Below, one piece after another: positions 1-64,000 of a stretch of 64,000 nt of DNA (position 1 is its first letter; each line of letters opens with the position of its first letter). The stretch comes from Candidatus Helarchaeota archaeon (lineage in GTDB: Archaea > Asgardarchaeota > Lokiarchaeia > Helarchaeales > RDOG01). The translations under genes were made by a program, and so were the position numbers. The notes beneath the pieces were generated by a model, which saw nothing but the letters and a program-made list of their open reading frames with translations, had not been told where the DNA came from and made no database searches. The stretch spans positions 64,001 to 128,000 of the forward strand of contig JAHPZH010000004.1 in NCBI GenBank assembly GCA_019058315.1, read 5' to 3'.

Positions 1-35
1 AAGAAGGGTAAATAGGATATGAATAATTAAATTGG

Positions 36-974
36 GTGAAGAAAATTTCTGATGATAAAATTATGAGCATGTCTAAAGCGATTAAGAAATTCATAAAAGA
101 TGGTGATTTGGTTTTTTTAGGTGGATTCGGAAATGGTGTCACATATTCTGCAGCTCATGAAATGATAAGACAGAAAAAACGGAACTTAAAAGTCTGTAAA
201 TGCGGTGGAGGAATACTTTTTGACCAATTAATAGGTGCTGGGGTGACCAATTATATAATAACCAGCCACTGTTGGAATGGAATAGGGCCACAACCAACAT
301 GGAATTTTAAACGTGCAATGGAGAAAGGAATACCCCAAAAAATAATCTATAATGAGCAATCGCTTTTTATGATAAATATGTCTTTTTTTGCAGGTTATAT
401 GGGTATTCCCTTTATGCCAATTCGTTCCATTATAGGGACTGACATATATAATCACCCAAAAGAAGTTGGTTTAAAGGCATCTAAGGTAAAATGTCCTTTT
501 ACTGGTGAAGATATATGTGTAGTTCCAGCGATAACTCCTGATGTTGGAGTAATTCAAGTACAACGTGCTGATAAAAATGGAAATGCTCAAATGTGGGGGC
601 TTATTGGGGATACAAAATTTGGAGTTAATGCATGTAAAAGAATTATTGTTGCCGCAGAAGAAATTGTAGACAAAAAAGTTATAATGGAATCGCCTGAACG
701 GACCATAGTATCTGGACATAAAGTTGATGCGGTAGTGCATGAACCTTGGGGTGGGCATCCTAGCAATATGCAAGGATTTTATTATACCGATTTAGAATAT
801 GCATTTAATTACACAAAAGAAACAAAAACAATTGAAGATTGGGAGCGATGGCTTGAAAAATGGGTAACTGGAGTAAATAATCGGCAAGAGTATTTGAAAG
901 TTCTAGGAGAAGAAAAAATCGAGAAATTAAGAGCAAAAAGTATTATTCAAGGGGCTGTTGATTATGGATATTAA
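36..974 (+). CDS. CoA-transferase subunit A (glutaconate CoA-transferase GctA-like)
   Basis: IKDGD..FLGGF, G.PF.P.RS..GTD, PDV..I.VQRAD..GNAQ and VDAVV..PWG.HP motifs; coupled to subunit B. Confidence 0.85.
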   Translation: MKKISDDKIMSMSKAIKKFIKDGDLVFLGGFGNGVTYSAAHEMIRQKKRNLKVCKCGGGILFDQLIGAGVTNYIITSHCWNGIGPQPTWNFKRAMEKGIPQKIIYNEQSLFMINMSFFAGYMGIPFMPIRSIIGTDIYNHPKEVGLKASKVKCPFTGEDICVVPAITPDVGVIQVQRADKNGNAQMWGLIGDTKFGVNACKRIIVAAEEIVDKKVIMESPERTIVSGHKVDAVVHEPWGGHPSNMQGFYYTDLEYAFNYTKETKTIEDWERWLEKWVTGVNNRQEYLKVLGEEKIEKLRAKSIIQGAVDYGY

Positions 975-1800
975 TAAAAAGGAATATTGTGAAGAGTTTA
1001 CTGGCTTCGAAATGATGTTAGTTTCTGCATGCAGACAAATTAGAAACAATGATATAGTATTTAATGCCATTCAATGGCCTTTTCTTGCTGTTCATATGGC
1101 AAAATTACTTCATGCCCCTGATTTGCTGATGGTAATGGAGGTTGGTATAATCCAAGATGAACTTTCACAACCTAATATTGTACCCTTTTCTATTGTAGAT
1201 CCTGTATTGATTCCGAACTCATTATTTGTTGGCGATTCTCCAGATGCGCTATCAGTCCTTCAACGAGGTGAAATAACTCTTTCATTACTAAGTACATCAA
1301 TAGTAGATAAATATGGTAATTGCAATACAACTGTTATTGGTCCTTATGAAAAACCAATTTATCGTTTACCGGGTGGGGGAGGTGCTACAGAAATTGCAGG
1401 TTTATCAAAGAGATTAATCTGGCTTATTGATGAGCATTCCAAACGCAGGTTAGTTGAAAAAGTAGATTTTATTACAGATCCTGGATATCTTACTGGGGGA
1501 GATAGCAGAATTAAAGCCGGATATCCTTCTGATACTGGTCCAGAAGCGATTATTACGCCTCTATGTATTATGAAATTTGATCCAGTTACCAAAGAAGCAT
1601 ATTTAGATGCACTTCATCCAAATGCGACTATAGAACAAGTAAAAGAAAAGACTGGGTGGGATTTAAAAATCGCCAAAGAAGTTAAACAAATTGAACCACC
1701 GACTATGAAAGAAATCGAGATATGTAGAAAGACCATTAGGGAAGCTATTGACCAATTTTATATATTAAAACCCGAATGGATCACGTATATAAATAAATAA
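964..1800 (+). CDS. CoA-transferase subunit B (GctB-like)
   Basis: VDKYGNCNTTVIG, RLPGGGGA, VDFITDPG and TGWDL motifs; ATG at 964 overlaps the end of subunit A (track start 958). Confidence 0.85.
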   Translation: MDINKKEYCEEFTGFEMMLVSACRQIRNNDIVFNAIQWPFLAVHMAKLLHAPDLLMVMEVGIIQDELSQPNIVPFSIVDPVLIPNSLFVGDSPDALSVLQRGEITLSLLSTSIVDKYGNCNTTVIGPYEKPIYRLPGGGGATEIAGLSKRLIWLIDEHSKRRLVEKVDFITDPGYLTGGDSRIKAGYPSDTGPEAIITPLCIMKFDPVTKEAYLDALHPNATIEQVKEKTGWDLKIAKEVKQIEPPTMKEIEICRKTIREAIDQFYILKPEWITYINK

Positions 1801-1910
1801 TATTATCTTTTTTTGTCAATTAACAAAAAGGTTGCAAAATTTAACAAAATCATTTTATTTTTCTTTGAATATTGTATATTAATATTCTTTTTATATTTTG
1901 GTGGATTTCT

Positions 1911-3125
1911 ATGTCTAAACCAAAAAAAGACAATCTAAAAAGTCAGCTTAAAGGTCACCTAATTCTAAACTTGAAAAAATTTATCATATTTATAATTATT
2001 TTACTACCTCTCACTGGACTTTTGTTTTTCAATAATTATGGTCCTTGGCTAGATCCACTTTTTTCAAAACCCCCCCATCTTTCATGGAATCGTGATCCCC
2101 AGACTTCAATTGGTATTACTTGGGAAACTCCAATTCCAACTGATACTATAGTAAGATATGGTGTTACTCCTGATTGTAAAAATACTGTATCAGATTCAAC
2201 TTTTTCTATGTTACATTTTATTAATTTGACTAATTTGGAACCAAATACAACTTATTATTATCAAGTAGGATGCTCATTTCCCTTTTTACCTTACATGATT
2301 TTTACATATACCTTTGAAACTGCCCCTGCTGGAACACAACCATTTAAATTTGCTATTATTAGCGATACACAACAAGATGATTTTGGTATTTGTCAACATC
2401 AAAAAGTAATTAGTAGTATTACAACTATGAATCCTGATTTCTTGATTCATACTGGTGATATTGTAGCAGATTCAGGTAGATTGGATCAATGGAATCGGAT
2501 CTTTTATGAAATGACTTTCTTAACTTGTAATAAACCGATTATGCCTTGTCTAGGCAATCATGATTACAAATATGCTTGGATTGCAGCACTTCCATATCTT
2601 TATTATTTTAACCTTCCTAATAATGAGTTATTCTATTCATATAATTATAGTAATGCTCATTTCATCTCTCTATGTGTCGGATATAATGATGGCTTATGGT
2701 CTTTAATAGGCGATCAACGTGAATGGTTGGAAAATGATTTAGAAATTGCATCCCAAAGTAATGAAATAGACTGGATTTTTGTCTATTTTCATGCACCAAT
2801 GTTTAGTTCCGGTGGTTTTGGTATGCAACCAGATTTAACAGTGCAATTTTGGGATTTATTTGAAAAATATAATGTAGATGTAATTTTCAATGGTCATGAT
2901 CATGTCTATGAGCGAATGTATATATGGGGCAATCCTGGAATTCATAATATCGTATTTGGTGGAGGCGGAGGAGCGCTTGACGTACAAATAGGTTCAAATC
3001 CTTGGACTGTAGCCTCTACACTAAGTTATGGATTTGGATTTGTACAAGTTGATAATAAAACTTTAACTTATCAAGCAATAAACACGGAAGGGCAAGTAAT
3101 CGATTGGTTTACTTGGAGTAAATAG
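1911..3125 (+). CDS. Membrane-anchored purple acid phosphatase-like metallophosphoesterase with FN3-like domain
   Basis: N-terminal TM helix, L.NLEPNTTYYY.VG, SDTQ, GD.V, GNHD, H.P, GHDH.YER; ATG at 1911 after GGTGG. Confidence 0.85.
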   Translation: MSKPKKDNLKSQLKGHLILNLKKFIIFIIILLPLTGLLFFNNYGPWLDPLFSKPPHLSWNRDPQTSIGITWETPIPTDTIVRYGVTPDCKNTVSDSTFSMLHFINLTNLEPNTTYYYQVGCSFPFLPYMIFTYTFETAPAGTQPFKFAIISDTQQDDFGICQHQKVISSITTMNPDFLIHTGDIVADSGRLDQWNRIFYEMTFLTCNKPIMPCLGNHDYKYAWIAALPYLYYFNLPNNELFYSYNYSNAHFISLCVGYNDGLWSLIGDQREWLENDLEIASQSNEIDWIFVYFHAPMFSSGGFGMQPDLTVQFWDLFEKYNVDVIFNGHDHVYERMYIWGNPGIHNIVFGGGGGALDVQIGSNPWTVASTLSYGFGFVQVDNKTLTYQAINTEGQVIDWFTWSK

Positions 3126-3137
3126 GAGTAAAAATAA

Positions 3138-3749
3138 ATGTACGAAATAAATCTAACATATTTTCTTTTTGGGACATTGATTTTTACACTAATACGTTTG
3201 ATCGACATGCTAAAAATGTTTAACCCCGATTTTGAAGCAACAAGTAGTTACCAGAAAGTGTTTTATCTGTTAATGGGATTAATTTTTTTATTAAGTGGTA
3301 TAAATGGAATTATTTTTCAATTAAAACTTGAAAAGATTATCCCAATTATATTTATACTGATCGTATCCGGGTTGTTCATTTCTGATACATTTGTTAAGCC
3401 ATCAAAAAACTATTTGATATCCATTTGTTTAGGAATTGGTACAGGAGCTCCCTTAGTTGTTCCATTTTTTCATTTATTTCAAGATTTAAGATTACAAATA
3501 AACATACCATATCTTAGCCTCGTAGGAATAGGAATCAGTTTTCTTATTGGATTGGCAGTAGGGATATTTACTTATATTCTGCTTTATTATAAATATCAAA
3601 ATGGTCTTGAAGAATTTTGGGACGGTACTAGGGTTTGGCGAATTCTTAATAATAAGATATTTATTCTCATTCTATGGATTCTAATCATTATCGAAACATA
3701 TCTTCAACTTCATATAACATCTTTACTATCCATGTTTTACCAATTTTAA
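3138..3749 (+). CDS. Hypothetical integral membrane protein
   Basis: About 6 hydrophobic segments; GGAG SD. Confidence 0.7.
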   Translation: MYEINLTYFLFGTLIFTLIRLIDMLKMFNPDFEATSSYQKVFYLLMGLIFLLSGINGIIFQLKLEKIIPIIFILIVSGLFISDTFVKPSKNYLISICLGIGTGAPLVVPFFHLFQDLRLQINIPYLSLVGIGISFLIGLAVGIFTYILLYYKYQNGLEEFWDGTRVWRILNNKIFILILWILIIIETYLQLHITSLLSMFYQF

Positions 3750-3940
3750 GCCTTTTTACAATTATTTCATATAAAAAAGGTTAATGTCATATAATTATCA
3801 TTTTTAGATTAAATAGCTCCTAATTCCCCCAGAAATTGGAATAAATATACAAGCCTTATAAGTCTGACAATTAATTTTATTTATCAATTATGTATAGGTT
3901 ACATAAGATTCTATTTTTTAATTCAATTAAGGTGAAAATA

Positions 3941-5092
3941 ATGGCAAGTGAAGCAGCTGAACAAGCTTATGATAAATTAAGAAATATTGTTATGCTACCA
4001 AAGAACAAAAATTCAATAGATATTTTGAAAATTTGGTATACTGATGAAGATGCTAAAATTTTAACTGCAGGTCCTTTTAGAACCGTTACATTAGATAGGT
4101 ATACTATCGAAAAATATGCAAAAAGGGCAAAACTTCCTGAAGAAAAAGTGAGAGAAACTTTTGAACGTTTAGCACATAGAGGGGTACTATTTTGGTATTA
4201 TAGTAGAAAGGATGGGAAAAAAAATTACTATATTCCTCCACTATTCCCAGGCTTAGTAGAAGCCTTCATTATTAATCCTAATGTAAGTATAGATGAACGC
4301 AGAGCATTTCTTAAAAAGTTTCATTCAATGGAAGGAGAAGGTTTTCTAATGAACTTCGCTTCGGATTATAGCGTTTTTAGAATAGTTCCTGCTCTCAAAC
4401 CAGAAGCTGAGGGTAGATTAATCCAAGTAGATGAGGCTTTAGAAGTTGATAAATCCCAAGTATTAACTTATCAAGATGTGACTAAAATAATCGAATCAAC
4501 CTATGATATTGCTGTAATGCCTTGTACCTGTCGAATGATGTCTATGATGTTAAAGACCTCTCCCGAATGTGAACGATCTGTTGAGGTGTGCATGGTTTTT
4601 GGCTCCGCAGCTAAATATTTTGTTGAAGAAAATTTTGGTCGTCATATTACTAAGGAAGAAGCTCTGGACATTTTAAAACAATCAGAAAAGGAAGGTTTAA
4701 TTCACTGCACACAGAACACAAAATTCAAACATGGATTTATCTGTAATTGTTGTACTTGTTGTTGTGGTGTCATTAGCACTGCAATAAAAATGAACTATCC
4801 GGAATTATTTCAAAAGTCTGATTATGTCCCTATTATTGACAATGAAAGTTGTAAACTCTGTAAAAAATGTGTAAACCTCTGTCCATTTCATGCATTATTT
4901 TATAAAATTGGTCCTAAAGAAGATAAATCAGAAGATAAAATTGTCGTGAGAGAACAGTCTTGTGTAGGATGCGGATTATGTGCATCAAATTGTCCACAAG
5001 AAGCCATAAATCTTAAAAAAATTAGAGATAATGTGCCTGCTGATACATTCATGGATGCGATCCAGCAGATGATGCAAGATAGAAAGATATAA
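3941..5092 (+). CDS. 4Fe-4S dicluster-binding protein (wHTH-like N-terminus, Cys-rich core, C-terminal ferredoxin)
   Basis: CTCR, ICNCCTCCCG, two CxxCxxCxxxCP; ATG at 3941 after AGGTGA. Confidence 0.85.
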   Translation: MASEAAEQAYDKLRNIVMLPKNKNSIDILKIWYTDEDAKILTAGPFRTVTLDRYTIEKYAKRAKLPEEKVRETFERLAHRGVLFWYYSRKDGKKNYYIPPLFPGLVEAFIINPNVSIDERRAFLKKFHSMEGEGFLMNFASDYSVFRIVPALKPEAEGRLIQVDEALEVDKSQVLTYQDVTKIIESTYDIAVMPCTCRMMSMMLKTSPECERSVEVCMVFGSAAKYFVEENFGRHITKEEALDILKQSEKEGLIHCTQNTKFKHGFICNCCTCCCGVISTAIKMNYPELFQKSDYVPIIDNESCKLCKKCVNLCPFHALFYKIGPKEDKSEDKIVVREQSCVGCGLCASNCPQEAINLKKIRDNVPADTFMDAIQQMMQDRKI

Positions 5093-5127
5093 ATGATTTA
5101 TATTAAACCTATATTCTATTCTTTTTT

Positions 5128-6255
5128 TTAACTCATTATTAGCTCAGTGAAAGTCTTATTTCCAATTTTAAGCTCTTCTGGAGGGACATCATTCCGGACT
5201 TTCTTCATTTTTATTGCGTTTTTTGCACAATTTGAAGCACAAACACCACATCCAATACATGCTTCGGTTCTTATAATGATTTTATCATCAGAAGAATCTG
5301 TTTCAAGCGGAAATTGATGATAAATAGCTTCCATTGGACATTTATTTACACAGACTTCACATTTTACGCATAGCTCATTATCAATAACTGGTTCATAATT
5401 ACTTTTTTTAGTCACTGGAAGACCATATTGCTTCGTAGGACCTAATATTCCGCAATGACAACTACAGCAATTACAAATAAACATGTAGGATTCTGGACCA
5501 GTACAATATGTTGTGTTATGAACGAGTCCTGCCTTCTCTGTCTTTTTAAGGTATTCAATGGCTTCTTCTTTATTTAATGCTCTCCCCATACCTGTTTCTG
5601 CCATATATTGTGCACCTATTCCAGCAATAAAACAACCATCCTCCGCCTTTGCTAGTTTACATGGTTCATCATTTAATTCAGCAACAAGTCGACATTGACA
5701 AGTAATAACTGCAAATTGATTATGATTATTAATTAAGCGTTCAACTAATTCATATGGAAGGACTTGTGAAGAAGATTCAATATTTTCGTCTATTTCAATT
5801 AGTTTTTGTTTAGCTTCAATTGGAAGTAGAGGGCGTAAGAATGAAAAACCATGTTCAATAAATCGAAATGATAAGGATTTATCCATGAAATAACTCATTA
5901 TTTTAGCAGCTTTCTTTAGATTTTCCACGGTGTCTTGACGGGCACTAAAATATGCCTCAAAGATACCTGGTGCAAGTGGTAATAGTCCATATTTAGAACC
6001 ACTCTTACAGATAACCCTCTTTTTATGCATATTTTTAAGCATTTTTTTAACTTCTTGCTTTGGAAGGTTCGATTTTTTCACTAATTCTTTTAGAGGAATG
6101 AACTTATCGGCGGTTGGAAAATGGGAAAGAAGTTTAATCTCATCCTCATTCCAAAATATCTTAAGTAATTCAATTACTTTTGGATGTTTGGGAGCCGATA
6201 AAGGTCCCAATGTTAATTTTTGCCTAACAATTTCGTAATAATCGTCAATATTCAT
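5128..6255 (-). CDS. 4Fe-4S dicluster-binding protein, paralog of 3941-5092
   Basis: CQCR, ICNCCSCHCG, two ferredoxin motifs; convergent with its paralog. Confidence 0.85.
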   Translation of the reverse strand: MNIDDYYEIVRQKLTLGPLSAPKHPKVIELLKIFWNEDEIKLLSHFPTADKFIPLKELVKKSNLPKQEVKKMLKNMHKKRVICKSGSKYGLLPLAPGIFEAYFSARQDTVENLKKAAKIMSYFMDKSLSFRFIEHGFSFLRPLLPIEAKQKLIEIDENIESSSQVLPYELVERLINNHNQFAVITCQCRLVAELNDEPCKLAKAEDGCFIAGIGAQYMAETGMGRALNKEEAIEYLKKTEKAGLVHNTTYCTGPESYMFICNCCSCHCGILGPTKQYGLPVTKKSNYEPVIDNELCVKCEVCVNKCPMEAIYHQFPLETDSSDDKIIIRTEACIGCGVCASNCAKNAIKMKKVRNDVPPEELKIGNKTFTELIMS

Positions 6256-6378
6256 TTTAAATCCTCAATTCTTTGAATTTTACATTTAAAAAGTATAATT
6301 ATTTAATTTAATAAAATTCATTTTATTATTTATTTATATCATTGAAATCGTTGGAGTTTAAGTTTTTTATAATCAAAG

Positions 6379-7542
6379 GTGTATAATATGGGAAAATTAA
6401 AGGGATTAAAACCTCTATTGATACTTGTCACATTAGGAATTTTCGCCCTTATTGTTTTTATTCTTAATAGTTTGTTAGGTAATAATTCTTCATTATTTAT
6501 AGATAATAAAAACAGTCTTTATGTAGGAGGAAAAATTTGGGTTAGATTTGGAATTTTTTTGATAGTATTATTTGCATGGATTGCAATTTCTGTTCTATTA
6601 GGAATGATAGGACCAGGAAAATATAAATATCGTCTTGAAGATTGGGCAAATGAAAATTTATTTTATAAGGTTGATTATAACAAAGAAAAATGGAATGTGG
6701 TTTTAGACACACATTGTCATACAAGAAGAAGTGACGGGAAATTAACGCTTGAAAAAAATGTATTCTATCATCTGAGCGTTGGCTTTAATGCTTTTGTTAT
6801 TACTGATCATAATAGAATGCCAAATGTTAAAGAAATAAAAAGATTGAATGAAAAATATAAAGGAAAAATGGTCATTATTCCAGGTTTTGAATACACAACT
6901 TTAAGGTTCCATATGTGTATAATAGGCATTACTGATTGGGGAAAAAAAATCCACCTTTATCCTACAGATGAGCAAATTAAAGAGGTTATTGAAGAAGCAC
7001 ATAGAAAAGGAGGCATTTGTGTGATTGCTCACTATCCTTGGTCAACATGGGGTGAATATCCTAAGTGTCCTGATCATCCAACGCGAGAACAAATGTATAA
7101 TTGGGGAGTTGACTTAATTGAATGTGCAAATTGGGATGATGATAAAGCTCTTATTGATTATACTAGTTATGAATTTGCAAAGGCAAATCCAAATATTGGT
7201 TTATGTTGCGGGACTGATATGCATGAACCATTTAAGGATCCTCTATGTGGTTGGACCGTTTTAAAAGCAAAAGATTTTACTGCAGATGCTATTATAGAGG
7301 AATTAAAAAAACATAACACTGATGTAATTCTTCGAAATGAACCTGCAAGATATCTAATCAAACATAAAGAAAGTTTTTGGTATAAAATTCTTCGGCCATT
7401 TATTATGTTTGGTGAAAAATTTGAATCAATTTATTTAGGAGGAAAGATTTCAAATCTTGATTTTGCCGCGTTTAATGCTTGGCTTTCATATTTTTTCATA
7501 ATATTTGTTCTAATAGAAATTGTTCGTTATATAGGATTCTGA
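6379..7542 (+). CDS. Membrane-anchored PHP-domain phosphoesterase
   Basis: DTHCHT..SDG, ITDHN, IPG.E, AHY, GTDMH; TM helices at both ends. Confidence 0.8.
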   Translation: MYNMGKLKGLKPLLILVTLGIFALIVFILNSLLGNNSSLFIDNKNSLYVGGKIWVRFGIFLIVLFAWIAISVLLGMIGPGKYKYRLEDWANENLFYKVDYNKEKWNVVLDTHCHTRRSDGKLTLEKNVFYHLSVGFNAFVITDHNRMPNVKEIKRLNEKYKGKMVIIPGFEYTTLRFHMCIIGITDWGKKIHLYPTDEQIKEVIEEAHRKGGICVIAHYPWSTWGEYPKCPDHPTREQMYNWGVDLIECANWDDDKALIDYTSYEFAKANPNIGLCCGTDMHEPFKDPLCGWTVLKAKDFTADAIIEELKKHNTDVILRNEPARYLIKHKESFWYKILRPFIMFGEKFESIYLGGKISNLDFAAFNAWLSYFFIIFVLIEIVRYIGF

Positions 7543-7550
7543 AAAATTAA

Positions 7551-8603
7551 TTATTGAAAATGTGGAATAATTTCATTAGCAAATAATTCTAGGGATTCCC
7601 AATATTTTCCTAAAAATTCAATTGCAAAATGTTCCACACCTGCTTTTACAAATCTATCCAATTGTTCAATAACGTCCTCTGGACTACCAGCAGCTGTAAC
7701 ATTAAAAACTGCTTCCTCAGGAATTGTTTTATACATTTCTATCATTTCTTGTTGAACCTTTGCCATTTCCTCGATTGATAGTCGAAGACCATGTTCAAAA
7801 CTCATATTTTCATCAAATGGAATTTTATATTCTTCAAAAATTTCTTTTTTCATAGTTAGAACTGTTCCCATTGGTCTAATTACATTTTTAGCCCATTCAG
7901 GATTTTTTTTATCTATAACCATAAAAATTTCGTAAGCTTTTTCAATTTGATCAAATCTTCCGAATTTTTTCATATTTTCAAGTCGTTTTTTATAGAGTTT
8001 GGGGGTGCAACCAGTCGGTATCCAACCATCTCCATATTTTGCAGTTAATTCTATAGTTCTAGGAGAATTTGCTCCCAACCAAAGTGATGGCATATGGGGA
8101 CTTTCAAGTGGAAATTGTAAATATGCATTTGAAAGGTTAAAGTAAGAACCTTCAAAATTTACTTTGTTTTTAGGATTAGAACTCCACAATTTTTTAATTA
8201 CTTGAATAGCTTCCTCGAGACGAGTTACTGGTTTATCCCATGGAACATTAAAATTGACTATATTCATTCCTTCACCTGCACCAATGCAGCAAATTGCTTT
8301 ATCATTAGTCAATCTATGTAATGTCGCCATTTCTAAAGCGATTTGAGCTGGATGTCTTCTATGGGGCTCTGTAACAAGGGGTCCAACTCTTAAATTATTT
8401 ACTTTTGTCGCAATGGCACCTAATAACGTGAAAACTCCAGGTACTTCAGCTCGATGTGGAAACATATTGAGATGATCCATTAAAAAAGTGCTTTGATAAC
8501 CCAATTTATCAACTAATTCAACTGATTTTAAAATATCTTCAACTTTATAACGTAAAAAAGAGAAATTTGTTCCATGTTGAATTCCAAAACTTATCTTGTC
8601 CAT
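7551..8603 (-). CDS. LLM-class (luciferase-like) flavin/F420-dependent oxidoreductase
   Basis: DH, RRHPAQ.A...ATL, GAGE..N, GDGW.P, GSPEDV. Confidence 0.85.
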   Translation of the reverse strand: MDKISFGIQHGTNFSFLRYKVEDILKSVELVDKLGYQSTFLMDHLNMFPHRAEVPGVFTLLGAIATKVNNLRVGPLVTEPHRRHPAQIALEMATLHRLTNDKAICCIGAGEGMNIVNFNVPWDKPVTRLEEAIQVIKKLWSSNPKNKVNFEGSYFNLSNAYLQFPLESPHMPSLWLGANSPRTIELTAKYGDGWIPTGCTPKLYKKRLENMKKFGRFDQIEKAYEIFMVIDKKNPEWAKNVIRPMGTVLTMKKEIFEEYKIPFDENMSFEHGLRLSIEEMAKVQQEMIEMYKTIPEEAVFNVTAAGSPEDVIEQLDRFVKAGVEHFAIEFLGKYWESLELFANEIIPHFQ

Positions 8604-8739
8604 GAGATTTACTCCACTAAAATCTATGATCGATTAAAATCAAGAATAAATTAAATTTTTAAGTGATAACGAGTATGATTTAAACTAATTTTCAATGTTA
8701 TATTATAGAAATAATAAATTATACAGGTGTTAATAAAAA

Positions 8740-8970
8740 ATGATAACAGCAGAACAAGTTCAGAAAGAATTAGATAAAATTAGGCCGAGTCTTCAGATGG
8801 ACGGTGGAGATGTAGAATTAATAGATGTAGAAGATGGAGTAGTTAAAGTCAAATTACAAGGCGCATGTGCTGGTTGTGCTTTTTCTCAGATGACTTTGAA
8901 AAATGGTATAGAAAGATTTTTAAAGGAAAAACTCCCTGAAGTAAAAGGAGTCGTTTCTGTCCCTCAATGA
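8740..8970 (+). CDS. NifU C-terminal (Nfu) domain protein
   Basis: IRP.L..DGGD.EL, L.GACAGC, TLK.GIE. Confidence 0.9.
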
Positions 8971-9152
8971 TTCATAATTTAAAAGTTAATTCAATTCTGG
9001 ACAAAAAAATTGGTTAAAACTACTTTTCTTTTTCTTTAATTTTAGCTAATTACTGTACATTACCATTTTTTCTTTTTTTAGAATTTATATCTTATACTAT
9101 CAATTTTTTAAAATTTTAAACCAGATTATTTCATGTATTTGTATTAAAAATT

Positions 9153-10871
9153 GTGATTAATATGTCCCAAATTTATATTACTAAAATAAATGGTGACTTA
9201 AAAAATGCAGCTTTAAAATGTTTTGATGCTTTTGGAGGAGTTTCAAAATATATTCCAAAAGATGGGAAGATTTTTATCAAAATAAATGGCGTTCATTTTA
9301 CTAAAAACTGCCATACTACCCCTGAATTCTTAGCGGTCATATTAGATCTATTGATTGATAATGGGGCTAATCCAAAGGATATTTACGTGGTCGAAAATTG
9401 TACTTCGGGTTTATTTACGCGATTAGTAATGAATGTTACTGGTATAACATCCGTCATTAAAGAAAAAGGAGCAAATTTCGTCTACATGGATGAAGATGAA
9501 CCTATCATTATTCAGCTAGGGAAAGATAAATATGACGTGCAAGTAGCAAAAATAGCTTATGATGCACTAATTAAAAATAGGAAGAAAAATGTATTAATTC
9601 ATTTACCAGTTTTTAAAACTCATTGGGCTACTAAAATCACATTAACGATAAAACTATCTTTGGGATATCTTTATGATGATTCCAAAGCCTTTAAACATCA
9701 TTATTATCATCGTGATAGGCTTGTAGATATTTTTGAGAAATTTACTCCTGATATTTCTATTGTTGAAGGAAAATATGGGGTTGAAACTGGTCCTTGTCCC
9801 CCGGACCGCTGCAGTTGGAGTAAAGAATTTATTTATGATTATGACATTTTATTCGCAGGAACTGATGGGGTGGCATTAGATGCAGTTGGAGCAAAATTAT
9901 TAGGATTAGATAATTTAGAAGTCGATACAACACGAATAGCTCATGAAAGAGGTCTCGGGATGGGTGATTTCAATAAAATCGATATCATATATGATGGTAA
10001 TGTCGATGATTTAGTTCAAAAAGTTCCTTGGCAATTTTATTACCTTCGAAACAAAGAACGTTGCGTCCCTCCTAATGTTAAATGGGTTACTGGGCTAAAT
10101 GAACATGGAAAAGATGTTAAAATAGTATGTCATGATGGATGTTTTGGATTAACATTAGTCTCTCAAGAATTATTTTATCAAGATTATGGTGGAAAAGGAA
10201 ATTATACACTCATTTTTGGAAAAGATATTAAAAAAGAAGAGCTTGAAAATCTAACTGAACCGATCCTTTTAATGGGAACATGTGCTTCAGAAAATCTTGG
10301 AACTTATCTAAAAGAAAAATATAAAGAAGTTTGGGATTACGATTCTTGTGCTAAATTAGGCGATTATGCTGAAGCAATTTTAAAAGCAAATGAGATTGAT
10401 CCCCTTTCTACATTACCATTTGATCCCAATATTGCCCTATTTCACTTAATGATGGCATCTACTCACGGAATTAGAGAAAAAGCTATCATAGCAATAGATG
10501 TACCATTAGAAAACCTTATTGATATCATTGCTGGGAGCACAAATAATCTGCCTGATGAATATTTTGAGGATAAAGAATTTGAAGACGCCTTAAAAGGATT
10601 TATTAACCACGAAAACCCAAAAATAAGAGCTAATGCACAAAACTTGCTTACTAGTGTAATAAATAACAAAAAATTGGCAAAATTTAATAATCTATTCAAC
10701 ATAGGCTTAGCTGATAATAATAAAAAAGTAATAAAATCATCTTTAAAAGCTATAAAATCTCTAAAAGATAAGAAAATAATAGAATCATTTGTTCAAAAAA
10801 TCCAAGAGCTTTCCAAAAGTCAGGAATCTTCTATTCAAAAATTAGCAACTAAAGTCCTAGAAAAAATATAG
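9153..10871 (+). CDS. DUF362-domain Fe-S protein with C-terminal HEAT-like repeats
   Basis: IKIN, KTH...T...K, D.VALD; helical-repeat tail (HENPKIR..A). Confidence 0.7.
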   Translation: MINMSQIYITKINGDLKNAALKCFDAFGGVSKYIPKDGKIFIKINGVHFTKNCHTTPEFLAVILDLLIDNGANPKDIYVVENCTSGLFTRLVMNVTGITSVIKEKGANFVYMDEDEPIIIQLGKDKYDVQVAKIAYDALIKNRKKNVLIHLPVFKTHWATKITLTIKLSLGYLYDDSKAFKHHYYHRDRLVDIFEKFTPDISIVEGKYGVETGPCPPDRCSWSKEFIYDYDILFAGTDGVALDAVGAKLLGLDNLEVDTTRIAHERGLGMGDFNKIDIIYDGNVDDLVQKVPWQFYYLRNKERCVPPNVKWVTGLNEHGKDVKIVCHDGCFGLTLVSQELFYQDYGGKGNYTLIFGKDIKKEELENLTEPILLMGTCASENLGTYLKEKYKEVWDYDSCAKLGDYAEAILKANEIDPLSTLPFDPNIALFHLMMASTHGIREKAIIAIDVPLENLIDIIAGSTNNLPDEYFEDKEFEDALKGFINHENPKIRANAQNLLTSVINNKKLAKFNNLFNIGLADNNKKVIKSSLKAIKSLKDKKIIESFVQKIQELSKSQESSIQKLATKVLEKI

Positions 10872-10879
10872 GGATAAAC

Positions 10880-11587
10880 TTGGACTTCAGACTAAAAGTA
10901 AAGGAAGCATACGATCGAATTTCGGAAAAATATGACCAAATTAGACGCCAACCCTGGAAAGATTTAATTAAATTCATTGAAGAAAATCAATTTCTAGCGG
11001 ATTGTGGTATCTTATTAGATTTAGCATGTGGAAATGGGCGACATACAAATTTATTAGCTGATGCATGTGGTCTCTCTATAGGATTAGAATTATCTGGTGA
11101 ATTATTAAAAATTGCAAAATCAAATTATAAGACTCATAATACATGTTTTATTAATGCGGATGCACTTTATTTGCCGTTTAGAGATAGATCTTTTTCTAAT
11201 ATCATCTATATAGCTGCCATCCACCATCTTTCCAATACAACACATCGTGAGAAGTCTCTCTTAGAGCTTAAACGAGTTCTCAATCCAACTGGAAAAGCTA
11301 TTATCACAGCTTGGAGGCGTTTTCAAGAAGAATTCATTATTATTTTTTTAATTGACCTCCTATTTTTGAACTTTAAGATGCGAGGATTGGAATTCGGAGA
11401 TATATTCATCCCTTGGCATGGACAAGACAAAAAAGTGATTGCAAACCGTTTTTACCACCTTTTTACAATGAGAGAGATGAAAAAAATCTTAAATAAATCT
11501 AAATTGAAAATATTAGAATGTAAATACTTTAGTGGTAAAACTGGAGTAAATAACATTATTACAATGTTCGAAAAAAAAATTAAATAA
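10880..11587 (+). CDS. Class I SAM methyltransferase, Trm9/ALKBH8-like
   Basis: DLACGNGR, IAAIHHL, D.FIPW, RFYHLF. Confidence 0.75.
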   Translation: MDFRLKVKEAYDRISEKYDQIRRQPWKDLIKFIEENQFLADCGILLDLACGNGRHTNLLADACGLSIGLELSGELLKIAKSNYKTHNTCFINADALYLPFRDRSFSNIIYIAAIHHLSNTTHREKSLLELKRVLNPTGKAIITAWRRFQEEFIIIFLIDLLFLNFKMRGLEFGDIFIPWHGQDKKVIANRFYHLFTMREMKKILNKSKLKILECKYFSGKTGVNNIITMFEKKIK

Positions 11588-11643
11588 TAAAAAAATTGAA
11601 AGTCTAGTTCTAAATATTATATGGTTTTTGAGAGGTAAGAAAA

Positions 11644-12093
11644 TTGTCGATTCAAGACCCGCTACAAGAGCTTTTTCAACTAATTAGGAACCTCAAATCT
11701 TTTACTAATGTAGATACTGATCCTATATTAGAAAAAATTAAATCTCTCCTTGAAAGAATTTATGATCTTTTCTTAGGTCTTCAAGGATTTAATCGGAAAA
11801 AGCAATTAGCGATTTTAAGACTTGCACATTTATTTCCTGAGACTTTGACCACTGTTGAATTACGAGAAATTATGGAATACTCCGATAAAACTTCTTTATC
11901 CTATGTTCGTAACGAATTAAAAGATTTGGAAACTGCAAACCTTATTGTGGTAAAAAAATATGCTGATAAAAAACTTCCATATCAAATTCAAATAAACCAT
12001 AAACATCCATTAATGAGTGTTTTAATTTCACTTAGTAATTTTGGGAAAGGTTATAAGGATTTAATTAAGGATATGGTGAAGAAAGATGAGTGA
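11644..12093 (+). CDS. Hypothetical protein, probable winged-helix
   Basis: GAGGT SD plus TTG; wHTH-like segment LTTVELRE...YVRNELKDLE.ANLI. Confidence 0.55.
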   Translation: MSIQDPLQELFQLIRNLKSFTNVDTDPILEKIKSLLERIYDLFLGLQGFNRKKQLAILRLAHLFPETLTTVELREIMEYSDKTSLSYVRNELKDLETANLIVVKKYADKKLPYQIQINHKHPLMSVLISLSNFGKGYKDLIKDMVKKDE

Positions 12094-12781
12094 AGACCCA
12101 GAACTCAAACTATTTCCACGAAAAATTCGAAATTATCTCATTATGCGTGTCACTATAATATATATTATCGTGGGGGGAGTAAGTATATTAATGGGTTTTG
12201 CTTTTGACGATTTAATTTCTACTTCATTTGATCCTAACATAGGACCACTTGTATTAACTCTAATTATTATTGGTTTTGTGTTTGGGATTAACTTATCACT
12301 CCAAGCATGGACTCAATTTTACCCATTTCCAAAAGAACTCGAAGATTTGATTAAAAGAGCAGGTCTAAAAGTAAGAAAAAAGAAATTTTATCAATTTGGT
12401 TTTTTTAGAAGAACACGTATTTATCCTACAGAAAATACGTTTATAAAAATTGGATTAGAAGTAAAATATTTTCCTTTTTTAGAATTAAGGAAAGGAACAT
12501 GTAAAATAAACATGATAACACAAAAATTGTGCGATGCAAGTGATCCAATTTGTAGCAGAATAGTCCAAGACATTGCAGAAAAAAATTTATTAGCTTGGAA
12601 AAATCCAAATGAAATCCGCAAAGCTCGAGTTGTTAATAAATTAGGAGAATTACATTTCAAAACCTCTTGTAGCCCTGAAGAGGCTATAAGTCGTTTATTC
12701 CAAATGAGTAAAGCGATCAAGGAATGGGAAGCAGCAATATCAAAAATAAGCAAACTAGTGACTAGTTCTGATATTATTTAA
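12086..12781 (+). CDS. Hypothetical protein with two N-terminal TM helices
   Basis: Overlaps the upstream stop; two hydrophobic segments. Confidence 0.65.
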   Translation: MSEDPELKLFPRKIRNYLIMRVTIIYIIVGGVSILMGFAFDDLISTSFDPNIGPLVLTLIIIGFVFGINLSLQAWTQFYPFPKELEDLIKRAGLKVRKKKFYQFGFFRRTRIYPTENTFIKIGLEVKYFPFLELRKGTCKINMITQKLCDASDPICSRIVQDIAEKNLLAWKNPNEIRKARVVNKLGELHFKTSCSPEEAISRLFQMSKAIKEWEAAISKISKLVTSSDII

Positions 12782-12799
12782 TCTTTTTTTGGATCCTAA

Positions 12800-13435
12800 T
12801 TATTTTAAATTTTCCAAAACATTTTCAATATTATTAAATATTTCCTCGATTTTCCCAATCCCATTGATTTCTTCCAATAATTTTTTTTTCTTGTAGTAAT
12901 TTATAAGTGGTTCTGTTTGTTCATGATAGGTATTAATTCGTTTTATAACAATTTCTTCTTTATCATCTTCCCTATGAATTAAAGAAGTTCCACAAATATC
13001 ACAAATACCCTTTTTTTTAGGGGGTACAAATACTAAATTATATAATTTTCCACACTTGGGGCAATTTCTCCTACTAGATAGTCTATTTACTAATTCTTTG
13101 AAAGGTACATTAATATATAAAACTATATTAATTACGTCCAATTTATCTAATTCAAATGCTTGAATTAATGTTCTAGGAAAACCATCAAAGACATAACCAT
13201 TCTTATAGTCAGATTTTTCTAATAATTCTTTTATTATAGCGATTACTATATCATCTGGAGCTAATTTTCCATCATTAATATATTCCTTTACTTTTTCCCC
13301 TATCTTAGTTCTTTCTCTAATTTCCTTTCTTAATATATCACCAGTTGATATTAGTGGAATATCATATTTCTTTGATATTTTCTTTGCTTGCGTACCTTTG
13401 CCAGCGCCTGGTGGTCCTAGCATGATAATTTTCAA
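12800..13435 (-). CDS. adk: Adenylate kinase (bacterial-type, Zn-lid), copy 2
   Basis: GPPGAGKGTQA, STGD.LR, DGFPRT, CxxC...CxxC lid. Confidence 0.92.
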   Translation of the reverse strand: MKIIMLGPPGAGKGTQAKKISKKYDIPLISTGDILRKEIRERTKIGEKVKEYINDGKLAPDDIVIAIIKELLEKSDYKNGYVFDGFPRTLIQAFELDKLDVINIVLYINVPFKELVNRLSSRRNCPKCGKLYNLVFVPPKKKGICDICGTSLIHREDDKEEIVIKRINTYHEQTEPLINYYKKKKLLEEINGIGKIEEIFNNIENVLENLK

Positions 13436-13490
13436 ATTAATTTACTCTTTAAGTTGATTTTTTCTATTTAAAAATATTAAAAAAAGTGAA

Positions 13491-14138
13491 TTAATTCAAT
13501 CTGTCAAGAGCTTTTGATATATCACTGGCTATTATGTCAATGCTTCCTGTACCATTAATATCTTGTAATAAATTCTTCGTTCTATAATATTTTATTAGTG
13601 GTTCAGACTGATTTTGATATGTTTTAATTCTATTTCTTACGACGAGCTCTTGATCATCATCCCTTTGAACTAATATATTCATACATGAATCGCATATCCA
13701 GTTACCTTGAACTTTCTTGTTCGGTGGTGTATATTTCAAATTATAAACTGCTCCACATTTAGGGCAACTCCAGCGACCAGCAAGTCTATGCACAAGTTCC
13801 TCAAATGGAACATCGATGAAAATGACTATGTCAATCTTCTCAATTTTATTTAATGCTTCTGCTTGATGTATAGTGCGAGGAAATCCATCCAAAATATATC
13901 CATTTTTACAATCCGGTTGATCTAATCGTTCTTTTATAATCCCAATTACCAATTCATCAGGGACTAACTGTCCTGATTCCATATAACCTTTTGCCGTTTT
14001 TCCTAATTCTGTTCCTTCTCTAACAGCTTGGCGTAGCATATCTCCTGTAGATAAATGAACAACATTATAGTTTTCAACTATTTTTCTTGCTTGAGTCCCC
14101 TTTCCAGCTCCAGGTGGTCCGAGTAATATAATTTTCAT
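13491..14138 (-). CDS. adk: Adenylate kinase (bacterial-type, Zn-lid), copy 1
   Basis: GPPGAGKGTQA, STGDMLR, LDGFPRT, CxxC...CxxC, QRDDD. Confidence 0.93.
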   Translation of the reverse strand: MKIILLGPPGAGKGTQARKIVENYNVVHLSTGDMLRQAVREGTELGKTAKGYMESGQLVPDELVIGIIKERLDQPDCKNGYILDGFPRTIHQAEALNKIEKIDIVIFIDVPFEELVHRLAGRWSCPKCGAVYNLKYTPPNKKVQGNWICDSCMNILVQRDDDQELVVRNRIKTYQNQSEPLIKYYRTKNLLQDINGTGSIDIIASDISKALDRLN

Positions 14139-14240
14139 TTGAAATCCTCTTTTTTTATAGTAAATTAATTAAATTTATATAATCAGATGAAAATAACAAA
14201 ATAAATTTTAAAAATCTTTGTTTCTAACAAGGTAATTTAC

Positions 14241-14756
14241 GTGGAAATTTTTGCTCATCTATTATGGACATACATCATTCTATATCAGCCAGATTGGAAA
14301 TTATTACTTTTATTGGAATTTTTTGGTATATTTCCTGATTTAATCACATTTTTCCCTATTGCAATTGATGATATTTCAAAAAGGAAAACTCGTACAAAAA
14401 TCGATTTATCAGATCCTTCAGAAGTTCCTAATTTTTTCTTTACATTATATAATATATCCCATAGTTTTGTTACTTTTGGAATTTGCTTCTTGATATTGTA
14501 CATTTTTTTTGGTAACCTTGCATTCATTATAAGTTCTTGGGGAATGCATATTCTTTTTGACATGTTCTCCCACAGCATACCTAAAGATATTGTCCAAACA
14601 AAATTTTTGTACCCTATTACTCACTTTTCGTTTAAGGGTTATAGTTGGCAACACCGAAATGCTCTAATCATTAATTATTCCCTTATAGCAATTGGCTTAA
14701 TTCTTCGAATATTCTTTGTTAAAAACTATATTGACTTTGGAATATGTCTATCTTAA
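14241..14756 (+). CDS. Membrane metal-dependent hydrolase-like protein (YdjM-like)
   Basis: H...PDL...SHS...H...D pattern in TM helices. Confidence 0.6.
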   Translation: MEIFAHLLWTYIILYQPDWKLLLLLEFFGIFPDLITFFPIAIDDISKRKTRTKIDLSDPSEVPNFFFTLYNISHSFVTFGICFLILYIFFGNLAFIISSWGMHILFDMFSHSIPKDIVQTKFLYPITHFSFKGYSWQHRNALIINYSLIAIGLILRIFFVKNYIDFGICLS

Positions 14757-14795
14757 AAGCAAGGATATTAAAAAAAAAGAAAAAAATGGCATTTA

Positions 14796-15602
14796 TTATT
14801 CTGATTCCTTGAGGAAACATAACGCATTAATAACATTGATTATTCCAAGAGGAAGTAAACCAAGAAGAATATATAAATTATAGATATCACCGATTTCTGG
14901 GTCGATAAATAACCAATCTATACCAGTAAGAACAGTTCCTGTTGAGAAACCAAAGAAGGAAGGTGCATCACTTAATCCAGAAATAGAGAGATATGCTCTT
15001 TTCATTGAAAACGATAATTGTGCAGCCCTTGCATTCCAATAGATAGCAAAAGTTAAAACAAAAAGAATAATAGCTACTATTGTTAATAATCCCGCAATAA
15101 AAGATAGTTGTTCGTTGCTTTTCTCACTTTTTTTCCATATAGAATTAAAACCAAGAGTTGTAAAAACTATAGTAACAAAAATTGCTGAGATTCCAAAAGT
15201 ACCATGAATGCTAAAATTTATTTCGGTATATTTAAACCCAAAAATCTTTCCAATGGGTTTAAGTGTTTCACTTACGTAACCCACATAAGATAACAACAAA
15301 TGGCTTGCCATATTCCATAATCTTAGAGCATTATAGGAAAGTAATAAAACAACAGTTACTATAGAAACAATAAAAATGCCCCAAGCAACAATTTGATTGA
15401 TGTCTTTATAGTAATCATAAAGTCCGATTCCCATTAGTATAAAACCAACACCGATTAATATGAATTGAAGAATAACCATTGGGATACTTGTTCCTGCTCC
15501 GAGAAATACAAATTCAACTAAGACGGCTAGAATTAAGTAAGCAGAAATTAAAAAACATCCAATTGCAGCGAGAAATAATTTATTTTTTAATTTTTCAGCC
15601 AT
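14796..15602 (-). CDS. Hypothetical multi-pass membrane protein
   Basis: About 6 hydrophobic helices. Confidence 0.65.
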   Translation of the reverse strand: MAEKLKNKLFLAAIGCFLISAYLILAVLVEFVFLGAGTSIPMVILQFILIGVGFILMGIGLYDYYKDINQIVAWGIFIVSIVTVVLLLSYNALRLWNMASHLLLSYVGYVSETLKPIGKIFGFKYTEINFSIHGTFGISAIFVTIVFTTLGFNSIWKKSEKSNEQLSFIAGLLTIVAIILFVLTFAIYWNARAAQLSFSMKRAYLSISGLSDAPSFFGFSTGTVLTGIDWLFIDPEIGDIYNLYILLGLLPLGIINVINALCFLKESE

Positions 15603-15703
15603 TATAATACACCCAAAGATATATTTGTTTAATTTATATTAGGGAAATTTTATTTAAAATATTGTAGTTTTATCAAATATTATACAAAATTTGGAGTTCA
15701 GCT

Positions 15704-16915
15704 GTGTCAGACCAAAAATTCTCTGATTGGGATTTTAAAGGAGTAGATACTAAATATTCTACCCACGGAATTCATTATTACCCAGCCAGGATGATCCCAC
15801 AAATAGCTAACCGTCTGATATGTAATTATTCAAAACCTTATGATTTAATCCTTGATCCATTTTGTGGATCAGGGACTGTATTATTAGAATGTAAATTATT
15901 AAATCGAAATTCAATTGGATTTGATATCAATCCACTTGCTTATTTGTTGTCCAGTGTCAAAATAACTCCTCTGACCAATTTTGATTCAAAATTTCCAGAA
16001 TCTATTTTTAAGAAATTAAAAATTAGAATCCCAGAGAGAGAAATGAATAAATTTTTACCTAAATTTAAAAATTTAAAGTACTGGTTCACCGAAAAATCAA
16101 TAAAAGCTCTGTTAATTATTAAATATTTCTTATTTACTGAAAGTTTACCAAGAAAAATTTTAAATTTTCTCAAAATATGTTTTTCCAAGACTGTCCAAGA
16201 GGTTTCTAAAGGTGTATTCGATGGGAGCTCTACTCATTTAAAGAAAAATTTACAGAATTTTTCTCCAAATGTATTTGAAGTTTTTAAGAAAAATATGATT
16301 GAAACGCTAGAAAAGATGAAAGAATTAAAGGAATTAAATAATTCATTGGAAACTTTAGCACTATCTTGTGATTCAAGGAATATTCCTTTAAAAGAAGATT
16401 CAACGGATTGCATAATTACTTCACCTCCTTATGGAGAAGAACAAAATACAATTGGTTATATGAGATGGACGAAATTTTCGTTATATTGGTTAGACTATAC
16501 TCCAGATGAATTACAAAAATTGAAAAAAAAGACGTTAGGATCAAGGAGCAATAATGAGATTTTAGTTAGATCTAAATACCTGCTTGATTATATTAACACT
16601 CTTAAAATATCCGAAAAAAGAATGGAATATGTTAAATCTTTTTTCTTTGATTATTTATTATGTCTAACGGAAATGTTTCGTACATTAAAACCTAATAAAT
16701 TTTGTTGCATTGTTATCGGGAACAGAACAATTGCTAAAAAACCATTATTTTTAGATAGAATAACCCTTGACTTGACTGCTAGTATCGGGTTTGAACATGT
16801 GAATACATATTTCAGACAAATTCCTACAAAAGCAATTCCTTGGAAAGGAATTTCTGGCAAAACAATTAAAAAAGAAAACATAATAATTCTAAAAAAACCA
16901 AAGAGAATCGATTAA
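15704..16915 (+). CDS. N4-cytosine/N6-adenine DNA methyltransferase (motif I before SPPY), apparently orphan
   Basis: TH..H.YPA.MIP, DPFCGSGT, ITSPPY. Confidence 0.88.
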   Translation: MSDQKFSDWDFKGVDTKYSTHGIHYYPARMIPQIANRLICNYSKPYDLILDPFCGSGTVLLECKLLNRNSIGFDINPLAYLLSSVKITPLTNFDSKFPESIFKKLKIRIPEREMNKFLPKFKNLKYWFTEKSIKALLIIKYFLFTESLPRKILNFLKICFSKTVQEVSKGVFDGSSTHLKKNLQNFSPNVFEVFKKNMIETLEKMKELKELNNSLETLALSCDSRNIPLKEDSTDCIITSPPYGEEQNTIGYMRWTKFSLYWLDYTPDELQKLKKKTLGSRSNNEILVRSKYLLDYINTLKISEKRMEYVKSFFFDYLLCLTEMFRTLKPNKFCCIVIGNRTIAKKPLFLDRITLDLTASIGFEHVNTYFRQIPTKAIPWKGISGKTIKKENIIILKKPKRID

Positions 16916-16927
16916 AATTATAAATTA

Positions 16928-17548
16928 TTAAAGAGCTTTTTTTAATTTAATATACCCTTGTTTTTGATATTGGCGAATAATTTGATTTACATACAATCGA
17001 GTCTTGTTACTCTCTTTCATTATATATTCAACATCATTTTCCCCATTACATAAATTCAAAACAGTGGCATGTTCAATTGGGATTTTTATTTCACCTAAAT
17101 CTTTTACTAATAAGGGCACAAATTTACTTTTTTTCTTTTTAACTTCCACTTGTTCTTTTACTGGAGCTTTTTCAATTTCCTCTTCAATAGGCTTTTTAAT
17201 ATCGCCAATACTTGAATCAATTTTGGGGATATACTTATGCATAATAGGTTTAAATGCTAGAAGTTGTCCTAATGCTCCTTTTTTGGTATGTAGAATAACC
17301 ATCGCCTTTTCACTGATTTTAAAAAAAATCATATTTATTCCACTTAGTGGGACTGAATGATCCCCTACTTTGAGCATTGGATAAGTCGTAGCCAAAAAAT
17401 CTTTAATTAAATCCGTATATTCCCCCAATTCAGAATCAATGTAACATATTTCTCCATTTGCATTCACGATAGCACAATATGGTCTTACAGTTAATAATGC
17501 ACCTAATTCTGAAGCAATTTCCCTTGAAATCTTGTAAAATTCTGACAT
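16928..17548 (-). CDS. Hypothetical protein: alpha/beta N-terminal domain plus C-terminal winged helix
   Basis: 206-aa ORF; VL.LC.G...V..I......V..II..Y...GYI C-terminus is wHTH-like. Confidence 0.55.
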   Translation of the reverse strand: MSEFYKISREIASELGALLTVRPYCAIVNANGEICYIDSELGEYTDLIKDFLATTYPMLKVGDHSVPLSGINMIFFKISEKAMVILHTKKGALGQLLAFKPIMHKYIPKIDSSIGDIKKPIEEEIEKAPVKEQVEVKKKKSKFVPLLVKDLGEIKIPIEHATVLNLCNGENDVEYIMKESNKTRLYVNQIIRQYQKQGYIKLKKAL

Positions 17549-17680
17549 TTACCAATCGTCAAATAAATGAGTTTAAATTTATTAAAATAATGAAAACTAA
17601 TTGATATATGAATTTTTATAATCTTAAATTAAAATTTCACTTTATTAATTTTGCAAGAATATTAGGTTTGGTTGGAAATA

Positions 17681-18426
17681 ATGAATGTAAAAATAATAAT
17701 GAAAGAAGAAATCCAGTTTAAAGATTGCATATTTATTACTGGTTTCTATGGCCTTGGCGCTACAGGATATAAATAGTTTTTCTGTTTACTTGAAATATCG
17801 CCATCCGTCATATGGTCGAAGCCTTAGATGTAAAAAGTATTGGGTATATGGAAACTGATCAGCTTCCAAGTTTCGTTAGCCTTGAAAATAATCGCCTCTC
17901 TTTGCCATTTGAATTTTTTAAATATGAAAATTTGGTGATTTTTCTTGCAAAGGTTCAACCTGCCCAATCGGAAATTAATGAAATAACCAAAACACTTGTC
18001 AATTGGGTTGTTACAAATAAATTTTCTGAAAGTATCTTAATTGGTGGTTTGGATTCTAAATTAAAAGAAGAGGATGATGAAACGCATAAAATTGTGCCTA
18101 CAAAAACATTCTCAAATCCCGAGAGGATAGGGTCTAACTTAGATAAAGGATTATTTGTAACTGGTCCACTAGCTCTTATGCTCATATATTTTGAAATGAT
18201 GAATTTTCCTGCATGTGCAATATTACCCTACTGTGAACGTGAACGGCCAGACCCTCGAGCAGCAGCAACCGCAATTCAAATATTAAACAAGCTATATCCA
18301 AAATTGAAAATCGATTTGGAAAAATTATATGGCGATGCTAAAAAGATTGAAGAAGAAATTGGATTAATACTTAAACAAGAGCGAGAAATGAGAGAACGTG
18401 AAGAACCTGGTGGGATGTACGTATAA
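17681..18426 (+). CDS. PAC2-family proteasome assembly chaperone/activator (PbaB-like); two exons, join(17681..17768,17795..18426), 239 aa
   Basis: Exon 1 encodes MNVKIIMKEEIQFKDCIFITGFYGLGATG(Y); exon 2 continues IAIRHMVEAL...IGG...PDPRAA...GGMYV (HbYX tail). The ORF track finds only the exon-2 part. Confidence 0.9.
17769..17794 (+). other. 26-nt bulge-helix-bulge (tRNA-type) intron in an mRNA
   Basis: Outer helix 17755-62/17796-803 (7 of 8 pairs), central 4-bp helix CAGG 17763-66/CUUG 17789-92, bulges AUA 17767-69 and AAA 17793-95, inner helix UAAAUAG/CUGUUUA with U5 loop; removal restores frame and motif. Confidence 0.88.
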
Positions 18427-18492
18427 ACAAAAATTTTTTTAATTTGTAAATTATTAAGAAATAAGAAATGAAATTATTTAGGATATGATTTA

Positions 18493-19953
18493 ATGGAAGG
18501 AAAAAAAAAGCGGGTTACCAGATCTAAAATTGTGTGCACTATAGGACCCGCTAGTAATTCTGAACAGATGATTCGTGAATTAATTAACGCTGGCATGGAT
18601 GTAGCTAGATTAAATTTATCCCATGGAACACATGAAAGCCATACAGAAACTTTTAATAGAATTAGGAATGTATCAGAGAAAATTGCCATTTTATTTGATA
18701 TTCAAGGTCCTAAAATTCGTATTGGAGATATTAAGGACAAAAAAACCTACTTTTTAAAATTAGGTGACCAATTTACACTAACATCGAGAGATATTGAAGG
18801 GAATAACGAAATTGTTTCAGTAAGTTATAAGAAATTACCTGCAGAAGTTGACCCTGGAGATTTACTTTATATTAATGATGGGCTAGTTGGTCTTAAAGTT
18901 TTAGAAGTTACTAATGGAACTGATATTAAATGTGAAGTTATAACAGGTGGGGAGATATCAAGCCATAAAGGTATTAATGCTCCAAACGTTAAAATTACTG
19001 CAAAGGTTCCTACTGAAAAAGATATCGCAGATTTAAAATTAGCTGCTAGGTTAAAACCGGATTATATAGCTGCTTCCTTTGTTTCATCAGCAAATGATGT
19101 CGAAAATGTTAAAAAAGTGATACTTGAGGAAGGGATTAGTGTTCCTATAATAAGTAAAATTGAACGCCCTATTGCAGTAAAAGATTTTGATTCCATTTTA
19201 GAGGCTTCTGATGGAATTATGGTTGCTCGTGGCGATTTAGGAGTGGAGGTGCAAAGCGAAAATGTTCCTGGTCTCCAAAAAAATATGATAAGGAAATGTA
19301 ATCGAGTCGGAAAACCTGTAATATGCGCAACACAAATGTTGGACTCAATGCAATGGAACCCTATACCTACCCGGGCTGAAGCTAGTGATGTCTTCAACGC
19401 CATTTTCGATGGTGCAGACGCCGTTATGCTTTCTGGAGAAACAGCGGTCGGAGATTATCCTTTAGAATCAATTAAAATGATGGAAAAGATTATTATCAAT
19501 GCCGAAAATTCCATGCCTCCACTAGATTTATATCAATATGATTCTAAAAGCCCATCAAATTCTGAAATTCTTGCCCATGCAGGATTAGTAATATTAAGAC
19601 TAATTGAACATCATAGAAAATCAAAATTAGACGCCATAGTTGTCATAACTCGTTCGGGCCATACTGCAAAAATGATTTCGAAATTTAGACCTAATACTCC
19701 TATTTTCGCTGTAACATTTGATAAAGCAATTTACAGAAAATTATTTTTGCTGTGGGGTGTTGAGGCTTTCATTATCAAACAGTTATCGGATTTAGATTCC
19801 ATTAATAAATCTGCTGTCGAAACGGTATATAATCAAGGATATGTTTCAATGGACGATACTATATTAATTTCATCCGGATCAGACTTAGTTCCACATATGC
19901 AGACTACTTCTATTAGTCTATTTTCTGTAAAAGATATAATCTCTAAAGAATAA
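18493..19953 (+). CDS. pyk: Pyruvate kinase
   Basis: KIVCTIGPAS, ARLN.SHG, D.QGPKIR, SKIE, MVARGDLGVE, ATQMLDSM, PTRAE.SDV, MLSGETA.G. Confidence 0.97.
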   Translation: MEGKKKRVTRSKIVCTIGPASNSEQMIRELINAGMDVARLNLSHGTHESHTETFNRIRNVSEKIAILFDIQGPKIRIGDIKDKKTYFLKLGDQFTLTSRDIEGNNEIVSVSYKKLPAEVDPGDLLYINDGLVGLKVLEVTNGTDIKCEVITGGEISSHKGINAPNVKITAKVPTEKDIADLKLAARLKPDYIAASFVSSANDVENVKKVILEEGISVPIISKIERPIAVKDFDSILEASDGIMVARGDLGVEVQSENVPGLQKNMIRKCNRVGKPVICATQMLDSMQWNPIPTRAEASDVFNAIFDGADAVMLSGETAVGDYPLESIKMMEKIIINAENSMPPLDLYQYDSKSPSNSEILAHAGLVILRLIEHHRKSKLDAIVVITRSGHTAKMISKFRPNTPIFAVTFDKAIYRKLFLLWGVEAFIIKQLSDLDSINKSAVETVYNQGYVSMDDTILISSGSDLVPHMQTTSISLFSVKDIISKE

Positions 19954-20001
19954 ATAGAATACAAAATTATTTTTTAAATCTTCAAATTTCGTAAATATAC
20001 A

Positions 20002-20619
20002 TTAGCCTGGTCCATAAATTCTTTCAGTTTCCTCTTTCAAATATCTTTTTATAATTTCATAAAATTTTATCGAAGCTTCTATTATATCTATTCTTATTAT
20101 CCCAGGAACAGCGACAATACCCCTATTTTCTCTAAGAAAATCACATATTTTATCGTATATTCCAATCTCCTTATTAGTGAGTTTTATTACCTCTTCTTTA
20201 GTTGGGATTCCTGATTTTAATATTTCGTCATAGGTCTCCCCTGTCCCCTGTAATACATGATAATCATTAAAGACTTTGTGTCTAAAAGTGTCTTTTAGTA
20301 ATTGTTTAGCCTCCTCAAATTTCCTGTGACGTTTTCGAAAATTTGTATAATTTCCATCACTTTTTAGATATGCTTTAAAGTTCTCCTCAATTAATGGGTC
20401 AAATGTCCCTTCGGAACCATCCCACTGGGAGGCAACATTAAGGATAAGTTCTTTTTGTTTCATGATTTTTGCCTCAGTATCTGGTCCTATTATTATTTTA
20501 AAGATTTGATCTAATGGCAATATATCGCTTTTTTTCCTAAAGAAATCTTCAAGTTCTTTCATAATTTTTTTTAATAAGTTCGCATAAAAATTTACGATTA
20601 TTCGGATTTTATCTTCCAT
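20002..20619 (-). CDS. Hypothetical helical protein, paralog of 20813-21427
   Basis: Shared F...IGP, L.D..R......L.GTG and VPG.IR.DII.A segments. Confidence 0.7.
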   Translation of the reverse strand: MEDKIRIIVNFYANLLKKIMKELEDFFRKKSDILPLDQIFKIIIGPDTEAKIMKQKELILNVASQWDGSEGTFDPLIEENFKAYLKSDGNYTNFRKRHRKFEEAKQLLKDTFRHKVFNDYHVLQGTGETYDEILKSGIPTKEEVIKLTNKEIGIYDKICDFLRENRGIVAVPGIIRIDIIEASIKFYEIIKRYLKEETERIYGPG

Positions 20620-20812
20620 TATATCTACTCCATTCTCAAGAGAAATTAGTATTTTTTGATTTGATGAATTATAGAATAAAAAATAGTAACAATCATATTT
20701 ATTTTATTTCATCAACTTTTCTAAAAAAAATTTAAGTAAAAAAGAACAGAGAAGACAAATAAAGGAGTAAAATTAGCTAAATCACAGTTTTTTCGTTCTA
20801 ATTCTCTATTTT

Positions 20813-21427
20813 TTAGAACACAATTTCAGGAATACTTAATAGGTTTTTTTTGGTGTAATCTTGAATAAAAACCATCGCATCAATAATATCTGCTCGAATA
20901 AGGCCGGGAACATTTATTAAACGTCTATTTTTTTTAATTAGTTCCTTTAAATTTTCTAAAGCCTCAATTTCGGGTTTTAAATTATCGATCAGATTTCCTT
21001 TATCGTTAAAAGCAGTCCTATATAATTCTTTCCAGTTGGTTCCAGTTCCATTCATTAATATATTATAAAATTTTATTCTATTCCTATAAGAATCCTTTAA
21101 GAAACTTATTGCTTCTTCATGAACTTTTGAGCTTTTTCTCAAAACTTGATATATCGGATCTAGACTTAAGACTTCATCAAGTCTATCTTCAATATTTTCA
21201 AAATTTCCTGTAAATTCTTTAGAGAAGCTTAATATTTTATCGAGCATTTCTATAGTCTTTCTGGTTTGTTCGGGACCAATTAAAAGTCTAAAAATAGGTT
21301 CAATCAACGCACCAATAAAGGTGCTTTTAAAATGATCAGATAATTCATTATTTGCGTTTGTTATGGTCTCATTTAGATAGTCTTTTACAATATTAACATT
21401 TTTATCAAGTTCGCTCATTTTCAACAT
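20813..21427 (-). CDS. Hypothetical helical protein, paralog of 20002-20619
   Basis: Same shared segments; overlaps the stop of the HTH-V4R gene (likely start ATG 21418). Confidence 0.7.
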   Translation of the reverse strand: MLKMSELDKNVNIVKDYLNETITNANNELSDHFKSTFIGALIEPIFRLLIGPEQTRKTIEMLDKILSFSKEFTGNFENIEDRLDEVLSLDPIYQVLRKSSKVHEEAISFLKDSYRNRIKFYNILMNGTGTNWKELYRTAFNDKGNLIDNLKPEIEALENLKELIKKNRRLINVPGLIRADIIDAMVFIQDYTKKNLLSIPEIVF

Positions 21428-22100
21428 CTATTTTAGTAATCAGATATTTACAAGAAGGATGATTATCGCATTTACATTCAACTTCTTTAACATCTACTTC
21501 TTCAGGTGCTATAAATTTATCTATAACTCCTTTGAGCAACCCAACTTGAATTTCACATATTGATCGATAGTCTTTATTACCATCACAAATGCAATTTTGA
21601 ATTTCTAAAAAGAAACTATTCTTGATTTCAGGATTTAAGGCAACCTTTGCTTCAACATTTGCAATTGGATACGTAATTTCCACTGCTAAGGCTGCAAGAT
21701 GAGTGATATTTTCAAAATTTAGTTCAACAGATTGAAACTGTTTGGCGTATAAGTCTGAAGCACCATTTTTAGCCATATCTAACCCAATTTCCCTTGCTAT
21801 TTTTTGATCTTTTAGATATTTTCTAAAAAAGGCAGAATGAAGTAATTGGTAGAATTGAACCATGTATAGATTACGTTCTTCAAAATTTTTTGATTTTCGT
21901 GCAGGATAAAACAATTTGGAAGTTGGTCCCTTCTCAATTTTATAAATCAAATCTTTTTCTGCCAGTTCTTCTAAATATCTCGCTGTTGAATTTCTATTAA
22001 GGTTGATTTTTTCAGCAATCTGTGAAATTGTCAACCCTAAGCTTTCTGTTTCTAGCAGATTAAGTATTTTAAATTTCTGTCTTGAAGATCTTACATTCAA
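21405..22100 (-). CDS. wHTH-V4R (4-vinyl reductase domain) transcriptional regulator
   Basis: LTISQIAEKI.LNR.S..RYL.EL HTH; C.C, C....G.L.G, E.EC......C.Y V4R pattern; GGTGA SD plus TTG. Confidence 0.85.
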   Translation of the reverse strand: MNVRSSRQKFKILNLLETESLGLTISQIAEKINLNRNSTARYLEELAEKDLIYKIEKGPTSKLFYPARKSKNFEERNLYMVQFYQLLHSAFFRKYLKDQKIAREIGLDMAKNGASDLYAKQFQSVELNFENITHLAALAVEITYPIANVEAKVALNPEIKNSFFLEIQNCICDGNKDYRSICEIQVGLLKGVIDKFIAPEEVDVKEVECKCDNHPSCKYLITKIDVENERT

Positions 22101-22116
22101 AAATATTCACCAAATA

Positions 22117-22136
22117 AGGGTCATTTTTTTGACCCT
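22117..22136. promoter_or_regulatory. Inverted repeat AGGGTCA-N6-TGACCCT (operator or hairpin)
   Basis: Perfect 7-bp arms just upstream of the HTH-V4R SD. Confidence 0.5.
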
Positions 22137-22150
22137 CTAAGTGTTTTTTT

Positions 22151-22185
22151 TTGTTTATCACGTTTTTTCTTGTTTATCACGTTTT
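22151..22185. repeat. Direct repeat TTGTTTATCACGTTTT x2 (period 19)
   Basis: Exact 16-mer at 22151 and 22170 in the divergent intergenic region. Confidence 0.75.
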
Positions 22186-22463
22186 ACTTTAAGATTTTAA
22201 AAATATAATTTAATAACTTAAAAGTATTTTAAAATCATAAAATATTTCTTAAATAATTAATAGCAAATTTGGAGGGTAGTTTTGCTAGTAAGTAAGATTT
22301 TTAAGGCTATAGTTGTCTTTTTTTAACTAATTTGAAAAAATCATTTGATATTTATAATTATAAAATATTAATTTTTATAAATTCAATCCAAAGAGGAAAA
22401 ATATTAATAATTTTGGCAAATATGCAATAATTCGATTAATAGAAAATTTGCTATAATTCTAAA

Positions 22464-25094
22464 ATGAAAATGAAGGGATGTTTTTTGACAGCAGTTGAAG
22501 AGTTTTTTAACGGAAAAAATAAAATTTCAGATCGTGTTCATAATTCTAAGATTATTATAGAGCGAATGGAAGAAATAAACGGTACTTCCCAATTTTTTGC
22601 TGATAGATTGGATAGAAGAATTAAAAAATCAGCAGTTAATTCTCTTCCCGTAGTCGATACTTTCCTCGATTTCTTCCAAATTTCAATTTTAGAGACAATT
22701 TTACAATTTTTTGATCTTCGAGTTAAAGAAATAATCGTAGGCATGGAAAGAATCCCTGAGGAGGCTGTAATTTTTGCTCCTAATCATGAGACCGAAACAG
22801 AGCATCTATATCTTGCTCGTGCTTGTTGCGAAAGGAGGGATTTAGATTATCCTTTTAGAATTTTAAAATTTCTAAATCCTAAGCAAATCGCAAGGAAAAA
22901 ACAGGTTCCAATCTTTTTTGCAAAATATCAATTATTTAACTTGCCGATAGTCAGCACTCTTTTTTCATCTACTGCTTTCCCTGTGGAACGGGAAATAAAG
23001 GATACTAGATCATTAGAAATTGGCAGTAGATTTCTCCAAAGGGGGTCTAATATTCTAATTTATCCCGAAGGAACAAGAAATTTGGAGAAAAAAGCAAAAC
23101 CAAAATCTGGAGCGGTTCGTCTTGCCATTCAAAACAAAGTTCCAATTATTCCAGTTGGACATGTTGGCTTATATGAGCTAACTAAAGGTAGTTTCGTTCC
23201 GAGTAGAAACGGGTACTGGCATTGTGAGTTCGGTGAGCCAATATATTACGACAAATATTACAATCAAGAGGTTGATTACTTAACCTTAAGAGAATTAACC
23301 GACGAACTTATGGATGAAATAGAAAAACTAAAAGAAAATGGTAGGAGAAAAATAAAGGAATTAAATGAAATAAAAGACAATAAAGCATATAGTGGTCATA
23401 TTAATGAAGTGGTGGTACATAAATTTAATAAATTGAATAAGGTTCCAAACAACCCAATTGATTCTTTATTTCGGAGTTTCATGAATTTCACTTCAAAAAT
23501 CCCCATTATTGGAGAACGAGTTGATTCCTTTTTTCATTTCTTAGTTCGTTTGGGTGTTGATTCTTTAATAAATCCGTTAACTTTTGACGTCAAAATTAAT
23601 GGTAAGGAAAACCTAGAAGGTGTAAAACCCGCTGTAATTTGTTCTAATCATGAATCTTTTCTAGAAATTGGACTATATGGTTTGTATTTAATTGATCCTA
23701 AAATGACAAATTATTATGGTTATCTACTACCTGGAGATAATAATAGCATAGATAAAACTTGGTTTATGATGAAGAAGGAACTTGCAGAAATGCCAATTGT
23801 TTCCAGTTGGACTCTTTCTGCTGGTGGTTTTCCGGTAAGAAGAGGGGAAAGTGACAAAGAAGCAATGCGAGTTGCAGAAGAATTAATTAAACGAAATAGA
23901 AATGTGGTAATGTTTCCTCAACAGACTACTTATCCTGAAATTGACGTAGATTCCGGAAAAACTGGAGCAGTGCGCTTAGCAATTGATGCTAAGAGACCAG
24001 TGATTCCAGTATCTATTAAGGGATCACACAATGCTATGAAAAGAGGAGTTTTACAACTTCTTTTCCCACCCAAAGCATTTCCTATTGAAATTAATATTGG
24101 AAAACCGATTTATTATGAAGAATATTATGATAAGGAACCCACATATGAAGAATTGAAGACATTAACTAGAGATTTAATGATTAAAATAAAAGATATGCAA
24201 GATAAGAAAATCGTTGAATATAAGGAAAATAATAATAGAATTCATTCACCAGTAGATTGGATATTTAAAAGTATAGGAAATTTAGTGGGATTACCAAGAA
24301 GAAATTTGCAGGATTCGACTAGAAAACTCCCTTTTGAAAAAATTGTAAATAAAATAACTGATTCAGCAGGAATTACAAGCACAGTTAGTAAAAAAGACAA
24401 GTCAAAAGAACCAGTTTCATTAAATATGATTGATTCATACTTAATGCGTTTGAAGAAACAAGGAGAAAAATTAGGATTATTTCCATTCTTAGACGATCTT
24501 TTTTATTCTTTTACAAAACGTTCATTGGATTTACTAATAAAGAATCTATATAATTTCAAAGTTGAGGGTGCTGAAAATATACCTACTAACGGAGACGTAG
24601 GAGTAATCCTTCTAGCCCAAAGTGGGTCTCAACTTGATTTTGTTATGGGAAGTTGTATTATTCCTGAAAAAGTTCACTTTATGATTGATTCTAAAACTTA
24701 CAAAATGCCTGTTGTATCGACGCTTCTTCAATCTCTTGGGTTTTTTCGTCAATCCGTCTCACAGACAGATTTTGGACCACTTTTACATGTTAGAGATCTG
24801 TTAAAAAGCAAGAAGATTGTTGGAATTTTTCCTCAAATTAAAGGAAAAGAAAACATGATTAAATACATTGCAGGCATTTTAAAAATGGCAATTGATGGGA
24901 AACCGACTATTATCGTTCCACTAGCAATTAAAGGGACAGACACACCAATTCCACCTGTCAATATTAATGTGGCGATAGGTAAACCAATAGGACCATTCAA
25001 AAGAATGAAACGAGAGAAAAGGTACGAACTTGCAGAAGAAATATATAATAATATCAAAGATGTGAAAACTCAAGCCTATGAGATGAGAAAATAA
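22464..25094 (+). CDS. Lysophospholipid acyltransferase with three tandem PlsC domains
   Basis: NHETETE/FAK/YPEGTR/KSGAVRLA; NHESFLE/FPVRRG/FPQQT/KTGAVRLA; degenerate third domain (SQLD, IFP, IVPLAI.GT). Confidence 0.85.
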   Translation: MKMKGCFLTAVEEFFNGKNKISDRVHNSKIIIERMEEINGTSQFFADRLDRRIKKSAVNSLPVVDTFLDFFQISILETILQFFDLRVKEIIVGMERIPEEAVIFAPNHETETEHLYLARACCERRDLDYPFRILKFLNPKQIARKKQVPIFFAKYQLFNLPIVSTLFSSTAFPVEREIKDTRSLEIGSRFLQRGSNILIYPEGTRNLEKKAKPKSGAVRLAIQNKVPIIPVGHVGLYELTKGSFVPSRNGYWHCEFGEPIYYDKYYNQEVDYLTLRELTDELMDEIEKLKENGRRKIKELNEIKDNKAYSGHINEVVVHKFNKLNKVPNNPIDSLFRSFMNFTSKIPIIGERVDSFFHFLVRLGVDSLINPLTFDVKINGKENLEGVKPAVICSNHESFLEIGLYGLYLIDPKMTNYYGYLLPGDNNSIDKTWFMMKKELAEMPIVSSWTLSAGGFPVRRGESDKEAMRVAEELIKRNRNVVMFPQQTTYPEIDVDSGKTGAVRLAIDAKRPVIPVSIKGSHNAMKRGVLQLLFPPKAFPIEINIGKPIYYEEYYDKEPTYEELKTLTRDLMIKIKDMQDKKIVEYKENNNRIHSPVDWIFKSIGNLVGLPRRNLQDSTRKLPFEKIVNKITDSAGITSTVSKKDKSKEPVSLNMIDSYLMRLKKQGEKLGLFPFLDDLFYSFTKRSLDLLIKNLYNFKVEGAENIPTNGDVGVILLAQSGSQLDFVMGSCIIPEKVHFMIDSKTYKMPVVSTLLQSLGFFRQSVSQTDFGPLLHVRDLLKSKKIVGIFPQIKGKENMIKYIAGILKMAIDGKPTIIVPLAIKGTDTPIPPVNINVAIGKPIGPFKRMKREKRYELAEEIYNNIKDVKTQAYEMRK

Positions 25095-25109
25095 TTAGAG
25101 GATAGTTTA

Positions 25110-26486
25110 TTGACGGAATTCACAGAACCAATTCATGCAAAGGAATATGAAAATTTGCCATCCGAGCAAAAAAAGCAAGTAATTAGTCTAAATTACGGTA
25201 AGAAAATGTTACAATTAAAGATTCCAAAACATAATTTTAATGGTCTTATTGAACCAACCGAATTAAAACAAACAAATTCAGATAATCTAAAAATGCTAAA
25301 TAATGCATTAGATAATCCACATAATTGTAATTTGGAAGAATTAATTAAAAATAAGAAAGTATGTATTCTTTTAGAAGATGGAACTAGAAAATCACAACAT
25401 GAATTAATAATTGATGTTGTGACTAACAGATTACAATCTGCAAATAAAATCTCTTATGTAATAACTACTGGGTCTCATGATCCAGATACGGATGAGAATG
25501 AAAAGATAACTGACGCTATTATGGTAGCTGTTGAAAAACATCTAATTCCAAATGTTGAAATTTTAATCCATGATTGCTTCAAACATGAATATATCGATGT
25601 GGGTACAACTAGTTTTGGAACTAAAGTACTAATAAATAAGTTTGCATCCAATTATGATGTTTATTTTGTAATTTCTGATATGAAAACTCATTATTTTGCT
25701 GGATATTCAAATCCAATTAAGAATTTTCTTCCTGGAATTTGTGCTTATGAGACAATTGAAAAAAATCATTCATTAGCACTAGATGATTATTCAACTTTTT
25801 GCAGACACCCTTTACATCCCGAAAAAAACAAAAAAAGACAACCTTTAGCAGAAGATATGCTTGAAGCTGTTTATTTGATGACAAAAAATGCCAATATATT
25901 TGTTTTAGGATTAATTTCTTTAAAAAACAAGATAATATGGTGTGAAGCTGGAGATTTAGCAACTGTTACGGCTAATGGGATTCAAAAAGTAAATCAAATT
26001 GGAAGTTTCGTTTTAGAAGAAAAATCTGATTTTATTATAGTTTCTGCTGGGGGATATCCTTATGATGGTAGTCTTTATGATTCTCAAAGGGCTTTAGAAT
26101 TAACTAAAAATGCTCTAAAAGACGGAGGGGAAATTCTGTTCTTAGCCGAATGTGGAATTGGAGATGGCATCGCACCAAATGAGAAGGCTAAGAAATTTTT
26201 CTATGATGAATTATCAAAACCGTTAGATGAGGTTTTAAGAGGTATAGAAAAAGAATATAAATTATATACTCATAAAGCATATAAATTTGCTAAATTATTA
26301 AAAAATTCAAAAATTTGGGTTAAATCAGGTTTAAATAAAGAAATTTTAGAAAATATTCACTTAAATCCAATCATTGATAATCCTCAAAAAATTATTGATA
26401 ATTGGATAAATCAAAAACCAAATGCCAAAATTACTGCATTTAATCATGGCAGCAAATTGGCTATTTATATTAATAATGGAGGTTGA
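25110..26486 (+). CDS. LarA-family (nickel-pincer) racemase/epimerase homolog (DUF2088)
   Basis: D.TR, TGSH, HDC, HYFAGYS...K..LPG, NH, SAGGYP.D..LY. Confidence 0.85.
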   Translation: MTEFTEPIHAKEYENLPSEQKKQVISLNYGKKMLQLKIPKHNFNGLIEPTELKQTNSDNLKMLNNALDNPHNCNLEELIKNKKVCILLEDGTRKSQHELIIDVVTNRLQSANKISYVITTGSHDPDTDENEKITDAIMVAVEKHLIPNVEILIHDCFKHEYIDVGTTSFGTKVLINKFASNYDVYFVISDMKTHYFAGYSNPIKNFLPGICAYETIEKNHSLALDDYSTFCRHPLHPEKNKKRQPLAEDMLEAVYLMTKNANIFVLGLISLKNKIIWCEAGDLATVTANGIQKVNQIGSFVLEEKSDFIIVSAGGYPYDGSLYDSQRALELTKNALKDGGEILFLAECGIGDGIAPNEKAKKFFYDELSKPLDEVLRGIEKEYKLYTHKAYKFAKLLKNSKIWVKSGLNKEILENIHLNPIIDNPQKIIDNWINQKPNAKITAFNHGSKLAIYINNGG

Positions 26487-26489
26487 AAC

Positions 26490-27956
26490 ATGGCAATAAT
26501 AACAAATGAAGACGTAAATTTAAATGAAAAGAAAGCAATAATATTCGACTGGGATGGAACGCTGTTCAACAGCTTTCCAGCAATTAAAACAGCAACCAAA
26601 GATGTATTAGAAAGATTTGATATTGACTATCCCGTTGATGATGCAGTCATACAATTTTTAAATCTAATGGAAGAAATCAATACAAGTACTCTTTCAGAAA
26701 TAGTATTAAATTCATATAAAATATTAAATAAAATAACATTTATCAAAAATCTATCATATACAAAGAAATTACAATTACTATTTCTGATATATTCAACATA
26801 TAAAAAATACAATGAACAATCTCAATTATTTAAGGGAACTGTCGAGTTATTAAACAATCTATCTAAAAAATTTGATTTGGCAATCTTTACAAGTTCAAAG
26901 AGAAAGGTTATTTTAGAATTATTAGAAAAATTCGGTATTAAAGAATATTTCAAATCCGTCTTAAGTATGGATGATGTTAACAACCCAAAACCAAACCCAG
27001 AAGGTATATTGAAAGCAATATCAGAATTAAATCATGGCCCCGATAACATAATTTATGTAGGCGATTTAAAAACAGACATTTTAGCTGCTAGAGCTGCAAA
27101 TATCAGTTCTATAGCCGTATATAATGGTCTAGTTCAAAGGGAAGAAATTTTAAATCAACAGCCAGATTTATTCTGTGAGCATATAACAGAACTCTCAAAA
27201 TTCTTTGATTTCCCAGAAATCCAAGTTGACCCAAAGGCTGATTTTGAAGCAGATATAGAGTTCCATGCAAAAAAGATAAAAACATATGTTAGAGAAGAAT
27301 TTAATATATTCGAATTATTAGATAACGTTGTTCCAAAAAATTTGGAAACAGAACATGTTATTAAAATAGTAGGCGATCCCTTAGGTTTCATTGGAGCAAT
27401 TGTTGAGGATGTTATTACTAATTATACCCATGGGGAATTTGAAATGAGTTCTGAACTCGATGTATTTACAGGTTTAGAAGAAGATTTATTGCGATCATTA
27501 GGTCTAATTATCATCCATTTTGTTAATGAACGATCCAACAATATGATTAAAAGAATCGTTGAAAATGAATTACTTCGTATTCCATCTAATATTATGCTAG
27601 GTCTTCTAAAGATATCATTAAAAAATTTATATCCAGAAGGATATAAAGAAAATTTTAAAACATTTTTCTTAGGATTATTCCAAAGAATTATTCCACAAGA
27701 TATTTATGATGAGCTAGAGACACTAGATCCACATGAATTTTCAAATCACGTTCTAGAAGGATGCGAACTTGCTTTAATCGATTTAGGATTAAAAAAATCA
27801 GGAGAATTTAATATTCCTATGAATGAACTAGCTTTTAGACCGTTCAATTTCGTCCTTAAATTCATAAATCAAACATTTGGAAGGATGTTCGAACGCTATA
27901 GGAAAATTGCATTGGATATTTTAGAAAATGATTTCAGACGTCTACCAACGAATTAA
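26490..27956 (+). CDS. HAD-family phosphatase with long C-terminal extension
   Basis: FDWDGTL, TS, KPNPE, YVGD...D; about 240 extra residues of unknown function. Confidence 0.85.
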   Translation: MAIITNEDVNLNEKKAIIFDWDGTLFNSFPAIKTATKDVLERFDIDYPVDDAVIQFLNLMEEINTSTLSEIVLNSYKILNKITFIKNLSYTKKLQLLFLIYSTYKKYNEQSQLFKGTVELLNNLSKKFDLAIFTSSKRKVILELLEKFGIKEYFKSVLSMDDVNNPKPNPEGILKAISELNHGPDNIIYVGDLKTDILAARAANISSIAVYNGLVQREEILNQQPDLFCEHITELSKFFDFPEIQVDPKADFEADIEFHAKKIKTYVREEFNIFELLDNVVPKNLETEHVIKIVGDPLGFIGAIVEDVITNYTHGEFEMSSELDVFTGLEEDLLRSLGLIIIHFVNERSNNMIKRIVENELLRIPSNIMLGLLKISLKNLYPEGYKENFKTFFLGLFQRIIPQDIYDELETLDPHEFSNHVLEGCELALIDLGLKKSGEFNIPMNELAFRPFNFVLKFINQTFGRMFERYRKIALDILENDFRRLPTN

Positions 27957-27968
27957 CAGGTGATGTAA

Positions 27969-28997
27969 ATTAAAAAGAAGATCGGTATTCCTAGAAGTTT
28001 ATTGTATTATAAATATTATCCCATATGGAAGGCATTTTTTGAAGAACTGGACTTTGAAGTAGTTTTAAGTGATAAAACTAATAATAAAATCATGGATGAA
28101 GGGAGCAGATACGCTATAGACGAAATCTGTATTCCTTTAAAACTCTACTACGGTCATGTTCTTAATTTAATTCGAAAAGAAATTGATTATCTATTCGTTC
28201 CACGATATATTTCCACCACTTTCGGCACATATATGTGCCCAAAGTTTTTAGGTCTACCAGATATGGTAAGAGGAACTCTAGATAACCTTCCAACGATTAT
28301 AGAACTTGAAATTGATTTGAGAAAAAAGCCGAATTTTTATTCTGCTTACGAAACTGGGAGACAATTGAATAGACCTGTCTCTAAAATAATGAAGGCATTC
28401 AATAAATCAATTAAAATATATAAGTTTTTTAGAGAAATAATGGAAAGAGGATTTACATTTCAACAAGCTCTTGCTCTAATAAATAAAAATCCTTCAGAAA
28501 TACCACAAAAAGCAGAGGAAAATAATGCAGAAGCTACTATAGCAATAATAGGGCACGGATATAATATTCATGAACCCTTTATTAACATGGATTTGTTAAA
28601 AAAACTGAAAAAAATGAATGTAAAAGTAATAACATTGGAGAATTTGCCTATAGATATTTTCAAAAAACGAACTATAATCACAAACACCCTAAAAAATTAT
28701 TGGGGTAACGAAGAAGAAATTCTATCCGCAATGAATTATTTATTTGAACAGAAAGATATTGACGGGATAATCTTCATTTGTAGCTTTTGTTGTGGTCCTG
28801 ATTCGTTAATTGATGAAATAATTACAAGAGATGCAAAAAAAATTAATCTTCCATACATCTGCCTTGTTTTAGATGAGCATTCAGGACAAGCTGGAGTAAT
28901 AACAAGGATTGAAGCATTTGTTGATATGATAATTCGTAAGAAGAAAACATTGAAATTAGAAAAAATAGAAAAAATAAAACTAAAAACACCAGATTAA
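27969..28997 (+). CDS. CoA-activase-associated DUF2229 protein (PlsA/Ger reductase-module-like); probable ATT start
   Basis: KIGIPRSL lies upstream of the track start (28002); C.PLK...GH, CPKF.G.PD, CSFCCGPD, DEH.G.AG..TRIEAF. Confidence 0.8.
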   Translation: MKKKIGIPRSLLYYKYYPIWKAFFEELDFEVVLSDKTNNKIMDEGSRYAIDEICIPLKLYYGHVLNLIRKEIDYLFVPRYISTTFGTYMCPKFLGLPDMVRGTLDNLPTIIELEIDLRKKPNFYSAYETGRQLNRPVSKIMKAFNKSIKIYKFFREIMERGFTFQQALALINKNPSEIPQKAEENNAEATIAIIGHGYNIHEPFINMDLLKKLKKMNVKVITLENLPIDIFKKRTIITNTLKNYWGNEEEILSAMNYLFEQKDIDGIIFICSFCCGPDSLIDEIITRDAKKINLPYICLVLDEHSGQAGVITRIEAFVDMIIRKKKTLKLEKIEKIKLKTPD

Positions 28998-29023
28998 CGA
29001 ATATAAATCGGTGAATACAGTAA

Positions 29024-30139
29024 ATGTTAGTGACTTTCCCTCATATGGGCAATTGTTGGCCTGCTTTCAAAAGCCTTTGCGAAAATATGGGTGCAGATGT
29101 CTATTTACCCAATGAAAATAACACTCAACAGTTAAAAGTAGGATTAAAACATTCCCCTGAATGGGTTTGTTTTCCATTTAAAGTCACACTTTCAAATTTT
29201 GTTGAATGTCTTGAGAATAACGTGAATAAAATAGTAATGGCCACAGATTGCGGACCATGTAGATTCGGATTCTATTATGCTGTCCAAGAGCGCATTTTAA
29301 AAGATTTAGGCTATGAATTTGATATGTATCATCTCCCTCAAGGAGATCTTTTAACTTTAGAATGGGCGGATTTCCTCAGATCAATTTGTGAAGATAAATC
29401 CTATGCTACAACATTAAACATCTATAGGACAGCAAGGGTTTATTTAATGAAATGTCAATTAATTCAAATCACAGAAAAATTAGAAGGTAAAACTAGGTGT
29501 TATGAAAAAAATAAAGGAGATACAACTAGATGCCTTAAACGTTGCGTTAGAATGATTGACGATGCTAAAACTTACTCTCAATTGAGAAAAACAAGATGGA
29601 AAATTAAGGAAGAATTTAAGAAGATTGATCAACACAAACACAATGGTCAAGCTCTTAAAGTAGGTTTAACTGGGGAGATTCAAGTAACTTTGGATCCTTT
29701 TGTTAACCACGATATTAAACGAAAATTGGGAGAATTGGGATGCGAAGTCCATATGGACTTGAGTCTATATGATTGGATGAAGCACAAATTCCATATTAAT
29801 TTCCATAGAAAATATGTTGAATATTTAAGTAAAACACATAAAAAAATCGGGGGAATTCAATTGGATATTGGAGGAGAGGCATACTGGGTTTTAGGCGAAT
29901 ACATAAATTGGGCTCATAAGGGGTTTGATGGATTTGTACATATTTATCCATTTACTTGTATGCCTGAAATAACCGCGAAATCCATTATAACGAAATGGTA
30001 TGGCGACGAACGCTTTCAACTCCCTCCAGCATTTTTCGGATTTGACGAACACGCTGGAGAAGCCGGTTTAGTTACCCGACTGGAGGCATATACCGATTTA
30101 TTAAAAGCAAAAAAGGAGAAAAAAAATGGTAATAGTTGA
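29024..30139 (+). CDS. 2-hydroxyacyl-CoA dehydratase-like / PlsR-like subunit
   Basis: TFPHMG, SPE..CFP.K, GPCRFG.Y, PFTCMPE, DEH.GEAG..TRLEA. Confidence 0.8.
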   Translation: MLVTFPHMGNCWPAFKSLCENMGADVYLPNENNTQQLKVGLKHSPEWVCFPFKVTLSNFVECLENNVNKIVMATDCGPCRFGFYYAVQERILKDLGYEFDMYHLPQGDLLTLEWADFLRSICEDKSYATTLNIYRTARVYLMKCQLIQITEKLEGKTRCYEKNKGDTTRCLKRCVRMIDDAKTYSQLRKTRWKIKEEFKKIDQHKHNGQALKVGLTGEIQVTLDPFVNHDIKRKLGELGCEVHMDLSLYDWMKHKFHINFHRKYVEYLSKTHKKIGGIQLDIGGEAYWVLGEYINWAHKGFDGFVHIYPFTCMPEITAKSIITKWYGDERFQLPPAFFGFDEHAGEAGLVTRLEAYTDLLKAKKEKKNGNS

Positions 30140-31130
30140 AGAAAAAGTATCTGATAAAAAAACTTTTGGTGATTTATACTTAGGCATTGATGTAGGAAGT
30201 GTTTCTACAAAATTTGCAATAATTGATGACAATATGGAGCTGAAATATGCCACTTGGGCAAGATCTAAAGGCTCACCTATTACCTCTATCCAAGAAGGAT
30301 TTGATAGTTTAAGAAAAAGTCTATCTGATGAAATGGAATCACGGATTAAAGGAGTAGGAACCACAGGATCTGCAAGATACTTAACTAAAGCACTTGTGGG
30401 TGCAGATATTGCAAAAACTGAAATTATTGCTCATGCAGTGGCAGCATCTTACTATATTCCTGGCGTTAGAACCATCTTGGAAATTGGAGGTCAAGATAGT
30501 AAAGTAATACTGCTGAAAGATGGAATTATAACCGATTTTGCCATGAATTCTATTTGTGCAGCAGGAACTGGTTCATTTCTTGATCATCAAGCACACAGGT
30601 TGGGAATAGCTATAGAAGAATTTGGTGAGATGGCAGCTAAATCAAAAGTAGGGGTAGTTATTGCTGGTAGATGCACTGTTTTTGCAGAATCAGACATGAT
30701 ACATAAACAACAGATGGGACATTCTAAAGAAGATATAATAAAAGGACTTTGTGAAGCATTGGTTCGAAATTATTTGAATAATGTTTGTAAAGGAAAGAAA
30801 TTAGAACCACCAATCACTTTTCAAGGTGGAGTTGCTGCAAATTCGGGAATAAAAACAGCCTTTGAAAAGGAACTAGGGCATGATATTATAATTCATGATT
30901 ATTTCCTTACGATGGGAGCAATAGGAGCTGCAATGTTAGCAAGAGAGCATATTTTAGGTGAAAATACAACAACTAGCTTTCGTGGATTTAAAGTTAGTGA
31001 TATGAAATTTACACCAAAAGCTTTCAATTGTTCTGATTGTCCCAACCAATGTGAAGTCACTTATGTTGAGAAGGATGGCGGAGATATTATTGCTCGTTGG
31101 GGCGATAGATGTGGTAAATGGACTATGTAG
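30126..31130 (+). CDS. ATP-dependent CoA-substrate activase (BcrAD/BadFG/HgdC family)
   Basis: GIDVGSVSTK, TGS.R, EI.AH, EIGGQDSK, CAAGTGSFLD, RCTVFAESD, C-terminal CxxCxNxC. Confidence 0.92.
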   Translation: MVIVEEKVSDKKTFGDLYLGIDVGSVSTKFAIIDDNMELKYATWARSKGSPITSIQEGFDSLRKSLSDEMESRIKGVGTTGSARYLTKALVGADIAKTEIIAHAVAASYYIPGVRTILEIGGQDSKVILLKDGIITDFAMNSICAAGTGSFLDHQAHRLGIAIEEFGEMAAKSKVGVVIAGRCTVFAESDMIHKQQMGHSKEDIIKGLCEALVRNYLNNVCKGKKLEPPITFQGGVAANSGIKTAFEKELGHDIIIHDYFLTMGAIGAAMLAREHILGENTTTSFRGFKVSDMKFTPKAFNCSDCPNQCEVTYVEKDGGDIIARWGDRCGKWTM

Positions 31131-31138
31131 GTGATTTT

Positions 31139-31324
31139 ATGGCGTATGTTATTAGAAAAACCCTAGATGTCCTTATTAATCGCTTTATTTTTGAAGATCG
31201 TGTTAGAATTTCGGAATTTGTAGATATGATAACAGATAATTTATATAAGATTCTGCCAAAAAATTTGGTAAGACCTGTTCATGAAATATTAGATGCTTTT
31301 GTCGACGAACTCATGTGGAGTTAA
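31139..31324 (+). CDS. Small hypothetical protein (61 aa) closing the operon
   Basis: AGGTGA SD overlapping the upstream stop, then ATG at 31139. Confidence 0.6.
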   Translation: MAYVIRKTLDVLINRFIFEDRVRISEFVDMITDNLYKILPKNLVRPVHEILDAFVDELMWS

Positions 31325-31504
31325 TGTATTTTTATTTTTTATAATTTATACTGTCCTTTTTTCAGAAAAAAGAAAAATATTATAAGACCATTAAATAGGT
31401 TTTTATAAGTTATTTTTCAGACTAATAAGCGATAGAATATTATTTAGCACAAATTTTACTATTACATTAAATTAAAATTATTTGTAAATGGAGCGATTTT
31501 AAAA

Positions 31505-33124
31505 TTGGTTACCAGTTCTATAATTAAAACTACACAAAGTTTATGTCCAGAATGTAAAAAGGTTATTGATGCACAGATAGTGGAAGAAAATGGCAAAGTA
31601 ATGATGTATAAAAAATGTGAAGAACACGGAAATTTCTCGGATATATTATCTATTAATCCAGCCCACTTTAGATGGAGCCAACAATTTATGATTAATGGAC
31701 AAAAACCAGATAATCCATGTACTTCAACCAAAAAAGGCTGTCCATACGATTGTGGAGCTTGCGAGAAACATAAAAGCTCTCCAGCCATTGCAATTGTTGA
31801 TGTAACATATCGATGTAATTTAAAATGTCCAATCTGTTTTGCTAATGCAGAGGCTCGTGGGCTTAATTATGAACCTTCATTTGAAGAATTAGTTAGAATA
31901 TTTAAACATTTTAGAAATATAACTCCTCAACCTCCAGTTTGTGCAATGTATGCTGGTGGTGAACCCACTATGCGAAATGATTTACCTGAGTTGTTGGCTG
32001 AATGTATTGATATGGGCTATATGCAATTACAGGTCGCTACAAATGGCATAAGATTAACAAATATAGATTATTTTCAAGAATTAATTGACGCTGGAATGCC
32101 AAAAAAGAAAAATAGTATAACTAGAACTGTCGTCTATCTTCAATTTGACGGAATTGAACGTGAAACATACCTTAAAACAAGAGGGGTTGACATTCTCGAT
32201 AAAAAATTAAAAGTAGTAGAAAATGCAAGAGAATTAAATTTTCCAAATATAATTTTAACACCAACAATCGCTAAAGGGGTTAATGATCACGAAGTTACAA
32301 ATATTCTACAGTTTGCTATTGATAATATCGATGTAGTAAATACAATTATGTATCAACCCATGGCGATGTGCGGGAGATTTGAAAAAGAAAAGCTCCACGA
32401 AATGAGAATTACCTCTTCACACTTAGCTAAACAAATATTGGATTATACAGGCGGAAAATATGGGATGGTCTACCCGTTACCTACAATTTCAGAATTTGCA
32501 AAAATCATCGCTTGGATGAGCAATGAGGAACCAGTCGAATTTACTTGTTCCGCAGATTGTGGCTTTGCGAACTTTTTATTTGTAGACCCAAACACTAAAA
32601 AATTAAAAGGACTCGAAGATTTAATTAATTCAAAAAAATTTCTCGACGTTTGCCATAAATGGTATGAGCGAGTTGAGAGAGAAAAGAAATGGGAACGCGA
32701 AGGAAAGAGTGGAAGTGTTCTTGACCAAATAAGAAAACAAATAACTAAATTTAGAATCTTTGGCGAAATCGGCCAATATATTAGACCTCCGAAACTAGAT
32801 GCAGAAGATATTTCCCATTGGGGGCATATTGTCAGAAACTTTTGGGATGTTTTAGTCAATACATCATGGGATTCAAGTGCAAATTGGTTAATTGGCGGAA
32901 ACGTTCTTCTGGTAGGCTTGATGCACTTCCAAGACTTATATAACTTCGATATTAATAGAGTAAATCGATGCTTAGTTCATTATGGTTACATAGATCCAGC
33001 TACAAACCAAGTTAGACAAATCCCGTTTTGTGCTATGAATGCTGTTCATAGGGAGCGCATTGAAGACGAACTAGAGCAAGCTGATAAAATGGTTCAATAT
33101 ATTCCCGAAGTAAAATCTAATTAA
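31505..33124 (+). CDS. tes: Tetraether lipid synthase / GDGT-MAS radical SAM enzyme
   Basis: T.SLCPEC..C..HG, CPYDCG.C..H, CNL.CP.CFA, YLQFDG, C..DCG, MHFQD.YNFD..RV.RC..HY, IPFC..N. Confidence 0.88.
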   Translation: MVTSSIIKTTQSLCPECKKVIDAQIVEENGKVMMYKKCEEHGNFSDILSINPAHFRWSQQFMINGQKPDNPCTSTKKGCPYDCGACEKHKSSPAIAIVDVTYRCNLKCPICFANAEARGLNYEPSFEELVRIFKHFRNITPQPPVCAMYAGGEPTMRNDLPELLAECIDMGYMQLQVATNGIRLTNIDYFQELIDAGMPKKKNSITRTVVYLQFDGIERETYLKTRGVDILDKKLKVVENARELNFPNIILTPTIAKGVNDHEVTNILQFAIDNIDVVNTIMYQPMAMCGRFEKEKLHEMRITSSHLAKQILDYTGGKYGMVYPLPTISEFAKIIAWMSNEEPVEFTCSADCGFANFLFVDPNTKKLKGLEDLINSKKFLDVCHKWYERVEREKKWEREGKSGSVLDQIRKQITKFRIFGEIGQYIRPPKLDAEDISHWGHIVRNFWDVLVNTSWDSSANWLIGGNVLLVGLMHFQDLYNFDINRVNRCLVHYGYIDPATNQVRQIPFCAMNAVHRERIEDELEQADKMVQYIPEVKSN

Positions 33125-33206
33125 AACTAATTCTTAATTCCACATTTTTTTCTAAATCCCCAATAGACTATAATTGATATAACAAAAAAGTGTAAAAAAA
33201 TTGTGT

Positions 33207-33683
33207 TTAAATAAGTTCTAGGGGATTGGATAAAACAAAATACAATGCTATAGGGATTAGTGTTTCTACTGTTGGACTATATTCTTCAAGTTTGACTGGT
33301 GTAATAGGCGCTGTTTCAGTATCAGTCTTTTCTAACTTTCCGTTTATATATATATTTACTGTAATTAGACCACCTCCAATAAAGGATGTGTGTTCAAAAC
33401 TCGTTTTAGCAACTTGTGATCCAGCTATGGTTCCATTGTAATTATAAGTACCAGGTCCTTCCATTTCTGATCCTCCATGTTCGCCTATAGTCCAGTTTCC
33501 TTGCCAATCCCGATTGCATATAACTTCTATGCGCACTTTGACTGGAACTAATGCAAGAGCTGAAATATTGAATAATTGTAAATTTCTCGTTTGATTGTTA
33601 TTATAAGTCATAAATCCTATTGAACCTACGACCGCTGCACCGCCAAGGATTGCTATAAGCAAAATAGCAAATTTCTTTTGCAT
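33207..33683 (-). CDS. Hypothetical exported or membrane-anchored beta-rich protein
   Basis: N-terminal hydrophobic signal/TM; GGAG SD. Confidence 0.6.
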   Translation of the reverse strand: MQKKFAILLIAILGGAAVVGSIGFMTYNNNQTRNLQLFNISALALVPVKVRIEVICNRDWQGNWTIGEHGGSEMEGPGTYNYNGTIAGSQVAKTSFEHTSFIGGGLITVNIYINGKLEKTDTETAPITPVKLEEYSPTVETLIPIALYFVLSNPLELI

Positions 33684-33778
33684 TAATAATTCTCCAATAA
33701 TTTATTTTTTAATGTAAATAATAATTATGGAAATAAAAAACTTGTTAAGGGAAAAAATTGGTAAATAATTTTCTGATT

Positions 33779-34732
33779 TCATAAAATTTTCCATTTTATC
33801 AATCTATTCAATAGAAGTTTTAGAAATTTTTGTTCATCCACTTCTGTACAGACCCTAATTCTCTTTTTTTCAGAGATTTCAGAATCAGGAATAATCGTAA
33901 TTTTTCCTTCTTTTGCAGCGAACATTAATGATAATCCTCTTCCTGTTCTATATTTTTTATCAATTTTAGAAAAATCTCTCTTTTTATAGTTAACACTTAA
34001 TCCCAGATTTACAGATTTAAACAATGATTTATCTAAAAGATATGCTAGTGCAATTGGATCGTGGGGATTAAACCCTTTCCCAATCACCTTACTTAAAGTT
34101 AACCAAGGCTTGATGTGTTTTGTCAAATATTTAGATATTCGTGTATTCGCATTTTTTATTGCTAAATAATGAACATCCTTAAATAAAACTTGTGTTGTAA
34201 CCTCCAAACCAACTAGGGTTGTCTCAATTGGTTGAGAAAATACAATATTTGCTGCAAATCCATCATTTGCTATGTTAAATTCAGTTTTAAGTCCAAACCG
34301 AATCCTAAGTTTCTCTGGAAAGACCAAACCTCCCATAATTAATAATTGCTTTAAATCATCAATTATTTCTGGTTTTTGTTTTATAGCCGAGCCAACATTT
34401 GTTAAAGGGCCTAAAGCAACTAACGTAATTTCATTAGGATTTTCTAAAATATGATTTATTAAGAATTCAGTTGCTTTTGTTTTAATTCCTAACCATTTTT
34501 TATTATATGCACCTTTAAAAACAGGGATTTCTTGACGTTCTGCCACTTTAAGGATGTCCCTTGCTACTAACGTCACTTTTTCTAGAGATGAATTCCCATA
34601 TACTGTTGTAATTCCTTCAACACTTAATTCAGGAGAATTTAAAGCCATAAAAATAGCTAAACCATCGTCTATATCAGATCTTGGTATTGAAATTGCAGGA
34701 TCTGCATCAATTAGAATTCGTTTTGTCTGCAT
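33779..34732 (-). CDS. Inosine/uridine-preferring nucleoside hydrolase family
   Basis: D.DP......D.DD, TVYGN, LGPLTN, EFN...D, HDP. Confidence 0.88.
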   Translation of the reverse strand: MQTKRILIDADPAISIPRSDIDDGLAIFMALNSPELSVEGITTVYGNSSLEKVTLVARDILKVAERQEIPVFKGAYNKKWLGIKTKATEFLINHILENPNEITLVALGPLTNVGSAIKQKPEIIDDLKQLLIMGGLVFPEKLRIRFGLKTEFNIANDGFAANIVFSQPIETTLVGLEVTTQVLFKDVHYLAIKNANTRISKYLTKHIKPWLTLSKVIGKGFNPHDPIALAYLLDKSLFKSVNLGLSVNYKKRDFSKIDKKYRTGRGLSLMFAAKEGKITIIPDSEISEKKRIRVCTEVDEQKFLKLLLNRLIKWKIL

Positions 34733-34829
34733 ATATATCTAACATTAAGAATTAATTGATAATTCATTTATCTTTCTAAAATCAAAAATAATAAAATATT
34801 CTAGAAGATTACTTAATCCAGAATATAAT

Positions 34830-36308
34830 TTAATCTAGGGCATTTATTTTATCATTTATTTTTTGTAGGGTATTTTTATCAAATCTGACAACACCTTCTA
34901 TAATTAAAAATCCAAATTCTGCTGCCCAATCAAAAATTATTTTATGAAATGTCTTCTTATCCATGTCTAATGCATCCCGCATTGTGTCTAATTTTATACT
35001 ATTTGAAACTTGCACTATAATTTTCAATTTTTTAAGTCTATTTATATCATCGGATTTTTTAATAGGTCCTATTCTGGATTTTTCCAGATCTTCTATCTGA
35101 GTCATATTTCTTATTCTCTCTAATTTCCCCCTCATATCAGTTTCTAGCTCTTTATCTACAAATTCTTCTTTAGGTTCCAATATTTCCATTGAAGAAATTA
35201 CTGCTCTAGATTCAATTATAAAGAATATACCAATTAAGTTGCTAAAGGCAATTGTTAAAATAAAATTTAATATAGATATGGTAAATATGGAAGGAGAACG
35301 AGAACTTATAAAAATAATTGGTGTATAATAGTAACGATAAGTAAAAATCCTTGAAATATTTATTATTATAATAGATATTGTTCCATATATTGAATTGAAA
35401 ATTCCTGAGATAAGAGTGAAAGTTGGATATCTTGTTTCGTCTTTTATTTTTATTAAACCTATACCAGTTAATATATAAAATGTATAAAGTAGATAATAGG
35501 GGAAATAGAGAATAGCAGGAAAAATAGCACTAATGGAAACCCCAGAAATAAAAGAAATTATGAATGCCACATTAGCAAGATTACTTCTATAAAATTTATG
35601 ATATTCACGAACTCCATATCCCATTAAACATATAGAAATGCCTGTTAAAACAAATATTGGTAAAATAAAAATTGTAGAATAGCTATAGTGAAAGTGCCTA
35701 TAAAATATTGGTAAAATAAATGTTATTAGAGTAAAAAAATAATAAAGAAAATTTCCTACTCCTCCTAATGTTAAAAATTTTCGAGATATTCCCTCTCTTC
35801 TTTTTATTTCCCCTAATTGACTTCTCCTAGCATATAAAATTGAATTGAATATGATTCCTTGGATTGTCGTAATAATATTTATTATGGTAAATACCAAAAT
35901 CCAAGATGGTATGGTCGGTTGTAAAATATAAAGAATAAAATAAAGATGTTTAAAAGGTGTCATATTTGCAATAATGTACAGAATAAGATAAATTTCCTTC
36001 AAATGGTTCATCTGACCATAATTAGAAGCTATTAAGGGAGAAAAAATAAAACTTAGAACCCAGGTTGGTATAGCTAATCCAAATCCAATATTTATACAAT
36101 CAGGTCTATTTTCAGCTGTTCCTATTAGATACATAATTATAGATGGAATAGAAAGACCAAAAAAAATGGAGAATAAAACAACTAAAAATATTCCAGTATA
36201 TGGAGGTATTTCTATTGTTAATAACCCAGTAAATAAGATTATTGGAATAATTATTAAAATAATTAATATAATGCTTATATATAATGAAACTTTATCATTA
36301 GTTCCCAT
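34830..36308 (-). CDS. Multi-pass membrane protein with soluble C-terminal wH/PCI-like domain
   Basis: About 11 TM helices, then IKLD.MR..L.M....F...IFDWA.EFGF. Confidence 0.65.
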   Translation of the reverse strand: MGTNDKVSLYISIILIILIIIPIILFTGLLTIEIPPYTGIFLVVLFSIFFGLSIPSIIMYLIGTAENRPDCINIGFGLAIPTWVLSFIFSPLIASNYGQMNHLKEIYLILYIIANMTPFKHLYFILYILQPTIPSWILVFTIINIITTIQGIIFNSILYARRSQLGEIKRREGISRKFLTLGGVGNFLYYFFTLITFILPIFYRHFHYSYSTIFILPIFVLTGISICLMGYGVREYHKFYRSNLANVAFIISFISGVSISAIFPAILYFPYYLLYTFYILTGIGLIKIKDETRYPTFTLISGIFNSIYGTISIIIINISRIFTYRYYYTPIIFISSRSPSIFTISILNFILTIAFSNLIGIFFIIESRAVISSMEILEPKEEFVDKELETDMRGKLERIRNMTQIEDLEKSRIGPIKKSDDINRLKKLKIIVQVSNSIKLDTMRDALDMDKKTFHKIIFDWAAEFGFLIIEGVVRFDKNTLQKINDKINALD

Positions 36309-36403
36309 TTAACCTCATCCTAGAAACTAATCTATTTTAATTGATATATAATGTGTAATTCTTTTAATTTATAAGGATTATGAAAGACTCACATTTTATT
36401 AGG

Positions 36404-36538
36404 TTATTTAAATTCATCCAATATCTTTGTTATTAAAATTCCTAATTCTTCTTCTGAAAGTTGTCCAATTCGCAAGTCCAGTAAATATTTTGGCAATCCT
36501 AAGCTATGTACCAGCACCATACTTTGTTTTTTCTCCAT
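36404..36538 (-). pseudogene. 44-codon fragment duplicating the C-terminus of the 37642-39366 protein
   Basis: MEKKQSMVLVHSLGLPKYLLDLRIGQLSEEELGILITKILDEFK vs MTKKQSMVLVRGLGLPNYLLDLRIGQLSKDELEILINKIMDEF. Confidence 0.75.
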
Positions 36539-36559
36539 TTTTTCCCCTATCTTATTATG
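36410..36559. repeat. 150-bp direct repeat, copy B (copy A at 37645-37794)
   Basis: Ungapped; 18 mismatches by my count (about 88% identity). Confidence 0.9.
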
Positions 36560-37617
36560 TTGAAAGTTGAAAGTGTTTTATCCAAATTTTCCCAATTTTT
36601 TGTTAATTTCTTCAATAATTTACTAATACGTTTAAGATATATATCACTTAAAGATTGTGTCTTATCTGTATGGGAAAGAATTGAATTAGCTGCCTCTATA
36701 CCACTAATAAACGCAGCAGGGATTCCTTCACCAAAAATATTCATTAAACCTGCGGCCTCACCAACAAGGAGAATATTATTTTTACCAAATTTAAATCCTG
36801 GTTTAAAATCCTTTTTCAATATATTTGGTTCCATACAACCTTCTTTTCTAATTTTCTCTTCTATTCTTAATCCATACCCCTCTTCTAAATATTCAATAAA
36901 CTTTGCATGAAATTTTTGTATATCTTTTCCTTTAAAAGCTCCTACACCAATAATAATTTGACCATTTTTTTGATTTGACCATGCATAACCATCCGAGAGT
37001 CTCTTATCCAGAAAAGCATAAAAATATCTGGGATCTAAATCAATTTTTCCTTTATAATATTCTTGAAAAATCGCTACATACTCTAATTTAAAATCTGGAT
37101 AAAGAATTTTTCGAACAAAACTTGTTCCTCCATCTGCACCGATCAAATAGTCAGCATTTACATTTATAATTTTATTTTGATTTGTAATTTCATCCTTTAT
37201 TTTCATTTCTATAATTAATTTATCTTGTTTAGAAGAAAAATTTTGAAATTCTGTATTAGACCAGACTTCTGCTCCAGCTTCACTTGCTTTTAATACAAGC
37301 CAATAATCAAAATCTCTCCTTAATACGTTATAAAATCTATCAGGGACTTTTATAAATTCAGAATTCATATTTAATTGAATCTGAACTCCTTTCCCTAATC
37401 TTGGTCTGACGCAGACAGCCTTAGGAATTGGCATGGATTCCTTCTTAAGAATATTTTGAGCTTCTTTAGAAACAAGTCCACTACAGATTTTATGTCGTGG
37501 GAGAGATTTTTTCTCAATTAATAAAACATTTTTTTCAGCATCTGCTAATTTTTTTGCAGCAATAGCTCCCGCAGGTCCACTACCCACTATTATTACATCA
37601 AAGGATTTTTCTTTCAT
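36547..37617 (-). CDS. Geranylgeranyl reductase-family FAD oxidoreductase
   Basis: DV.IVGSGPAG, R.K.CSG, R..FD.WL, GADG..S, GYAW, VGEAAG.....GEGI. Confidence 0.85.
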   Translation of the reverse strand: MKEKSFDVIIVGSGPAGAIAAKKLADAEKNVLLIEKKSLPRHKICSGLVSKEAQNILKKESMPIPKAVCVRPRLGKGVQIQLNMNSEFIKVPDRFYNVLRRDFDYWLVLKASEAGAEVWSNTEFQNFSSKQDKLIIEMKIKDEITNQNKIINVNADYLIGADGGTSFVRKILYPDFKLEYVAIFQEYYKGKIDLDPRYFYAFLDKRLSDGYAWSNQKNGQIIIGVGAFKGKDIQKFHAKFIEYLEEGYGLRIEEKIRKEGCMEPNILKKDFKPGFKFGKNNILLVGEAAGLMNIFGEGIPAAFISGIEAANSILSHTDKTQSLSDIYLKRISKLLKKLTKNWENLDKTLSTFNIIR

Positions 37618-37641
37618 AAAATTTCACAGTTGAATAGTATA

Positions 37642-39366
37642 TTAAAATTCATCCATTATCTTATTTATTAAAATTTCTAATTCGTCTTTTGAAAGTTGTC
37701 CAATTCGTAAATCCAGTAAATAGTTTGGTAATCCCAAGCCACGTACCAACACCATACTTTGTTTTTTAGTCATTTTTTCCCCCATCTTATTATGATATAT
37801 TATAAAACTTTCTTTTAAAGCATTGCTTACTTTTTTTGTTCCTTGTTCCAATGTTTCTCTTAATATATATCTACTAGGTTCTAGGTCAAGTAATAATTCC
37901 TTGAGTATAGGTGTCACTCTATAAAGATAGCTGATTTGAGAAAAACGAGGTTCATAAGCTTCTGGAGGAATTTCTGCAATCATATTCCATTTCCAAAATA
38001 TTTCTAGCAGAATTTTTGTAATTAATGAAATAGTGACGGTAATGGATTTTAAATCAATATCTTTAAAACGAATCGGAAGTGCTATATAAACACTTTTACA
38101 CTCCTTAATTTGTATCCAATCAATTATTGCATCTAAATTAAAAATGGGAGATTCAACGACTAATTTTTCATAAATTAATTGTTCAGAAGTGCCCAGCTCG
38201 ATATTTTTAACAACAATTCCCTTTTTCATAATTTGATTTTGCAATGGTCCAAATGTAGGGTTAATAAAGCCAATGAATTTGGGAGATCCTACTAAAAGCT
38301 CACGTATAAGTATATTTATTGGCTTCTCTTGGATTAATTTATGCCTTATTGAAGGACTTAATAATTGAGTAAGATCTTCTTTTTCTGTATAACCCGAATA
38401 TATAGATCCAATCATTTCAATAGGACGCTTGATATGGTATTTCACAGGAATTAATTTAAAAAGATGAGAAGTTGAGCCAATGGACTGAGCCTTTAGATAA
38501 ACATTAAAATTTTCCAAAATAGTCCTTGCAACTAATCCTAGTTCATTTAAAAGTTCTTGAAATTGAGTTCCTATAAATAAATCATTTGGACTGTAACCAA
38601 AACAAGAATAGATTATTCCATTAGTAGTTAATGCGTTTATTGCATGTGTAAGAAAAAGCTTAGCACCATTTATTGTAAAAGGTGGATCGGTAAAAACTAC
38701 ATCAAATGAAGATAGTAATTCGCTAGGAAATCCCAATCTTAAATCTTGATGGTGAGTTTTGATTTGAAATGAATGTTCATCAGCAATATTTTGAATTAGA
38801 GACAGTAATTGATCATCGATATCTACTACATGGATTTCTTTAGGACCTCCTTTTTTTGCAGCAGCTAATGAAGTCATATCATAATCTCCTAGGAAAAGGA
38901 TTTTTGAGTTGCTTAAGGCATTCTCTCTTTCTAAAAATAAAACTCTACGTAATAAAGTATTTATCGTCGCATTAAATTGATCTAAAGAACGTTTTGGAGG
39001 AGATCTTTTAATCAAAATATTTTTAAGAAAAAGGGAAATTTCCTCTATTTCTTTTGTATAGTCTCCTAAATTAATCCAGTCAAATTTTTTCAAATCACTC
39101 AATTTAAAGTTATTTAAGAATTTTTGAAATACATCTTTACCTTCTTTTGTAACTTTGATATATTCTGATGGGCTTAAAAGAAATATTTGAAGTGGTTTAA
39201 GGATTTTTATTATTATAGACTTAGGAAGCCTGCTCATTTGGATAAGTTTATTCATTGTTAATTCATAAGAAGATAATATTATGGTTATTATATCTTTGAA
39301 ATAACTTATTTGAACATCTGACTTGTTGATTAAATCAAGGAGATTATTTAAAGTAGGCTCAGCCAA
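37642..39366 (-). CDS. Branched-chain polyamine synthase (BpsA)-like protein fused to a degenerate KsgA/Dim1-like domain
   Basis: DQ..AT..T..RR, FLGDYD.TS, VDID, DLR, FTDPPFT; C-terminal half with INPTFGPL..IEL, VVESP, IPPEAYEP, LRIGQLS. Confidence 0.7.
   Translation of the reverse strand: MAEPTLNNLLDLINKSDVQISYFKDIITIILSSYELTMNKLIQMSRLPKSIIIKILKPLQIFLLSPSEYIKVTKEGKDVFQKFLNNFKLSDLKKFDWINLGDYTKEIEEISLFLKNILIKRSPPKRSLDQFNATINTLLRRVLFLERENALSNSKILFLGDYDMTSLAAAKKGGPKEIHVVDIDDQLLSLIQNIADEHSFQIKTHHQDLRLGFPSELLSSFDVVFTDPPFTINGAKLFLTHAINALTTNGIIYSCFGYSPNDLFIGTQFQELLNELGLVARTILENFNVYLKAQSIGSTSHLFKLIPVKYHIKRPIEMIGSIYSGYTEKEDLTQLLSPSIRHKLIQEKPINILIRELLVGSPKFIGFINPTFGPLQNQIMKKGIVVKNIELGTSEQLIYEKLVVESPIFNLDAIIDWIQIKECKSVYIALPIRFKDIDLKSITVTISLITKILLEIFWKWNMIAEIPPEAYEPRFSQISYLYRVTPILKELLLDLEPSRYILRETLEQGTKKVSNALKESFIIYHNKMGEKMTKKQSMVLVRGLGLPNYLLDLRIGQLSKDELEILINKIMDEF
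37645..37794. repeat. 150-bp direct repeat, copy A (3' end of the BpsA-like gene)
   Basis: Aligns without gaps to 36410-36559. Confidence 0.9.
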
Positions 39367-39432
39367 ATTTTTTACCTTTCATTTGATAATTAAATAGTTT
39401 TTAATTAATAATTATATTTAAATAATAAATTT

Positions 39433-40155
39433 TTATTTGTTTGATAAATTTTCTAATGCTAGCGGAACAGATTCCTCTATTTCTTGTTTAGTGACCATCC
39501 CTATTGCTACTGCTGATATATTGTGTTCTTTTATATATTCATAAGCCTCTTTAGGATTAAGTCGTCCAGCAGCTAAAGTTTTCATACCAACGAAAAATCT
39601 ATCCGATTTATCTACGATACTTTCCAAAAGTTGCTGATCTTCCATAAACAAACCTGATTTATTAAATGGTACTAAAATCGCTGGGCAATCAAGATCCGAT
39701 TTCTCTATAAATGGTATTGTCTTAGTGGGTTCATGGGTTGCAATTCCTGGAGTTCTATTATACTCCCTAATTTTTTGAATAATCAATTTTAGTTTTTCCT
39801 CTTTCCTCTTATCAGCAATAGCACCATGGATAAAAATAATTTCAGCTCCATAATTATTTAATTCTTCAATTCTATATGGTTTAAACCAATATGTGCTCCC
39901 TAAAACCGTAAACTCTGGAAATTTATCTCTTACAGGTTTTATTGCTTCTGCAACGCGTCCAATGGGAACTAATTCAATTCCCATTCCACCTTTTTCAGCG
40001 GTTGCTATCAAGAGTTCTAGAACATTTTCTGGATTATTTGCGAATTTCTGACGCCATAACAATCCTTTTGGTCCAAATTGTCCTGCCCCCATGAAAGGTG
40101 AGGTTCCAATGGTAACAATTGGAATTTTTTTTCCTTCTAGCTTTGTAAATGACAT
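39433..40155 (-). CDS. Aldo/keto-reductase-like TIM-barrel protein
   Basis: GTSPF.G..QFG, G.ATH.P, P.N..G..M, MKTLAAGR..P. Confidence 0.65.
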   Translation of the reverse strand: MSFTKLEGKKIPIVTIGTSPFMGAGQFGPKGLLWRQKFANNPENVLELLIATAEKGGMGIELVPIGRVAEAIKPVRDKFPEFTVLGSTYWFKPYRIEELNNYGAEIIFIHGAIADKRKEEKLKLIIQKIREYNRTPGIATHEPTKTIPFIEKSDLDCPAILVPFNKSGLFMEDQQLLESIVDKSDRFFVGMKTLAAGRLNPKEAYEYIKEHNISAVAIGMVTKQEIEESVPLALENLSNK

Positions 40156-40281
40156 TTATTCACCATATTTATCAATAACAATAATGCTAATGAATATTTA
40201 GAATAGAAATTTTTAAATTATGACCTAAAGAATTTTTGAATTAAAGAAAAATTTAAATCAAAATAGAATAAAATTTTCTTA

Positions 40282-41469
40282 ATGCCTATAAGTTCTCATC
40301 AAGATGTTAAAAAAAGAATAGAAAAATCAATTCTTTACCGTGATTTTACCAAAAAGGAAAAAATATATCTATTTTTTTCTGGTTTAGGGTCACGAGCATT
40401 TTATTTACTCCTTACATTCCTTATTTTTGCGAATAACTATGATTTAGTTGATATGGTAGAAAAAGTTGCAATAGGAATCAATTTTTTTATATCTGGTCAA
40501 AATCCTTATGGACAGTGGTATTTTCTACACGCAGGTTTAAGTGGTTTAAACTCGTGGTGGTATATTGACTTCTTTTATCAATATCCTCCTTTATCTTTCA
40601 TTGCTTATCTGCCAACATTAATATATCCTAATAGTATGTATCCTATGGATTTTCGTCCATCCTTTTTCATTATGAATTTATGTATTGATGCCTATGTTTA
40701 TTACAGGATGGTTAAGTATGGAATACGGTGGCCTGCTGTAATTTTTTGGTTCAATCCACTTTTTGGCATGCTCCTGGATTTCAGTAATATAATTTCTCTT
40801 CCACTGCTCTTTTTAACATTAGGATTGATAAATCAAGATAAACCTAAAAAAAACGCATTATATCTTGGACTTGCAACTCTTTCATATACTTATTCAATAA
40901 TAGTTCTTGCTTTTTTCTTCTTTCATTACCTAGATAAAGAAAATATTAAACAATTTTTCATAGGGTTGTTATTTCCCCTCGGAATTTTTGCTGTATTTTT
41001 GATGTGGGGTCCTATGACCTTTATTTCTGATCTCTTTTTCTCACAATTTGGTCATCCCCCATATTCCTTTGAAAACACTCCCTATGCTATTCCCGTGCTT
41101 CATATAGCGTCTATCCCTACATATTTTTACACTTTTATAAAACCCTATAGTCCAGTTATCTATTTAAGAAGTTTAGGTTTAATCCCATGGATTAATGGAT
41201 ATTCGGGGATTTGGTGGGGTGGTCCGATTATAACATCCTATCTGTACATAGGAATTTTTGTAATTTCACTTTATTTTATATATAGTTACTTTAAATATCA
41301 CCAAAAAGATATGTTTTATACGATTGGTTATCCATTCTTAATACTTGCACTCCTAGTAATCTCTACACCAGGGGGGTATGGTCATTATTCCGTTATACCA
41401 CTAGCAGTTTCAATTTTTGGTTGGCGTTGGAAAGAAAAACGAGAAAAAAATAAGAAAGAAGAAATTTAA
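40282..41469 (+). CDS. GT-C-fold membrane glycosyltransferase-like protein (GT87/PIG-M-like), copy 1
   Basis: G.NPY, YQYPPLS, W.NP; multiple TM helices. Confidence 0.65.
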   Translation: MPISSHQDVKKRIEKSILYRDFTKKEKIYLFFSGLGSRAFYLLLTFLIFANNYDLVDMVEKVAIGINFFISGQNPYGQWYFLHAGLSGLNSWWYIDFFYQYPPLSFIAYLPTLIYPNSMYPMDFRPSFFIMNLCIDAYVYYRMVKYGIRWPAVIFWFNPLFGMLLDFSNIISLPLLFLTLGLINQDKPKKNALYLGLATLSYTYSIIVLAFFFFHYLDKENIKQFFIGLLFPLGIFAVFLMWGPMTFISDLFFSQFGHPPYSFENTPYAIPVLHIASIPTYFYTFIKPYSPVIYLRSLGLIPWINGYSGIWWGGPIITSYLYIGIFVISLYFIYSYFKYHQKDMFYTIGYPFLILALLVISTPGGYGHYSVIPLAVSIFGWRWKEKREKNKKEEI

Positions 41470-41568
41470 GCTTTCAAAAGCTAGATATTTTTTTGTAAAT
41501 TAAAAAAAGTCTATTTGCTCAAATTTAAACAAAACATTTTTTAGAACTTAAAATTTCTATGTTAGTCT

Positions 41569-42735
41569 ATGGGAAAAAATCCAGAATGTTTTCGTTTGCG
41601 TCCATGGGATAGGAGAGATAAAATTAATGTTTTCCTTTGTGGACTTGCATCTCGCGTAATTTACATAATTCTAACTTTCTTAATTTTTGCAAATACTCAT
41701 GATTTAGTTGATATGGTAGAAAAAGTAGCAATAGGAATGAATTATTTCATTTCAGGACAAAATCCATATGGTAGTTGGTATTTTCTACATGCGGGAGAAA
41801 GTAATTTATTTTCATGGTGGTATATAGATTTCTTTTACCAATATCCTCCGTTATCATTTATTGCATATCTACCGACCATGCTATATCCAAATAGTATGTA
41901 TCCTATGGATTTTCGTCCATCATTTTTCATTATGAATTTTTTTATTGATATGTATATTTTTTACAAGCTATTAAATCATAAAGTAAGATGGCCAGCTATC
42001 TTGTTTTGGGGTAATCCGCTTTTTGGCATGCTACTTGATTTCAGCACAATAACTTCTCTCCCTTTATTATTTTTAACTTTAGGATTAATAAATTCCGAAA
42101 AACCTAGAAGAAATGCGTTTTATCTTGGTTTAGCAACTCTTTCTTATACTTATTCGATAATCGTTCTTGGGTTTTTCTTCTTTCATTATTTAGATAAAGA
42201 AAATATTAAAGAATTTTTTATTGGTCTTTTAATTCCTCTCTCTATTTTTAGTATATTTCTTATTTGGAATCCCACAGCATTAATTTCTAATCTATTTTTC
42301 TCACAATTTGGTCATCCTCCCTATTCATTTAGTAATACGCCATATGAAATCCCTGCTTTACACATTTGTTCAATCCCTCCATATTTTTATACATTTATTA
42401 AACCATATAAACCTACGATTTATTTATCCAGTATAGGTTTAATACCCGGAGTTAATGGATATTCTGGAATTTGGTGGGGCGGTCCAAATATATCTCCCTA
42501 TATGTATATAGGTGTTTTAATAATTTCAATTTATTTAATTTTCAATTATTTTAAATATCATCGAAAATCCCTCTATTACTCATTTGGATATCCGTTTATC
42601 ATTTTAGGACTCTTGGTCCTCTCTAGTCCAGGGGGATTTGGTCATTATGCAGCAATTCCTGCACTTATAGCAGTTTTTGCATGGGAACAGAGAAAAATCC
42701 GTTATAAAGCTGAACCTAAAGAATCTTCAGAATGA
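41569..42735 (+). CDS. GT-C-fold membrane glycosyltransferase-like protein, copy 2
   Basis: Close tandem paralog of 40282-41469. Confidence 0.65.
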   Translation: MGKNPECFRLRPWDRRDKINVFLCGLASRVIYIILTFLIFANTHDLVDMVEKVAIGMNYFISGQNPYGSWYFLHAGESNLFSWWYIDFFYQYPPLSFIAYLPTMLYPNSMYPMDFRPSFFIMNFFIDMYIFYKLLNHKVRWPAILFWGNPLFGMLLDFSTITSLPLLFLTLGLINSEKPRRNAFYLGLATLSYTYSIIVLGFFFFHYLDKENIKEFFIGLLIPLSIFSIFLIWNPTALISNLFFSQFGHPPYSFSNTPYEIPALHICSIPPYFYTFIKPYKPTIYLSSIGLIPGVNGYSGIWWGGPNISPYMYIGVLIISIYLIFNYFKYHRKSLYYSFGYPFIILGLLVLSSPGGFGHYAAIPALIAVFAWEQRKIRYKAEPKESSE

Positions 42736-42832
42736 AATGAAGCTTAATATATTCTTTATTATAAAACTAATTATATTCAAATAGATCTTTCAAGTCAGAA
42801 TTATTTTTTTAAAATTTAAGAGGTCAAATAAA

Positions 42833-44296
42833 ATGAGTGGAAATCTCATCCTTATATTCGATGTAGGAACCACTGGGACTAGATCTATTATTTTTGATGT
42901 CCAAGGAAATGAGATTGGTAGATCATACGAAGAATATCCAAAGGAGAAACAGCCACCGGGTGTTTCAGAGCAAAACCCAAAAATCTGGTGGAATGCGATC
43001 AAAAATACAAGTACAAATGCGATTAAAGCTGCAAAAATAACCCCTAATGATATAGTTGGGATAAGTGCTTGTTTTTTTAGAGCTACTACTGCAGCAATAG
43101 ACAAAGAAGGAAATGTGCTATATCCAGCAATAACATGGATGGATGAAAGAAAATCCGAATCTGCTGAAAAACATGCTGATTTAATTGGAGAGTTGCGAAG
43201 AGCAATAAATAGAATTCTTTGGATTAAAGATAATAAACCAGATATTTTTGAAAAAACTTACAAATTTATTCAACCAGATTCTTTTATTTACAAAAAATTG
43301 GCAGACATATTTGCGACAGATTATTCAAATGCTATTTATGGAATTCTAGATTATGATACATTAAAATTATCTACCGATTTATCAGATCAATTTGGTATTC
43401 CAATGGATAAATGGGTTGATGTTTATGAATCAGGCAAAATAATAGGTGAATTGACATCAGAAGCAGCAAACGAACTTAACCTTCCAAAAGGATTACCAAT
43501 CATAATGGGGGGAGCAGATCAACAGTGTGCAGCATTAGGTCTTGGAACGATGATTGGTGAAATAAAAGCAACAACTGGGACTGGGACATTTGTAGATGCG
43601 GTCACTGATAAACCAGTATTTGACAAAACTAATGTATTATTTACATTACCACATGTTGTTAAAGGAGAATGGGTATTGGAAGGAGCTATGCCAGGAACAG
43701 GAGCTGCGTTAAGGTGGTTTAGAGATAATTTTTCAGAAAGACAATGTATCGAAGCTGAACTACAAAATAAAGATCCATTTAAATTATTGGAAGAAGAAGC
43801 AAAAGAAGTTCCTGCCGGATCTGGTGGACTTTTAATTATTCCTCTGTATTCATTTATGAAGGCTACAGTCCATGGTATGGGTTTTGGTCACAGCCGCAGT
43901 TTTTGGATACGAGCAATAATGGAATCAGCAGCATTAAGCATTAGATTATATCTGAGTTTTATTGAACCTATGACTCAAAGGATTAAAGAACTTAAAATCG
44001 ATGGTGGGGCAACAAAATCAGATTTATGGACTCAAATTCAAGCAGATGTAACTGGAAAGACCGTATTAATTCCGAAAATCGTTGATGGGGCAGCAATGGG
44101 TGCTGCTATCCTTGGTTTTCTTGGTACAAAAAATTATGGAACGATTGAAGATGCAGTTAAAAATATGGTAAAATATATTGATAAAAAAGAACCCAATTCA
44201 GCGAATAAAAAGGTATATAAGAAATTATTTCGTGTTTTTGAATCTGAAACAATTACGATTCATGGTAAAAAACGCATAACTGGTAAAATTTTATGA
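42833..44296 (+). CDS. FGGY carbohydrate kinase (xylulokinase-like)
   Basis: DVGTT..R, EQ.P..WW, W.D.R, GGADQ, TGT, DGG..KS..W.QI.ADV. Confidence 0.88.
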   Translation: MSGNLILIFDVGTTGTRSIIFDVQGNEIGRSYEEYPKEKQPPGVSEQNPKIWWNAIKNTSTNAIKAAKITPNDIVGISACFFRATTAAIDKEGNVLYPAITWMDERKSESAEKHADLIGELRRAINRILWIKDNKPDIFEKTYKFIQPDSFIYKKLADIFATDYSNAIYGILDYDTLKLSTDLSDQFGIPMDKWVDVYESGKIIGELTSEAANELNLPKGLPIIMGGADQQCAALGLGTMIGEIKATTGTGTFVDAVTDKPVFDKTNVLFTLPHVVKGEWVLEGAMPGTGAALRWFRDNFSERQCIEAELQNKDPFKLLEEEAKEVPAGSGGLLIIPLYSFMKATVHGMGFGHSRSFWIRAIMESAALSIRLYLSFIEPMTQRIKELKIDGGATKSDLWTQIQADVTGKTVLIPKIVDGAAMGAAILGFLGTKNYGTIEDAVKNMVKYIDKKEPNSANKKVYKKLFRVFESETITIHGKKRITGKIL

Positions 44297-44302
44297 TTAA
44301 AA

Positions 44303-45133
44303 ATGTTACGTAAACGAAAAAAATCAGAACGATTAGGATTTTTTCAGAATCAGATATTATTTTTACTAAAATATAGAAGCATGCATGGATATGAGCTTTT
44401 AGAAGTTTTAAAGAAAAAAGGTTGGCGTCCATCCACTGGATCGTTGTATCCTGCTTTAAGAAAACTCGAAGAAAAAGGATATATCGAATCATTTGAAAGT
44501 TCTCAATTACGAGGACCAAAAAAACGAAAAAATTACATACTAACTGTAAAAGGTTTGGATTATATACAAGAGAATTTCTTTTATGACATCACTCAAGATC
44601 TACTTAGAGCTAGATTATACCTAAATCCTTTTCAGGAATTGGTTAATAATTTAACACCATATTTTAATAAGGGAGGTTTAGTTTTAGATTTGTTAAATTA
44701 TATAGACCCAAATGCAGTCCTAAATTATCTACTTAAAGGAAACATCCCAAAAAATATTAAATTTATGAAGGTTTATGAATTTTATAACCTAATTAATGAA
44801 AATAAAATGCAAAATTGGCTTCAAATTTTATTATTTTTTCCATTTTCAATGACTTATAGTGAATTTGGTGTTTCAGCAGTAGAAAAATATCAAGAATTGT
44901 TTAAAAAAATCGAGAAATTCCTCACTGATGATGGGAAACTTTGGATCATTGATGTAGAATGGATTGAAGCACATTTTTTAGTGGATGCATTGACTTTTTT
45001 AGCGACTGGTGATATAAAACAATTGGCTTATACATTTGATGAGATTAAAAACCTATTATTATCAATTAATTTTAGAAATATAACAAAAATCAGTTCAAAA
45101 AATGGTATCCTAGTTATATCCGCAGATAAATAG
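44303..45133 (+). CDS. PadR-family regulator fused to degenerate methyltransferase-like domain, copy 1
   Basis: HGYEL, GSLYP.L..LE..G.I, RK.Y.LT..G; C-terminal VLDL...L...GKL.I.D. Confidence 0.8.
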   Translation: MLRKRKKSERLGFFQNQILFLLKYRSMHGYELLEVLKKKGWRPSTGSLYPALRKLEEKGYIESFESSQLRGPKKRKNYILTVKGLDYIQENFFYDITQDLLRARLYLNPFQELVNNLTPYFNKGGLVLDLLNYIDPNAVLNYLLKGNIPKNIKFMKVYEFYNLINENKMQNWLQILLFFPFSMTYSEFGVSAVEKYQELFKKIEKFLTDDGKLWIIDVEWIEAHFLVDALTFLATGDIKQLAYTFDEIKNLLLSINFRNITKISSKNGILVISADK

Positions 45134-45154
45134 GTAAGGAATATGTCATAAAAA

Positions 45155-45985
45155 ATGTTTCGCAAACGAAAAAAATCAGAACAATTAGGAGTTTTTCAGA
45201 ATCAAATATTGTTCTTATTGAAATATAGAAGCATGTATGGATATGAGCTTTTAGAAGTTTTAAATAAAAAAGGTTGGCGCACATCGACTGGATCGCTTTA
45301 CCCTACTTTAAAAAAACTCGAAGAAAAAGGATATATCAAAACGTTTGAAAGTTCTCAATTACGAGGACCAAAAAAACGAAAAAATTACATACTAACTATA
45401 AAAGGTTTGGATTATTTACAAAGGAATTTCTTTTATGATCTTACTAAAGACATTTTTATGACTAAATTATATATAAATCCTTTTCAAGAAGTGGTTAATA
45501 ATTTAACCCCATATTTTAATAGAGGAGGTTTAGTTTTAGATTTATTAAATCATGTTGATCCAAAGGCAATTCTGAATCATCTCCTTAAAGGAAATATCCC
45601 AAAAAATATCAAATTCATGAAAATTTACGAATTTTATAACTTAATAAAAGAAAATAAAATGAATATGTGGTCCCAAATTTTATTATACTTTCCATTTTCA
45701 ATGACATATCGTGATTTTGGTGGGTCTCCTGTAGAAAGATATCAAGAATTGTTCAATCATATTAAGAATTTCCTCATTGATGATGGAAAACTTTGGATAA
45801 CTGATACAGAATGGATTAAATCACATTTTTTGGTCGACGCATTGACTTTCTTAGCGACTGGTGATACAAAACAAATAGCATATACATTTGATGAGATTAA
45901 AAGCCTATTATTATCTATTGATTTTAAAAATATAACAAAAGTCAGTTCAAAAAATGGTATTCTTATTATATCTGCAGATAAATAA
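45155..45985 (+). CDS. PadR-family regulator fusion, copy 2
   Basis: Same length (276 aa) and highly similar to copy 1. Confidence 0.8.
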   Translation: MFRKRKKSEQLGVFQNQILFLLKYRSMYGYELLEVLNKKGWRTSTGSLYPTLKKLEEKGYIKTFESSQLRGPKKRKNYILTIKGLDYLQRNFFYDLTKDIFMTKLYINPFQEVVNNLTPYFNRGGLVLDLLNHVDPKAILNHLLKGNIPKNIKFMKIYEFYNLIKENKMNMWSQILLYFPFSMTYRDFGGSPVERYQELFNHIKNFLIDDGKLWITDTEWIKSHFLVDALTFLATGDTKQIAYTFDEIKSLLLSIDFKNITKVSSKNGILIISADK

Positions 45986-46000
45986 AGTTGAGTTATTGTG

Positions 46001-47218
46001 CTACAAAATTCCAAATTTATCTTTTATTTTACAACGAATATAGTGGAACCCTACACGAAACTCAATTCCTTTCATATTAAATCTCCCCATTAAAAAGGTT
46101 GCGAGCATTTTTTCAAGTTTTTTATCTTTTGACCCCCATCTAACACCTTTTTCGCATCGTTTTTTATTTAAAAGAACCCAGTTCTTTGCAAAATATTGTA
46201 ATTTAAGTTCTTTGCTAATATTTTTCTTCCAGATTTTTTTGAATTTTGACATTTTTTTTGCATTAAATTCATTTTCCTTTAATACTTGAATGCACGTTTC
46301 TGCTGCAGCTTTAGCAGAACTCATGGCATAATAAATCCCTTCACCTGTAATTGCCGAAACAAAGCCCGCAGCGTCTCCTATAAGTAAAGTCCTATTGGAA
46401 TAACAATTGTTGAAAGGAATTGACAAAGGTATTAGAGCTGCCCTAAATCCTTGTGTCTGGAATTCTTCTGGGATTAAACCATTTCTTTTTAAAACATTTA
46501 GAAATCTAGAATATTGTTCTCGCATTCTATTTCCATGCTTGATTAAAGTTCCAATCCCGATACTTATGCTTTCTTTTTTAGGGAATATCCAAGCATATCC
46601 AGGCAAATCGTTGAAATGTAAGAAAAGATGAACACATCTGTTTTTAGTATAAATATTATCCATTGTCTTTTTTCCTAGTTGGATGTTCTCCTCAATTGCC
46701 AAACCCATATCATCTTTAGCCCATTTATTTTGAAGATTTGAATTCTTGTTAACTATCGAATGAACCGAATCGGCACCTATTATTATTTGACTTTTAATCC
46801 TTTCACCATTTTGTAAATATGTAGTTGCCTTATTAGTGCTTATCTCTATTTTCTGTGCCTTGTTTTTTTCCCATAATTCACATCCAGCTTTTTTTGCTAA
46901 TTTAATTAGATTATAATCGAAATCCGTTCTACCAGATGTCATAGCCATGAGTGGCTCTTTATTAGTTTCAGAAAATAGATTTAACCTATATTTTAAAGAA
47001 GGGGAATAGATTCTAGCAGCAAAATTATAGTTTTCAATAAATGGTCTAATATATGGAAAATCTATGAAAGTATGAAACATTAGCCCTCCTGCACATACTT
47101 TATCTCTTGGGAATTTGGCTTTATCAACAATAATTGTTGAGATGCCATTTTCAGCTAATATCTTTCCCGCCGTAGAACCCGCAGGACCTCCACCAATAAT
47201 TAGAACTTGACAGTCCAT
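46001..47218 (-). CDS. Geranylgeranyl reductase-family FAD oxidoreductase
   Basis: IGGGPAG, FPRDK.CAGG, GADS, GYAWIFPK, GDAAGFV...GEGI.YA. Confidence 0.88.
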   Translation of the reverse strand: MDCQVLIIGGGPAGSTAGKILAENGISTIIVDKAKFPRDKVCAGGLMFHTFIDFPYIRPFIENYNFAARIYSPSLKYRLNLFSETNKEPLMAMTSGRTDFDYNLIKLAKKAGCELWEKNKAQKIEISTNKATTYLQNGERIKSQIIIGADSVHSIVNKNSNLQNKWAKDDMGLAIEENIQLGKKTMDNIYTKNRCVHLFLHFNDLPGYAWIFPKKESISIGIGTLIKHGNRMREQYSRFLNVLKRNGLIPEEFQTQGFRAALIPLSIPFNNCYSNRTLLIGDAAGFVSAITGEGIYYAMSSAKAAAETCIQVLKENEFNAKKMSKFKKIWKKNISKELKLQYFAKNWVLLNKKRCEKGVRWGSKDKKLEKMLATFLMGRFNMKGIEFRVGFHYIRCKIKDKFGIL

Positions 47219-47278
47219 ATTCTTATCCTAATAATATTCTGATATTTAAAAGAAGAAAAAAAGATTAAATTTTTGTTT

Positions 47279-48097
47279 TTACTTGCCTCTCCATTTAGGC
47301 TTTTTCTTCTGTAGACGAGCTACTGCCCCAGAAGCAAAATCTTTTGAATGTAGTAATTGAGAGTTAATTAAACCTTCTAAAAACGTGTTATGTTCTAAAT
47401 GTTTACCATAAGCATGATCGATAAATCGTTTAGCTAGACCTACTGCTAAAGGAGCTGCCTCAATCAACTCATCTGCATAGTCTGAAACCATTTTATCTAG
47501 TTCTTCATGAGTTTTTGCTACTCCTTTAAGTAAACCCATTTGATAAGCTTCATTTGCATCGAAAGTTCGTCCTGTCATCATAATGTCTTTTGCGACTGGA
47601 ATACCTACCAACCGAACTAACCTTGTTGTCCCACCTATATCACTAATAATCCCAATTCTACTTTCTACCATGTTTAATTTTGCTGTTTCAATTGCAAATC
47701 GAAAATCGCAAGCAAGTGATAATTCGAAGGCTGCCCCAAAGCAATAACCATTTATTTTAGCTATAACAGGCTTCTCCATTTGCTCAATTCTATTGTATAT
47801 TGGTTGTAAATAGCTATTTAACCAATATCTGAAATTATTGGGTTTTAATGGTGTTTTTCTAGCGGCTCCTGGATCTTGTCCTGTTAACGTTTTTAAATCG
47901 ATTCCAGCTGAAAAAGTGTCACCGCCTCCAGTAATTACAACTACACGGGTATCGGAAACTTCAATTTCCTCAATGGCATTTTTAATACCTTCAAATAGGT
48001 CATAATTTAACGCATTTTTCTTTTTTAATCTGTTCATTTTAATAGTTGTTATCTTTCTTTCTTCATCTTTTTCAATAAGTATAACTTTTTCTTCCAT
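47279..48097 (-). CDS. Enoyl-CoA hydratase/isomerase (crotonase) family
   Basis: NR..K.NAL, FSAG.DL, KPVIA.ING.C.G...EL.LACD.R. Confidence 0.9.
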   Translation of the reverse strand: MEEKVILIEKDEERKITTIKMNRLKKKNALNYDLFEGIKNAIEEIEVSDTRVVVITGGGDTFSAGIDLKTLTGQDPGAARKTPLKPNNFRYWLNSYLQPIYNRIEQMEKPVIAKINGYCFGAAFELSLACDFRFAIETAKLNMVESRIGIISDIGGTTRLVRLVGIPVAKDIMMTGRTFDANEAYQMGLLKGVAKTHEELDKMVSDYADELIEAAPLAVGLAKRFIDHAYGKHLEHNTFLEGLINSQLLHSKDFASGAVARLQKKKPKWRGK

Positions 48098-48225
48098 GAA
48101 AATCCCTTTTTATTTTTATAGAATTTATAAATTTACAGAGTAGGCTAGTTTTTTAAAAATTTCATAAAAAATCGCTGAATAAAGAAGTAACTAACTGAAG
48201 TAATTAATTAGAAAGAGAAGTTAAA

Positions 48226-49041
48226 TTAGATTAGTTCTTTGACCTTCTCTATAATTTTAGGCAAAATATCTCCAATTTTACCATGAATTACAATATCTGC
48301 TAGGTAGTCCTTGCCAGTCTCGTCTAAATTGATTATAATCAACTTTGCTCCCGAACTCTCAGCAATATGGGGATAACCTGCTGCTGGGTAGACTGTTAAT
48401 GTTGATCCAAGAATTATCATGCAATCACATCGCTGGCTATATGCTTGTGCCTTCATTATTGCATCTGGGGGTAAAGATTCACCAAATAAAATTGTGTCAG
48501 TTTTCATTAAACCATCACAATCTTCTCTTATGCATAAAGGTGGCAATTCTCCATTTCTAACTCTATTAATAACACTCTCTCTGGTTTCTTTTAATCCACA
48601 ATCCATACAGTGACAACCTACAACGTTTCCATGAAGTTCTATAACCTCACAATTTCCCGAATTTAATTGTTGTTGTGCTTTTTGATGAAGATTATCGATG
48701 TTCTGGGTTATTAAAGCTTTTAATTTTCCAATTTTTTCTAATTCTGCTAAGGCTATATGTCCTTCGTTTGGTTTACGGCTTAAAATATCTCCCATGCCTC
48801 CCTTACTTTTCTCTTCATTTTCTGGTAGGTATCTCGACCAATATCTGGAAGGATCTTCTAAATAGTATTCAATAGTTGCTGTCTTCGGATCAACTTTTTT
48901 CCATAATCCATCTTTACCTCGAAAATCGGGAATTCCACTTTCAGTTGAAATTCCAGCTCCAGTAAAAGCAACTATATAATTAGAATCTCTTATTAATTTC
49001 GCCGCAAGCGCAATTCTTTTTTCAATTTCTTCTTCATCCAA
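48226..49041 (-). CDS. cobB: NAD-dependent protein deacylase (Sir2/CobB)
   Basis: TGAGISTESGIPDFRG, TQNID.LH, ELHG, Zn-binding Cys pairs, FGE.L, GS.L.VYPAA. Confidence 0.93.
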   Translation of the reverse strand: MDEEEIEKRIALAAKLIRDSNYIVAFTGAGISTESGIPDFRGKDGLWKKVDPKTATIEYYLEDPSRYWSRYLPENEEKSKGGMGDILSRKPNEGHIALAELEKIGKLKALITQNIDNLHQKAQQQLNSGNCEVIELHGNVVGCHCMDCGLKETRESVINRVRNGELPPLCIREDCDGLMKTDTILFGESLPPDAIMKAQAYSQRCDCMIILGSTLTVYPAAGYPHIAESSGAKLIIINLDETGKDYLADIVIHGKIGDILPKIIEKVKELI

Positions 49042-49059
49042 AACTTACACCTAAATATT

Positions 49060-50505
49060 TTATTCTAAATTATCAGTCAAATTTCTCAATTCAATTCTAA
49101 TCTGCTTTAAAGCTTTATTTTTTAATTTTCTATTGACTTCAAAACTATATGTCCTAGTTAATTGGAGAAATTTAAGATCATTTTCATCTAAAATAACATC
49201 ATGTTTTGTTTTAAATTTCTCTAAATGAATATCAATTTCCTGATCTTTAATAACTTTATCAATATCTTGATACAAATTTTTATTCCTATCAATAATTTGT
49301 CCTAATCGTTCATTAAGATATTTTAAATAAGAATTAATCGAATTTAACTTTTTAATTCTATTCTCTTTTTTATAATAATCCAACAGGTATTTATCAATTT
49401 CAAAGAATATTTTTAATTCCCCAATAACCTCCATCATAGCTAAATTTTCTTTAATCCTTAAAATATTTTTTTCAATTAAAGTTTTATTAAATAAATTCAT
49501 AAAATTTGAAAATATTAGCTCCCCTGATTTTTTTCGCCATTTTTGGGTCTCATATAATTTCTTATAAGGTATATTTCTGGTATATGTTATTATTGAATTC
49601 AAATAATTAGTTTTAAAGAATTTTTTTATAAAAAATTTTAAATTTTGGGGAAATATTTTAGTAATTTCTTTTTCAAAATCAAAAAAATGTTCAAAAAATT
49701 GTTCTATTGATGAAATATTTAATAGATTTTCTAGTTTTTCTTGTAATTTTATACTAGGTTCTCCGATAAATTCTCTAGGAAATAAATTTAATATCGGATT
49801 AAAGGATAAATCACTTTTCATGAAAAAAATTATAAGACTATATAAAATCTTTCCAAAACCAAAGGAATACGAATAAAAGATATCTTTATCTTCATTTATA
49901 GACAACTTATGCAAATCTGGGAATGAATCAAGATAATTTGATTGTTCTATAAGTTTTTGAATATAAAATCTCAGTTCGACTTTATTAATATTAAATAATT
50001 TCGAAAAATTGGAATAACTTATCAAATCTTTTATTTCCAAATTATAGTTTAATTGATTTAATAATAAAAATAATTTAATTTTACAAAAAAAATCCTTATT
50101 TTGAATTAAATTAGGAATGTTATTTTTTATATAAGGCCAAGTTAAAAAGATAATAAATTTTCGTTCTACATTTAAGGGATACTTGGTTTCAAGTTTCTCA
50201 ATTAAAGGAAAAAATTCAAACTCAATATCTTTTATATCAATTTCTAATTTAATAATTGGCTCTTCTACCTCCAATCGAATTTCTTCTATACCTTTATCGG
50301 TTATACTATATTTTATTCTTTTTCTAGTCGCTTCGTTAATGGTTTCTATTTGAATTAATTCTTTATTCTTTAATTGTTTTAAATAATGAAAAAAAGTAGA
50401 ACGAGGAATTTTTTTATCAAAAAATTTTTCCAAATCACGAGAATATGTAGTTCCTCTATTATAGAGGTATTTTAAAATAATTTTTTCTTTATTTTTTGTG
50501 ATCAA
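49060..50505 (-). CDS. Large protein with N-terminal winged-HTH (probable regulator)
   Basis: IL.YL.....YS.DL.....IPRSTF..YL..L....LI......Y.IT.KG; GAGG SD plus TTG. Confidence 0.65.
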   Translation of the reverse strand: MITKNKEKIILKYLYNRGTTYSRDLEKFFDKKIPRSTFFHYLKQLKNKELIQIETINEATRKRIKYSITDKGIEEIRLEVEEPIIKLEIDIKDIEFEFFPLIEKLETKYPLNVERKFIIFLTWPYIKNNIPNLIQNKDFFCKIKLFLLLNQLNYNLEIKDLISYSNFSKLFNINKVELRFYIQKLIEQSNYLDSFPDLHKLSINEDKDIFYSYSFGFGKILYSLIIFFMKSDLSFNPILNLFPREFIGEPSIKLQEKLENLLNISSIEQFFEHFFDFEKEITKIFPQNLKFFIKKFFKTNYLNSIITYTRNIPYKKLYETQKWRKKSGELIFSNFMNLFNKTLIEKNILRIKENLAMMEVIGELKIFFEIDKYLLDYYKKENRIKKLNSINSYLKYLNERLGQIIDRNKNLYQDIDKVIKDQEIDIHLEKFKTKHDVILDENDLKFLQLTRTYSFEVNRKLKNKALKQIRIELRNLTDNLE

Positions 50506-50539
50506 ATAGTTTCCTCTTTTCTATTTTTTCAGATTTACA

Positions 50540-50605
50540 AGTCCAAAATTAGGTCTAACAAGATATTGTTCTTAAACTATTTTTAAAACTTTTAGCTTTA
50601 TAAAA
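50540..50605. promoter_or_regulatory. Putative promoter: two 12-bp-spaced RGTHYAA boxes plus CTTTATAAAA
   Basis: Same architecture and spacing as 57849-57914. Confidence 0.5.
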
Positions 50606-50664
50606 TCTATGTGATATAAATAATCATAATAAAGAATACGTTAAAAATATCAAGGTTTTAAAAA

Positions 50665-51003
50665 ATGAAAATAGAGAAAAACGAGAAAATAGAGAAAACG
50701 GGGAAAATAGAGAAAATAGAGAAAATAACTCTCACGAAAATTTTTAGTTTGGACTTAAAAGATCCAATAATTGTAGAGATGAAAGAAAATAATAAAAAAG
50801 ATAGAAGATTTTCTCTTTTTTATAAACCCCTTAAAATTTATGCATTTGGGTCCACCATAGATATGTGTTTAAAAGATTTTCAAGAACAGCTATATTTATT
50901 ATATAAAGTATATACAACAAGAGGAGATCAAGATTTAAAAAGGGGAAGTAGAATACAAAAAAATAAATTCTTAAATATGGTAAATATCACTTCAAGTGCT
51001 TAG
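50665..51003 (+). CDS. Small protein with KIE repeats and HicB-like segment
   Basis: 9-nt AAAATAGAG repeats at the 5' end; IYAFGST.D.C..DF.E.L. Confidence 0.5.
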   Translation: MKIEKNEKIEKTGKIEKIEKITLTKIFSLDLKDPIIVEMKENNKKDRRFSLFYKPLKIYAFGSTIDMCLKDFQEQLYLLYKVYTTRGDQDLKRGSRIQKNKFLNMVNITSSA

Positions 51004-51187
51004 ATTAATTTTTCTTCTAAATAAAAATATCATTCTTTAATTATCCAATTTCTAATTTTTTATTATTTATTTAATAAATACAATTTAAATAAACGTAAAT
51101 TGTAATCAAACTAATTTTTTTAAGAAATTTTTTAATTCTTTTAAATTACATTAATTTGTTTTAAATATTTTTAAAATTCTATAAGCT

Positions 51188-52642
51188 ATGATTAGGGGTA
51201 AGTTGTTTATGCCGGAAGATAAGAATTCAATAATTAAAAGGATAAGGGATGTATGTGAAAAAAAAAGAAAAGAATTTATAGAAATATTTACTAAATTTAT
51301 AGAAACACCTTCAATATCTGCTTGGAAAGAGCCAGAAACGCTTTATAAAATTGTTGAAAAAGCAAAAACTTTATTAAAATCATGTGCTGTATCTACAATT
51401 ATCCATGATGAATATGATTCCAATTATCCATTGTTAACCGGTGAAACCAATTCTTCTGAGGCCACAAAATCAAAAAAAATCTTTTTTTTAGGTCATTTAG
51501 ACGTCCAACCTCCTGGCGAAATTGAAAAATGGACAAAACTTTCAGATCCTTTTAAGCCCCTACAAAAAGAAGGCAAACTATATGGGAGAGGTAGTTTGGA
51601 TACAAAATCACAAATTTCTGCACAAATTATTGCGCTTAAGATTCTAAATGAATTAAAAATCAAGATTAAAGCGCTTGATTTCTTGTATACTACCGATGAG
51701 GAAATTGGTTCATTAAAATCAACGTTAAAATTTTTTGAGAAATTATCAAAAAATAAATTCGATACAAATGATTATCATGGTGCAATTAACGGAGAAAATA
51801 CAAATGAACGTATTGTTTTAGGCTGCAAAGGAATCATTAAATTGAAATTTATTGCAAAAAACCCTCTTGGAAGGATGCATTCAGGAAAATCAATGTTTCA
51901 CGCTTATCATCCAATCATAAATTTAGCAGAATTTCTCTCTAAAATACGGAATGAAAATAAAATTCTTATTGAGAAATTAAATTTATTGAATCCAAAAATT
52001 AGAATTATCAAGGATAAAGATTTAGTAAATAAAAAATATGAAAATACTAATGAAATACTGCTTTCTGAAAACGGGTTAAAGTTAGCTGTAGGTTCAAAAT
52101 TATGGGATGATTTTATCTCTGCTGGATGGAGTACTGAACAGATCGGAGAGAAATTTGCGTCAATTAGCTTTAATCCTGATAATTTTCTATCCGGAAGCAA
52201 GGAAAGTCAAACTATAGTTCCAGACGAAGCTATATCCGAGGTAGATATACGAATTCCACCTAAAATAGCCCCAACCAAAATAATAGAAATATTAAAACAA
52301 ATAACTGACCAATTTCCTTATATTACTATGGAAATTATTATGCCAAATTCTTCTGATATTAATAAATATTTTCAAGGTGCATTCACATCTCCAGCAAATC
52401 CCTTTGTTCAAAAATTCTACCAGAATTGTATGTTTGTATATGATCAGCCTAGAATTTTTATGCCATTTAGCTCAGGTACAAGTGATGACCGATTTATAGA
52501 AGTATTAGGGCTCCCACACGTGAAGTTTGGTGCTACAGGTCAAAATAACCATGGATACGATGAATGGGTTGATTTATCAAGTTTTTTTCGTGTTATTCAA
52601 GTTTACACGTTAATGATGGCAGATTTAGAATTAGATCAATAA
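51188..52642 (+). CDS. M20-family metallopeptidase/amidohydrolase
   Basis: GHLDVQP, LYGRG..D.K, DEEIGS, HSG, D.R, HG.DE (start may be ATG 51209). Confidence 0.88.
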   Translation: MIRGKLFMPEDKNSIIKRIRDVCEKKRKEFIEIFTKFIETPSISAWKEPETLYKIVEKAKTLLKSCAVSTIIHDEYDSNYPLLTGETNSSEATKSKKIFFLGHLDVQPPGEIEKWTKLSDPFKPLQKEGKLYGRGSLDTKSQISAQIIALKILNELKIKIKALDFLYTTDEEIGSLKSTLKFFEKLSKNKFDTNDYHGAINGENTNERIVLGCKGIIKLKFIAKNPLGRMHSGKSMFHAYHPIINLAEFLSKIRNENKILIEKLNLLNPKIRIIKDKDLVNKKYENTNEILLSENGLKLAVGSKLWDDFISAGWSTEQIGEKFASISFNPDNFLSGSKESQTIVPDEAISEVDIRIPPKIAPTKIIEILKQITDQFPYITMEIIMPNSSDINKYFQGAFTSPANPFVQKFYQNCMFVYDQPRIFMPFSSGTSDDRFIEVLGLPHVKFGATGQNNHGYDEWVDLSSFFRVIQVYTLMMADLELDQ

Positions 52643-52671
52643 GGATAAAATAACTAATCCTAAAGATTAAC

Positions 52672-54054
52672 TTAATTAGTTTTATTAATAGGTAAATATT
52701 TGTCCCATTGATTAAATGACAGTATTTCATCATATTTATTACAAATTATATTAAAAATCTGACATGTTGCACAAAATATATCGACTATATCTTCATCGTT
52801 TAAATCAAGAATTTTGAGAATTTCAGGAGAGATCCCCCAAGCTCTTTCAAAGTCAACTCCCCAATCACCACATATATTTACAACAAATTCATCCTTTGTA
52901 AATTTGCCTGTATGAGGAGCTTTTGCTATACGTATACTTCCTCCCACTGGAACAATATTTCCATCTTCTTGAACTACATTAATTCGGAGATCAAATGTCC
53001 TCTTTGAATTTTTCCAATTAATTAATTTGAATTGAGCCATTTCCTGGATAGTATATGGAAAAGGATTTCGTGATGTATTAAATTTTTGATGAAAATCAGA
53101 AATTGAATCTTCAATTATTTTTGGAATTTGTTGGATAGGGGTATTTGTAATAAAAGGTTTAATTCCAGCACCACCTGAACCTCCAAATGGTTTTAAAACA
53201 AAATTCTTATTCATATTGTTAATCGATTTCATTATTTCTTCAAGTTTGTTTTTAGAAAACACTCTTGCAAATATAAGGGGGTGAATTCGATATTTTTCTA
53301 AAATATCGTATCCCATGTATATGGCTACATATGTACTTGCCTTATCATCAGTCACAGGATAAATTGGATTAATAATTTTAGTTTTAATGCCTCTCCAATT
53401 GTCCTTTTGAAAATCTTTATCAGGGAATCTTCTTACAATACCATCTCCGATAAGAACATGTATTTTATCATCTAAAAACGTAAAATATTGATTTTTATAA
53501 TCCAAAAATTCAAATAAATTTTGATAATTAGAATAAATTAAGATAATATCATCAATACTTTTTTGTGGGTTATTATAATTGAAAATATTATATATTCCTA
53601 CTCTAATTCCCTCTTTCTTATACATATATCTCAAATACTCGCCTAACATAATTTTTTCTTGATAAAGGTCGTCTTTAGGTAAGGTTCCTATGAGTACTCT
53701 TTTCTGCTTAACACCATTAATATTGTCTATTGCACTCTTAAAGGCATTAAAAATCATTTCTATCTGATCAAATGTAGTAGCGAAGAGTCCTCTTGTGGAA
53801 CCTCCATTAGTTTCTAAAATTACGAATTTCCTTTGATTATTATGTTCTGTAACCATAAAATCGACAGAGCCTACATAGAATAATCTTTTATCAGGAAGTC
53901 TCGGCCAATTGCCCATTTTTTTTAGAGCTTTTTCACGAATCTGATCTACAAACTTATTATCTTGCTTTTGTCGTGTTGGTTCTAATGAGGTTAAATCTTT
54001 ATCAAAATATTTAGATAAATGAATGATACGATCTAATTCGTTTTTTAAATTCAT
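52672..54054 (-). CDS. Circularly permuted ATP-grasp ligase-like protein
   Basis: N-terminal SVDF...ILETN; later DK, VLKP.GGSGG.GI, IQE, FDLR, VVN. Confidence 0.7.
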   Translation of the reverse strand: MNLKNELDRIIHLSKYFDKDLTSLEPTRQKQDNKFVDQIREKALKKMGNWPRLPDKRLFYVGSVDFMVTEHNNQRKFVILETNGGSTRGLFATTFDQIEMIFNAFKSAIDNINGVKQKRVLIGTLPKDDLYQEKIMLGEYLRYMYKKEGIRVGIYNIFNYNNPQKSIDDIILIYSNYQNLFEFLDYKNQYFTFLDDKIHVLIGDGIVRRFPDKDFQKDNWRGIKTKIINPIYPVTDDKASTYVAIYMGYDILEKYRIHPLIFARVFSKNKLEEIMKSINNMNKNFVLKPFGGSGGAGIKPFITNTPIQQIPKIIEDSISDFHQKFNTSRNPFPYTIQEMAQFKLINWKNSKRTFDLRINVVQEDGNIVPVGGSIRIAKAPHTGKFTKDEFVVNICGDWGVDFERAWGISPEILKILDLNDEDIVDIFCATCQIFNIICNKYDEILSFNQWDKYLPINKTN

Positions 54055-54096
54055 AAACCCACCATTTTTATTAGATTTTAAGGACCAAAAAATATT

Positions 54097-55305
54097 CTAA
54101 ATTTTTAAGACGTATTGAGGGATTAAACGTGCTAAAATATCGGCCATACCTAGCTCAACAGTCTTTAAGACAACACCCTTGCCTCGATAATCAAATTCCA
54201 TCTCTCGCACTTCGGAACAAATTTTGCTACCAACATCATTTGCCATATCTAAGATAAAATATCGTTCTCCTTTAATCTGAATTACTTCAACTACATTAAC
54301 AACGTCTGAAAATGAATAACCCCCACCATGAGGTGCAATATTAAGATTTTTCAGTCTATTTAAGACCCCTATTTTTTCTGCTCGTTTTTCAAATCCCAAT
54401 AGTTCGATTATTTCATCATCTAAATTTGGTTTACCCGTCATTAAAAATGCTGGTAAATCAGCTCTTAATGCTATAGGAAAGGGACTTGAATTTGCATCAC
54501 TAATATCATGGGCACCAAGCATTAATTCATTATAATTTAAAAGACCTTGATGTGTAATATTATTAATTATTTTATATTTTCCAAAAATTGCTTCTGCAGC
54601 CAATTTTCTTTTTTCTTTAGCGAACCATTCAGCATATTTATAAAAATTATAATATTCTTTAACATCTGAATCGATTAAAACATGTAATTTTCCAAAAATT
54701 GTTTTAACTATTTTTGCTCGTTCTCGGAGAGCTTCACTTTTATCAAAGTATAATCCTATTCCCTTCTCTGTTTCATTACGTAGTTCTGATACCGATCCAT
54801 GCATAATAAATGCATATTCTGGTAAATCTACATCTAGGGAGCGTTTAACAACCTTAAATAAGTCAATAAAATGATTCCCCTTATACATATCCCATTCAAT
54901 TTTAAAATTATCTATATATAAATCTTTTTTAACTTCATGAATTGCTTCAATTAATTCAGAGGGCTTTGGAAGTTCCTCTAAAGCTCCAACTAACATCCCA
55001 CAAGCATTAGGTTTACTGTCTAAAATTATAAATTTATCCTTTCCAGAACCCCAAGATAGTTTTCCTCCATAGCCAAATCCCGCTTTCCAACGTGCAGTAT
55101 TTCGGGTTATAGTTTCGTCAGGAGTTGAAACGAAAGTGGCGTGTGGTGAAAAACCAAATTCTTCTTGTGCCAAATGAATTTTTGCCAAGCCATACTTCAT
55201 GTTCGCTCGGCATAAATAAGAAGCTCCATCACCTACTCCAGTAGAAAAATAATGTCTTTTTGCCCGTTTTAATAATTCAGTCTTCTCTAAACTTACAAGT
55301 GTCAT
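54097..55305 (-). CDS. Divergent RtcB-family (GTP-dependent RNA ligase-like) protein
   Basis: PD...G.GYGG, NACG, GNHF, HGS, THQ, GAH, HGGG, C-terminal ARL.P..VLK. Confidence 0.75.
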   Translation of the reverse strand: MTLVSLEKTELLKRAKRHYFSTGVGDGASYLCRANMKYGLAKIHLAQEEFGFSPHATFVSTPDETITRNTARWKAGFGYGGKLSWGSGKDKFIILDSKPNACGMLVGALEELPKPSELIEAIHEVKKDLYIDNFKIEWDMYKGNHFIDLFKVVKRSLDVDLPEYAFIMHGSVSELRNETEKGIGLYFDKSEALRERAKIVKTIFGKLHVLIDSDVKEYYNFYKYAEWFAKEKRKLAAEAIFGKYKIINNITHQGLLNYNELMLGAHDISDANSSPFPIALRADLPAFLMTGKPNLDDEIIELLGFEKRAEKIGVLNRLKNLNIAPHGGGYSFSDVVNVVEVIQIKGERYFILDMANDVGSKICSEVREMEFDYRGKGVVLKTVELGMADILARLIPQYVLKI

Positions 55306-55329
55306 ATAAAGATCTATCCTTTTGAATAT

Positions 55330-55911
55330 TTAAAAAATTTCCAATTGATTCTTAAGCTCTATTAAATAATTTTTAATAATTTTTGAATTTAATTCCACAA
55401 ATTTCTTAGCTTTATTACTATAAAAATTTGGAATTTCGTTAATACGCCATTCTAACTTTTTAATCATACAATCAAAATCTTTTTTTCGTAAGGCACAAGA
55501 TAACAAGGCTCTCATCAATCCTATAGGACCGAAAAGATCCATACCATCTGCATCATATAAGACTTTTGCTTCCAAACTTTCAGGTTTTTTTTCAGCATAT
55601 TGTCTACTATGGCATAAAATACAGTCTGTAATTTTTTTTATTGTATTTTTGTCAATTCCTTTCGATAATAATATTTTTTCAGTCATTTCGGCACTAATTA
55701 CATTATGCTTAGTACGATCAATCTTATGTCCAATATCATGTAACAATATGGAACATTGAATTATATCCCAGTCAGCATTAACTTCTTTATTTATCATCAA
55801 AGCATATTTTAATAATCTTTCAATATGCGGCCATCCATGTAAGATATCTTTCGGCATATTTTCTATTGCAAACTTTTTGACTTCTGGAATTAATTTATTT
55901 ATATTAATCAT
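55330..55911 (-). CDS. HD-domain phosphohydrolase
   Basis: HGW.H..R, LLHDIGH, H, H, EAKVL.DAD..D..G. Confidence 0.88.
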   Translation of the reverse strand: MININKLIPEVKKFAIENMPKDILHGWPHIERLLKYALMINKEVNADWDIIQCSILLHDIGHKIDRTKHNVISAEMTEKILLSKGIDKNTIKKITDCILCHSRQYAEKKPESLEAKVLYDADGMDLFGPIGLMRALLSCALRKKDFDCMIKKLEWRINEIPNFYSNKAKKFVELNSKIIKNYLIELKNQLEIF

Positions 55912-55921
55912 CGTGATTTTA

Positions 55922-57535
55922 CTAATTTAAATTAATCCAATATTGACCCATTAATTGCGAAGAATTTGTTTTTACAAGTACTTTATTGACTTCTACAAGT
56001 CCATCTTCATAACAATCAATGACATTATATGTGTTCAGATCCATATCCAAATAATCTCTAGAAGATAAAGTGCCACAAGTTGAAAATACTGTATCTTCCA
56101 ATTGAATTGAAAAAGAGATATGATTATGACCTGTAAGAATAAAATGAATATTATTTTCTGGTTCTGTAAAAAATTTTATTACATTTCCTGCATCACTTAA
56201 CATATAATTAAATTTGGTTTTTGGATGGGGAATTAAATTATGATATAAAGCTACGATATTAATTTTATTTTTGGGTTTTTCTTTGAATATTTTAATTACT
56301 TCATTCATTCTTTTTCTACCTATAATCCCACTCTCAATTGCAGGATCTATAGAATTTATACCAGCAATTCTTATTTTATCATTCTCATAAAAAGGTTCTA
56401 AAGTTCCAATAAATTCTGGAAATAAATCCCAGCCGATCGTTTTTAAATCATTATCCCCTGGAATTATAATCTTATGTGCCATAATTTTATCTAATTCTGC
56501 TACAGCTTTCTTATATTCAACATATTGATTAGCATTAGTAACATCCCCCGTGTGAACAACAAGATCAGCATTTAATGTATTTATTTGTTTAACAGCCTTT
56601 TTATACATATCTTCTCTAAAATTGCCAGAAGAGAAATGTGTATTACCAATATGCGCTATTCTAAAATTTAATTTCTTATCAAATTTTGGGGGTGTTGGAT
56701 AAAAAACTCTATTTATATATCTTCCCCGTTTTATTCTCTCCCCATTAATTAATTTTTTAGTTCTAAATAACACTGCCTTTTCAAAAATATCTAAAATAGT
56801 ATAAGTAAATAATTCCTTATATCGGGTTTTATTGCAAGAAAATGTTCCGCCGTTAAACATCACCAATTCTTCTTCGCCATCTGAACATGAATAAACATTA
56901 GAAATATGTCGATGCCCATTTAATATTAGATCAATATTAGTTTCCAAAATCATTTTTAAAGCATCACCACTGTCAATTACAGCAGATCTTTCACGTCCAG
57001 TTAGCGGAATAGGCAATAAATGGTGGTGAAAACAAAAAATTCTAGTCTTATCGGAATTATTTAAAAATTGTTCTCGAGTTTTTTCAATAGCCCTCCTACC
57101 AATTTTTCCAGAATCTTGATCCGGGATAGAACTATCAATTCCTATTATTAAAAGATCTTTTTCGTCAATTTTAAACGTCCTGGAATCAAAAAATTCTTCA
57201 AAAAGCAAATAACCAACGTTCTTTGCGTCGTGATTCCCTGGGATACAAAAAAATATATCTTTATTGATTGGTTTTAATAATTCTAAAGCATATTGATAAT
57301 CTAAATAGGTTCCACCGTGTGTTAAGTCTCCTAAATGTATTATATAATCCACTTTTTTAATTTTATTTATTTCCTCAATACCTTTATTATATATCTCCAA
57401 ATTAAAAATAGGACTATTTGAAATATGTGAATCTGAAATTAAAATAATTCTTTTTGGTTTACCTTCTAATGGAACTGAATCTATTTTCTTCTTATAACGT
57501 GCATAATGGGGAAAATATTTAGTATTAATCTTCAT
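55922..57535 (-). CDS. Tandem calcineurin-like (Icc/CpdA-like) metallophosphoesterase
   Basis: Domain 1: SDSH/GD/GNHD/HHH..P...GRER/GHRH. Domain 2: NTH/GD/GDND/YHN/GHNH. Confidence 0.88.
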   Translation of the reverse strand: MKINTKYFPHYARYKKKIDSVPLEGKPKRIILISDSHISNSPIFNLEIYNKGIEEINKIKKVDYIIHLGDLTHGGTYLDYQYALELLKPINKDIFFCIPGNHDAKNVGYLLFEEFFDSRTFKIDEKDLLIIGIDSSIPDQDSGKIGRRAIEKTREQFLNNSDKTRIFCFHHHLLPIPLTGRERSAVIDSGDALKMILETNIDLILNGHRHISNVYSCSDGEEELVMFNGGTFSCNKTRYKELFTYTILDIFEKAVLFRTKKLINGERIKRGRYINRVFYPTPPKFDKKLNFRIAHIGNTHFSSGNFREDMYKKAVKQINTLNADLVVHTGDVTNANQYVEYKKAVAELDKIMAHKIIIPGDNDLKTIGWDLFPEFIGTLEPFYENDKIRIAGINSIDPAIESGIIGRKRMNEVIKIFKEKPKNKINIVALYHNLIPHPKTKFNYMLSDAGNVIKFFTEPENNIHFILTGHNHISFSIQLEDTVFSTCGTLSSRDYLDMDLNTYNVIDCYEDGLVEVNKVLVKTNSSQLMGQYWINLN

Positions 57536-57848
57536 TTTTCTAAGTAGTAATTTTGATTATTTTAAGGTAATTAAGAATTATTTTATATAAATTAATTGCT
57601 AATAACTCTCTTAAATTTTATTTCTGAAAATAAAATTTCAAAAAATTGTTAATTTAAATTAGGTACAATTAAAGGTTCCTTTAATTAAATGAAATATTTG
57701 AATAGATTTTCTCATTTAACGTTAAAATTTTGTGTTCATCTCAGTTGAATTAAAAATCTATTTTATTAAATATGGATCATACTTTTAAGTTATTCTAACA
57801 TTTTATTAATAGTCTAACTATTATCTGTTAAAATGTCAAAGCTTATTC

Positions 57849-57914
57849 AGTACAAAAATAAGTCCAAAAATCAGATTATTTTAAACTTATTTTTAAACTA
57901 TTTACTTTATAAAA
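57849..57914. promoter_or_regulatory. Putative promoter homologous to 50540-50605
   Basis: AGTACAA and AGTCCAA 12 bp apart; CTTTATAAAA 44 nt after the start of box 2. Confidence 0.5.
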
Positions 57915-57960
57915 AAATCGTTATTTTTAACACATAAGTAAAAATGGAGTAGAAAAATAT

Positions 57961-58035
57961 ATGTCCAAGAAAAAAAAATCAAAAGGAAAATCTAAAAAAC
58001 AAGCGTCAAAGAACAAAAGTAAAGAAACTAAATAA
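57961..58035 (+). CDS. Putative 24-aa lysine-rich microprotein
   Basis: MSKKKKSKGKSKKQASKNKSKETK; GGAG at 57946-49; TATA-like box upstream. Confidence 0.4.
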   Translation: MSKKKKSKGKSKKQASKNKSKETK

Positions 58036-58298
58036 ATAGAAAATACAAAAACGGGATAAAACAAAAGAAAATATTTTTTTACCAAACCTTTTTCTTTATA
58101 TTTCAAAAATTTAACAAATAATAAATGGAAAATTCTTGTTTTTTGTTTATGCTTAAAAAAATAAGATAAAATACTTCCAAAATAAGAAAATTCTTTTTTG
58201 AACAAAATATTTTATTTCTAATTGATTTCTTTTATTAATCACAATTAGTTATATCAAAATTGAAGATTCTCTATAATTCTTATAAAGTGAGTTCCTAA

Positions 58299-59129
58299 AT
58301 GCCATTAGCCAGTGTAATTTTTTATTTTTCACAGCAAGGTAGTACTAAAAAAATTGCTGAAAAAATTGCAGAAGGTTTAAACCAAGGAGAAAACAGATGT
58401 GAGTTAGTAAGATTCACTAAGCTTACAAAAGATTTGGAAATGATTAAGAATTTCGATTTTTCAAAATATAGTCTAATTGGTTTTGGAACACCCGTTTATT
58501 ATTTTTACCCTCCACATCATCTATTCAAAGTTTTTGAGTCTCTACCTGATTTAAGTCATGTAAATGGTTTTCTTTTTTGTACTAGTGGGGGTAATCCTGG
58601 GGCTTGTTTGTATAAGATAAAAAATATTCTTGATAAAAAAGGATTTAAAATAATTGATGGCTATGATAAATGGATCGGACTCGATCAACACCGTTGTTAT
58701 AGTCATTTTAAAGAATCGGCACTTCCTTCAAGTTTGGGACATCCGAATCCAGGAGAACTTGCTGAGGCAAAAGAATTTGGTAAAAATTTAATTCATAAAA
58801 CCCTTGATCCAAATTCACCAGAAAAAAAGGATTTTTGGTCAAAAGATAATAAATGGGCAGAAGGGGGATGGAAGGGAAGATCCGAACCGTTTATGGAGAA
58901 ATGGTTCCCAGAATTTAAGCTGAATGAAGAAAAATGTACTCAATGTGGTAAATGTGCTGAATTATGTCCTGTTGATGCGATTGTTTTAGATCCATACCCT
59001 CAATGGGTGAAAGATTGTGATCGGTGTTATTTGTGTGATCTTTACTGCCCTGAGCAAGCAATTGAATGTGACTGGTCTAAACAATGTGCATTTATGGATA
59101 ATATATTAAAAAGAGCTAAAAAGAAATGA
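58299..59129 (+). CDS. EFR1-family flavodoxin-ferredoxin protein
   Basis: YFS..GST.K.A, GFGTPVY, FCT.GG; CxxCxxCxxxCP x2. Confidence 0.88.
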   Translation: MPLASVIFYFSQQGSTKKIAEKIAEGLNQGENRCELVRFTKLTKDLEMIKNFDFSKYSLIGFGTPVYYFYPPHHLFKVFESLPDLSHVNGFLFCTSGGNPGACLYKIKNILDKKGFKIIDGYDKWIGLDQHRCYSHFKESALPSSLGHPNPGELAEAKEFGKNLIHKTLDPNSPEKKDFWSKDNKWAEGGWKGRSEPFMEKWFPEFKLNEEKCTQCGKCAELCPVDAIVLDPYPQWVKDCDRCYLCDLYCPEQAIECDWSKQCAFMDNILKRAKKK

Positions 59130-59172
59130 AAAATTTAACCTCTATAAAATTTTGAAAATTTAAAACTAAATA

Positions 59173-60060
59173 TTATTGACCTGTATCAATATATTGCGTT
59201 TTAAATCCTTCTTCACTCCCATATATATTTAAATAAACGTCTTTAATAAATTCTTTCTTATATTTAAAAATTAGATTTGGATCATCTGTAAGTAAGACAA
59301 AATCCATTCTAATATGTGATAGAACATCACTAACATAGTATTCCGGGGAATAATTTAATAATTTTTCATATTTTTTACAAATTTCATCTAATTTTTGGAC
59401 GGTTTTAGCTGGGTTTTTTTTAGGAAGATCTAGAACAAACCAATATCTTGTAATTTCTTTTTTAAAGAAAATATCTTTAAATTTTTCCTTATCTGCAGTT
59501 TTTAGCATATCTTTTGTAATTGTAAAATTAATTATTTCAGCATTGATTATTGATAAATTAGAAATCATATGTACAGCTCCAGAAGGTCTTCTTAATTTCG
59601 TATAATTTAAACTCACTCCTTCAACAATTCCCTCTTGATTCATTATTTGTATAAGATCTCCTAATCTATAAGGTCTCGTGAATAATATGTATAAACCAGC
59701 AATAAAATTCTGTAAAATAGTAGTTGTTGAAAAAGCAATTATTGAACCTGTGATTGCCGAAATTAAAATTGCGACCTCTGGAGGAAGCCCTCCAGGTACT
59801 AAACTAGCTGATGCAGCAGTAAATAAAATAACTATAAAAATAATAATCGCCAAACGAAATATTATTTTTATACCATTATAAAGATGTAAAGAAAATTTCT
59901 TTCTTATTATAACTTTTTTAATAATGAATAGTATTATTGTAGAAATTATTAAAACTGCTACAACAATTATAGTGAAATATATCCAAGAAACCAAATAATC
60001 CCAAAATGTTGGAGGAGGAAAGATACGAACTGTAAAAAGTTGAGAGATCCATTCAAACAT
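59173..60060 (-). CDS. MscS-family mechanosensitive channel protein
   Basis: NFIAG......RPY..GD.I......G.V..V.L.YT. Confidence 0.8.
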   Translation of the reverse strand: MFEWISQLFTVRIFPPPTFWDYLVSWIYFTIIVVAVLIISTIILFIIKKVIIRKKFSLHLYNGIKIIFRLAIIIFIVILFTAASASLVPGGLPPEVAILISAITGSIIAFSTTTILQNFIAGLYILFTRPYRLGDLIQIMNQEGIVEGVSLNYTKLRRPSGAVHMISNLSIINAEIINFTITKDMLKTADKEKFKDIFFKKEITRYWFVLDLPKKNPAKTVQKLDEICKKYEKLLNYSPEYYVSDVLSHIRMDFVLLTDDPNLIFKYKKEFIKDVYLNIYGSEEGFKTQYIDTGQ

Positions 60061-60948
60061 TTATTTGGAACCTCCACTTTTTTCATATACGGAAAACCAG
60101 ATATCTTTTTTAAATTCTGGTAATAAATCCATAGCAGTATTCATGTCTTCTGAAGATATTATCATCCTAATAGTTAATCGCCAATATATATTTGCAAAAA
60201 CATATCTAGGTTTATGTCCAAATTTTGAGACCCATCGTTCACAGACTTCATCTAAAATCCTTATTAAATCCTTTGGATTTTTATCAAGTTCAAATTCCAT
60301 AAGGAAAAAATAATATGAAATTTTTCTTTTTTGAATGGCTTTAATTAAAGTTTTTTTTATTTTCTCTTTTTTTGAGACTTCGAATGCTTTAATATCTTCT
60401 TCATAAACCGTTTTATAATTTAATAAATTTGCATTCATGGCAACTTTATTTGGAATTTTATGAATATTACCAATCCCGACTGTATCCCTTAAAATTGTGT
60501 AGTTCATACCTATTTCAGTTACAAAACCTTCAATTTCTCCTATTTTTATAAAATCTCCTACACTATAAGGTCTAGAACCTATCATAAAAAATCCAGCAAT
60601 AAGGTTACCAACTATGATTGCACTCGCAAGACCTATTGCCGTTGAAAAGATTGTCGTAAAATTCATCAACGTTTCATAATCCATAATACCAAGTGTGACT
60701 AAAACAGAAAATAGCACTATGAAAATTACAATCATCCTAATGAAATTAAGAAAACCACTAAATGCCTCATGCGGGAATTTTCGGGTCTTTTTAAATGATC
60801 TCTTAATAATATAACCCGTAATTTCTACAGATAATAGAATAGTAACGGCTATCACTATTACAAGAAATAAATTACTAATGAAATCATAATAAACTCTTTT
60901 GTTTATTTCATCATATAATGCTATAATTTGATTTATATCAACTGCCAA
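60061..60948 (-). CDS. MscS-family mechanosensitive channel protein, paralog
   Basis: NLIAG......RPY.VGD.I.IG...G.V.EIG..YT, IPN. Confidence 0.8.
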   Translation of the reverse strand: MAVDINQIIALYDEINKRVYYDFISNLFLVIVIAVTILLSVEITGYIIKRSFKKTRKFPHEAFSGFLNFIRMIVIFIVLFSVLVTLGIMDYETLMNFTTIFSTAIGLASAIIVGNLIAGFFMIGSRPYSVGDFIKIGEIEGFVTEIGMNYTILRDTVGIGNIHKIPNKVAMNANLLNYKTVYEEDIKAFEVSKKEKIKKTLIKAIQKRKISYYFFLMEFELDKNPKDLIRILDEVCERWVSKFGHKPRYVFANIYWRLTIRMIISSEDMNTAMDLLPEFKKDIWFSVYEKSGGSK

Positions 60949-61104
60949 TTTTAAGTATCCTCCGACTTCAAGATTTTAATTAAAATTAAAAAATTTGCCT
61001 GAAATTGAGATAAGATATAATGAATAGCTATTTAAATGGTTATATAATTTTAAAATAAGAAAATGGATATATAAAGTATAAACATTATATTAAAAGGCGA
61101 TTAT

Positions 61105-62172
61105 ATGCCTAGATTCTTTAGAAAAATTAAAAAAAAAGTAGGGAATCCTCCTGGGACTCTTATATATACAGGTGAAAAAAGAGACGAAAAAATTAAGGTA
61201 AAAATGATTGAATACAATGATTCTGACTACAATGAAAAAGAAATTGAAGAAAATTTAATTGATAAATGTCTGACTTTTAAAGATACTAAAGAAATCTCAT
61301 GGTTGAATATTGAGGGAATCCATAAATTAGAAATAATTGAAAAAATTGGAAATTATGTAAAAATACATCCTTTGGTTTTAGAAGACATAGTGAATGTTAA
61401 TCAACGTCCAAAGATAGAAAACTTTGATGATTACATATATTTGATTCTTAAGATTTTAGATTATGATGAAAATAAAAATGAGGTTATATTAGAGCAAATT
61501 AGTATTATTTTTAGTTCAAATTATGTAATTACTTTTAGAGAAAAATCATCTGAACTATTCAATCCTATTATAAATAGAATCCGGACAAAAAAGGGGCAAA
61601 TTCGGAAAATGGGAACAGACTATCTTGTTTATTCTCTAATTGATATAGTCATAGATTATTATTTTTTAATATTAGAAAATATTGGAGAAAAGATTGAGGA
61701 TATGGAGGCAGAATTAGTAACAAACCCTACAGAAAGTACTTTACAAAATATTCATCAAATGAAAAGGGGACTATTAACTTTAAGAAGATCAATTTGGCCT
61801 TTAAGAGAAGTAATTAACCGTTTATTGAGAAGAGAATTACCATTTATTCATGAGGAATCGAATCTATATTTTAGAGATCTTTATGATCATACAATTCAAA
61901 TAATTGATACTATAGAAACACTAAGAGACATACTTTCTGGGATGCTTGATATTTATCTATCAAGTGTTAGCAATAAAATGAACGAAGTTATGAAAGTTCT
62001 TACTGTTATTGCAACAATTTTTATCCCTTTAACATTTTTAACTGGGATATTCGGTATAAATTTTATTGCTTTGCCAAATATTTACTGGGAAGGAATCATT
62101 ATAACTCTAGTTGCAATGTTGATTGTTACAATTTTTATGGTAATATACTTTAAAAGAAAGAACTGGTTGTAA
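61105..62172 (+). CDS. corA: CorA-family Mg/Co transporter (GIN variant signature)
   Basis: G.PPGTL.Y.G, IHPL.LEDI...QRPK.E, YFRDLYDH, N.VMK.LT, G.FGINF. Confidence 0.9.
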   Translation: MPRFFRKIKKKVGNPPGTLIYTGEKRDEKIKVKMIEYNDSDYNEKEIEENLIDKCLTFKDTKEISWLNIEGIHKLEIIEKIGNYVKIHPLVLEDIVNVNQRPKIENFDDYIYLILKILDYDENKNEVILEQISIIFSSNYVITFREKSSELFNPIINRIRTKKGQIRKMGTDYLVYSLIDIVIDYYFLILENIGEKIEDMEAELVTNPTESTLQNIHQMKRGLLTLRRSIWPLREVINRLLRRELPFIHEESNLYFRDLYDHTIQIIDTIETLRDILSGMLDIYLSSVSNKMNEVMKVLTVIATIFIPLTFLTGIFGINFIALPNIYWEGIIITLVAMLIVTIFMVIYFKRKNWL

Positions 62173-62476
62173 AATGTTTCATGAAGAAATTTATCCAAAA
62201 CCTTCATTAATCTATTGCTAATTTATCCAATAATTATCAATAATAATTTATTCTCAATTAGATGAGATCTTTTGATTTTGATGCTTTCTATTAGTATATA
62301 TTCAATGGAATTGGGAAAAAAGCTTTAGGAAATGTTAGAATAAAATAAATTAAATTAAAAATTAAGATTGATATTTGTATAAGATTTAATTATAATACAT
62401 TTTTAATACATTTTAAATACAAAAAATCTTTAGTTACTTATAAAATTAAAAAAAGAACTTTAAATGGGATATTAAA

Positions 62477-63208
62477 ATGGAAAAAAAGGATATTGTCTTA
62501 ATTTCAGGTTTAATTTTAATTACTATGGTAATAATCTTTATTTTAAACATTATTTTCGTTTTTCCTTTAACTAGGGAAAATATGTGGTTATATGGGTTAA
62601 TAATATTAGGTGTTGGATTATTGGTCTATACTATGGGTCTTTTTTTCAGAGAAACACACTATTTAGAAATACTTGGCTGTATAGTGACCATAATCGGAGA
62701 GCTTTTCATTGTATTTTACTTTGCACAACCGACAACTTTATGGGAACCAGCTCCTGTTTGGTCTACTTGGTTAACGGCATATATTTTAATACCAAGTGCC
62801 ACGTTTTGTGCAATGATGATTATTAGTTACGTTTATGTTACTGAACACAAAGATATATTGGGTCTTAATTGGTCTATCATGCTACTTTCAGGTGCATTCT
62901 TTGGACTGATGATAGAAGCTGCCATTAAAGAGCCTACTTTCTTTAAAAATCAAAATATTCCAATCATTGCTCTAATTATTATTGCTGGGGGATTTATGCT
63001 TTATGCCTTCACCACATGGAAACTATACGAGAAACCTAGTTATCTAATAGCACTAGCGGGAGCTTTTATAGTTAATATTGGGGTAATAATGCTAGAAACA
63101 CATTATAGAATTTGGGAATTTCCGATTGCCTCACTTGGACTAGTACTTCCTGCGGCAGTTTTCTTTATTCTTGTGTATATTAATTATCTAATCTCACCAC
63201 ATGATTAA
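62477..63208 (+). CDS. Hypothetical multi-pass membrane protein
   Basis: About 8 TM helices. Confidence 0.7.
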   Translation: MEKKDIVLISGLILITMVIIFILNIIFVFPLTRENMWLYGLIILGVGLLVYTMGLFFRETHYLEILGCIVTIIGELFIVFYFAQPTTLWEPAPVWSTWLTAYILIPSATFCAMMIISYVYVTEHKDILGLNWSIMLLSGAFFGLMIEAAIKEPTFFKNQNIPIIALIIIAGGFMLYAFTTWKLYEKPSYLIALAGAFIVNIGVIMLETHYRIWEFPIASLGLVLPAAVFFILVYINYLISPHD

Positions 63209-63242
63209 AAAAAAGTATTTTTTTTAAAAGGAAGTCTGAAAT

Positions 63243-63935
63243 TTGGCAAATACTGAATTAATAGAAAAAAAAGCTGAAAAAAATTCACAATTGGCGAAAC
63301 AAGAGCTAATAGCAGCGGAAAAATTAAGAACATTAGCTAAAACTGAATTAGAAAGGGCTAAAGCCAGAGAAAATCTTATGAAAAAAGAATTAGAACTTGT
63401 AAAAATTAGAGTTGAATTAACTGAAAAAAGCAAAGCTTTAGTGGATACCAAATTTAAAATTAAGAAAAGTGGTATTCTAAAATTTCCAGACGAGATTTTA
63501 AATAATGAAAAAGAACAATCAATATATAATGAAAAATTAATCATTAATCAAGAAGAAATTGCCGAAATCAACAAAAAAATAGCTGAGATAGAAATAGAAA
63601 TAGCTAAAGAAAAAGAACAACTTGCTAGGGAAAAAATTGATGTAGCTAAAAAAAGAAAACAATTATCAGAAAAACAATTCAAGTATGTCGAATTAGAAAG
63701 AGGTAATCATCCACAAGAGAAGATAAAAAAAGCAGAAAAAGAATATTTGGATAAATCCGAACAATTACTGAAAGAAAGAAAAGATGTTTTCGAAAAAGAA
63801 AAAAGTATTTTTAAAAAAGAAAATAAGTTAGCAGACTTAAAAGGAAAACTTTCTTATATATTAAGTGAACAAGAAAAGATCAAACATTTGGGAGTTCTAA
63901 GTAATAAATCTAAGCCTGAAATTTCAAACGAATAA
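63243..63935 (+). CDS. Long coiled-coil protein (E/K-rich)
   Basis: Heptad-rich 230-aa ORF. Confidence 0.65.
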   Translation: MANTELIEKKAEKNSQLAKQELIAAEKLRTLAKTELERAKARENLMKKELELVKIRVELTEKSKALVDTKFKIKKSGILKFPDEILNNEKEQSIYNEKLIINQEEIAEINKKIAEIEIEIAKEKEQLAREKIDVAKKRKQLSEKQFKYVELERGNHPQEKIKKAEKEYLDKSEQLLKERKDVFEKEKSIFKKENKLADLKGKLSYILSEQEKIKHLGVLSNKSKPEISNE

Positions 63936-64000
63936 GAGATTTAATAATTTAATTTTCAAAATAAATCTCAATAATTTCTATAAGAGTAAATCTAAACCAA

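What the first reader, a model, noticed from the sequence alone, without database searches (positions are those of the whole stretch)
17755..17803. Canonical bulge-helix-bulge intron in a protein-coding gene (PAC2/PbaB proteasome chaperone)
Seen: from ATG 17681 the frame reads ...ITGFYGLGATGY-K-stop. The rest of the PAC2 motif (IAIRHMVEAL) resumes 26 nt later in another frame, behind a TGA. The junction folds into a full hBHBh' motif: outer helix UGGCGCUA/UAUCGCCA (one C-U mismatch), central 4-bp helix CAGG/CUUG, two 3-nt bulges (AUA, AAA) each 3' of the central helix, and a 7-bp inner stem with a U5 loop. Established: archaeal EndA cuts after the second nucleotide of each bulge. Here that excises 17769-17794 and joins GGA T|AT ATC GCC = G-Y-I-A, giving a 239-aa PAC2 protein ending in the HbYX motif (MYV). 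BHB introns are typical of archaeal tRNA/rRNA, and the best-known mRNA case is crenarchaeal cbf5. Inference: this is EndA/RtcB-dependent mRNA splicing of a proteostasis gene in a probable Asgard archaeon. It resembles non-spliceosomal, RtcB-ligated splicing of XBP1 (also a 26-nt frameshifting intron, possibly coincidence) and could be a regulatory switch, since unspliced mRNA yields only a 31-aa peptide. I cannot check whether this case is already published.
Basis: partly seen in the sequence, partly recalled or inferred. Interest (0 to 1): 0.95.

Follow-up and report, generated by a model that had tools for sequence, protein, structure and literature searches.

The report
tRNA-type intron in Asgard PAC2 gene
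A proteasome-chaperone (PAC2) gene of an Asgard archaeon is interrupted by a 26-base intron shaped like a tRNA intron, and seven related organisms keep it at the same spot, so the mRNA almost certainly has to be cut and rejoined before the protein can be made. In print, this kind of splicing is documented for only one archaeal protein gene (cbf5).

Summary
The PAC2 frame from ATG 17681 stops after 31 codons. A 26-nt insert (17769-17794) folds, as the minimum-energy structure, into a strict hBHBh' motif. Cutting after the 2nd nucleotide of each bulge restores GATGY|IAIRH and a 239-aa PAC2 protein ending in MYV.

New evidence comes from seven independently assembled relatives (71-88% protein identity).
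- All carry a 28-29-nt insert at exactly the same site with the same fold.
- The central helix is paired in all eight sequences and includes one compensatory A-U to U-A swap.
- The loop is hypervariable, and the variable bulge positions fall exactly on the intron side of the predicted cuts.
- Both exons are under purifying selection (exon 2 dN/dS 0.06-0.17). The start codon and the 88-nt exon 1 are kept in all eight sequences.

Homologs at 58% identity or less lack the insert, and the intron-bearing proteins group together in the tree. The genome encodes an alpha/beta EndA pair and RtcB. I verified six more protein genes in this genome with such mini-introns.

No RNA data were available, so splicing is inferred, not shown. 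The XBP1-like 26-nt length is a coincidence, and the regulatory-switch idea is untested.

This scan has noted the same phenomenon before, in this genome (rrp41 and others) and in many other Asgard genomes. The papers I could search describe it only for crenarchaeal cbf5.

The parts
17681..17768 (+). Exon 1 of the PAC2 gene: 88 nt, from ATG through the first base of the Tyr30 codon.
   Evidence: The 88-nt length and a start codon (ATG or TTG) are kept in all 8 homologs. Mean pN is 0.18 against pS 0.55.
17769..17794 (+). 26-nt BHB intron. It begins with the 3rd nucleotide of bulge 1 and ends with the 2nd nucleotide of bulge 2. It carries stops in both the exon-1 frame (TAG 17774) and the exon-2 frame (TAA 17770, TGA 17791).
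   Evidence: Relatives carry 28-29 nt at the same site. The loop varies in sequence and length while the stems are conserved.
17795..18426 (+). Exon 2 of the PAC2 gene, through stop TAA 18424-18426. It encodes the rest of the PAC2 domain and the C-terminal HbYX motif (MYV).
   Evidence: dN/dS is 0.06-0.17 among the 8 homologs.
17755..17762 (+). Outer helix h, 5' strand (exon 1, codons Gly-Ala-Thr).
   Evidence: 87.5% of cells are paired across the 8 sequences. Intron-less orthologs lack this complementarity.
17763..17766 (+). Central 4-bp helix H, 5' strand (CAGG, exon 1).
   Evidence: Paired in 100% of cells. L036 shows a double change, A-U to U-A.
17767..17769 (+). Bulge 1 (AUA). The predicted EndA cut lies between 17768 and 17769.
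   Evidence: The first two nucleotides are invariant (exon). The third varies A/G/T among relatives (intron).
17770..17788 (+). Inner hairpin h' of the intron: 7-bp stem with a U5 loop.
   Evidence: 96.8% of cells are paired. Population variant G17784A turns a U-G pair into U-A.
17789..17792 (+). Central helix H, 3' strand (CUUG, intron).
17793..17795 (+). Bulge 2 (AAA). The predicted EndA cut lies between 17794 and 17795.
   Evidence: The first two nucleotides vary (AA, AU, GC, AG) and are intron. The third is always A and is exon, the second base of the Tyr codon.
17796..17803 (+). Outer helix h, 3' strand (exon 2, codons Tyr-Ile-Ala).

Best explanation
The PAC2 (PbaA/PbaB-type proteasome assembly chaperone) gene at 17681-18426 carries a 26-nt archaeal bulge-helix-bulge intron.

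Proposed mechanism:
1. The gene is transcribed as one pre-mRNA.
2. Exon and intron sequences fold into an hBHBh' motif.
3. The host splicing endonuclease, an alpha/beta EndA pair, cuts after the second nucleotide of each 3-nt bulge (17768|17769 and 17794|17795).
4. RtcB joins the exons and probably circularises the intron.
5. Only the spliced mRNA encodes the 239-aa protein. Unspliced mRNA stops after 31 codons.

The intron was gained once in the ancestor of a genus- or family-level clade of Helarchaeales-like Asgard archaea, and selection has kept it since. It is one of several such mini-introns in protein genes of this genome.

Shown here: the structure, its conservation, the position of the boundaries, selection on both exons, and the presence of the enzymes. 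Inferred: the actual cleavage and ligation.
For: (1) The MFE and centroid fold are a strict hBHBh'. RNAalifold on 8 homologs returns the same consensus unaided.

(2) Excision at the rule-predicted sites gives a one-piece PAC2 domain. The product aligns without any indel to uninterrupted orthologs across GATGY|IAIRH.

(3) The nine closest database homologs (71-99% identity) are all called truncated at 185-204 aa, while those at 58% or less are full length. Seven were fetched, from JGI, ENA and Logan assemblies with conserved synteny. All carry a 28-29-nt insert at the same site, and all splice to intact 238-243-aa proteins with junction codon TAT.

(4) Pairing across the 8 sequences: central helix 100%, inner stem 96.8%, outer helix 87.5%. 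L036 has one double compensatory change, CAGG/CUUG to CUGG/CUAG, and its exon half is a synonymous Thr change. Sliding the 3' partners by 1-3 columns drops pairing from 94% to 34-51%.

(5) Variable positions mark the boundaries. The 3rd nucleotide of bulge 1 and the first two of bulge 2 vary, while their exon neighbours are invariant. This removes the 4-register ambiguity caused by the local ATA repeat.

(6) Synonymous sites are near saturation (pS 0.55-0.67), yet exon 2 dN/dS is 0.06-0.17, and exon 1 keeps its start codon and its 88-nt length. The gene is therefore alive on both sides of the insert.

(7) Insert lengths of 26, 28 and 29 nt fall in different classes modulo 3, and stops lie in both exon frames inside the insert. 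No single frameshift or readthrough can join the exons.

(8) The genome encodes a catalytic EndA (Tyr/His/Lys present), a second EndA paralog lacking the His, and RtcB.

(9) My strict genome scan required coding potential on both sides and an MFE that is a BHB. It found 2 sites, this one and an EF-2-like GTPase, against 0 and 0 in shifted-cut controls. More examples were verified.

(10) Independent DNA runs hold the insert. One variant improves a stem pair.

(11) The intron-bearing proteins form one clan with 100/99 support.
Against: There is no RNA-level evidence. No RNA run holding this DNA was listed, and no spliced-form protein appears in the protein database.

Covariation rests on a single double change in 8 rather similar sequences. 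On that measure the shuffle control is not significant by itself (111 of 500 shuffles reach it).

The outer helix is constrained by coding. It is weak or shifted in two relatives (L038, L039), so those motifs are relaxed rather than strict.

The single-sequence fold z-score is modest (-2.4).

The alpha/beta assignment of the two EndA paralogs rests on reading the catalytic residues by eye.
Confidence: 0.9

Rival explanations
1. Decaying pseudogene. A 26-bp insertion killed the PAC2 gene, and the BHB-like fold is a coincidence.
For: The unspliced frame stops after 31 codons. A second PAC2 paralog elsewhere in the genome (C3:480346-480963) could cover the function. BHB-like folds are common by chance genome-wide.
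Against: Eight lineages with near-saturated synonymous divergence keep both exons open. They also keep the start codon, an 88-nt exon 1, dN/dS of about 0.1, and the insert's stems. A chance BHB in the frame-restoring register is about a 5e-5 event.
Confidence: 0.02
2. Translational recoding. The ribosome bypasses the insert by hopping, as in phage T4 gene 60, or gets across it by frameshifting. The hairpin serves as the recoding signal, and the RNA is never cut.
For: A stop codon directly after the take-off region and a stable hairpin in the gap resemble the gene 60 arrangement.
Against: There is no matching take-off and landing codon pair in the correct frame. The codon before the gap would be TAT, TGT or TTT in different relatives, whereas splicing gives TAT in all of them. 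Gap lengths of 26, 28 and 29 nt differ modulo 3, and stops lie in both exon frames inside the insert. The conserved 4-bp helix and two 3-nt bulges, with a compensatory change, are what EndA needs, not what bypassing needs.
Confidence: 0.03
3. Split expression or RNA cleavage without ligation. The BHB is an EndA processing or decay site, and the C-terminal part is translated on its own from an internal start.
For: In the window an ATG (17812) lies five codons after the junction. EndA also processes non-intron BHB sites in rRNA precursors (PMC7714728).
Against: That ATG is not conserved: relatives have Ile or Leu there, and their first ATG lies about 12 codons further on. Even so, the stretch YIAIRH just after the junction stays conserved at the protein level with synonymous changes, so it is translated. 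Exon 1 is also under selection.
Confidence: 0.04

Closest known systems
cbf5 pre-mRNA intron of Crenarchaeota (Watanabe 2002; Yoshinari 2006; Yokobori 2009, PMC2738675)
   Same: Both are short BHB introns inside a protein-coding ORF: cbf5 introns are 16-44 bp, and this one is 26-29 nt. Both interrupt a conserved motif, so splicing is obligatory. In both, the host has a two-subunit (hetero-oligomeric) EndA. Both show clade-restricted gain.
   Different: The gene differs (a PAC2 proteasome chaperone, not a pseudouridine synthase), and so does the phylum (Asgard, Helarchaeales-like). This intron is one of at least seven such introns in a single genome, not a single case. cbf5 splicing was shown experimentally. 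Here it is inferred.
Archaeal tRNA/rRNA BHB introns (Marck and Grosjean 2003). Asgard tRNA genes are heavily interrupted (bioRxiv 10.64898/2026.10.13.758758).
   Same: The hBHBh' geometry and the cut rule are identical, and the same EndA/RtcB machinery is implied. ARAGORN calls introns in 18 of the 42 tRNA genes of this genome.
   Different: The host RNA is an mRNA. Codons build the exon half of the motif, so the outer helix competes with coding constraints. The preprint on Asgard tRNA introns does not mention mRNA introns.
IRE1/RtcB unconventional splicing of XBP1/HAC1 mRNA
   Same: Both are non-spliceosomal, protein-enzyme splicing of an mRNA. Ligation is by RtcB, at least in metazoans. Both involve a short frameshifting intron.
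   Different: The cut signal differs: IRE1 recognises twin stem-loops with 7-nt loops, not a BHB. The endonuclease differs. The 26-nt length is not conserved here (28-29 nt in relatives). There is no sign of stress-regulated splicing.
SOS splicing of DNA transposons from animal mRNAs (PMC12779559)
   Same: An insert in an mRNA is recognised through base-pairing of its ends and removed without the spliceosome, with RtcB involved. The system lets genes tolerate insertions.
   Different: That system works in animals, is triggered by transposon inverted repeats, and is imprecise. Here the motif is a precise BHB, and the intron is single-copy rather than a transposon.

Membership tests
Archaeal BHB (EndA-type) intron | [quoted passage not shown] | tested here: met
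   This is the MFE and centroid fold of the window. It is also the RNAalifold consensus of 8 homologs. The central helix is paired in 100% of cells.
Archaeal BHB (EndA-type) intron | Flanking helices h (exon-exon) and h' (intron), that is, the strict hBHBh' form | tested here: met
   The window has an outer helix with 7 of 8 pairs and an inner stem of 7 bp. Across homologs, 87.5% and 96.8% of cells are paired. Two relatives (L038, L039) have a relaxed outer helix.
Archaeal BHB (EndA-type) intron | Cuts after the 2nd nucleotide of each bulge give a functional, precisely joined product | tested here: met
   The product has a one-piece PAC2 domain and aligns without indel to intron-less orthologs. 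The junction codon is TAT in all 8 sequences, and the variable bulge positions lie on the intron side of the cuts.
Archaeal BHB (EndA-type) intron | The host encodes a splicing endonuclease and an RtcB ligase | tested here: met
   There are two EndA paralogs (PF01974 plus PF02778; one with Tyr/His/Lys and one without the His) and one RtcB at 9e-175.
Archaeal BHB (EndA-type) intron | The spliced RNA, the excised (circular) intron, or enzymatic cleavage is observed | not testable with these tools
   No RNA run holding this DNA was listed. No spliced-length close homolog is in the protein database.
cbf5-type archaeal pre-mRNA intron | The intron lies in the cbf5 gene, at the catalytic-residue codon, in Desulfurococcales or Sulfolobales | tested here: not met
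   The host gene is PAC2 and the lineage is Asgard. The mechanism is the same but the intron is not homologous.
IRE1-type (XBP1/HAC1) unconventional intron | Twin stem-loops with 7-nt loops at both splice sites, and a conserved 26-nt length (XBP1) | tested here: not met
   The fold has 3-nt bulges around a 4-bp helix. The length is 26, 28 or 29 nt among relatives. An IRE1 homolog was not searched for.
Programmed translational bypass (T4 gene 60 type) | Matching take-off and landing codons flanking the gap, in the productive frame | tested here: not met
   No matching pair restores the ATC GCC frame. The pre-gap codon differs among relatives (TAT, TGT, TTT).
PAC2 family (PF09754; archaeal PbaA/PbaB-type proteasome chaperones) | A PAC2 domain over the whole protein and a C-terminal HbYX motif | tested here: met
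   PF09754 at 6e-33 covers residues 18-218. The C-terminus is G-G-M-Y-V in the window and M-Y-V in all 8 homologs. Assignment to PbaA or PbaB was not tested.

The most novel reading that the evidence does not exclude
Splicing of the PAC2 intron is conditional. EndA/RtcB processing would act as a post-transcriptional gate on the supply of proteasome-assembly chaperone, an archaeal counterpart of XBP1/HAC1-type regulated mRNA splicing. The near-invariant intron stem, which is far more conserved than synonymous sites, would then reflect a regulatory interaction beyond simple spliceability.
Probability: 0.08. Interest if true: 0.92.

Novelty: new member of a known kind. Interest (0 to 1): 0.78.

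Why it matters
Enzyme-catalysed (EndA/RtcB) splicing of a coding sequence is documented for a single archaeal gene family, cbf5 of Crenarchaeota. Reviews and structural papers up to 2025-26 still cite only that case.

This PAC2 intron is old, selected and obligatory, and it sits in an Asgard archaeon next to at least six other interrupted protein genes. That suggests the closest prokaryotic relatives of eukaryotes routinely tolerate, and depend on, mRNA introns removed by the tRNA-splicing machinery.

This bears on three things:
- How interrupted genes and RtcB-type mRNA ligation arose before the spliceosome.
- Gene calling in Asgard genomes. All nine closest PAC2 homologs in the databases are annotated truncated.
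- How translation is kept off unspliced mRNA in cells without a nucleus.

A concrete, conserved substrate is now available for in vitro EndA/RtcB assays.

Tried and rejected
RNA evidence: no RNA holder was listed for window 17300-19300. Only DNA contigs could be laid.

More relatives: the metagenome-contig scan with exon 2 returned only distant homologs at 35-38% identity, with no new intron-bearing loci. The look-up of earlier scan notes by relatives found nothing.

Genome-wide census attempts:
- BHB geometry plus an ORF-fusion test was dominated by background: 1406 real hits against 1390 and 1453 in shifted-cut controls.
- Adding codon-usage scores did not help: 9339 against 9324 and 9570.
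- Pair-count thresholds did not separate real hits from controls.
- Junction-spanning paralog alignments by tblastn gave no enrichment, either gapped or ungapped.
- Only the strict criterion worked (coding on both sides and an MFE that is a BHB): 2 against 0 and 0. It misses relaxed motifs, namely the HDAC and leuC-like introns, and also missed the rrp41 intron for a reason I did not determine.

False positive: a candidate intron in a small GTPase at C11:383696-383726 turned out to lie in a gene that is continuous in another frame.

Mobile-element origin: the intron core is single-copy in the genome. The ATA direct repeat flanking it in the window is not conserved in relatives, so it is not a target-site duplication.

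Rejected readings: pseudogene, ribosomal bypass or frameshift, and split expression. See the rival explanations.

Full report
OBSERVATION

The window is G000:C1:64001-128000 of a 5.79-Mb, 12-contig, 30% GC genome. From ATG 17681 the frame reads 31 codons, ending GLGATGYK, and then hits TAG 17774-17776. The continuation IAIRHMVEAL begins at ATC 17797 in another frame, behind TGA 17791-17793.

The stretch 17755-17803 folds as both MFE and centroid into:
- outer helix UGGCGCUA/UAUCGCCA, with one C/U mismatch
- central helix CAGG/CUUG
- bulges AUA and AAA, each 3' of its central-helix strand
- a 7-bp inner stem with a U5 loop

The energy is -11.7 kcal/mol with z = -2.4. This is the canonical arrangement. 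In a pre-tRNA with a 37/38 intron it places the anticodon stem as h and cuts after the second nucleotide of each bulge (established knowledge; Marck and Grosjean 2003).

Removing 17769-17794 joins GGA T|AT ATC GCC. The result is a 239-aa protein with a single PAC2 (PF09754) match at 6e-33 over model positions 1-211 of 215, ending in MYV.

IS IT MORE THAN CHANCE?

I scanned both strands of the whole genome for weaker BHB-like folds: 4/4 central pairs, at least 7/8 outer pairs and at least 3 inner pairs. They occur about 140 times per intron length, about 1.2e-5 per site. A local ATA repeat allows four registers that restore the frame, so a BHB falling on one of them is roughly a 5e-5 coincidence. 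With a 7-bp inner stem it is rarer still. That is suggestive but not conclusive across a large scan, so I looked for comparative evidence.

COMPARATIVE EVIDENCE

In 60 related reference genomes, the five nearest orthologs (46-57% identity, same family or order) are uninterrupted open frames of 246-258 aa. The spliced protein aligns to them across the junction with no indel: FITGFYGLGATGY|IAIRHMVEAL against FITGFHGVGATGYITIRHMVDNL.

A search of 5.8 billion proteins then showed a sharp pattern. The nine closest homologs (71-99% identity) are all annotated as truncated proteins of 185-204 aa. Everything at 58% or less is full length at 237-263 aa.

I fetched the DNA for seven of the truncated ones, from JGI, ENA and Logan assemblies of different samples. 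They share the synteny methyltransferase / minus-strand gene of about 210 aa / PAC2 / pyruvate kinase. All seven have an insert of 28 or 29 nt at exactly the same position. All give intact 238-243-aa proteins ending in MYV when cut by the BHB rule.

Structure across the eight sequences (alignment A1):
- Central helix: paired in 100% of cells.
- Inner stem: paired in 96.8% of cells.
- Outer helix: paired in 87.5% of cells.
- Sliding the 3' partners by 1-3 columns drops overall pairing from 94% to 34-51%.
- RNAalifold predicts the same hBHBh' consensus unaided.
- L036 carries a double compensatory change in the central helix, A-U to U-A. The exon half is a synonymous ACA to ACT Thr change and the intron half is CUUG to CUAG.
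- The other stem changes are wobble-compatible.
- The loop differs freely in sequence and length.

With only eight fairly similar sequences, the covariation statistics alone are not significant: 111 of 500 shuffles reach one double change. I state this as a limit.

BOUNDARIES

The variation pins the exon/intron borders. The third nucleotide of bulge 1 is A, G or T. The first two nucleotides of bulge 2 are AA, AU, GC or AG. The two nucleotides before the first cut and the A after the second cut are invariant. Only the BHB-rule cuts give TAT (Tyr) in all eight sequences. The other three registers possible in the window would give other codons in L034 and L035. The ATA repeat is therefore incidental and not a target-site duplication.

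THE GENE IS ALIVE

Synonymous differences among the eight are near saturation: mean pS is 0.55 in exon 1 and 0.67 in exon 2. Even so, exon 2 has dN/dS of 0.06-0.17, and exon 1 has pN 0.18 against pS 0.55. Exon 1 also keeps a start codon and the same 88-nt length in all eight.

The intron stems are far more conserved than synonymous sites. The window's ATG at 17812 is not conserved, since relatives have Ile or Leu there. Yet YIAIRH directly after the junction is conserved with synonymous changes, so it is translated as a continuation of exon 1.

The insert lengths (26, 28, 29 nt) fall in different classes modulo 3. Stops lie inside the insert in the exon-1 frame (TAG 17774) and in the exon-2 frame (TAA 17770, TGA 17791). 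No single frameshift or readthrough can connect the exons, and no take-off and landing codon pair fits bypassing. These points reject the pseudogene, recoding and split-expression rivals.

ORIGIN

In a maximum-likelihood tree of 37 PAC2 proteins, the eight intron-bearing sequences form one clan (100/99 support). This is consistent with a single gain.

Intron-less orthologs lack the exon-exon complementarity: for example, GGT GCC ACG GGC TAT ATA ACG in L004 against GGC GCT ACA GGA TAT ATC GCC here. The outer helix therefore uses GC-rich codons specific to the intron-bearing clade. The intron core is single-copy in the genome.

NOT AN ARTEFACT

Contigs of two runs from a different study (98% identical over 701 nt) contain the insert with no indel. 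One has G17784A, which converts a U-G stem pair to U-A, the state seen in the relatives.

MACHINERY

The genome has two EndA paralogs, each with the N-terminal and catalytic-fold domains. The 184-aa one shows the Tyr, His and Lys of the catalytic triad. The 201-aa one lacks the His (read by eye). That fits an (alpha-beta)2 enzyme, the broad-specificity type linked to cbf5 pre-mRNA splicing in Crenarchaeota (PMC2738675; Yoshinari 2006 as cited). RtcB is present at 9e-175. ARAGORN calls introns in 18 of 42 tRNA genes, in line with a recent preprint on heavily interrupted Asgard tRNA genes.

CONTEXT IN THE SAME GENOME

A strict scan required coding potential on both sides, a broken unspliced frame and an MFE that is a BHB. 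It returned two sites against zero in each of two shifted-cut controls: this intron and a 31-nt intron in an EF-2-like GTPase.

Verified mini-introns in other protein genes of this genome:

| Gene | Position | Length | Junction |
|---|---|---|---|
| EF-2-like GTPase | C6:81229-81259, minus | 31 nt | DTPGH\|VD; Pfam GTP_EFTU positions 2-80 and 80-151 abut across it |
| HDAC-family gene | C10:146806-146837 | 32 nt | DHDA\|HAGNGT; Pfam positions 1-152 and 153-295 abut |
| rrp41 | C10:138945-138976, minus | 32 nt | RMATF\|AVDERK |
| leuC-like gene | C6:232831-232857 | 27 nt | GGD\|SHT; three in-frame stops |
| HTH/XRE regulator | C5:499169-499201 | 33 nt | SLIAR\|IETG |
| RNase Z-like gene | C6:64108-64136 | 29 nt | LLFDCGE\|GTQ |

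The rrp41, leuC-like and HDAC sites came as leads from earlier notes of this scan, and I checked them myself. Looser genome-wide filters were swamped by background, so the true number is unknown.

Earlier notes also report similar introns in many other Asgard genomes, two of them with spliced RNA reads. I did not check those. They are leads, not evidence.

COMPARISON WITH WHAT IS KNOWN

The closest published case is the cbf5 intron: 16-44 bp, BHB, obligatory, with a hetero-oligomeric EndA. Papers up to 2025-26 cite only cbf5 for archaeal pre-mRNA splicing.

The PAC2 intron works like cbf5's, but it is a different intron in a different gene and phylum. It belongs to a multi-gene set in one genome.

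The XBP1 parallel is limited to enzyme-based mRNA splicing with RtcB. The cut motif differs, and the 26-nt length is not conserved.

A PAC2-specific regulatory switch is possible but has no support. Similar introns in unrelated housekeeping genes point instead to general colonisation of mRNAs by tRNA-type introns, in a lineage with a permissive endonuclease.

VERDICT

- Observation: confirmed.
- Interpretation: supported by strong comparative evidence, with RNA-level proof missing.
- Confidence that this is an EndA/RtcB-spliced mRNA intron: about 0.9.
- Novelty: a new member of a known kind.
- Interest: high, because of the lineage and the number of affected genes.

Noticed in passing
G000:C6:81229-81259 (minus strand), outside the window: A 31-nt strict BHB intron sits in an EF-2-like translational GTPase. 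It splits the G3 motif DTPGH|VD. Pfam GTP_EFTU positions 2-80 and 80-151 abut across it.
   Followed up: partly
G000:C10:146806-146837 (plus strand): A 32-nt BHB intron (11-bp perfect hairpin, weak 2-bp outer helix) splits the metal-binding DHDA|HAGNGT motif of an HDAC-family deacetylase. Pfam positions 1-152 and 153-295 abut across it.
   Followed up: partly
G000:C10:138945-138976 (minus strand): A 32-nt BHB intron lies in the exosome gene rrp41, with spliced junction ...RMATF|AVDERKSPAP.... An earlier agent of this scan already followed it up.
   Followed up: partly
G000:C6:232831-232857 (plus strand): A 27-nt in-frame insert with three stops interrupts a leuC-like aconitase-family gene and restores GGD|SHT when removed. 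The BHB is relaxed, with a one-nucleotide offset in the inner helix.
   Followed up: partly
G000:C5:499169-499201 (plus strand): A 33-nt BHB insert (central CUAG/CUAG, 9-bp hairpin) interrupts a helix-turn-helix (XRE/MBF1-like) gene. The junction is ...VSQSLIAR|IETGSVD....
   Followed up: no
G000:C6:64108-64136 (plus strand): A 29-nt BHB insert interrupts an RNase Z-like metallo-beta-lactamase gene. The junction LLFDCGE|GTQ restores the family motif.
   Followed up: partly
window 17784: One of two runs from another study carries the population variant G17784A. It turns the U-G wobble of the intron stem into U-A, the state found in all seven relatives.
   Followed up: yes
window 15704-19953 and loci L034, L035, L039: The gene order is conserved around PAC2 across the intron-bearing clade: N6/N4 DNA methyltransferase, a minus-strand gene of about 210 aa with no Pfam hit, PAC2, then pyruvate kinase.
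   Followed up: no
whole genome G000: ARAGORN calls introns in 18 of 42 tRNA genes. Earlier notes of this scan also report a permuted 5S rRNA and a 16S rRNA BHB intron here, so BHB processing seems unusually pervasive in this organism.
   Followed up: no
protein database hits P0001-P0009: Public gene calls for all nine closest PAC2 homologs are N-terminally truncated (185-204 aa) because the intron is not recognised. This is a systematic annotation error for this clade.
   Followed up: yes

What the first reader, a model, noticed from the sequence alone, without database searches (positions are those of the whole stretch)
22464..33124. Candidate ester-to-ether and membrane-spanning lipid cluster: PlsC x3 + LarA + HAD + split PlsA/PlsR(Ger)-like system + Tes
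Seen: seven tightly packed + strand genes (gaps of about 26 nt or less, or overlaps) followed 180 nt later by tes. Established: PlsC acylates lysophosphatidic acid with fatty acyl chains (bacterial/eukaryotic chemistry). The combination of BcrAD/BadFG activase, DUF2229 and HGD-D-like modules is the domain set of the anaerobic plasmalogen synthase PlsA/PlsR and glycerol ester reductase Ger. Tes joins lipid tails into tetraethers. Inference: the locus could make fatty-acyl glycerolipids, reduce them to (vinyl) ethers and couple them tail to tail, giving brGDGT-like or hybrid lipids in an archaeon, which bears on the lipid divide. The activase trio also occurs in unrelated CoA-ester metabolism, so the function is not proven.
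Basis: partly seen in the sequence, partly recalled or inferred. Interest (0 to 1): 0.85.

Follow-up and report, generated by a model that had tools for sequence, protein, structure and literature searches.

The report
Asgard acyltransferase plus PlsA-like reductase operon
A Helarchaeales (Asgard) archaeon has an operon joining its only lipid-type acyltransferase to a three-protein iron-sulfur enzyme that matches, part for part, the bacterial enzymes turning ester lipids into ether lipids; this is a testable but unproven route to non-isoprenoid ether lipids, and the neighbouring 'tes' is a spare paralogue, not the main tetraether synthase.

Summary
Seven packed + strand genes (22464-31324) are followed after 180 nt by a Tes-family gene. 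The trio g4/g5/g6 covers a 1403-aa bacterial PlsA/Ger-type protein end to end, and matches classical 2-hydroxyacyl-CoA dehydratases only marginally. In a tree it falls in a sister clade of split forms, not inside the fused clade. Linkage to PF01553 acyltransferases is conserved across the class: 19 of 19 orthologous loci sampled, and in own plus four of five other genomes checked every PF01553 domain lies in this cluster. Some relatives carry a canonical PlsA/PlsR-like pair in the same operon. LarA is optional in the order and is replaced by an Ldh_2 gene or by nothing. 'Tes' is one of four paralogues, scores below the equivalog cut-off and is 28% identical to the genome's best Tes. It arose by a recent duplication, has its own conserved promoter block, and is cluster-adjacent only in this lineage and one relative. 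No PlsY, GpsA or type II fatty-acid synthase was found. Ester-to-ether chemistry is plausible; brGDGT-like products are speculative. This scan has already found the core operon in at least six other Asgard genomes. New here are the LarA gene, the Tes-like gene and a stop at codon 3 of g4.

The parts
21405..22100 (-). Divergently transcribed regulator: winged HTH (IclR/MarR-like) with an MsvR/V4R-like C-terminal part
   Evidence: Pfam HTH_IclR 2.9e-7; NCBIfam MsvR C-terminal match at 165-221. Orthologues at 60-66% identity hold the same divergent position in L033 and L034; V4R/HTH genes sit there in L058, L059, L061 and L154.
22464..25094 (+). Triple PF01553 acyltransferase fusion: D1 aa 92-232, D2 aa 376-519, D3 aa 698-823. 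It is the only PF01553 gene in the genome.
   Evidence: D1 reads HX4E in all six Helarchaeales orthologues. D2 reads HX4E here but HX4D in the other five. D3 has no catalytic His in any orthologue, nor in the separate 175-238-aa D3-type genes or fragments of class relatives. D2 matches T. maritima PlsC 5KYM at 1e-6. No TM segment is predicted.
25110..26486 (+). LarA-family nickel-pincer (NPN) 2-hydroxyacid racemase/epimerase homologue of unknown substrate
   Evidence: Lar_N and LarA_C. The best NCBIfam model is malate racemase at 232 bits, cut-off 500. The best solved relative is Mar2 6d6z at 1.3e-43, and the aligned motifs hold the catalytic His, the NPN Lys and the Ni His. LarC is present elsewhere in the genome. 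The gene is optional in the order.
26490..27956 (+). HAD-IA phosphatase (aa 1-240) with a roughly 250-aa all-helical C-terminal extension seen only in the Helarchaeales loci compared
   Evidence: HAD_2 1.3e-35; phosphoglycolate-phosphatase-like, below all equivalog cut-offs. A short 244-261-aa HAD is linked in 16 of 19 class loci. The extension is conserved in 7 orthologues and has no Pfam, Atlas or confident fold.
27969..28997 (+). g4: DUF2229 + HGD-D-like 'Red1' module of the split reductase. Its ancestral start is lost to a stop at codon 3.
   Evidence: It matches residues 671-1005 of the 1403-aa fused protein P0143. Cys54, Cys90 and Cys275 are invariant. The window reads GTG ATG TAA where the L058 orthologue reads GTG GTT TTA, so only ATT 27969 or TTG 28002 can start it.
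29024..30139 (+). g5: 'Red2' (PlsR-like) module of the split reductase
   Evidence: It aligns to P0143 residues 1010-1399 (24% identity, 4e-26). Family search: 1371 cluster representatives at E<=1e-3. The best 150 are mostly stand-alone proteins of about 360 aa, plus two-module proteins of about 690-770 aa that match g5 in their C-terminal half; none is as long as the ~1400-aa fused forms.
30126..31130 (+). g6: single BcrAD_BadFG ATPase activase with a C-terminal Cys-rich tail
   Evidence: PF01869 7e-49; TIGR00241 197 bits. It is 46-47% identical to both activation domains of P0143, and its tail aligns to the linker at 590-638. HgdC 1HUX matches at 5e-37.
31139..31324 (+). g7: 61-aa acidic helical protein of no known family, the last gene of the operon
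   Evidence: It is conserved after g6 in Helarchaeales loci only: L033 and L034 at 38-45% identity, and ORFs of 58-69 aa in L058, L059 and L154. No Pfam or NCBIfam match.
31386..31408 (+). Conserved block with a TATA-like box in the 180-nt spacer; likely the Tes-like gene's own promoter
   Evidence: The spacer is otherwise diverged between the window and L154, but this block of about 23 nt is nearly identical. T-runs follow g7. No copy of the block lies upstream of the operon.
31505..33124 (+). Tes-family radical SAM paralogue; association with the operon is lineage-specific
   Evidence: NF045702 429.5 bits, below the 450 cut-off; Zn_ribbon_HMPTM; CX3CX2C at aa 104-111. It is one of four paralogues: 76% identical to the C5 copy and 28% to the best-scoring C3 copy. 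The 81% orthologue in L154 lies after the operon with the same 180-nt gap.

Best explanation
Genes 22464-31324 form one operon, conserved across the Lokiarchaeia-type class. It couples the organism's only glycerolipid-type acyltransferases and a HAD phosphatase to an ATP-driven, three-subunit iron-sulfur reductase. The acyltransferase has two catalytic PF01553 domains and a conserved His-less third domain. In the reductase, g6 is the activase, probably a homodimer, and g4 plus g5 form a Red1/Red2 heterodimer, each with three conserved Cys. The reductase is a split relative of the bacterial plasmalogen synthase PlsA/PlsR and the glycerol ester reductase Ger. Proposed mechanism (inferred): acyl-CoA-derived chains are esterified to a glycerol phosphate-type acceptor by D1 and D2. 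The HAD enzyme removes a phosphate. The reductase takes low-potential electrons, boosted by ATP hydrolysis in g6, and reduces an ester carbonyl to an alk-1-enyl or alkyl ether. In Helarchaeales the operon is embellished with a fused D3, a HAD extension, g7, and a variable slot holding LarA or Ldh_2. The Tes-like gene is a recently duplicated paralogue with its own promoter, parked behind the operon in this sublineage; its link to the operon is possible but not shown.
For: Shown: collinear full-length homology of g6, g4 and g5 to a 1403-aa fused protein. That protein has the Act1-Act2-Red1-Red2 layout described for PlsA and Ger (PMC13159169; PMC12838417). Cys ligands are conserved. PF01553 genes lie directly upstream of g4 in 19 of 19 class-level orthologous loci, and also in L058, L059, L061, L071 and L154. 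The reverse also holds: every PF01553 domain of own and of 4 of 5 other genomes checked lies in this cluster. In four relatives the same operon carries a fused-clade pair (985 aa plus a 466-aa Red2-like protein) right after g4. Rosetta-stone g4-g5 fusions of 670-765 aa occur beside an activase in bacteria. The genome has three MCR-alpha-like genes, a possible alkane-derived acyl-CoA supply.
Against: The trio lies in a sister clade of split and g4-g5 forms, not within the fused clade that holds the proxies for characterised Ger/PlsA taxa. Paralogous trios in other Asgard families, up to 8 matches per genome, lack any acyltransferase neighbour (0 of 11 loci), so the family is not tied to lipids as a whole. 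None of the cluster proteins has a predicted TM segment. No PlsY was found, there is no convincing GpsA or KAS, and a G1PDH-like gene is present. D1 and D2 read HX4E rather than HX4D here. g4 has lost its ancestral start. Published lipid analysis of a cultured Lokiarchaeon reported archaeal lipids only, as cited in PMC13400652.
Confidence: 0.42

Rival explanations
1. The operon makes or modifies a soluble acylated hydroxy-acid or other non-membrane metabolite. The PF01553 domains acylate a soluble acceptor, LarA or Ldh_2 supplies the correct 2-hydroxyacid stereoisomer, the HAD enzyme dephosphorylates a small phospho-acid, and the reductase performs a ketyl-radical reduction or dehydration on that ester.
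For: No TM segment is predicted in any of the proteins. The slot between acyltransferase and HAD holds two unrelated 2-hydroxyacid enzymes in different genomes: LarA in own, L034 and L058, and Ldh_2 in L059. The HAD is closest to phosphoglycolate and sugar-phosphate phosphatases. The split trio family is large and mostly has no lipid context.
Against: LarA and Ldh_2 are absent from most class-level operons. D2 is closest to bona fide PlsC. A fused-clade PlsA/PlsR-like pair shares the operon in four relatives.
Confidence: 0.2
2. One reading: acyl glycerolipids are made, reduced to ethers and then coupled tail to tail by the adjacent Tes-like enzyme, giving brGDGT-like or hybrid membrane-spanning lipids.
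For: The cluster-adjacent copy stems from a recent duplication: it is 76% identical to the C5 copy. The one clear orthologue whose context could be examined (L154, 81%) keeps the same position and 180-nt gap although both flanks differ. An independent contig confirms the junction.
Against: The gene has its own promoter block and T-runs after g7. Adjacency is absent in L034, L058, L059 and L061 (the L033 contig ends about 950 nt past g7) and in all class-level loci. It scores below the Tes equivalog cut-off. Activity of any Tes homologue on fatty chains is unconfirmed in the literature (PMC11868695).
Confidence: 0.08
3. The operon remodels or salvages scavenged bacterial phospholipids (re-acylation plus ester reduction) rather than making lipids de novo.
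For: No PlsY, GpsA or type II FAS was found. D3 resembles the acyltransferase domain of Aas-type lysophospholipid acyltransferases. Bacterial PlsA/PlsR and Ger also act on pre-formed lipids (PMC9702350; PMC13159169).
Against: No lipase, phospholipase or lipid transporter lies in the conserved cluster. It cannot be told apart from the main explanation by sequence.
Confidence: 0.12
4. The trio is a classical 2-hydroxyacyl-CoA dehydratase for amino-acid or lactate fermentation, with LarA feeding it the (R)-2-hydroxy acid.
For: The g6 activase matches HgdC and HadI at 5e-37 and 7e-34. LarA is next to it in this genome.
Against: g4 matches HadC and dehydratase-family chains only at E 0.008-0.02 over its last 70 residues, and g5 matches none, against E 1.8e-46 and 4e-26 to the PlsA/Ger-type protein. 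No CoA-transferase lies in the cluster. LarA is missing in most operons.
Confidence: 0.03

Closest known systems
PlsA/PlsR anaerobic plasmalogen synthase (C. perfringens CPE1194/1195; single-gene forms in Enterococcus, Lactococcus, Bifidobacterium)
   Same: The same module set: activation (BcrAD_BadFG), Red1 (DUF2229/HGD-D-like) and Red2. It aligns over the full length, with conserved Cys in each module. Some relatives carry a two-gene pair from the fused clade (985 aa plus 466 aa) in the same operon.
   Different: Three separate genes with a single activase domain. It falls in a sister clade to the fused forms. It is always linked to acyltransferases, which the two-gene plsA-plsR operon and the three bacterial g4-g5/activase pairs examined here lack. 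No activity data. The characterised sequences themselves could not be fetched.
Ger, glycerol ester reductase (T. maritima Tmari_0479, D. alkenivorans SHJ90043; PMC13159169)
   Same: The BBD(H)... domain content. An anaerobic host. Ger homologues were already reported in Lokiarchaeota and Heimdallarchaeota.
   Different: That survey required at least 30% query coverage at E<=1e-50. Single split subunits of 330-370 aa cover only about a quarter of a roughly 1400-aa query, so they were probably missed (inference). This genome has only the split locus. Whether the product would be alkyl or alkenyl is unknown.
Uncharacterised bacterial 'acyl-CoA dehydratase activase-related protein' systems (g4-g5 fusions of 670-765 aa plus an activase, e.g. 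in Dehalococcoidales)
   Same: They share the clade with the window's g4 at 34-41% identity and always have an adjacent activase.
   Different: Red1 and Red2 are fused, there is no acyltransferase or HAD neighbour, and the function is unknown.
2-hydroxyacyl-CoA dehydratases and their activators (HgdABC, HadBCI)
   Same: The activase fold and its cluster-binding Cys. The principle of ATP-driven electron injection into a carbonyl.
   Different: The catalytic subunits are only marginally similar. There are no CoA-ester genes in the cluster.
Tes / GDGT-MAS tetraether lipid synthase (NF045702; MJ0619 type)
   Same: A radical SAM core with CX3CX2C, the N-terminal zinc ribbon PF23545, and a full-length match to the model.
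   Different: 429.5 bits is below the 450 cut-off. It is 28% identical to the genome's copy that passes the cut-off (568.6 bits). NCBI names its orthologues only 'radical SAM protein'.
LarA family NPN racemases (lactate racemase, malate racemase Mar2)
   Same: Both domains are present, and the aligned motifs keep the catalytic His, the NPN Lys and the Ni His. LarC is in the genome.
   Different: It scores far below every substrate-specific model (232 against 500 bits). Its operon context with acyltransferases has no described precedent in the papers searched.

Membership tests
PlsA/PlsR/Ger (BBD-type ATP-driven ester reductases) | Two BcrAD_BadFG activation domains (Act1, Act2) | tested here: inconclusive
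   There is only one activase domain per chain. g6 aligns to both Act domains of the fused protein P0143 at 46-47% identity. A homodimer would be the equivalent; this is inferred from HgdC.
PlsA/PlsR/Ger (BBD-type ATP-driven ester reductases) | DUF2229 'reduction' domain (Red1) | tested here: met
   PF09989 6e-48. g4 matches P0143 671-1005 at E 1.8e-46. Three Cys are invariant.
PlsA/PlsR/Ger (BBD-type ATP-driven ester reductases) | Second reduction/dehydration module (Red2, PlsR-like) | tested here: met
   g5 aligns to P0143 1010-1399 at E 4e-26 and 24% identity.
PlsA/PlsR/Ger (BBD-type ATP-driven ester reductases) | Falls within the clade of fused proteins that holds the enzymes of ether-lipid or plasmalogen producers | tested here: not met
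   In the module-1 tree the fused forms make one clade (support 99), including MAG proxies from Thermotogaceae, Thermodesulfatator, Scalindua, Desulfobacteraceae and Clostridia. The window's g4 lies in the other clade, with split and g4-g5 forms. The characterised sequences themselves were not available.
PlsA/PlsR/Ger (BBD-type ATP-driven ester reductases) | Converts an sn-1 acyl ester to an alkenyl or alkyl ether | not testable with these tools
   Needs anaerobic expression and lipid analysis.
Tes (tetraether lipid synthase, NF045702) | Radical SAM CX3CX2C and N-terminal zinc ribbon | tested here: met
   PF04055 1.9e-21; PF23545 1.5e-19; the Cys motif is at aa 104-111.
Tes (tetraether lipid synthase, NF045702) | Score at or above the curated equivalog cut-off | tested here: not met
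   429.5 bits against a cut-off of 450. Another paralogue in the genome scores 568.6.
PlsC / LPLAT acyltransferases (PF01553) | PF01553 domain | tested here: met
   Three stretches, total E 1e-44.
PlsC / LPLAT acyltransferases (PF01553) | Catalytic HX4D motif | tested here: inconclusive
   D1 reads HX4E, conserved in the order. D2 reads HX4E here and HX4D in relatives. D3 has no His in any orthologue. Whether Glu can replace Asp was not tested.
LarA NPN-dependent racemases | Catalytic His pair, NPN-binding Lys, Ni-binding His | tested here: met
   The motifs align with those of 6d6z and 2yjg. Residue roles come from my knowledge of L. plantarum LarA.
LarA NPN-dependent racemases | Cofactor biosynthesis genes in the genome | tested here: inconclusive
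   LarC (PF01969) scores 373.5 bits on contig C6. LarB and LarE were not searched.
2-hydroxyacyl-CoA dehydratases (HgdAB/HadBC) | Full-length similarity of the catalytic subunits | tested here: not met
   g4 matches only at E 0.008-0.02 over its last 70 residues; g5 has no match.

The most novel reading that the evidence does not exclude
In one Helarchaeales sublineage the conserved acyltransferase/ester-reductase operon has recruited an NPN racemase and a freshly duplicated Tes-family radical SAM enzyme. Together these would turn acyl chains, perhaps alkane-derived, into ether lipids that are coupled tail to tail, possibly with an inverted stereocentre. An alkane-oxidising Asgard archaeon would then make brGDGT-like or hybrid membrane-spanning lipids.
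Probability: 0.07. Interest if true: 0.9.

Novelty: new variant of a known kind. Interest (0 to 1): 0.6.

Why it matters
PlsC homologues and Ger homologues in Asgard archaea have each been noted in the literature (PMC6737245, PMC13159169). They were reported as scattered genes. Here they form one conserved operon that holds every PF01553 domain of most genomes checked. This turns a vague idea, that Asgard archaea may make bacterial-type lipids, into a defined set of 5-7 genes. That set can be expressed, and its products can be sought in cultured class members. If the operon makes fatty-chain ether lipids, it bears on the archaeal-to-bacterial membrane transition in eukaryogenesis and on anoxic sources of non-isoprenoid ether lipids. 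The finding also corrects two easy over-readings. The neighbouring 'tes' is a spare paralogue. The trio is a sister family of PlsA/Ger, not a member of the characterised clade.

Tried and rejected
1. Named, characterised PlsA, PlsR and Ger sequences could not be obtained. The supplements of PMC13159169 are not held, cluster look-ups gave no such names, and the genome-contig scan returned only MAGs. Taxonomic proxies were used in the tree instead.
2. No RNA holder is listed for the stretch, so co-transcription and expression are untested.
3. The contigs laid on the stretch could not show whether the TAA at 27966-27968 varies, because the table of differences was truncated. A 268-nt skip at 31266-31535 in two runs has only 21 nt on one side and was not interpreted.
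4. The C-terminal extension of the HAD protein gave no usable Atlas hit and an AlphaFold model at mean pLDDT 52.6. No fold search was run on it.
5. The bacterial g4-g5 fusion loci gave no functional context.
6. The conserved promoter block of the Tes-like gene has no copy upstream of the operon; 6 matches at up to 3 mismatches against 7.3 expected by chance. The direct repeat upstream of the operon is not found exactly in other loci.
7. Complex prediction was not used. The g4-g5 fusions already argue for contact, and a D3-reductase contact is only an idea.
8. I considered that LarA racemises glycerol phosphate. I rejected this as unsupported: known LarA substrates are 2-hydroxy carboxylic acids (my recollection), and the alternative occupant of the slot is an Ldh_2 enzyme.

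Full report
OBSERVATION. These are an 876-aa protein with three PF01553 domains, a LarA homologue, a 488-aa HAD protein, a DUF2229+HGD-D protein (g4), a weak-DUF2229 protein (g5), a BcrAD_BadFG ATPase (g6) and a 61-aa ORF (g7, 31139-31324). After 180 nt comes a Tes-family radical SAM gene. Spacings are 15, 3, 12, 26, -14, 8 and 180 nt. The closest database relatives are labelled Helarchaeota or Helarchaeales. The genome carries three MCR-alpha-like genes. A contig from an independent study bridges g5 to the start of the Tes-like gene at about 98% identity.

WHAT THE TRIO IS. The three proteins cover a 1403-aa bacterial fused protein (P0143) from end to end.
- g6 aligns to both activation domains at 46-47% identity. 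Its Cys-rich tail aligns to the linker.
- g4 matches residues 671-1005 (E 1.8e-46).
- g5 aligns to residues 1010-1399 (E 4e-26).
This is the Act1-Act2-Red1-Red2 layout described for PlsA and for Ger, written BBDH... in that paper (PMC13159169; PMC12838417). Against solved structures, g4 touches classical dehydratase subunits only at E 0.008-0.02 over 70 residues, and g5 matches none. Each Red module keeps three conserved Cys, and g6 keeps the two cluster Cys.

I built a tree of the Red1 module from 109 rows, rooted on Red2 modules. The fused forms make one clade with support 99. It includes MAG proxies from Thermotogaceae, Thermodesulfatator, Scalindua, Desulfobacteraceae and Clostridia, plus an Asgard 985-aa form. 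All split g4 proteins and the bacterial g4-g5 fusions fall in a second clade. The window's trio is thus a sister family of the fused PlsA/Ger type, not a member of it. For g5, the exhaustive search gives 1371 cluster representatives. The top 150 are mostly stand-alone proteins of about 360 aa, plus two-module proteins of about 690-770 aa; none is as long as the fused forms.

LINKAGE.
- g4 relatives occur in 118 of 301 genomes sampled from the phylum, including 61 of 68 and 7 of 7 genomes in two families of the same class.
- In 19 of 19 orthologous class-level loci, PF01553 genes lie directly upstream of g4. A short HAD gene is present in 16 of 19. The same holds in L058, L059, L061, L071 and L154.
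- Conversely, this genome's only PF01553 gene is the one in the operon. In four of five other genomes, all three PF01553 domains lie in the cluster.
- The usual class layout is HAD, a two-domain acyltransferase, g4, g5, g6 and a His-less single-domain acyltransferase. Helarchaeales fuse that third domain onto the first gene.
- In four relatives, g5 and g6 are replaced in the same operon by a 985-aa Act-Act-Red1 protein of the fused clade plus a 466-aa Red2-like protein. This is a PlsA/PlsR-like pair.
- Paralogous trios in other Asgard families (0 of 11 loci) and the bacterial g4-g5 fusions have no acyltransferase neighbour. The lipid inference applies to this clade only.

ACCESSORY PARTS. The slot between acyltransferase and HAD holds LarA in own, L034 and L058, an Ldh_2 gene in L059, and nothing in L033 and L061. 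In L154, LarA lies upstream on the other strand. In alignment with Mar2 and lactate racemase, the LarA homologue keeps the motifs carrying the catalytic and cofactor residues. LarC is present in the genome. The substrate is unknown; LarA and Ldh_2 are both 2-hydroxyacid enzyme families. The 250-aa HAD extension and g7 are seen only in the Helarchaeales loci compared, and neither has a recognisable family or confident fold.

THE TES-LIKE GENE. The genome has four Tes-family paralogues. Only the one on contig C3 passes the equivalog cut-off, at 568.6 bits. The window's copy scores about 428-430 bits. It is 28% identical to the C3 copy and 76% identical to the C5 copy. Orthologues of the C5 copy, and genes that look pre-duplication, lie next to unrelated genes. 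The closest relatives of the window's copy are P0221 (93%), P0222 (81%) and P0223 (78%). Only P0222 could be examined (L154). There the gene again follows the operon after 180 nt, although both flanks differ. In L034, L058, L059 and L061, and in the class-level loci, no Tes-like gene is adjacent; the L033 contig ends about 950 nt past g7 and cannot tell. The spacer carries T-runs after g7 and a conserved TATA-like block. The gene therefore looks like a separate transcription unit, recruited recently and locally.

GENOME CONTEXT. No PlsY was found, and there is no convincing GpsA or KAS. A G1PDH-like gene is present. The genome is 94% complete. No cluster protein has a predicted TM segment.

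AN ODDITY IN g4. Orthologues start at a GTG, as in L058. The window reads GTG ATG TAA where L058 reads GTG GTT TTA, which puts a stop at codon 3. Only ATT 27969 is left to preserve the invariant GIPR motif. The alternative, TTG 28002, loses that motif.

VERDICT. The best explanation, at 0.42, is a conserved acyl-lipid synthesis plus ester-to-ether reduction operon. The main rival is a soluble hydroxy-acid ester pathway (0.2). The full brGDGT-like pathway scores 0.08.

LITERATURE AND EARLIER NOTES. Published work already reports PlsC and PlsY homologues and (fused) Ger homologues in Asgard archaea. The papers I could search do not describe the operon. This scan has reported the core operon before in at least six other Asgard genomes.

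Noticed in passing
window 27960-27970: g4 has a TAA at codon 3 of the ancestral GTG-started frame (TTA in the L058 orthologue). Possible readings are a sequencing error, initiation at ATT 27969, or an N-terminally truncated protein lacking the invariant GIPR motif.
   Followed up: partly
G000: C3:1397037-1398554, C5:258201-259760, C2:46113-47747, and window 31505-33124: The genome has four Tes-family radical SAM paralogues (568.6, 428.8, 382.7 and 427.5 bits). Pairwise identities range from 28 to 76%. A single-contig class relative (G213) gave only one match to the window's copy at E<=1e-30.
   Followed up: partly
window 36547-37617 (-): A geranylgeranyl-reductase-family FAD protein (TIGR02032 137 bits, below its cut-off) lies 3.4 kb past the Tes-like gene. 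Its linkage was not examined.
   Followed up: no
window 22150-22190: A motif of about 16 nt (TTGTTTATCACGTTTT) occurs twice in tandem, between the divergent regulator gene and the operon. It is a candidate operator. No exact copy was found in the other loci fetched.
   Followed up: partly
G000: C5:377506, C3:198869, C11:316902: Three MCR-alpha-like genes, consistent with an alkane-oxidising Helarchaeales lifestyle.
   Followed up: no
L069, L070, L048 (1437-2438), L052: A second Lokiarchaeial paralogue set has the order g4'-g6'-g5'. In several genomes g4' and g6' share a frame separated by one TGA; in one (G186) they have no stop between them. They could be adjacent genes, fusions or read-through.
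   Followed up: no
window 31266-31535: Contigs of two runs from another study replace this 268-nt stretch (the end of g7, the spacer and the Tes start) with 22 other letters. One side is only 21 nt long, so this may come from another organism.
   Followed up: no
window 37642-39366 (-): A 574-aa protein carries a BpsA_C (branched-chain polyamine synthase) domain.
   Followed up: no
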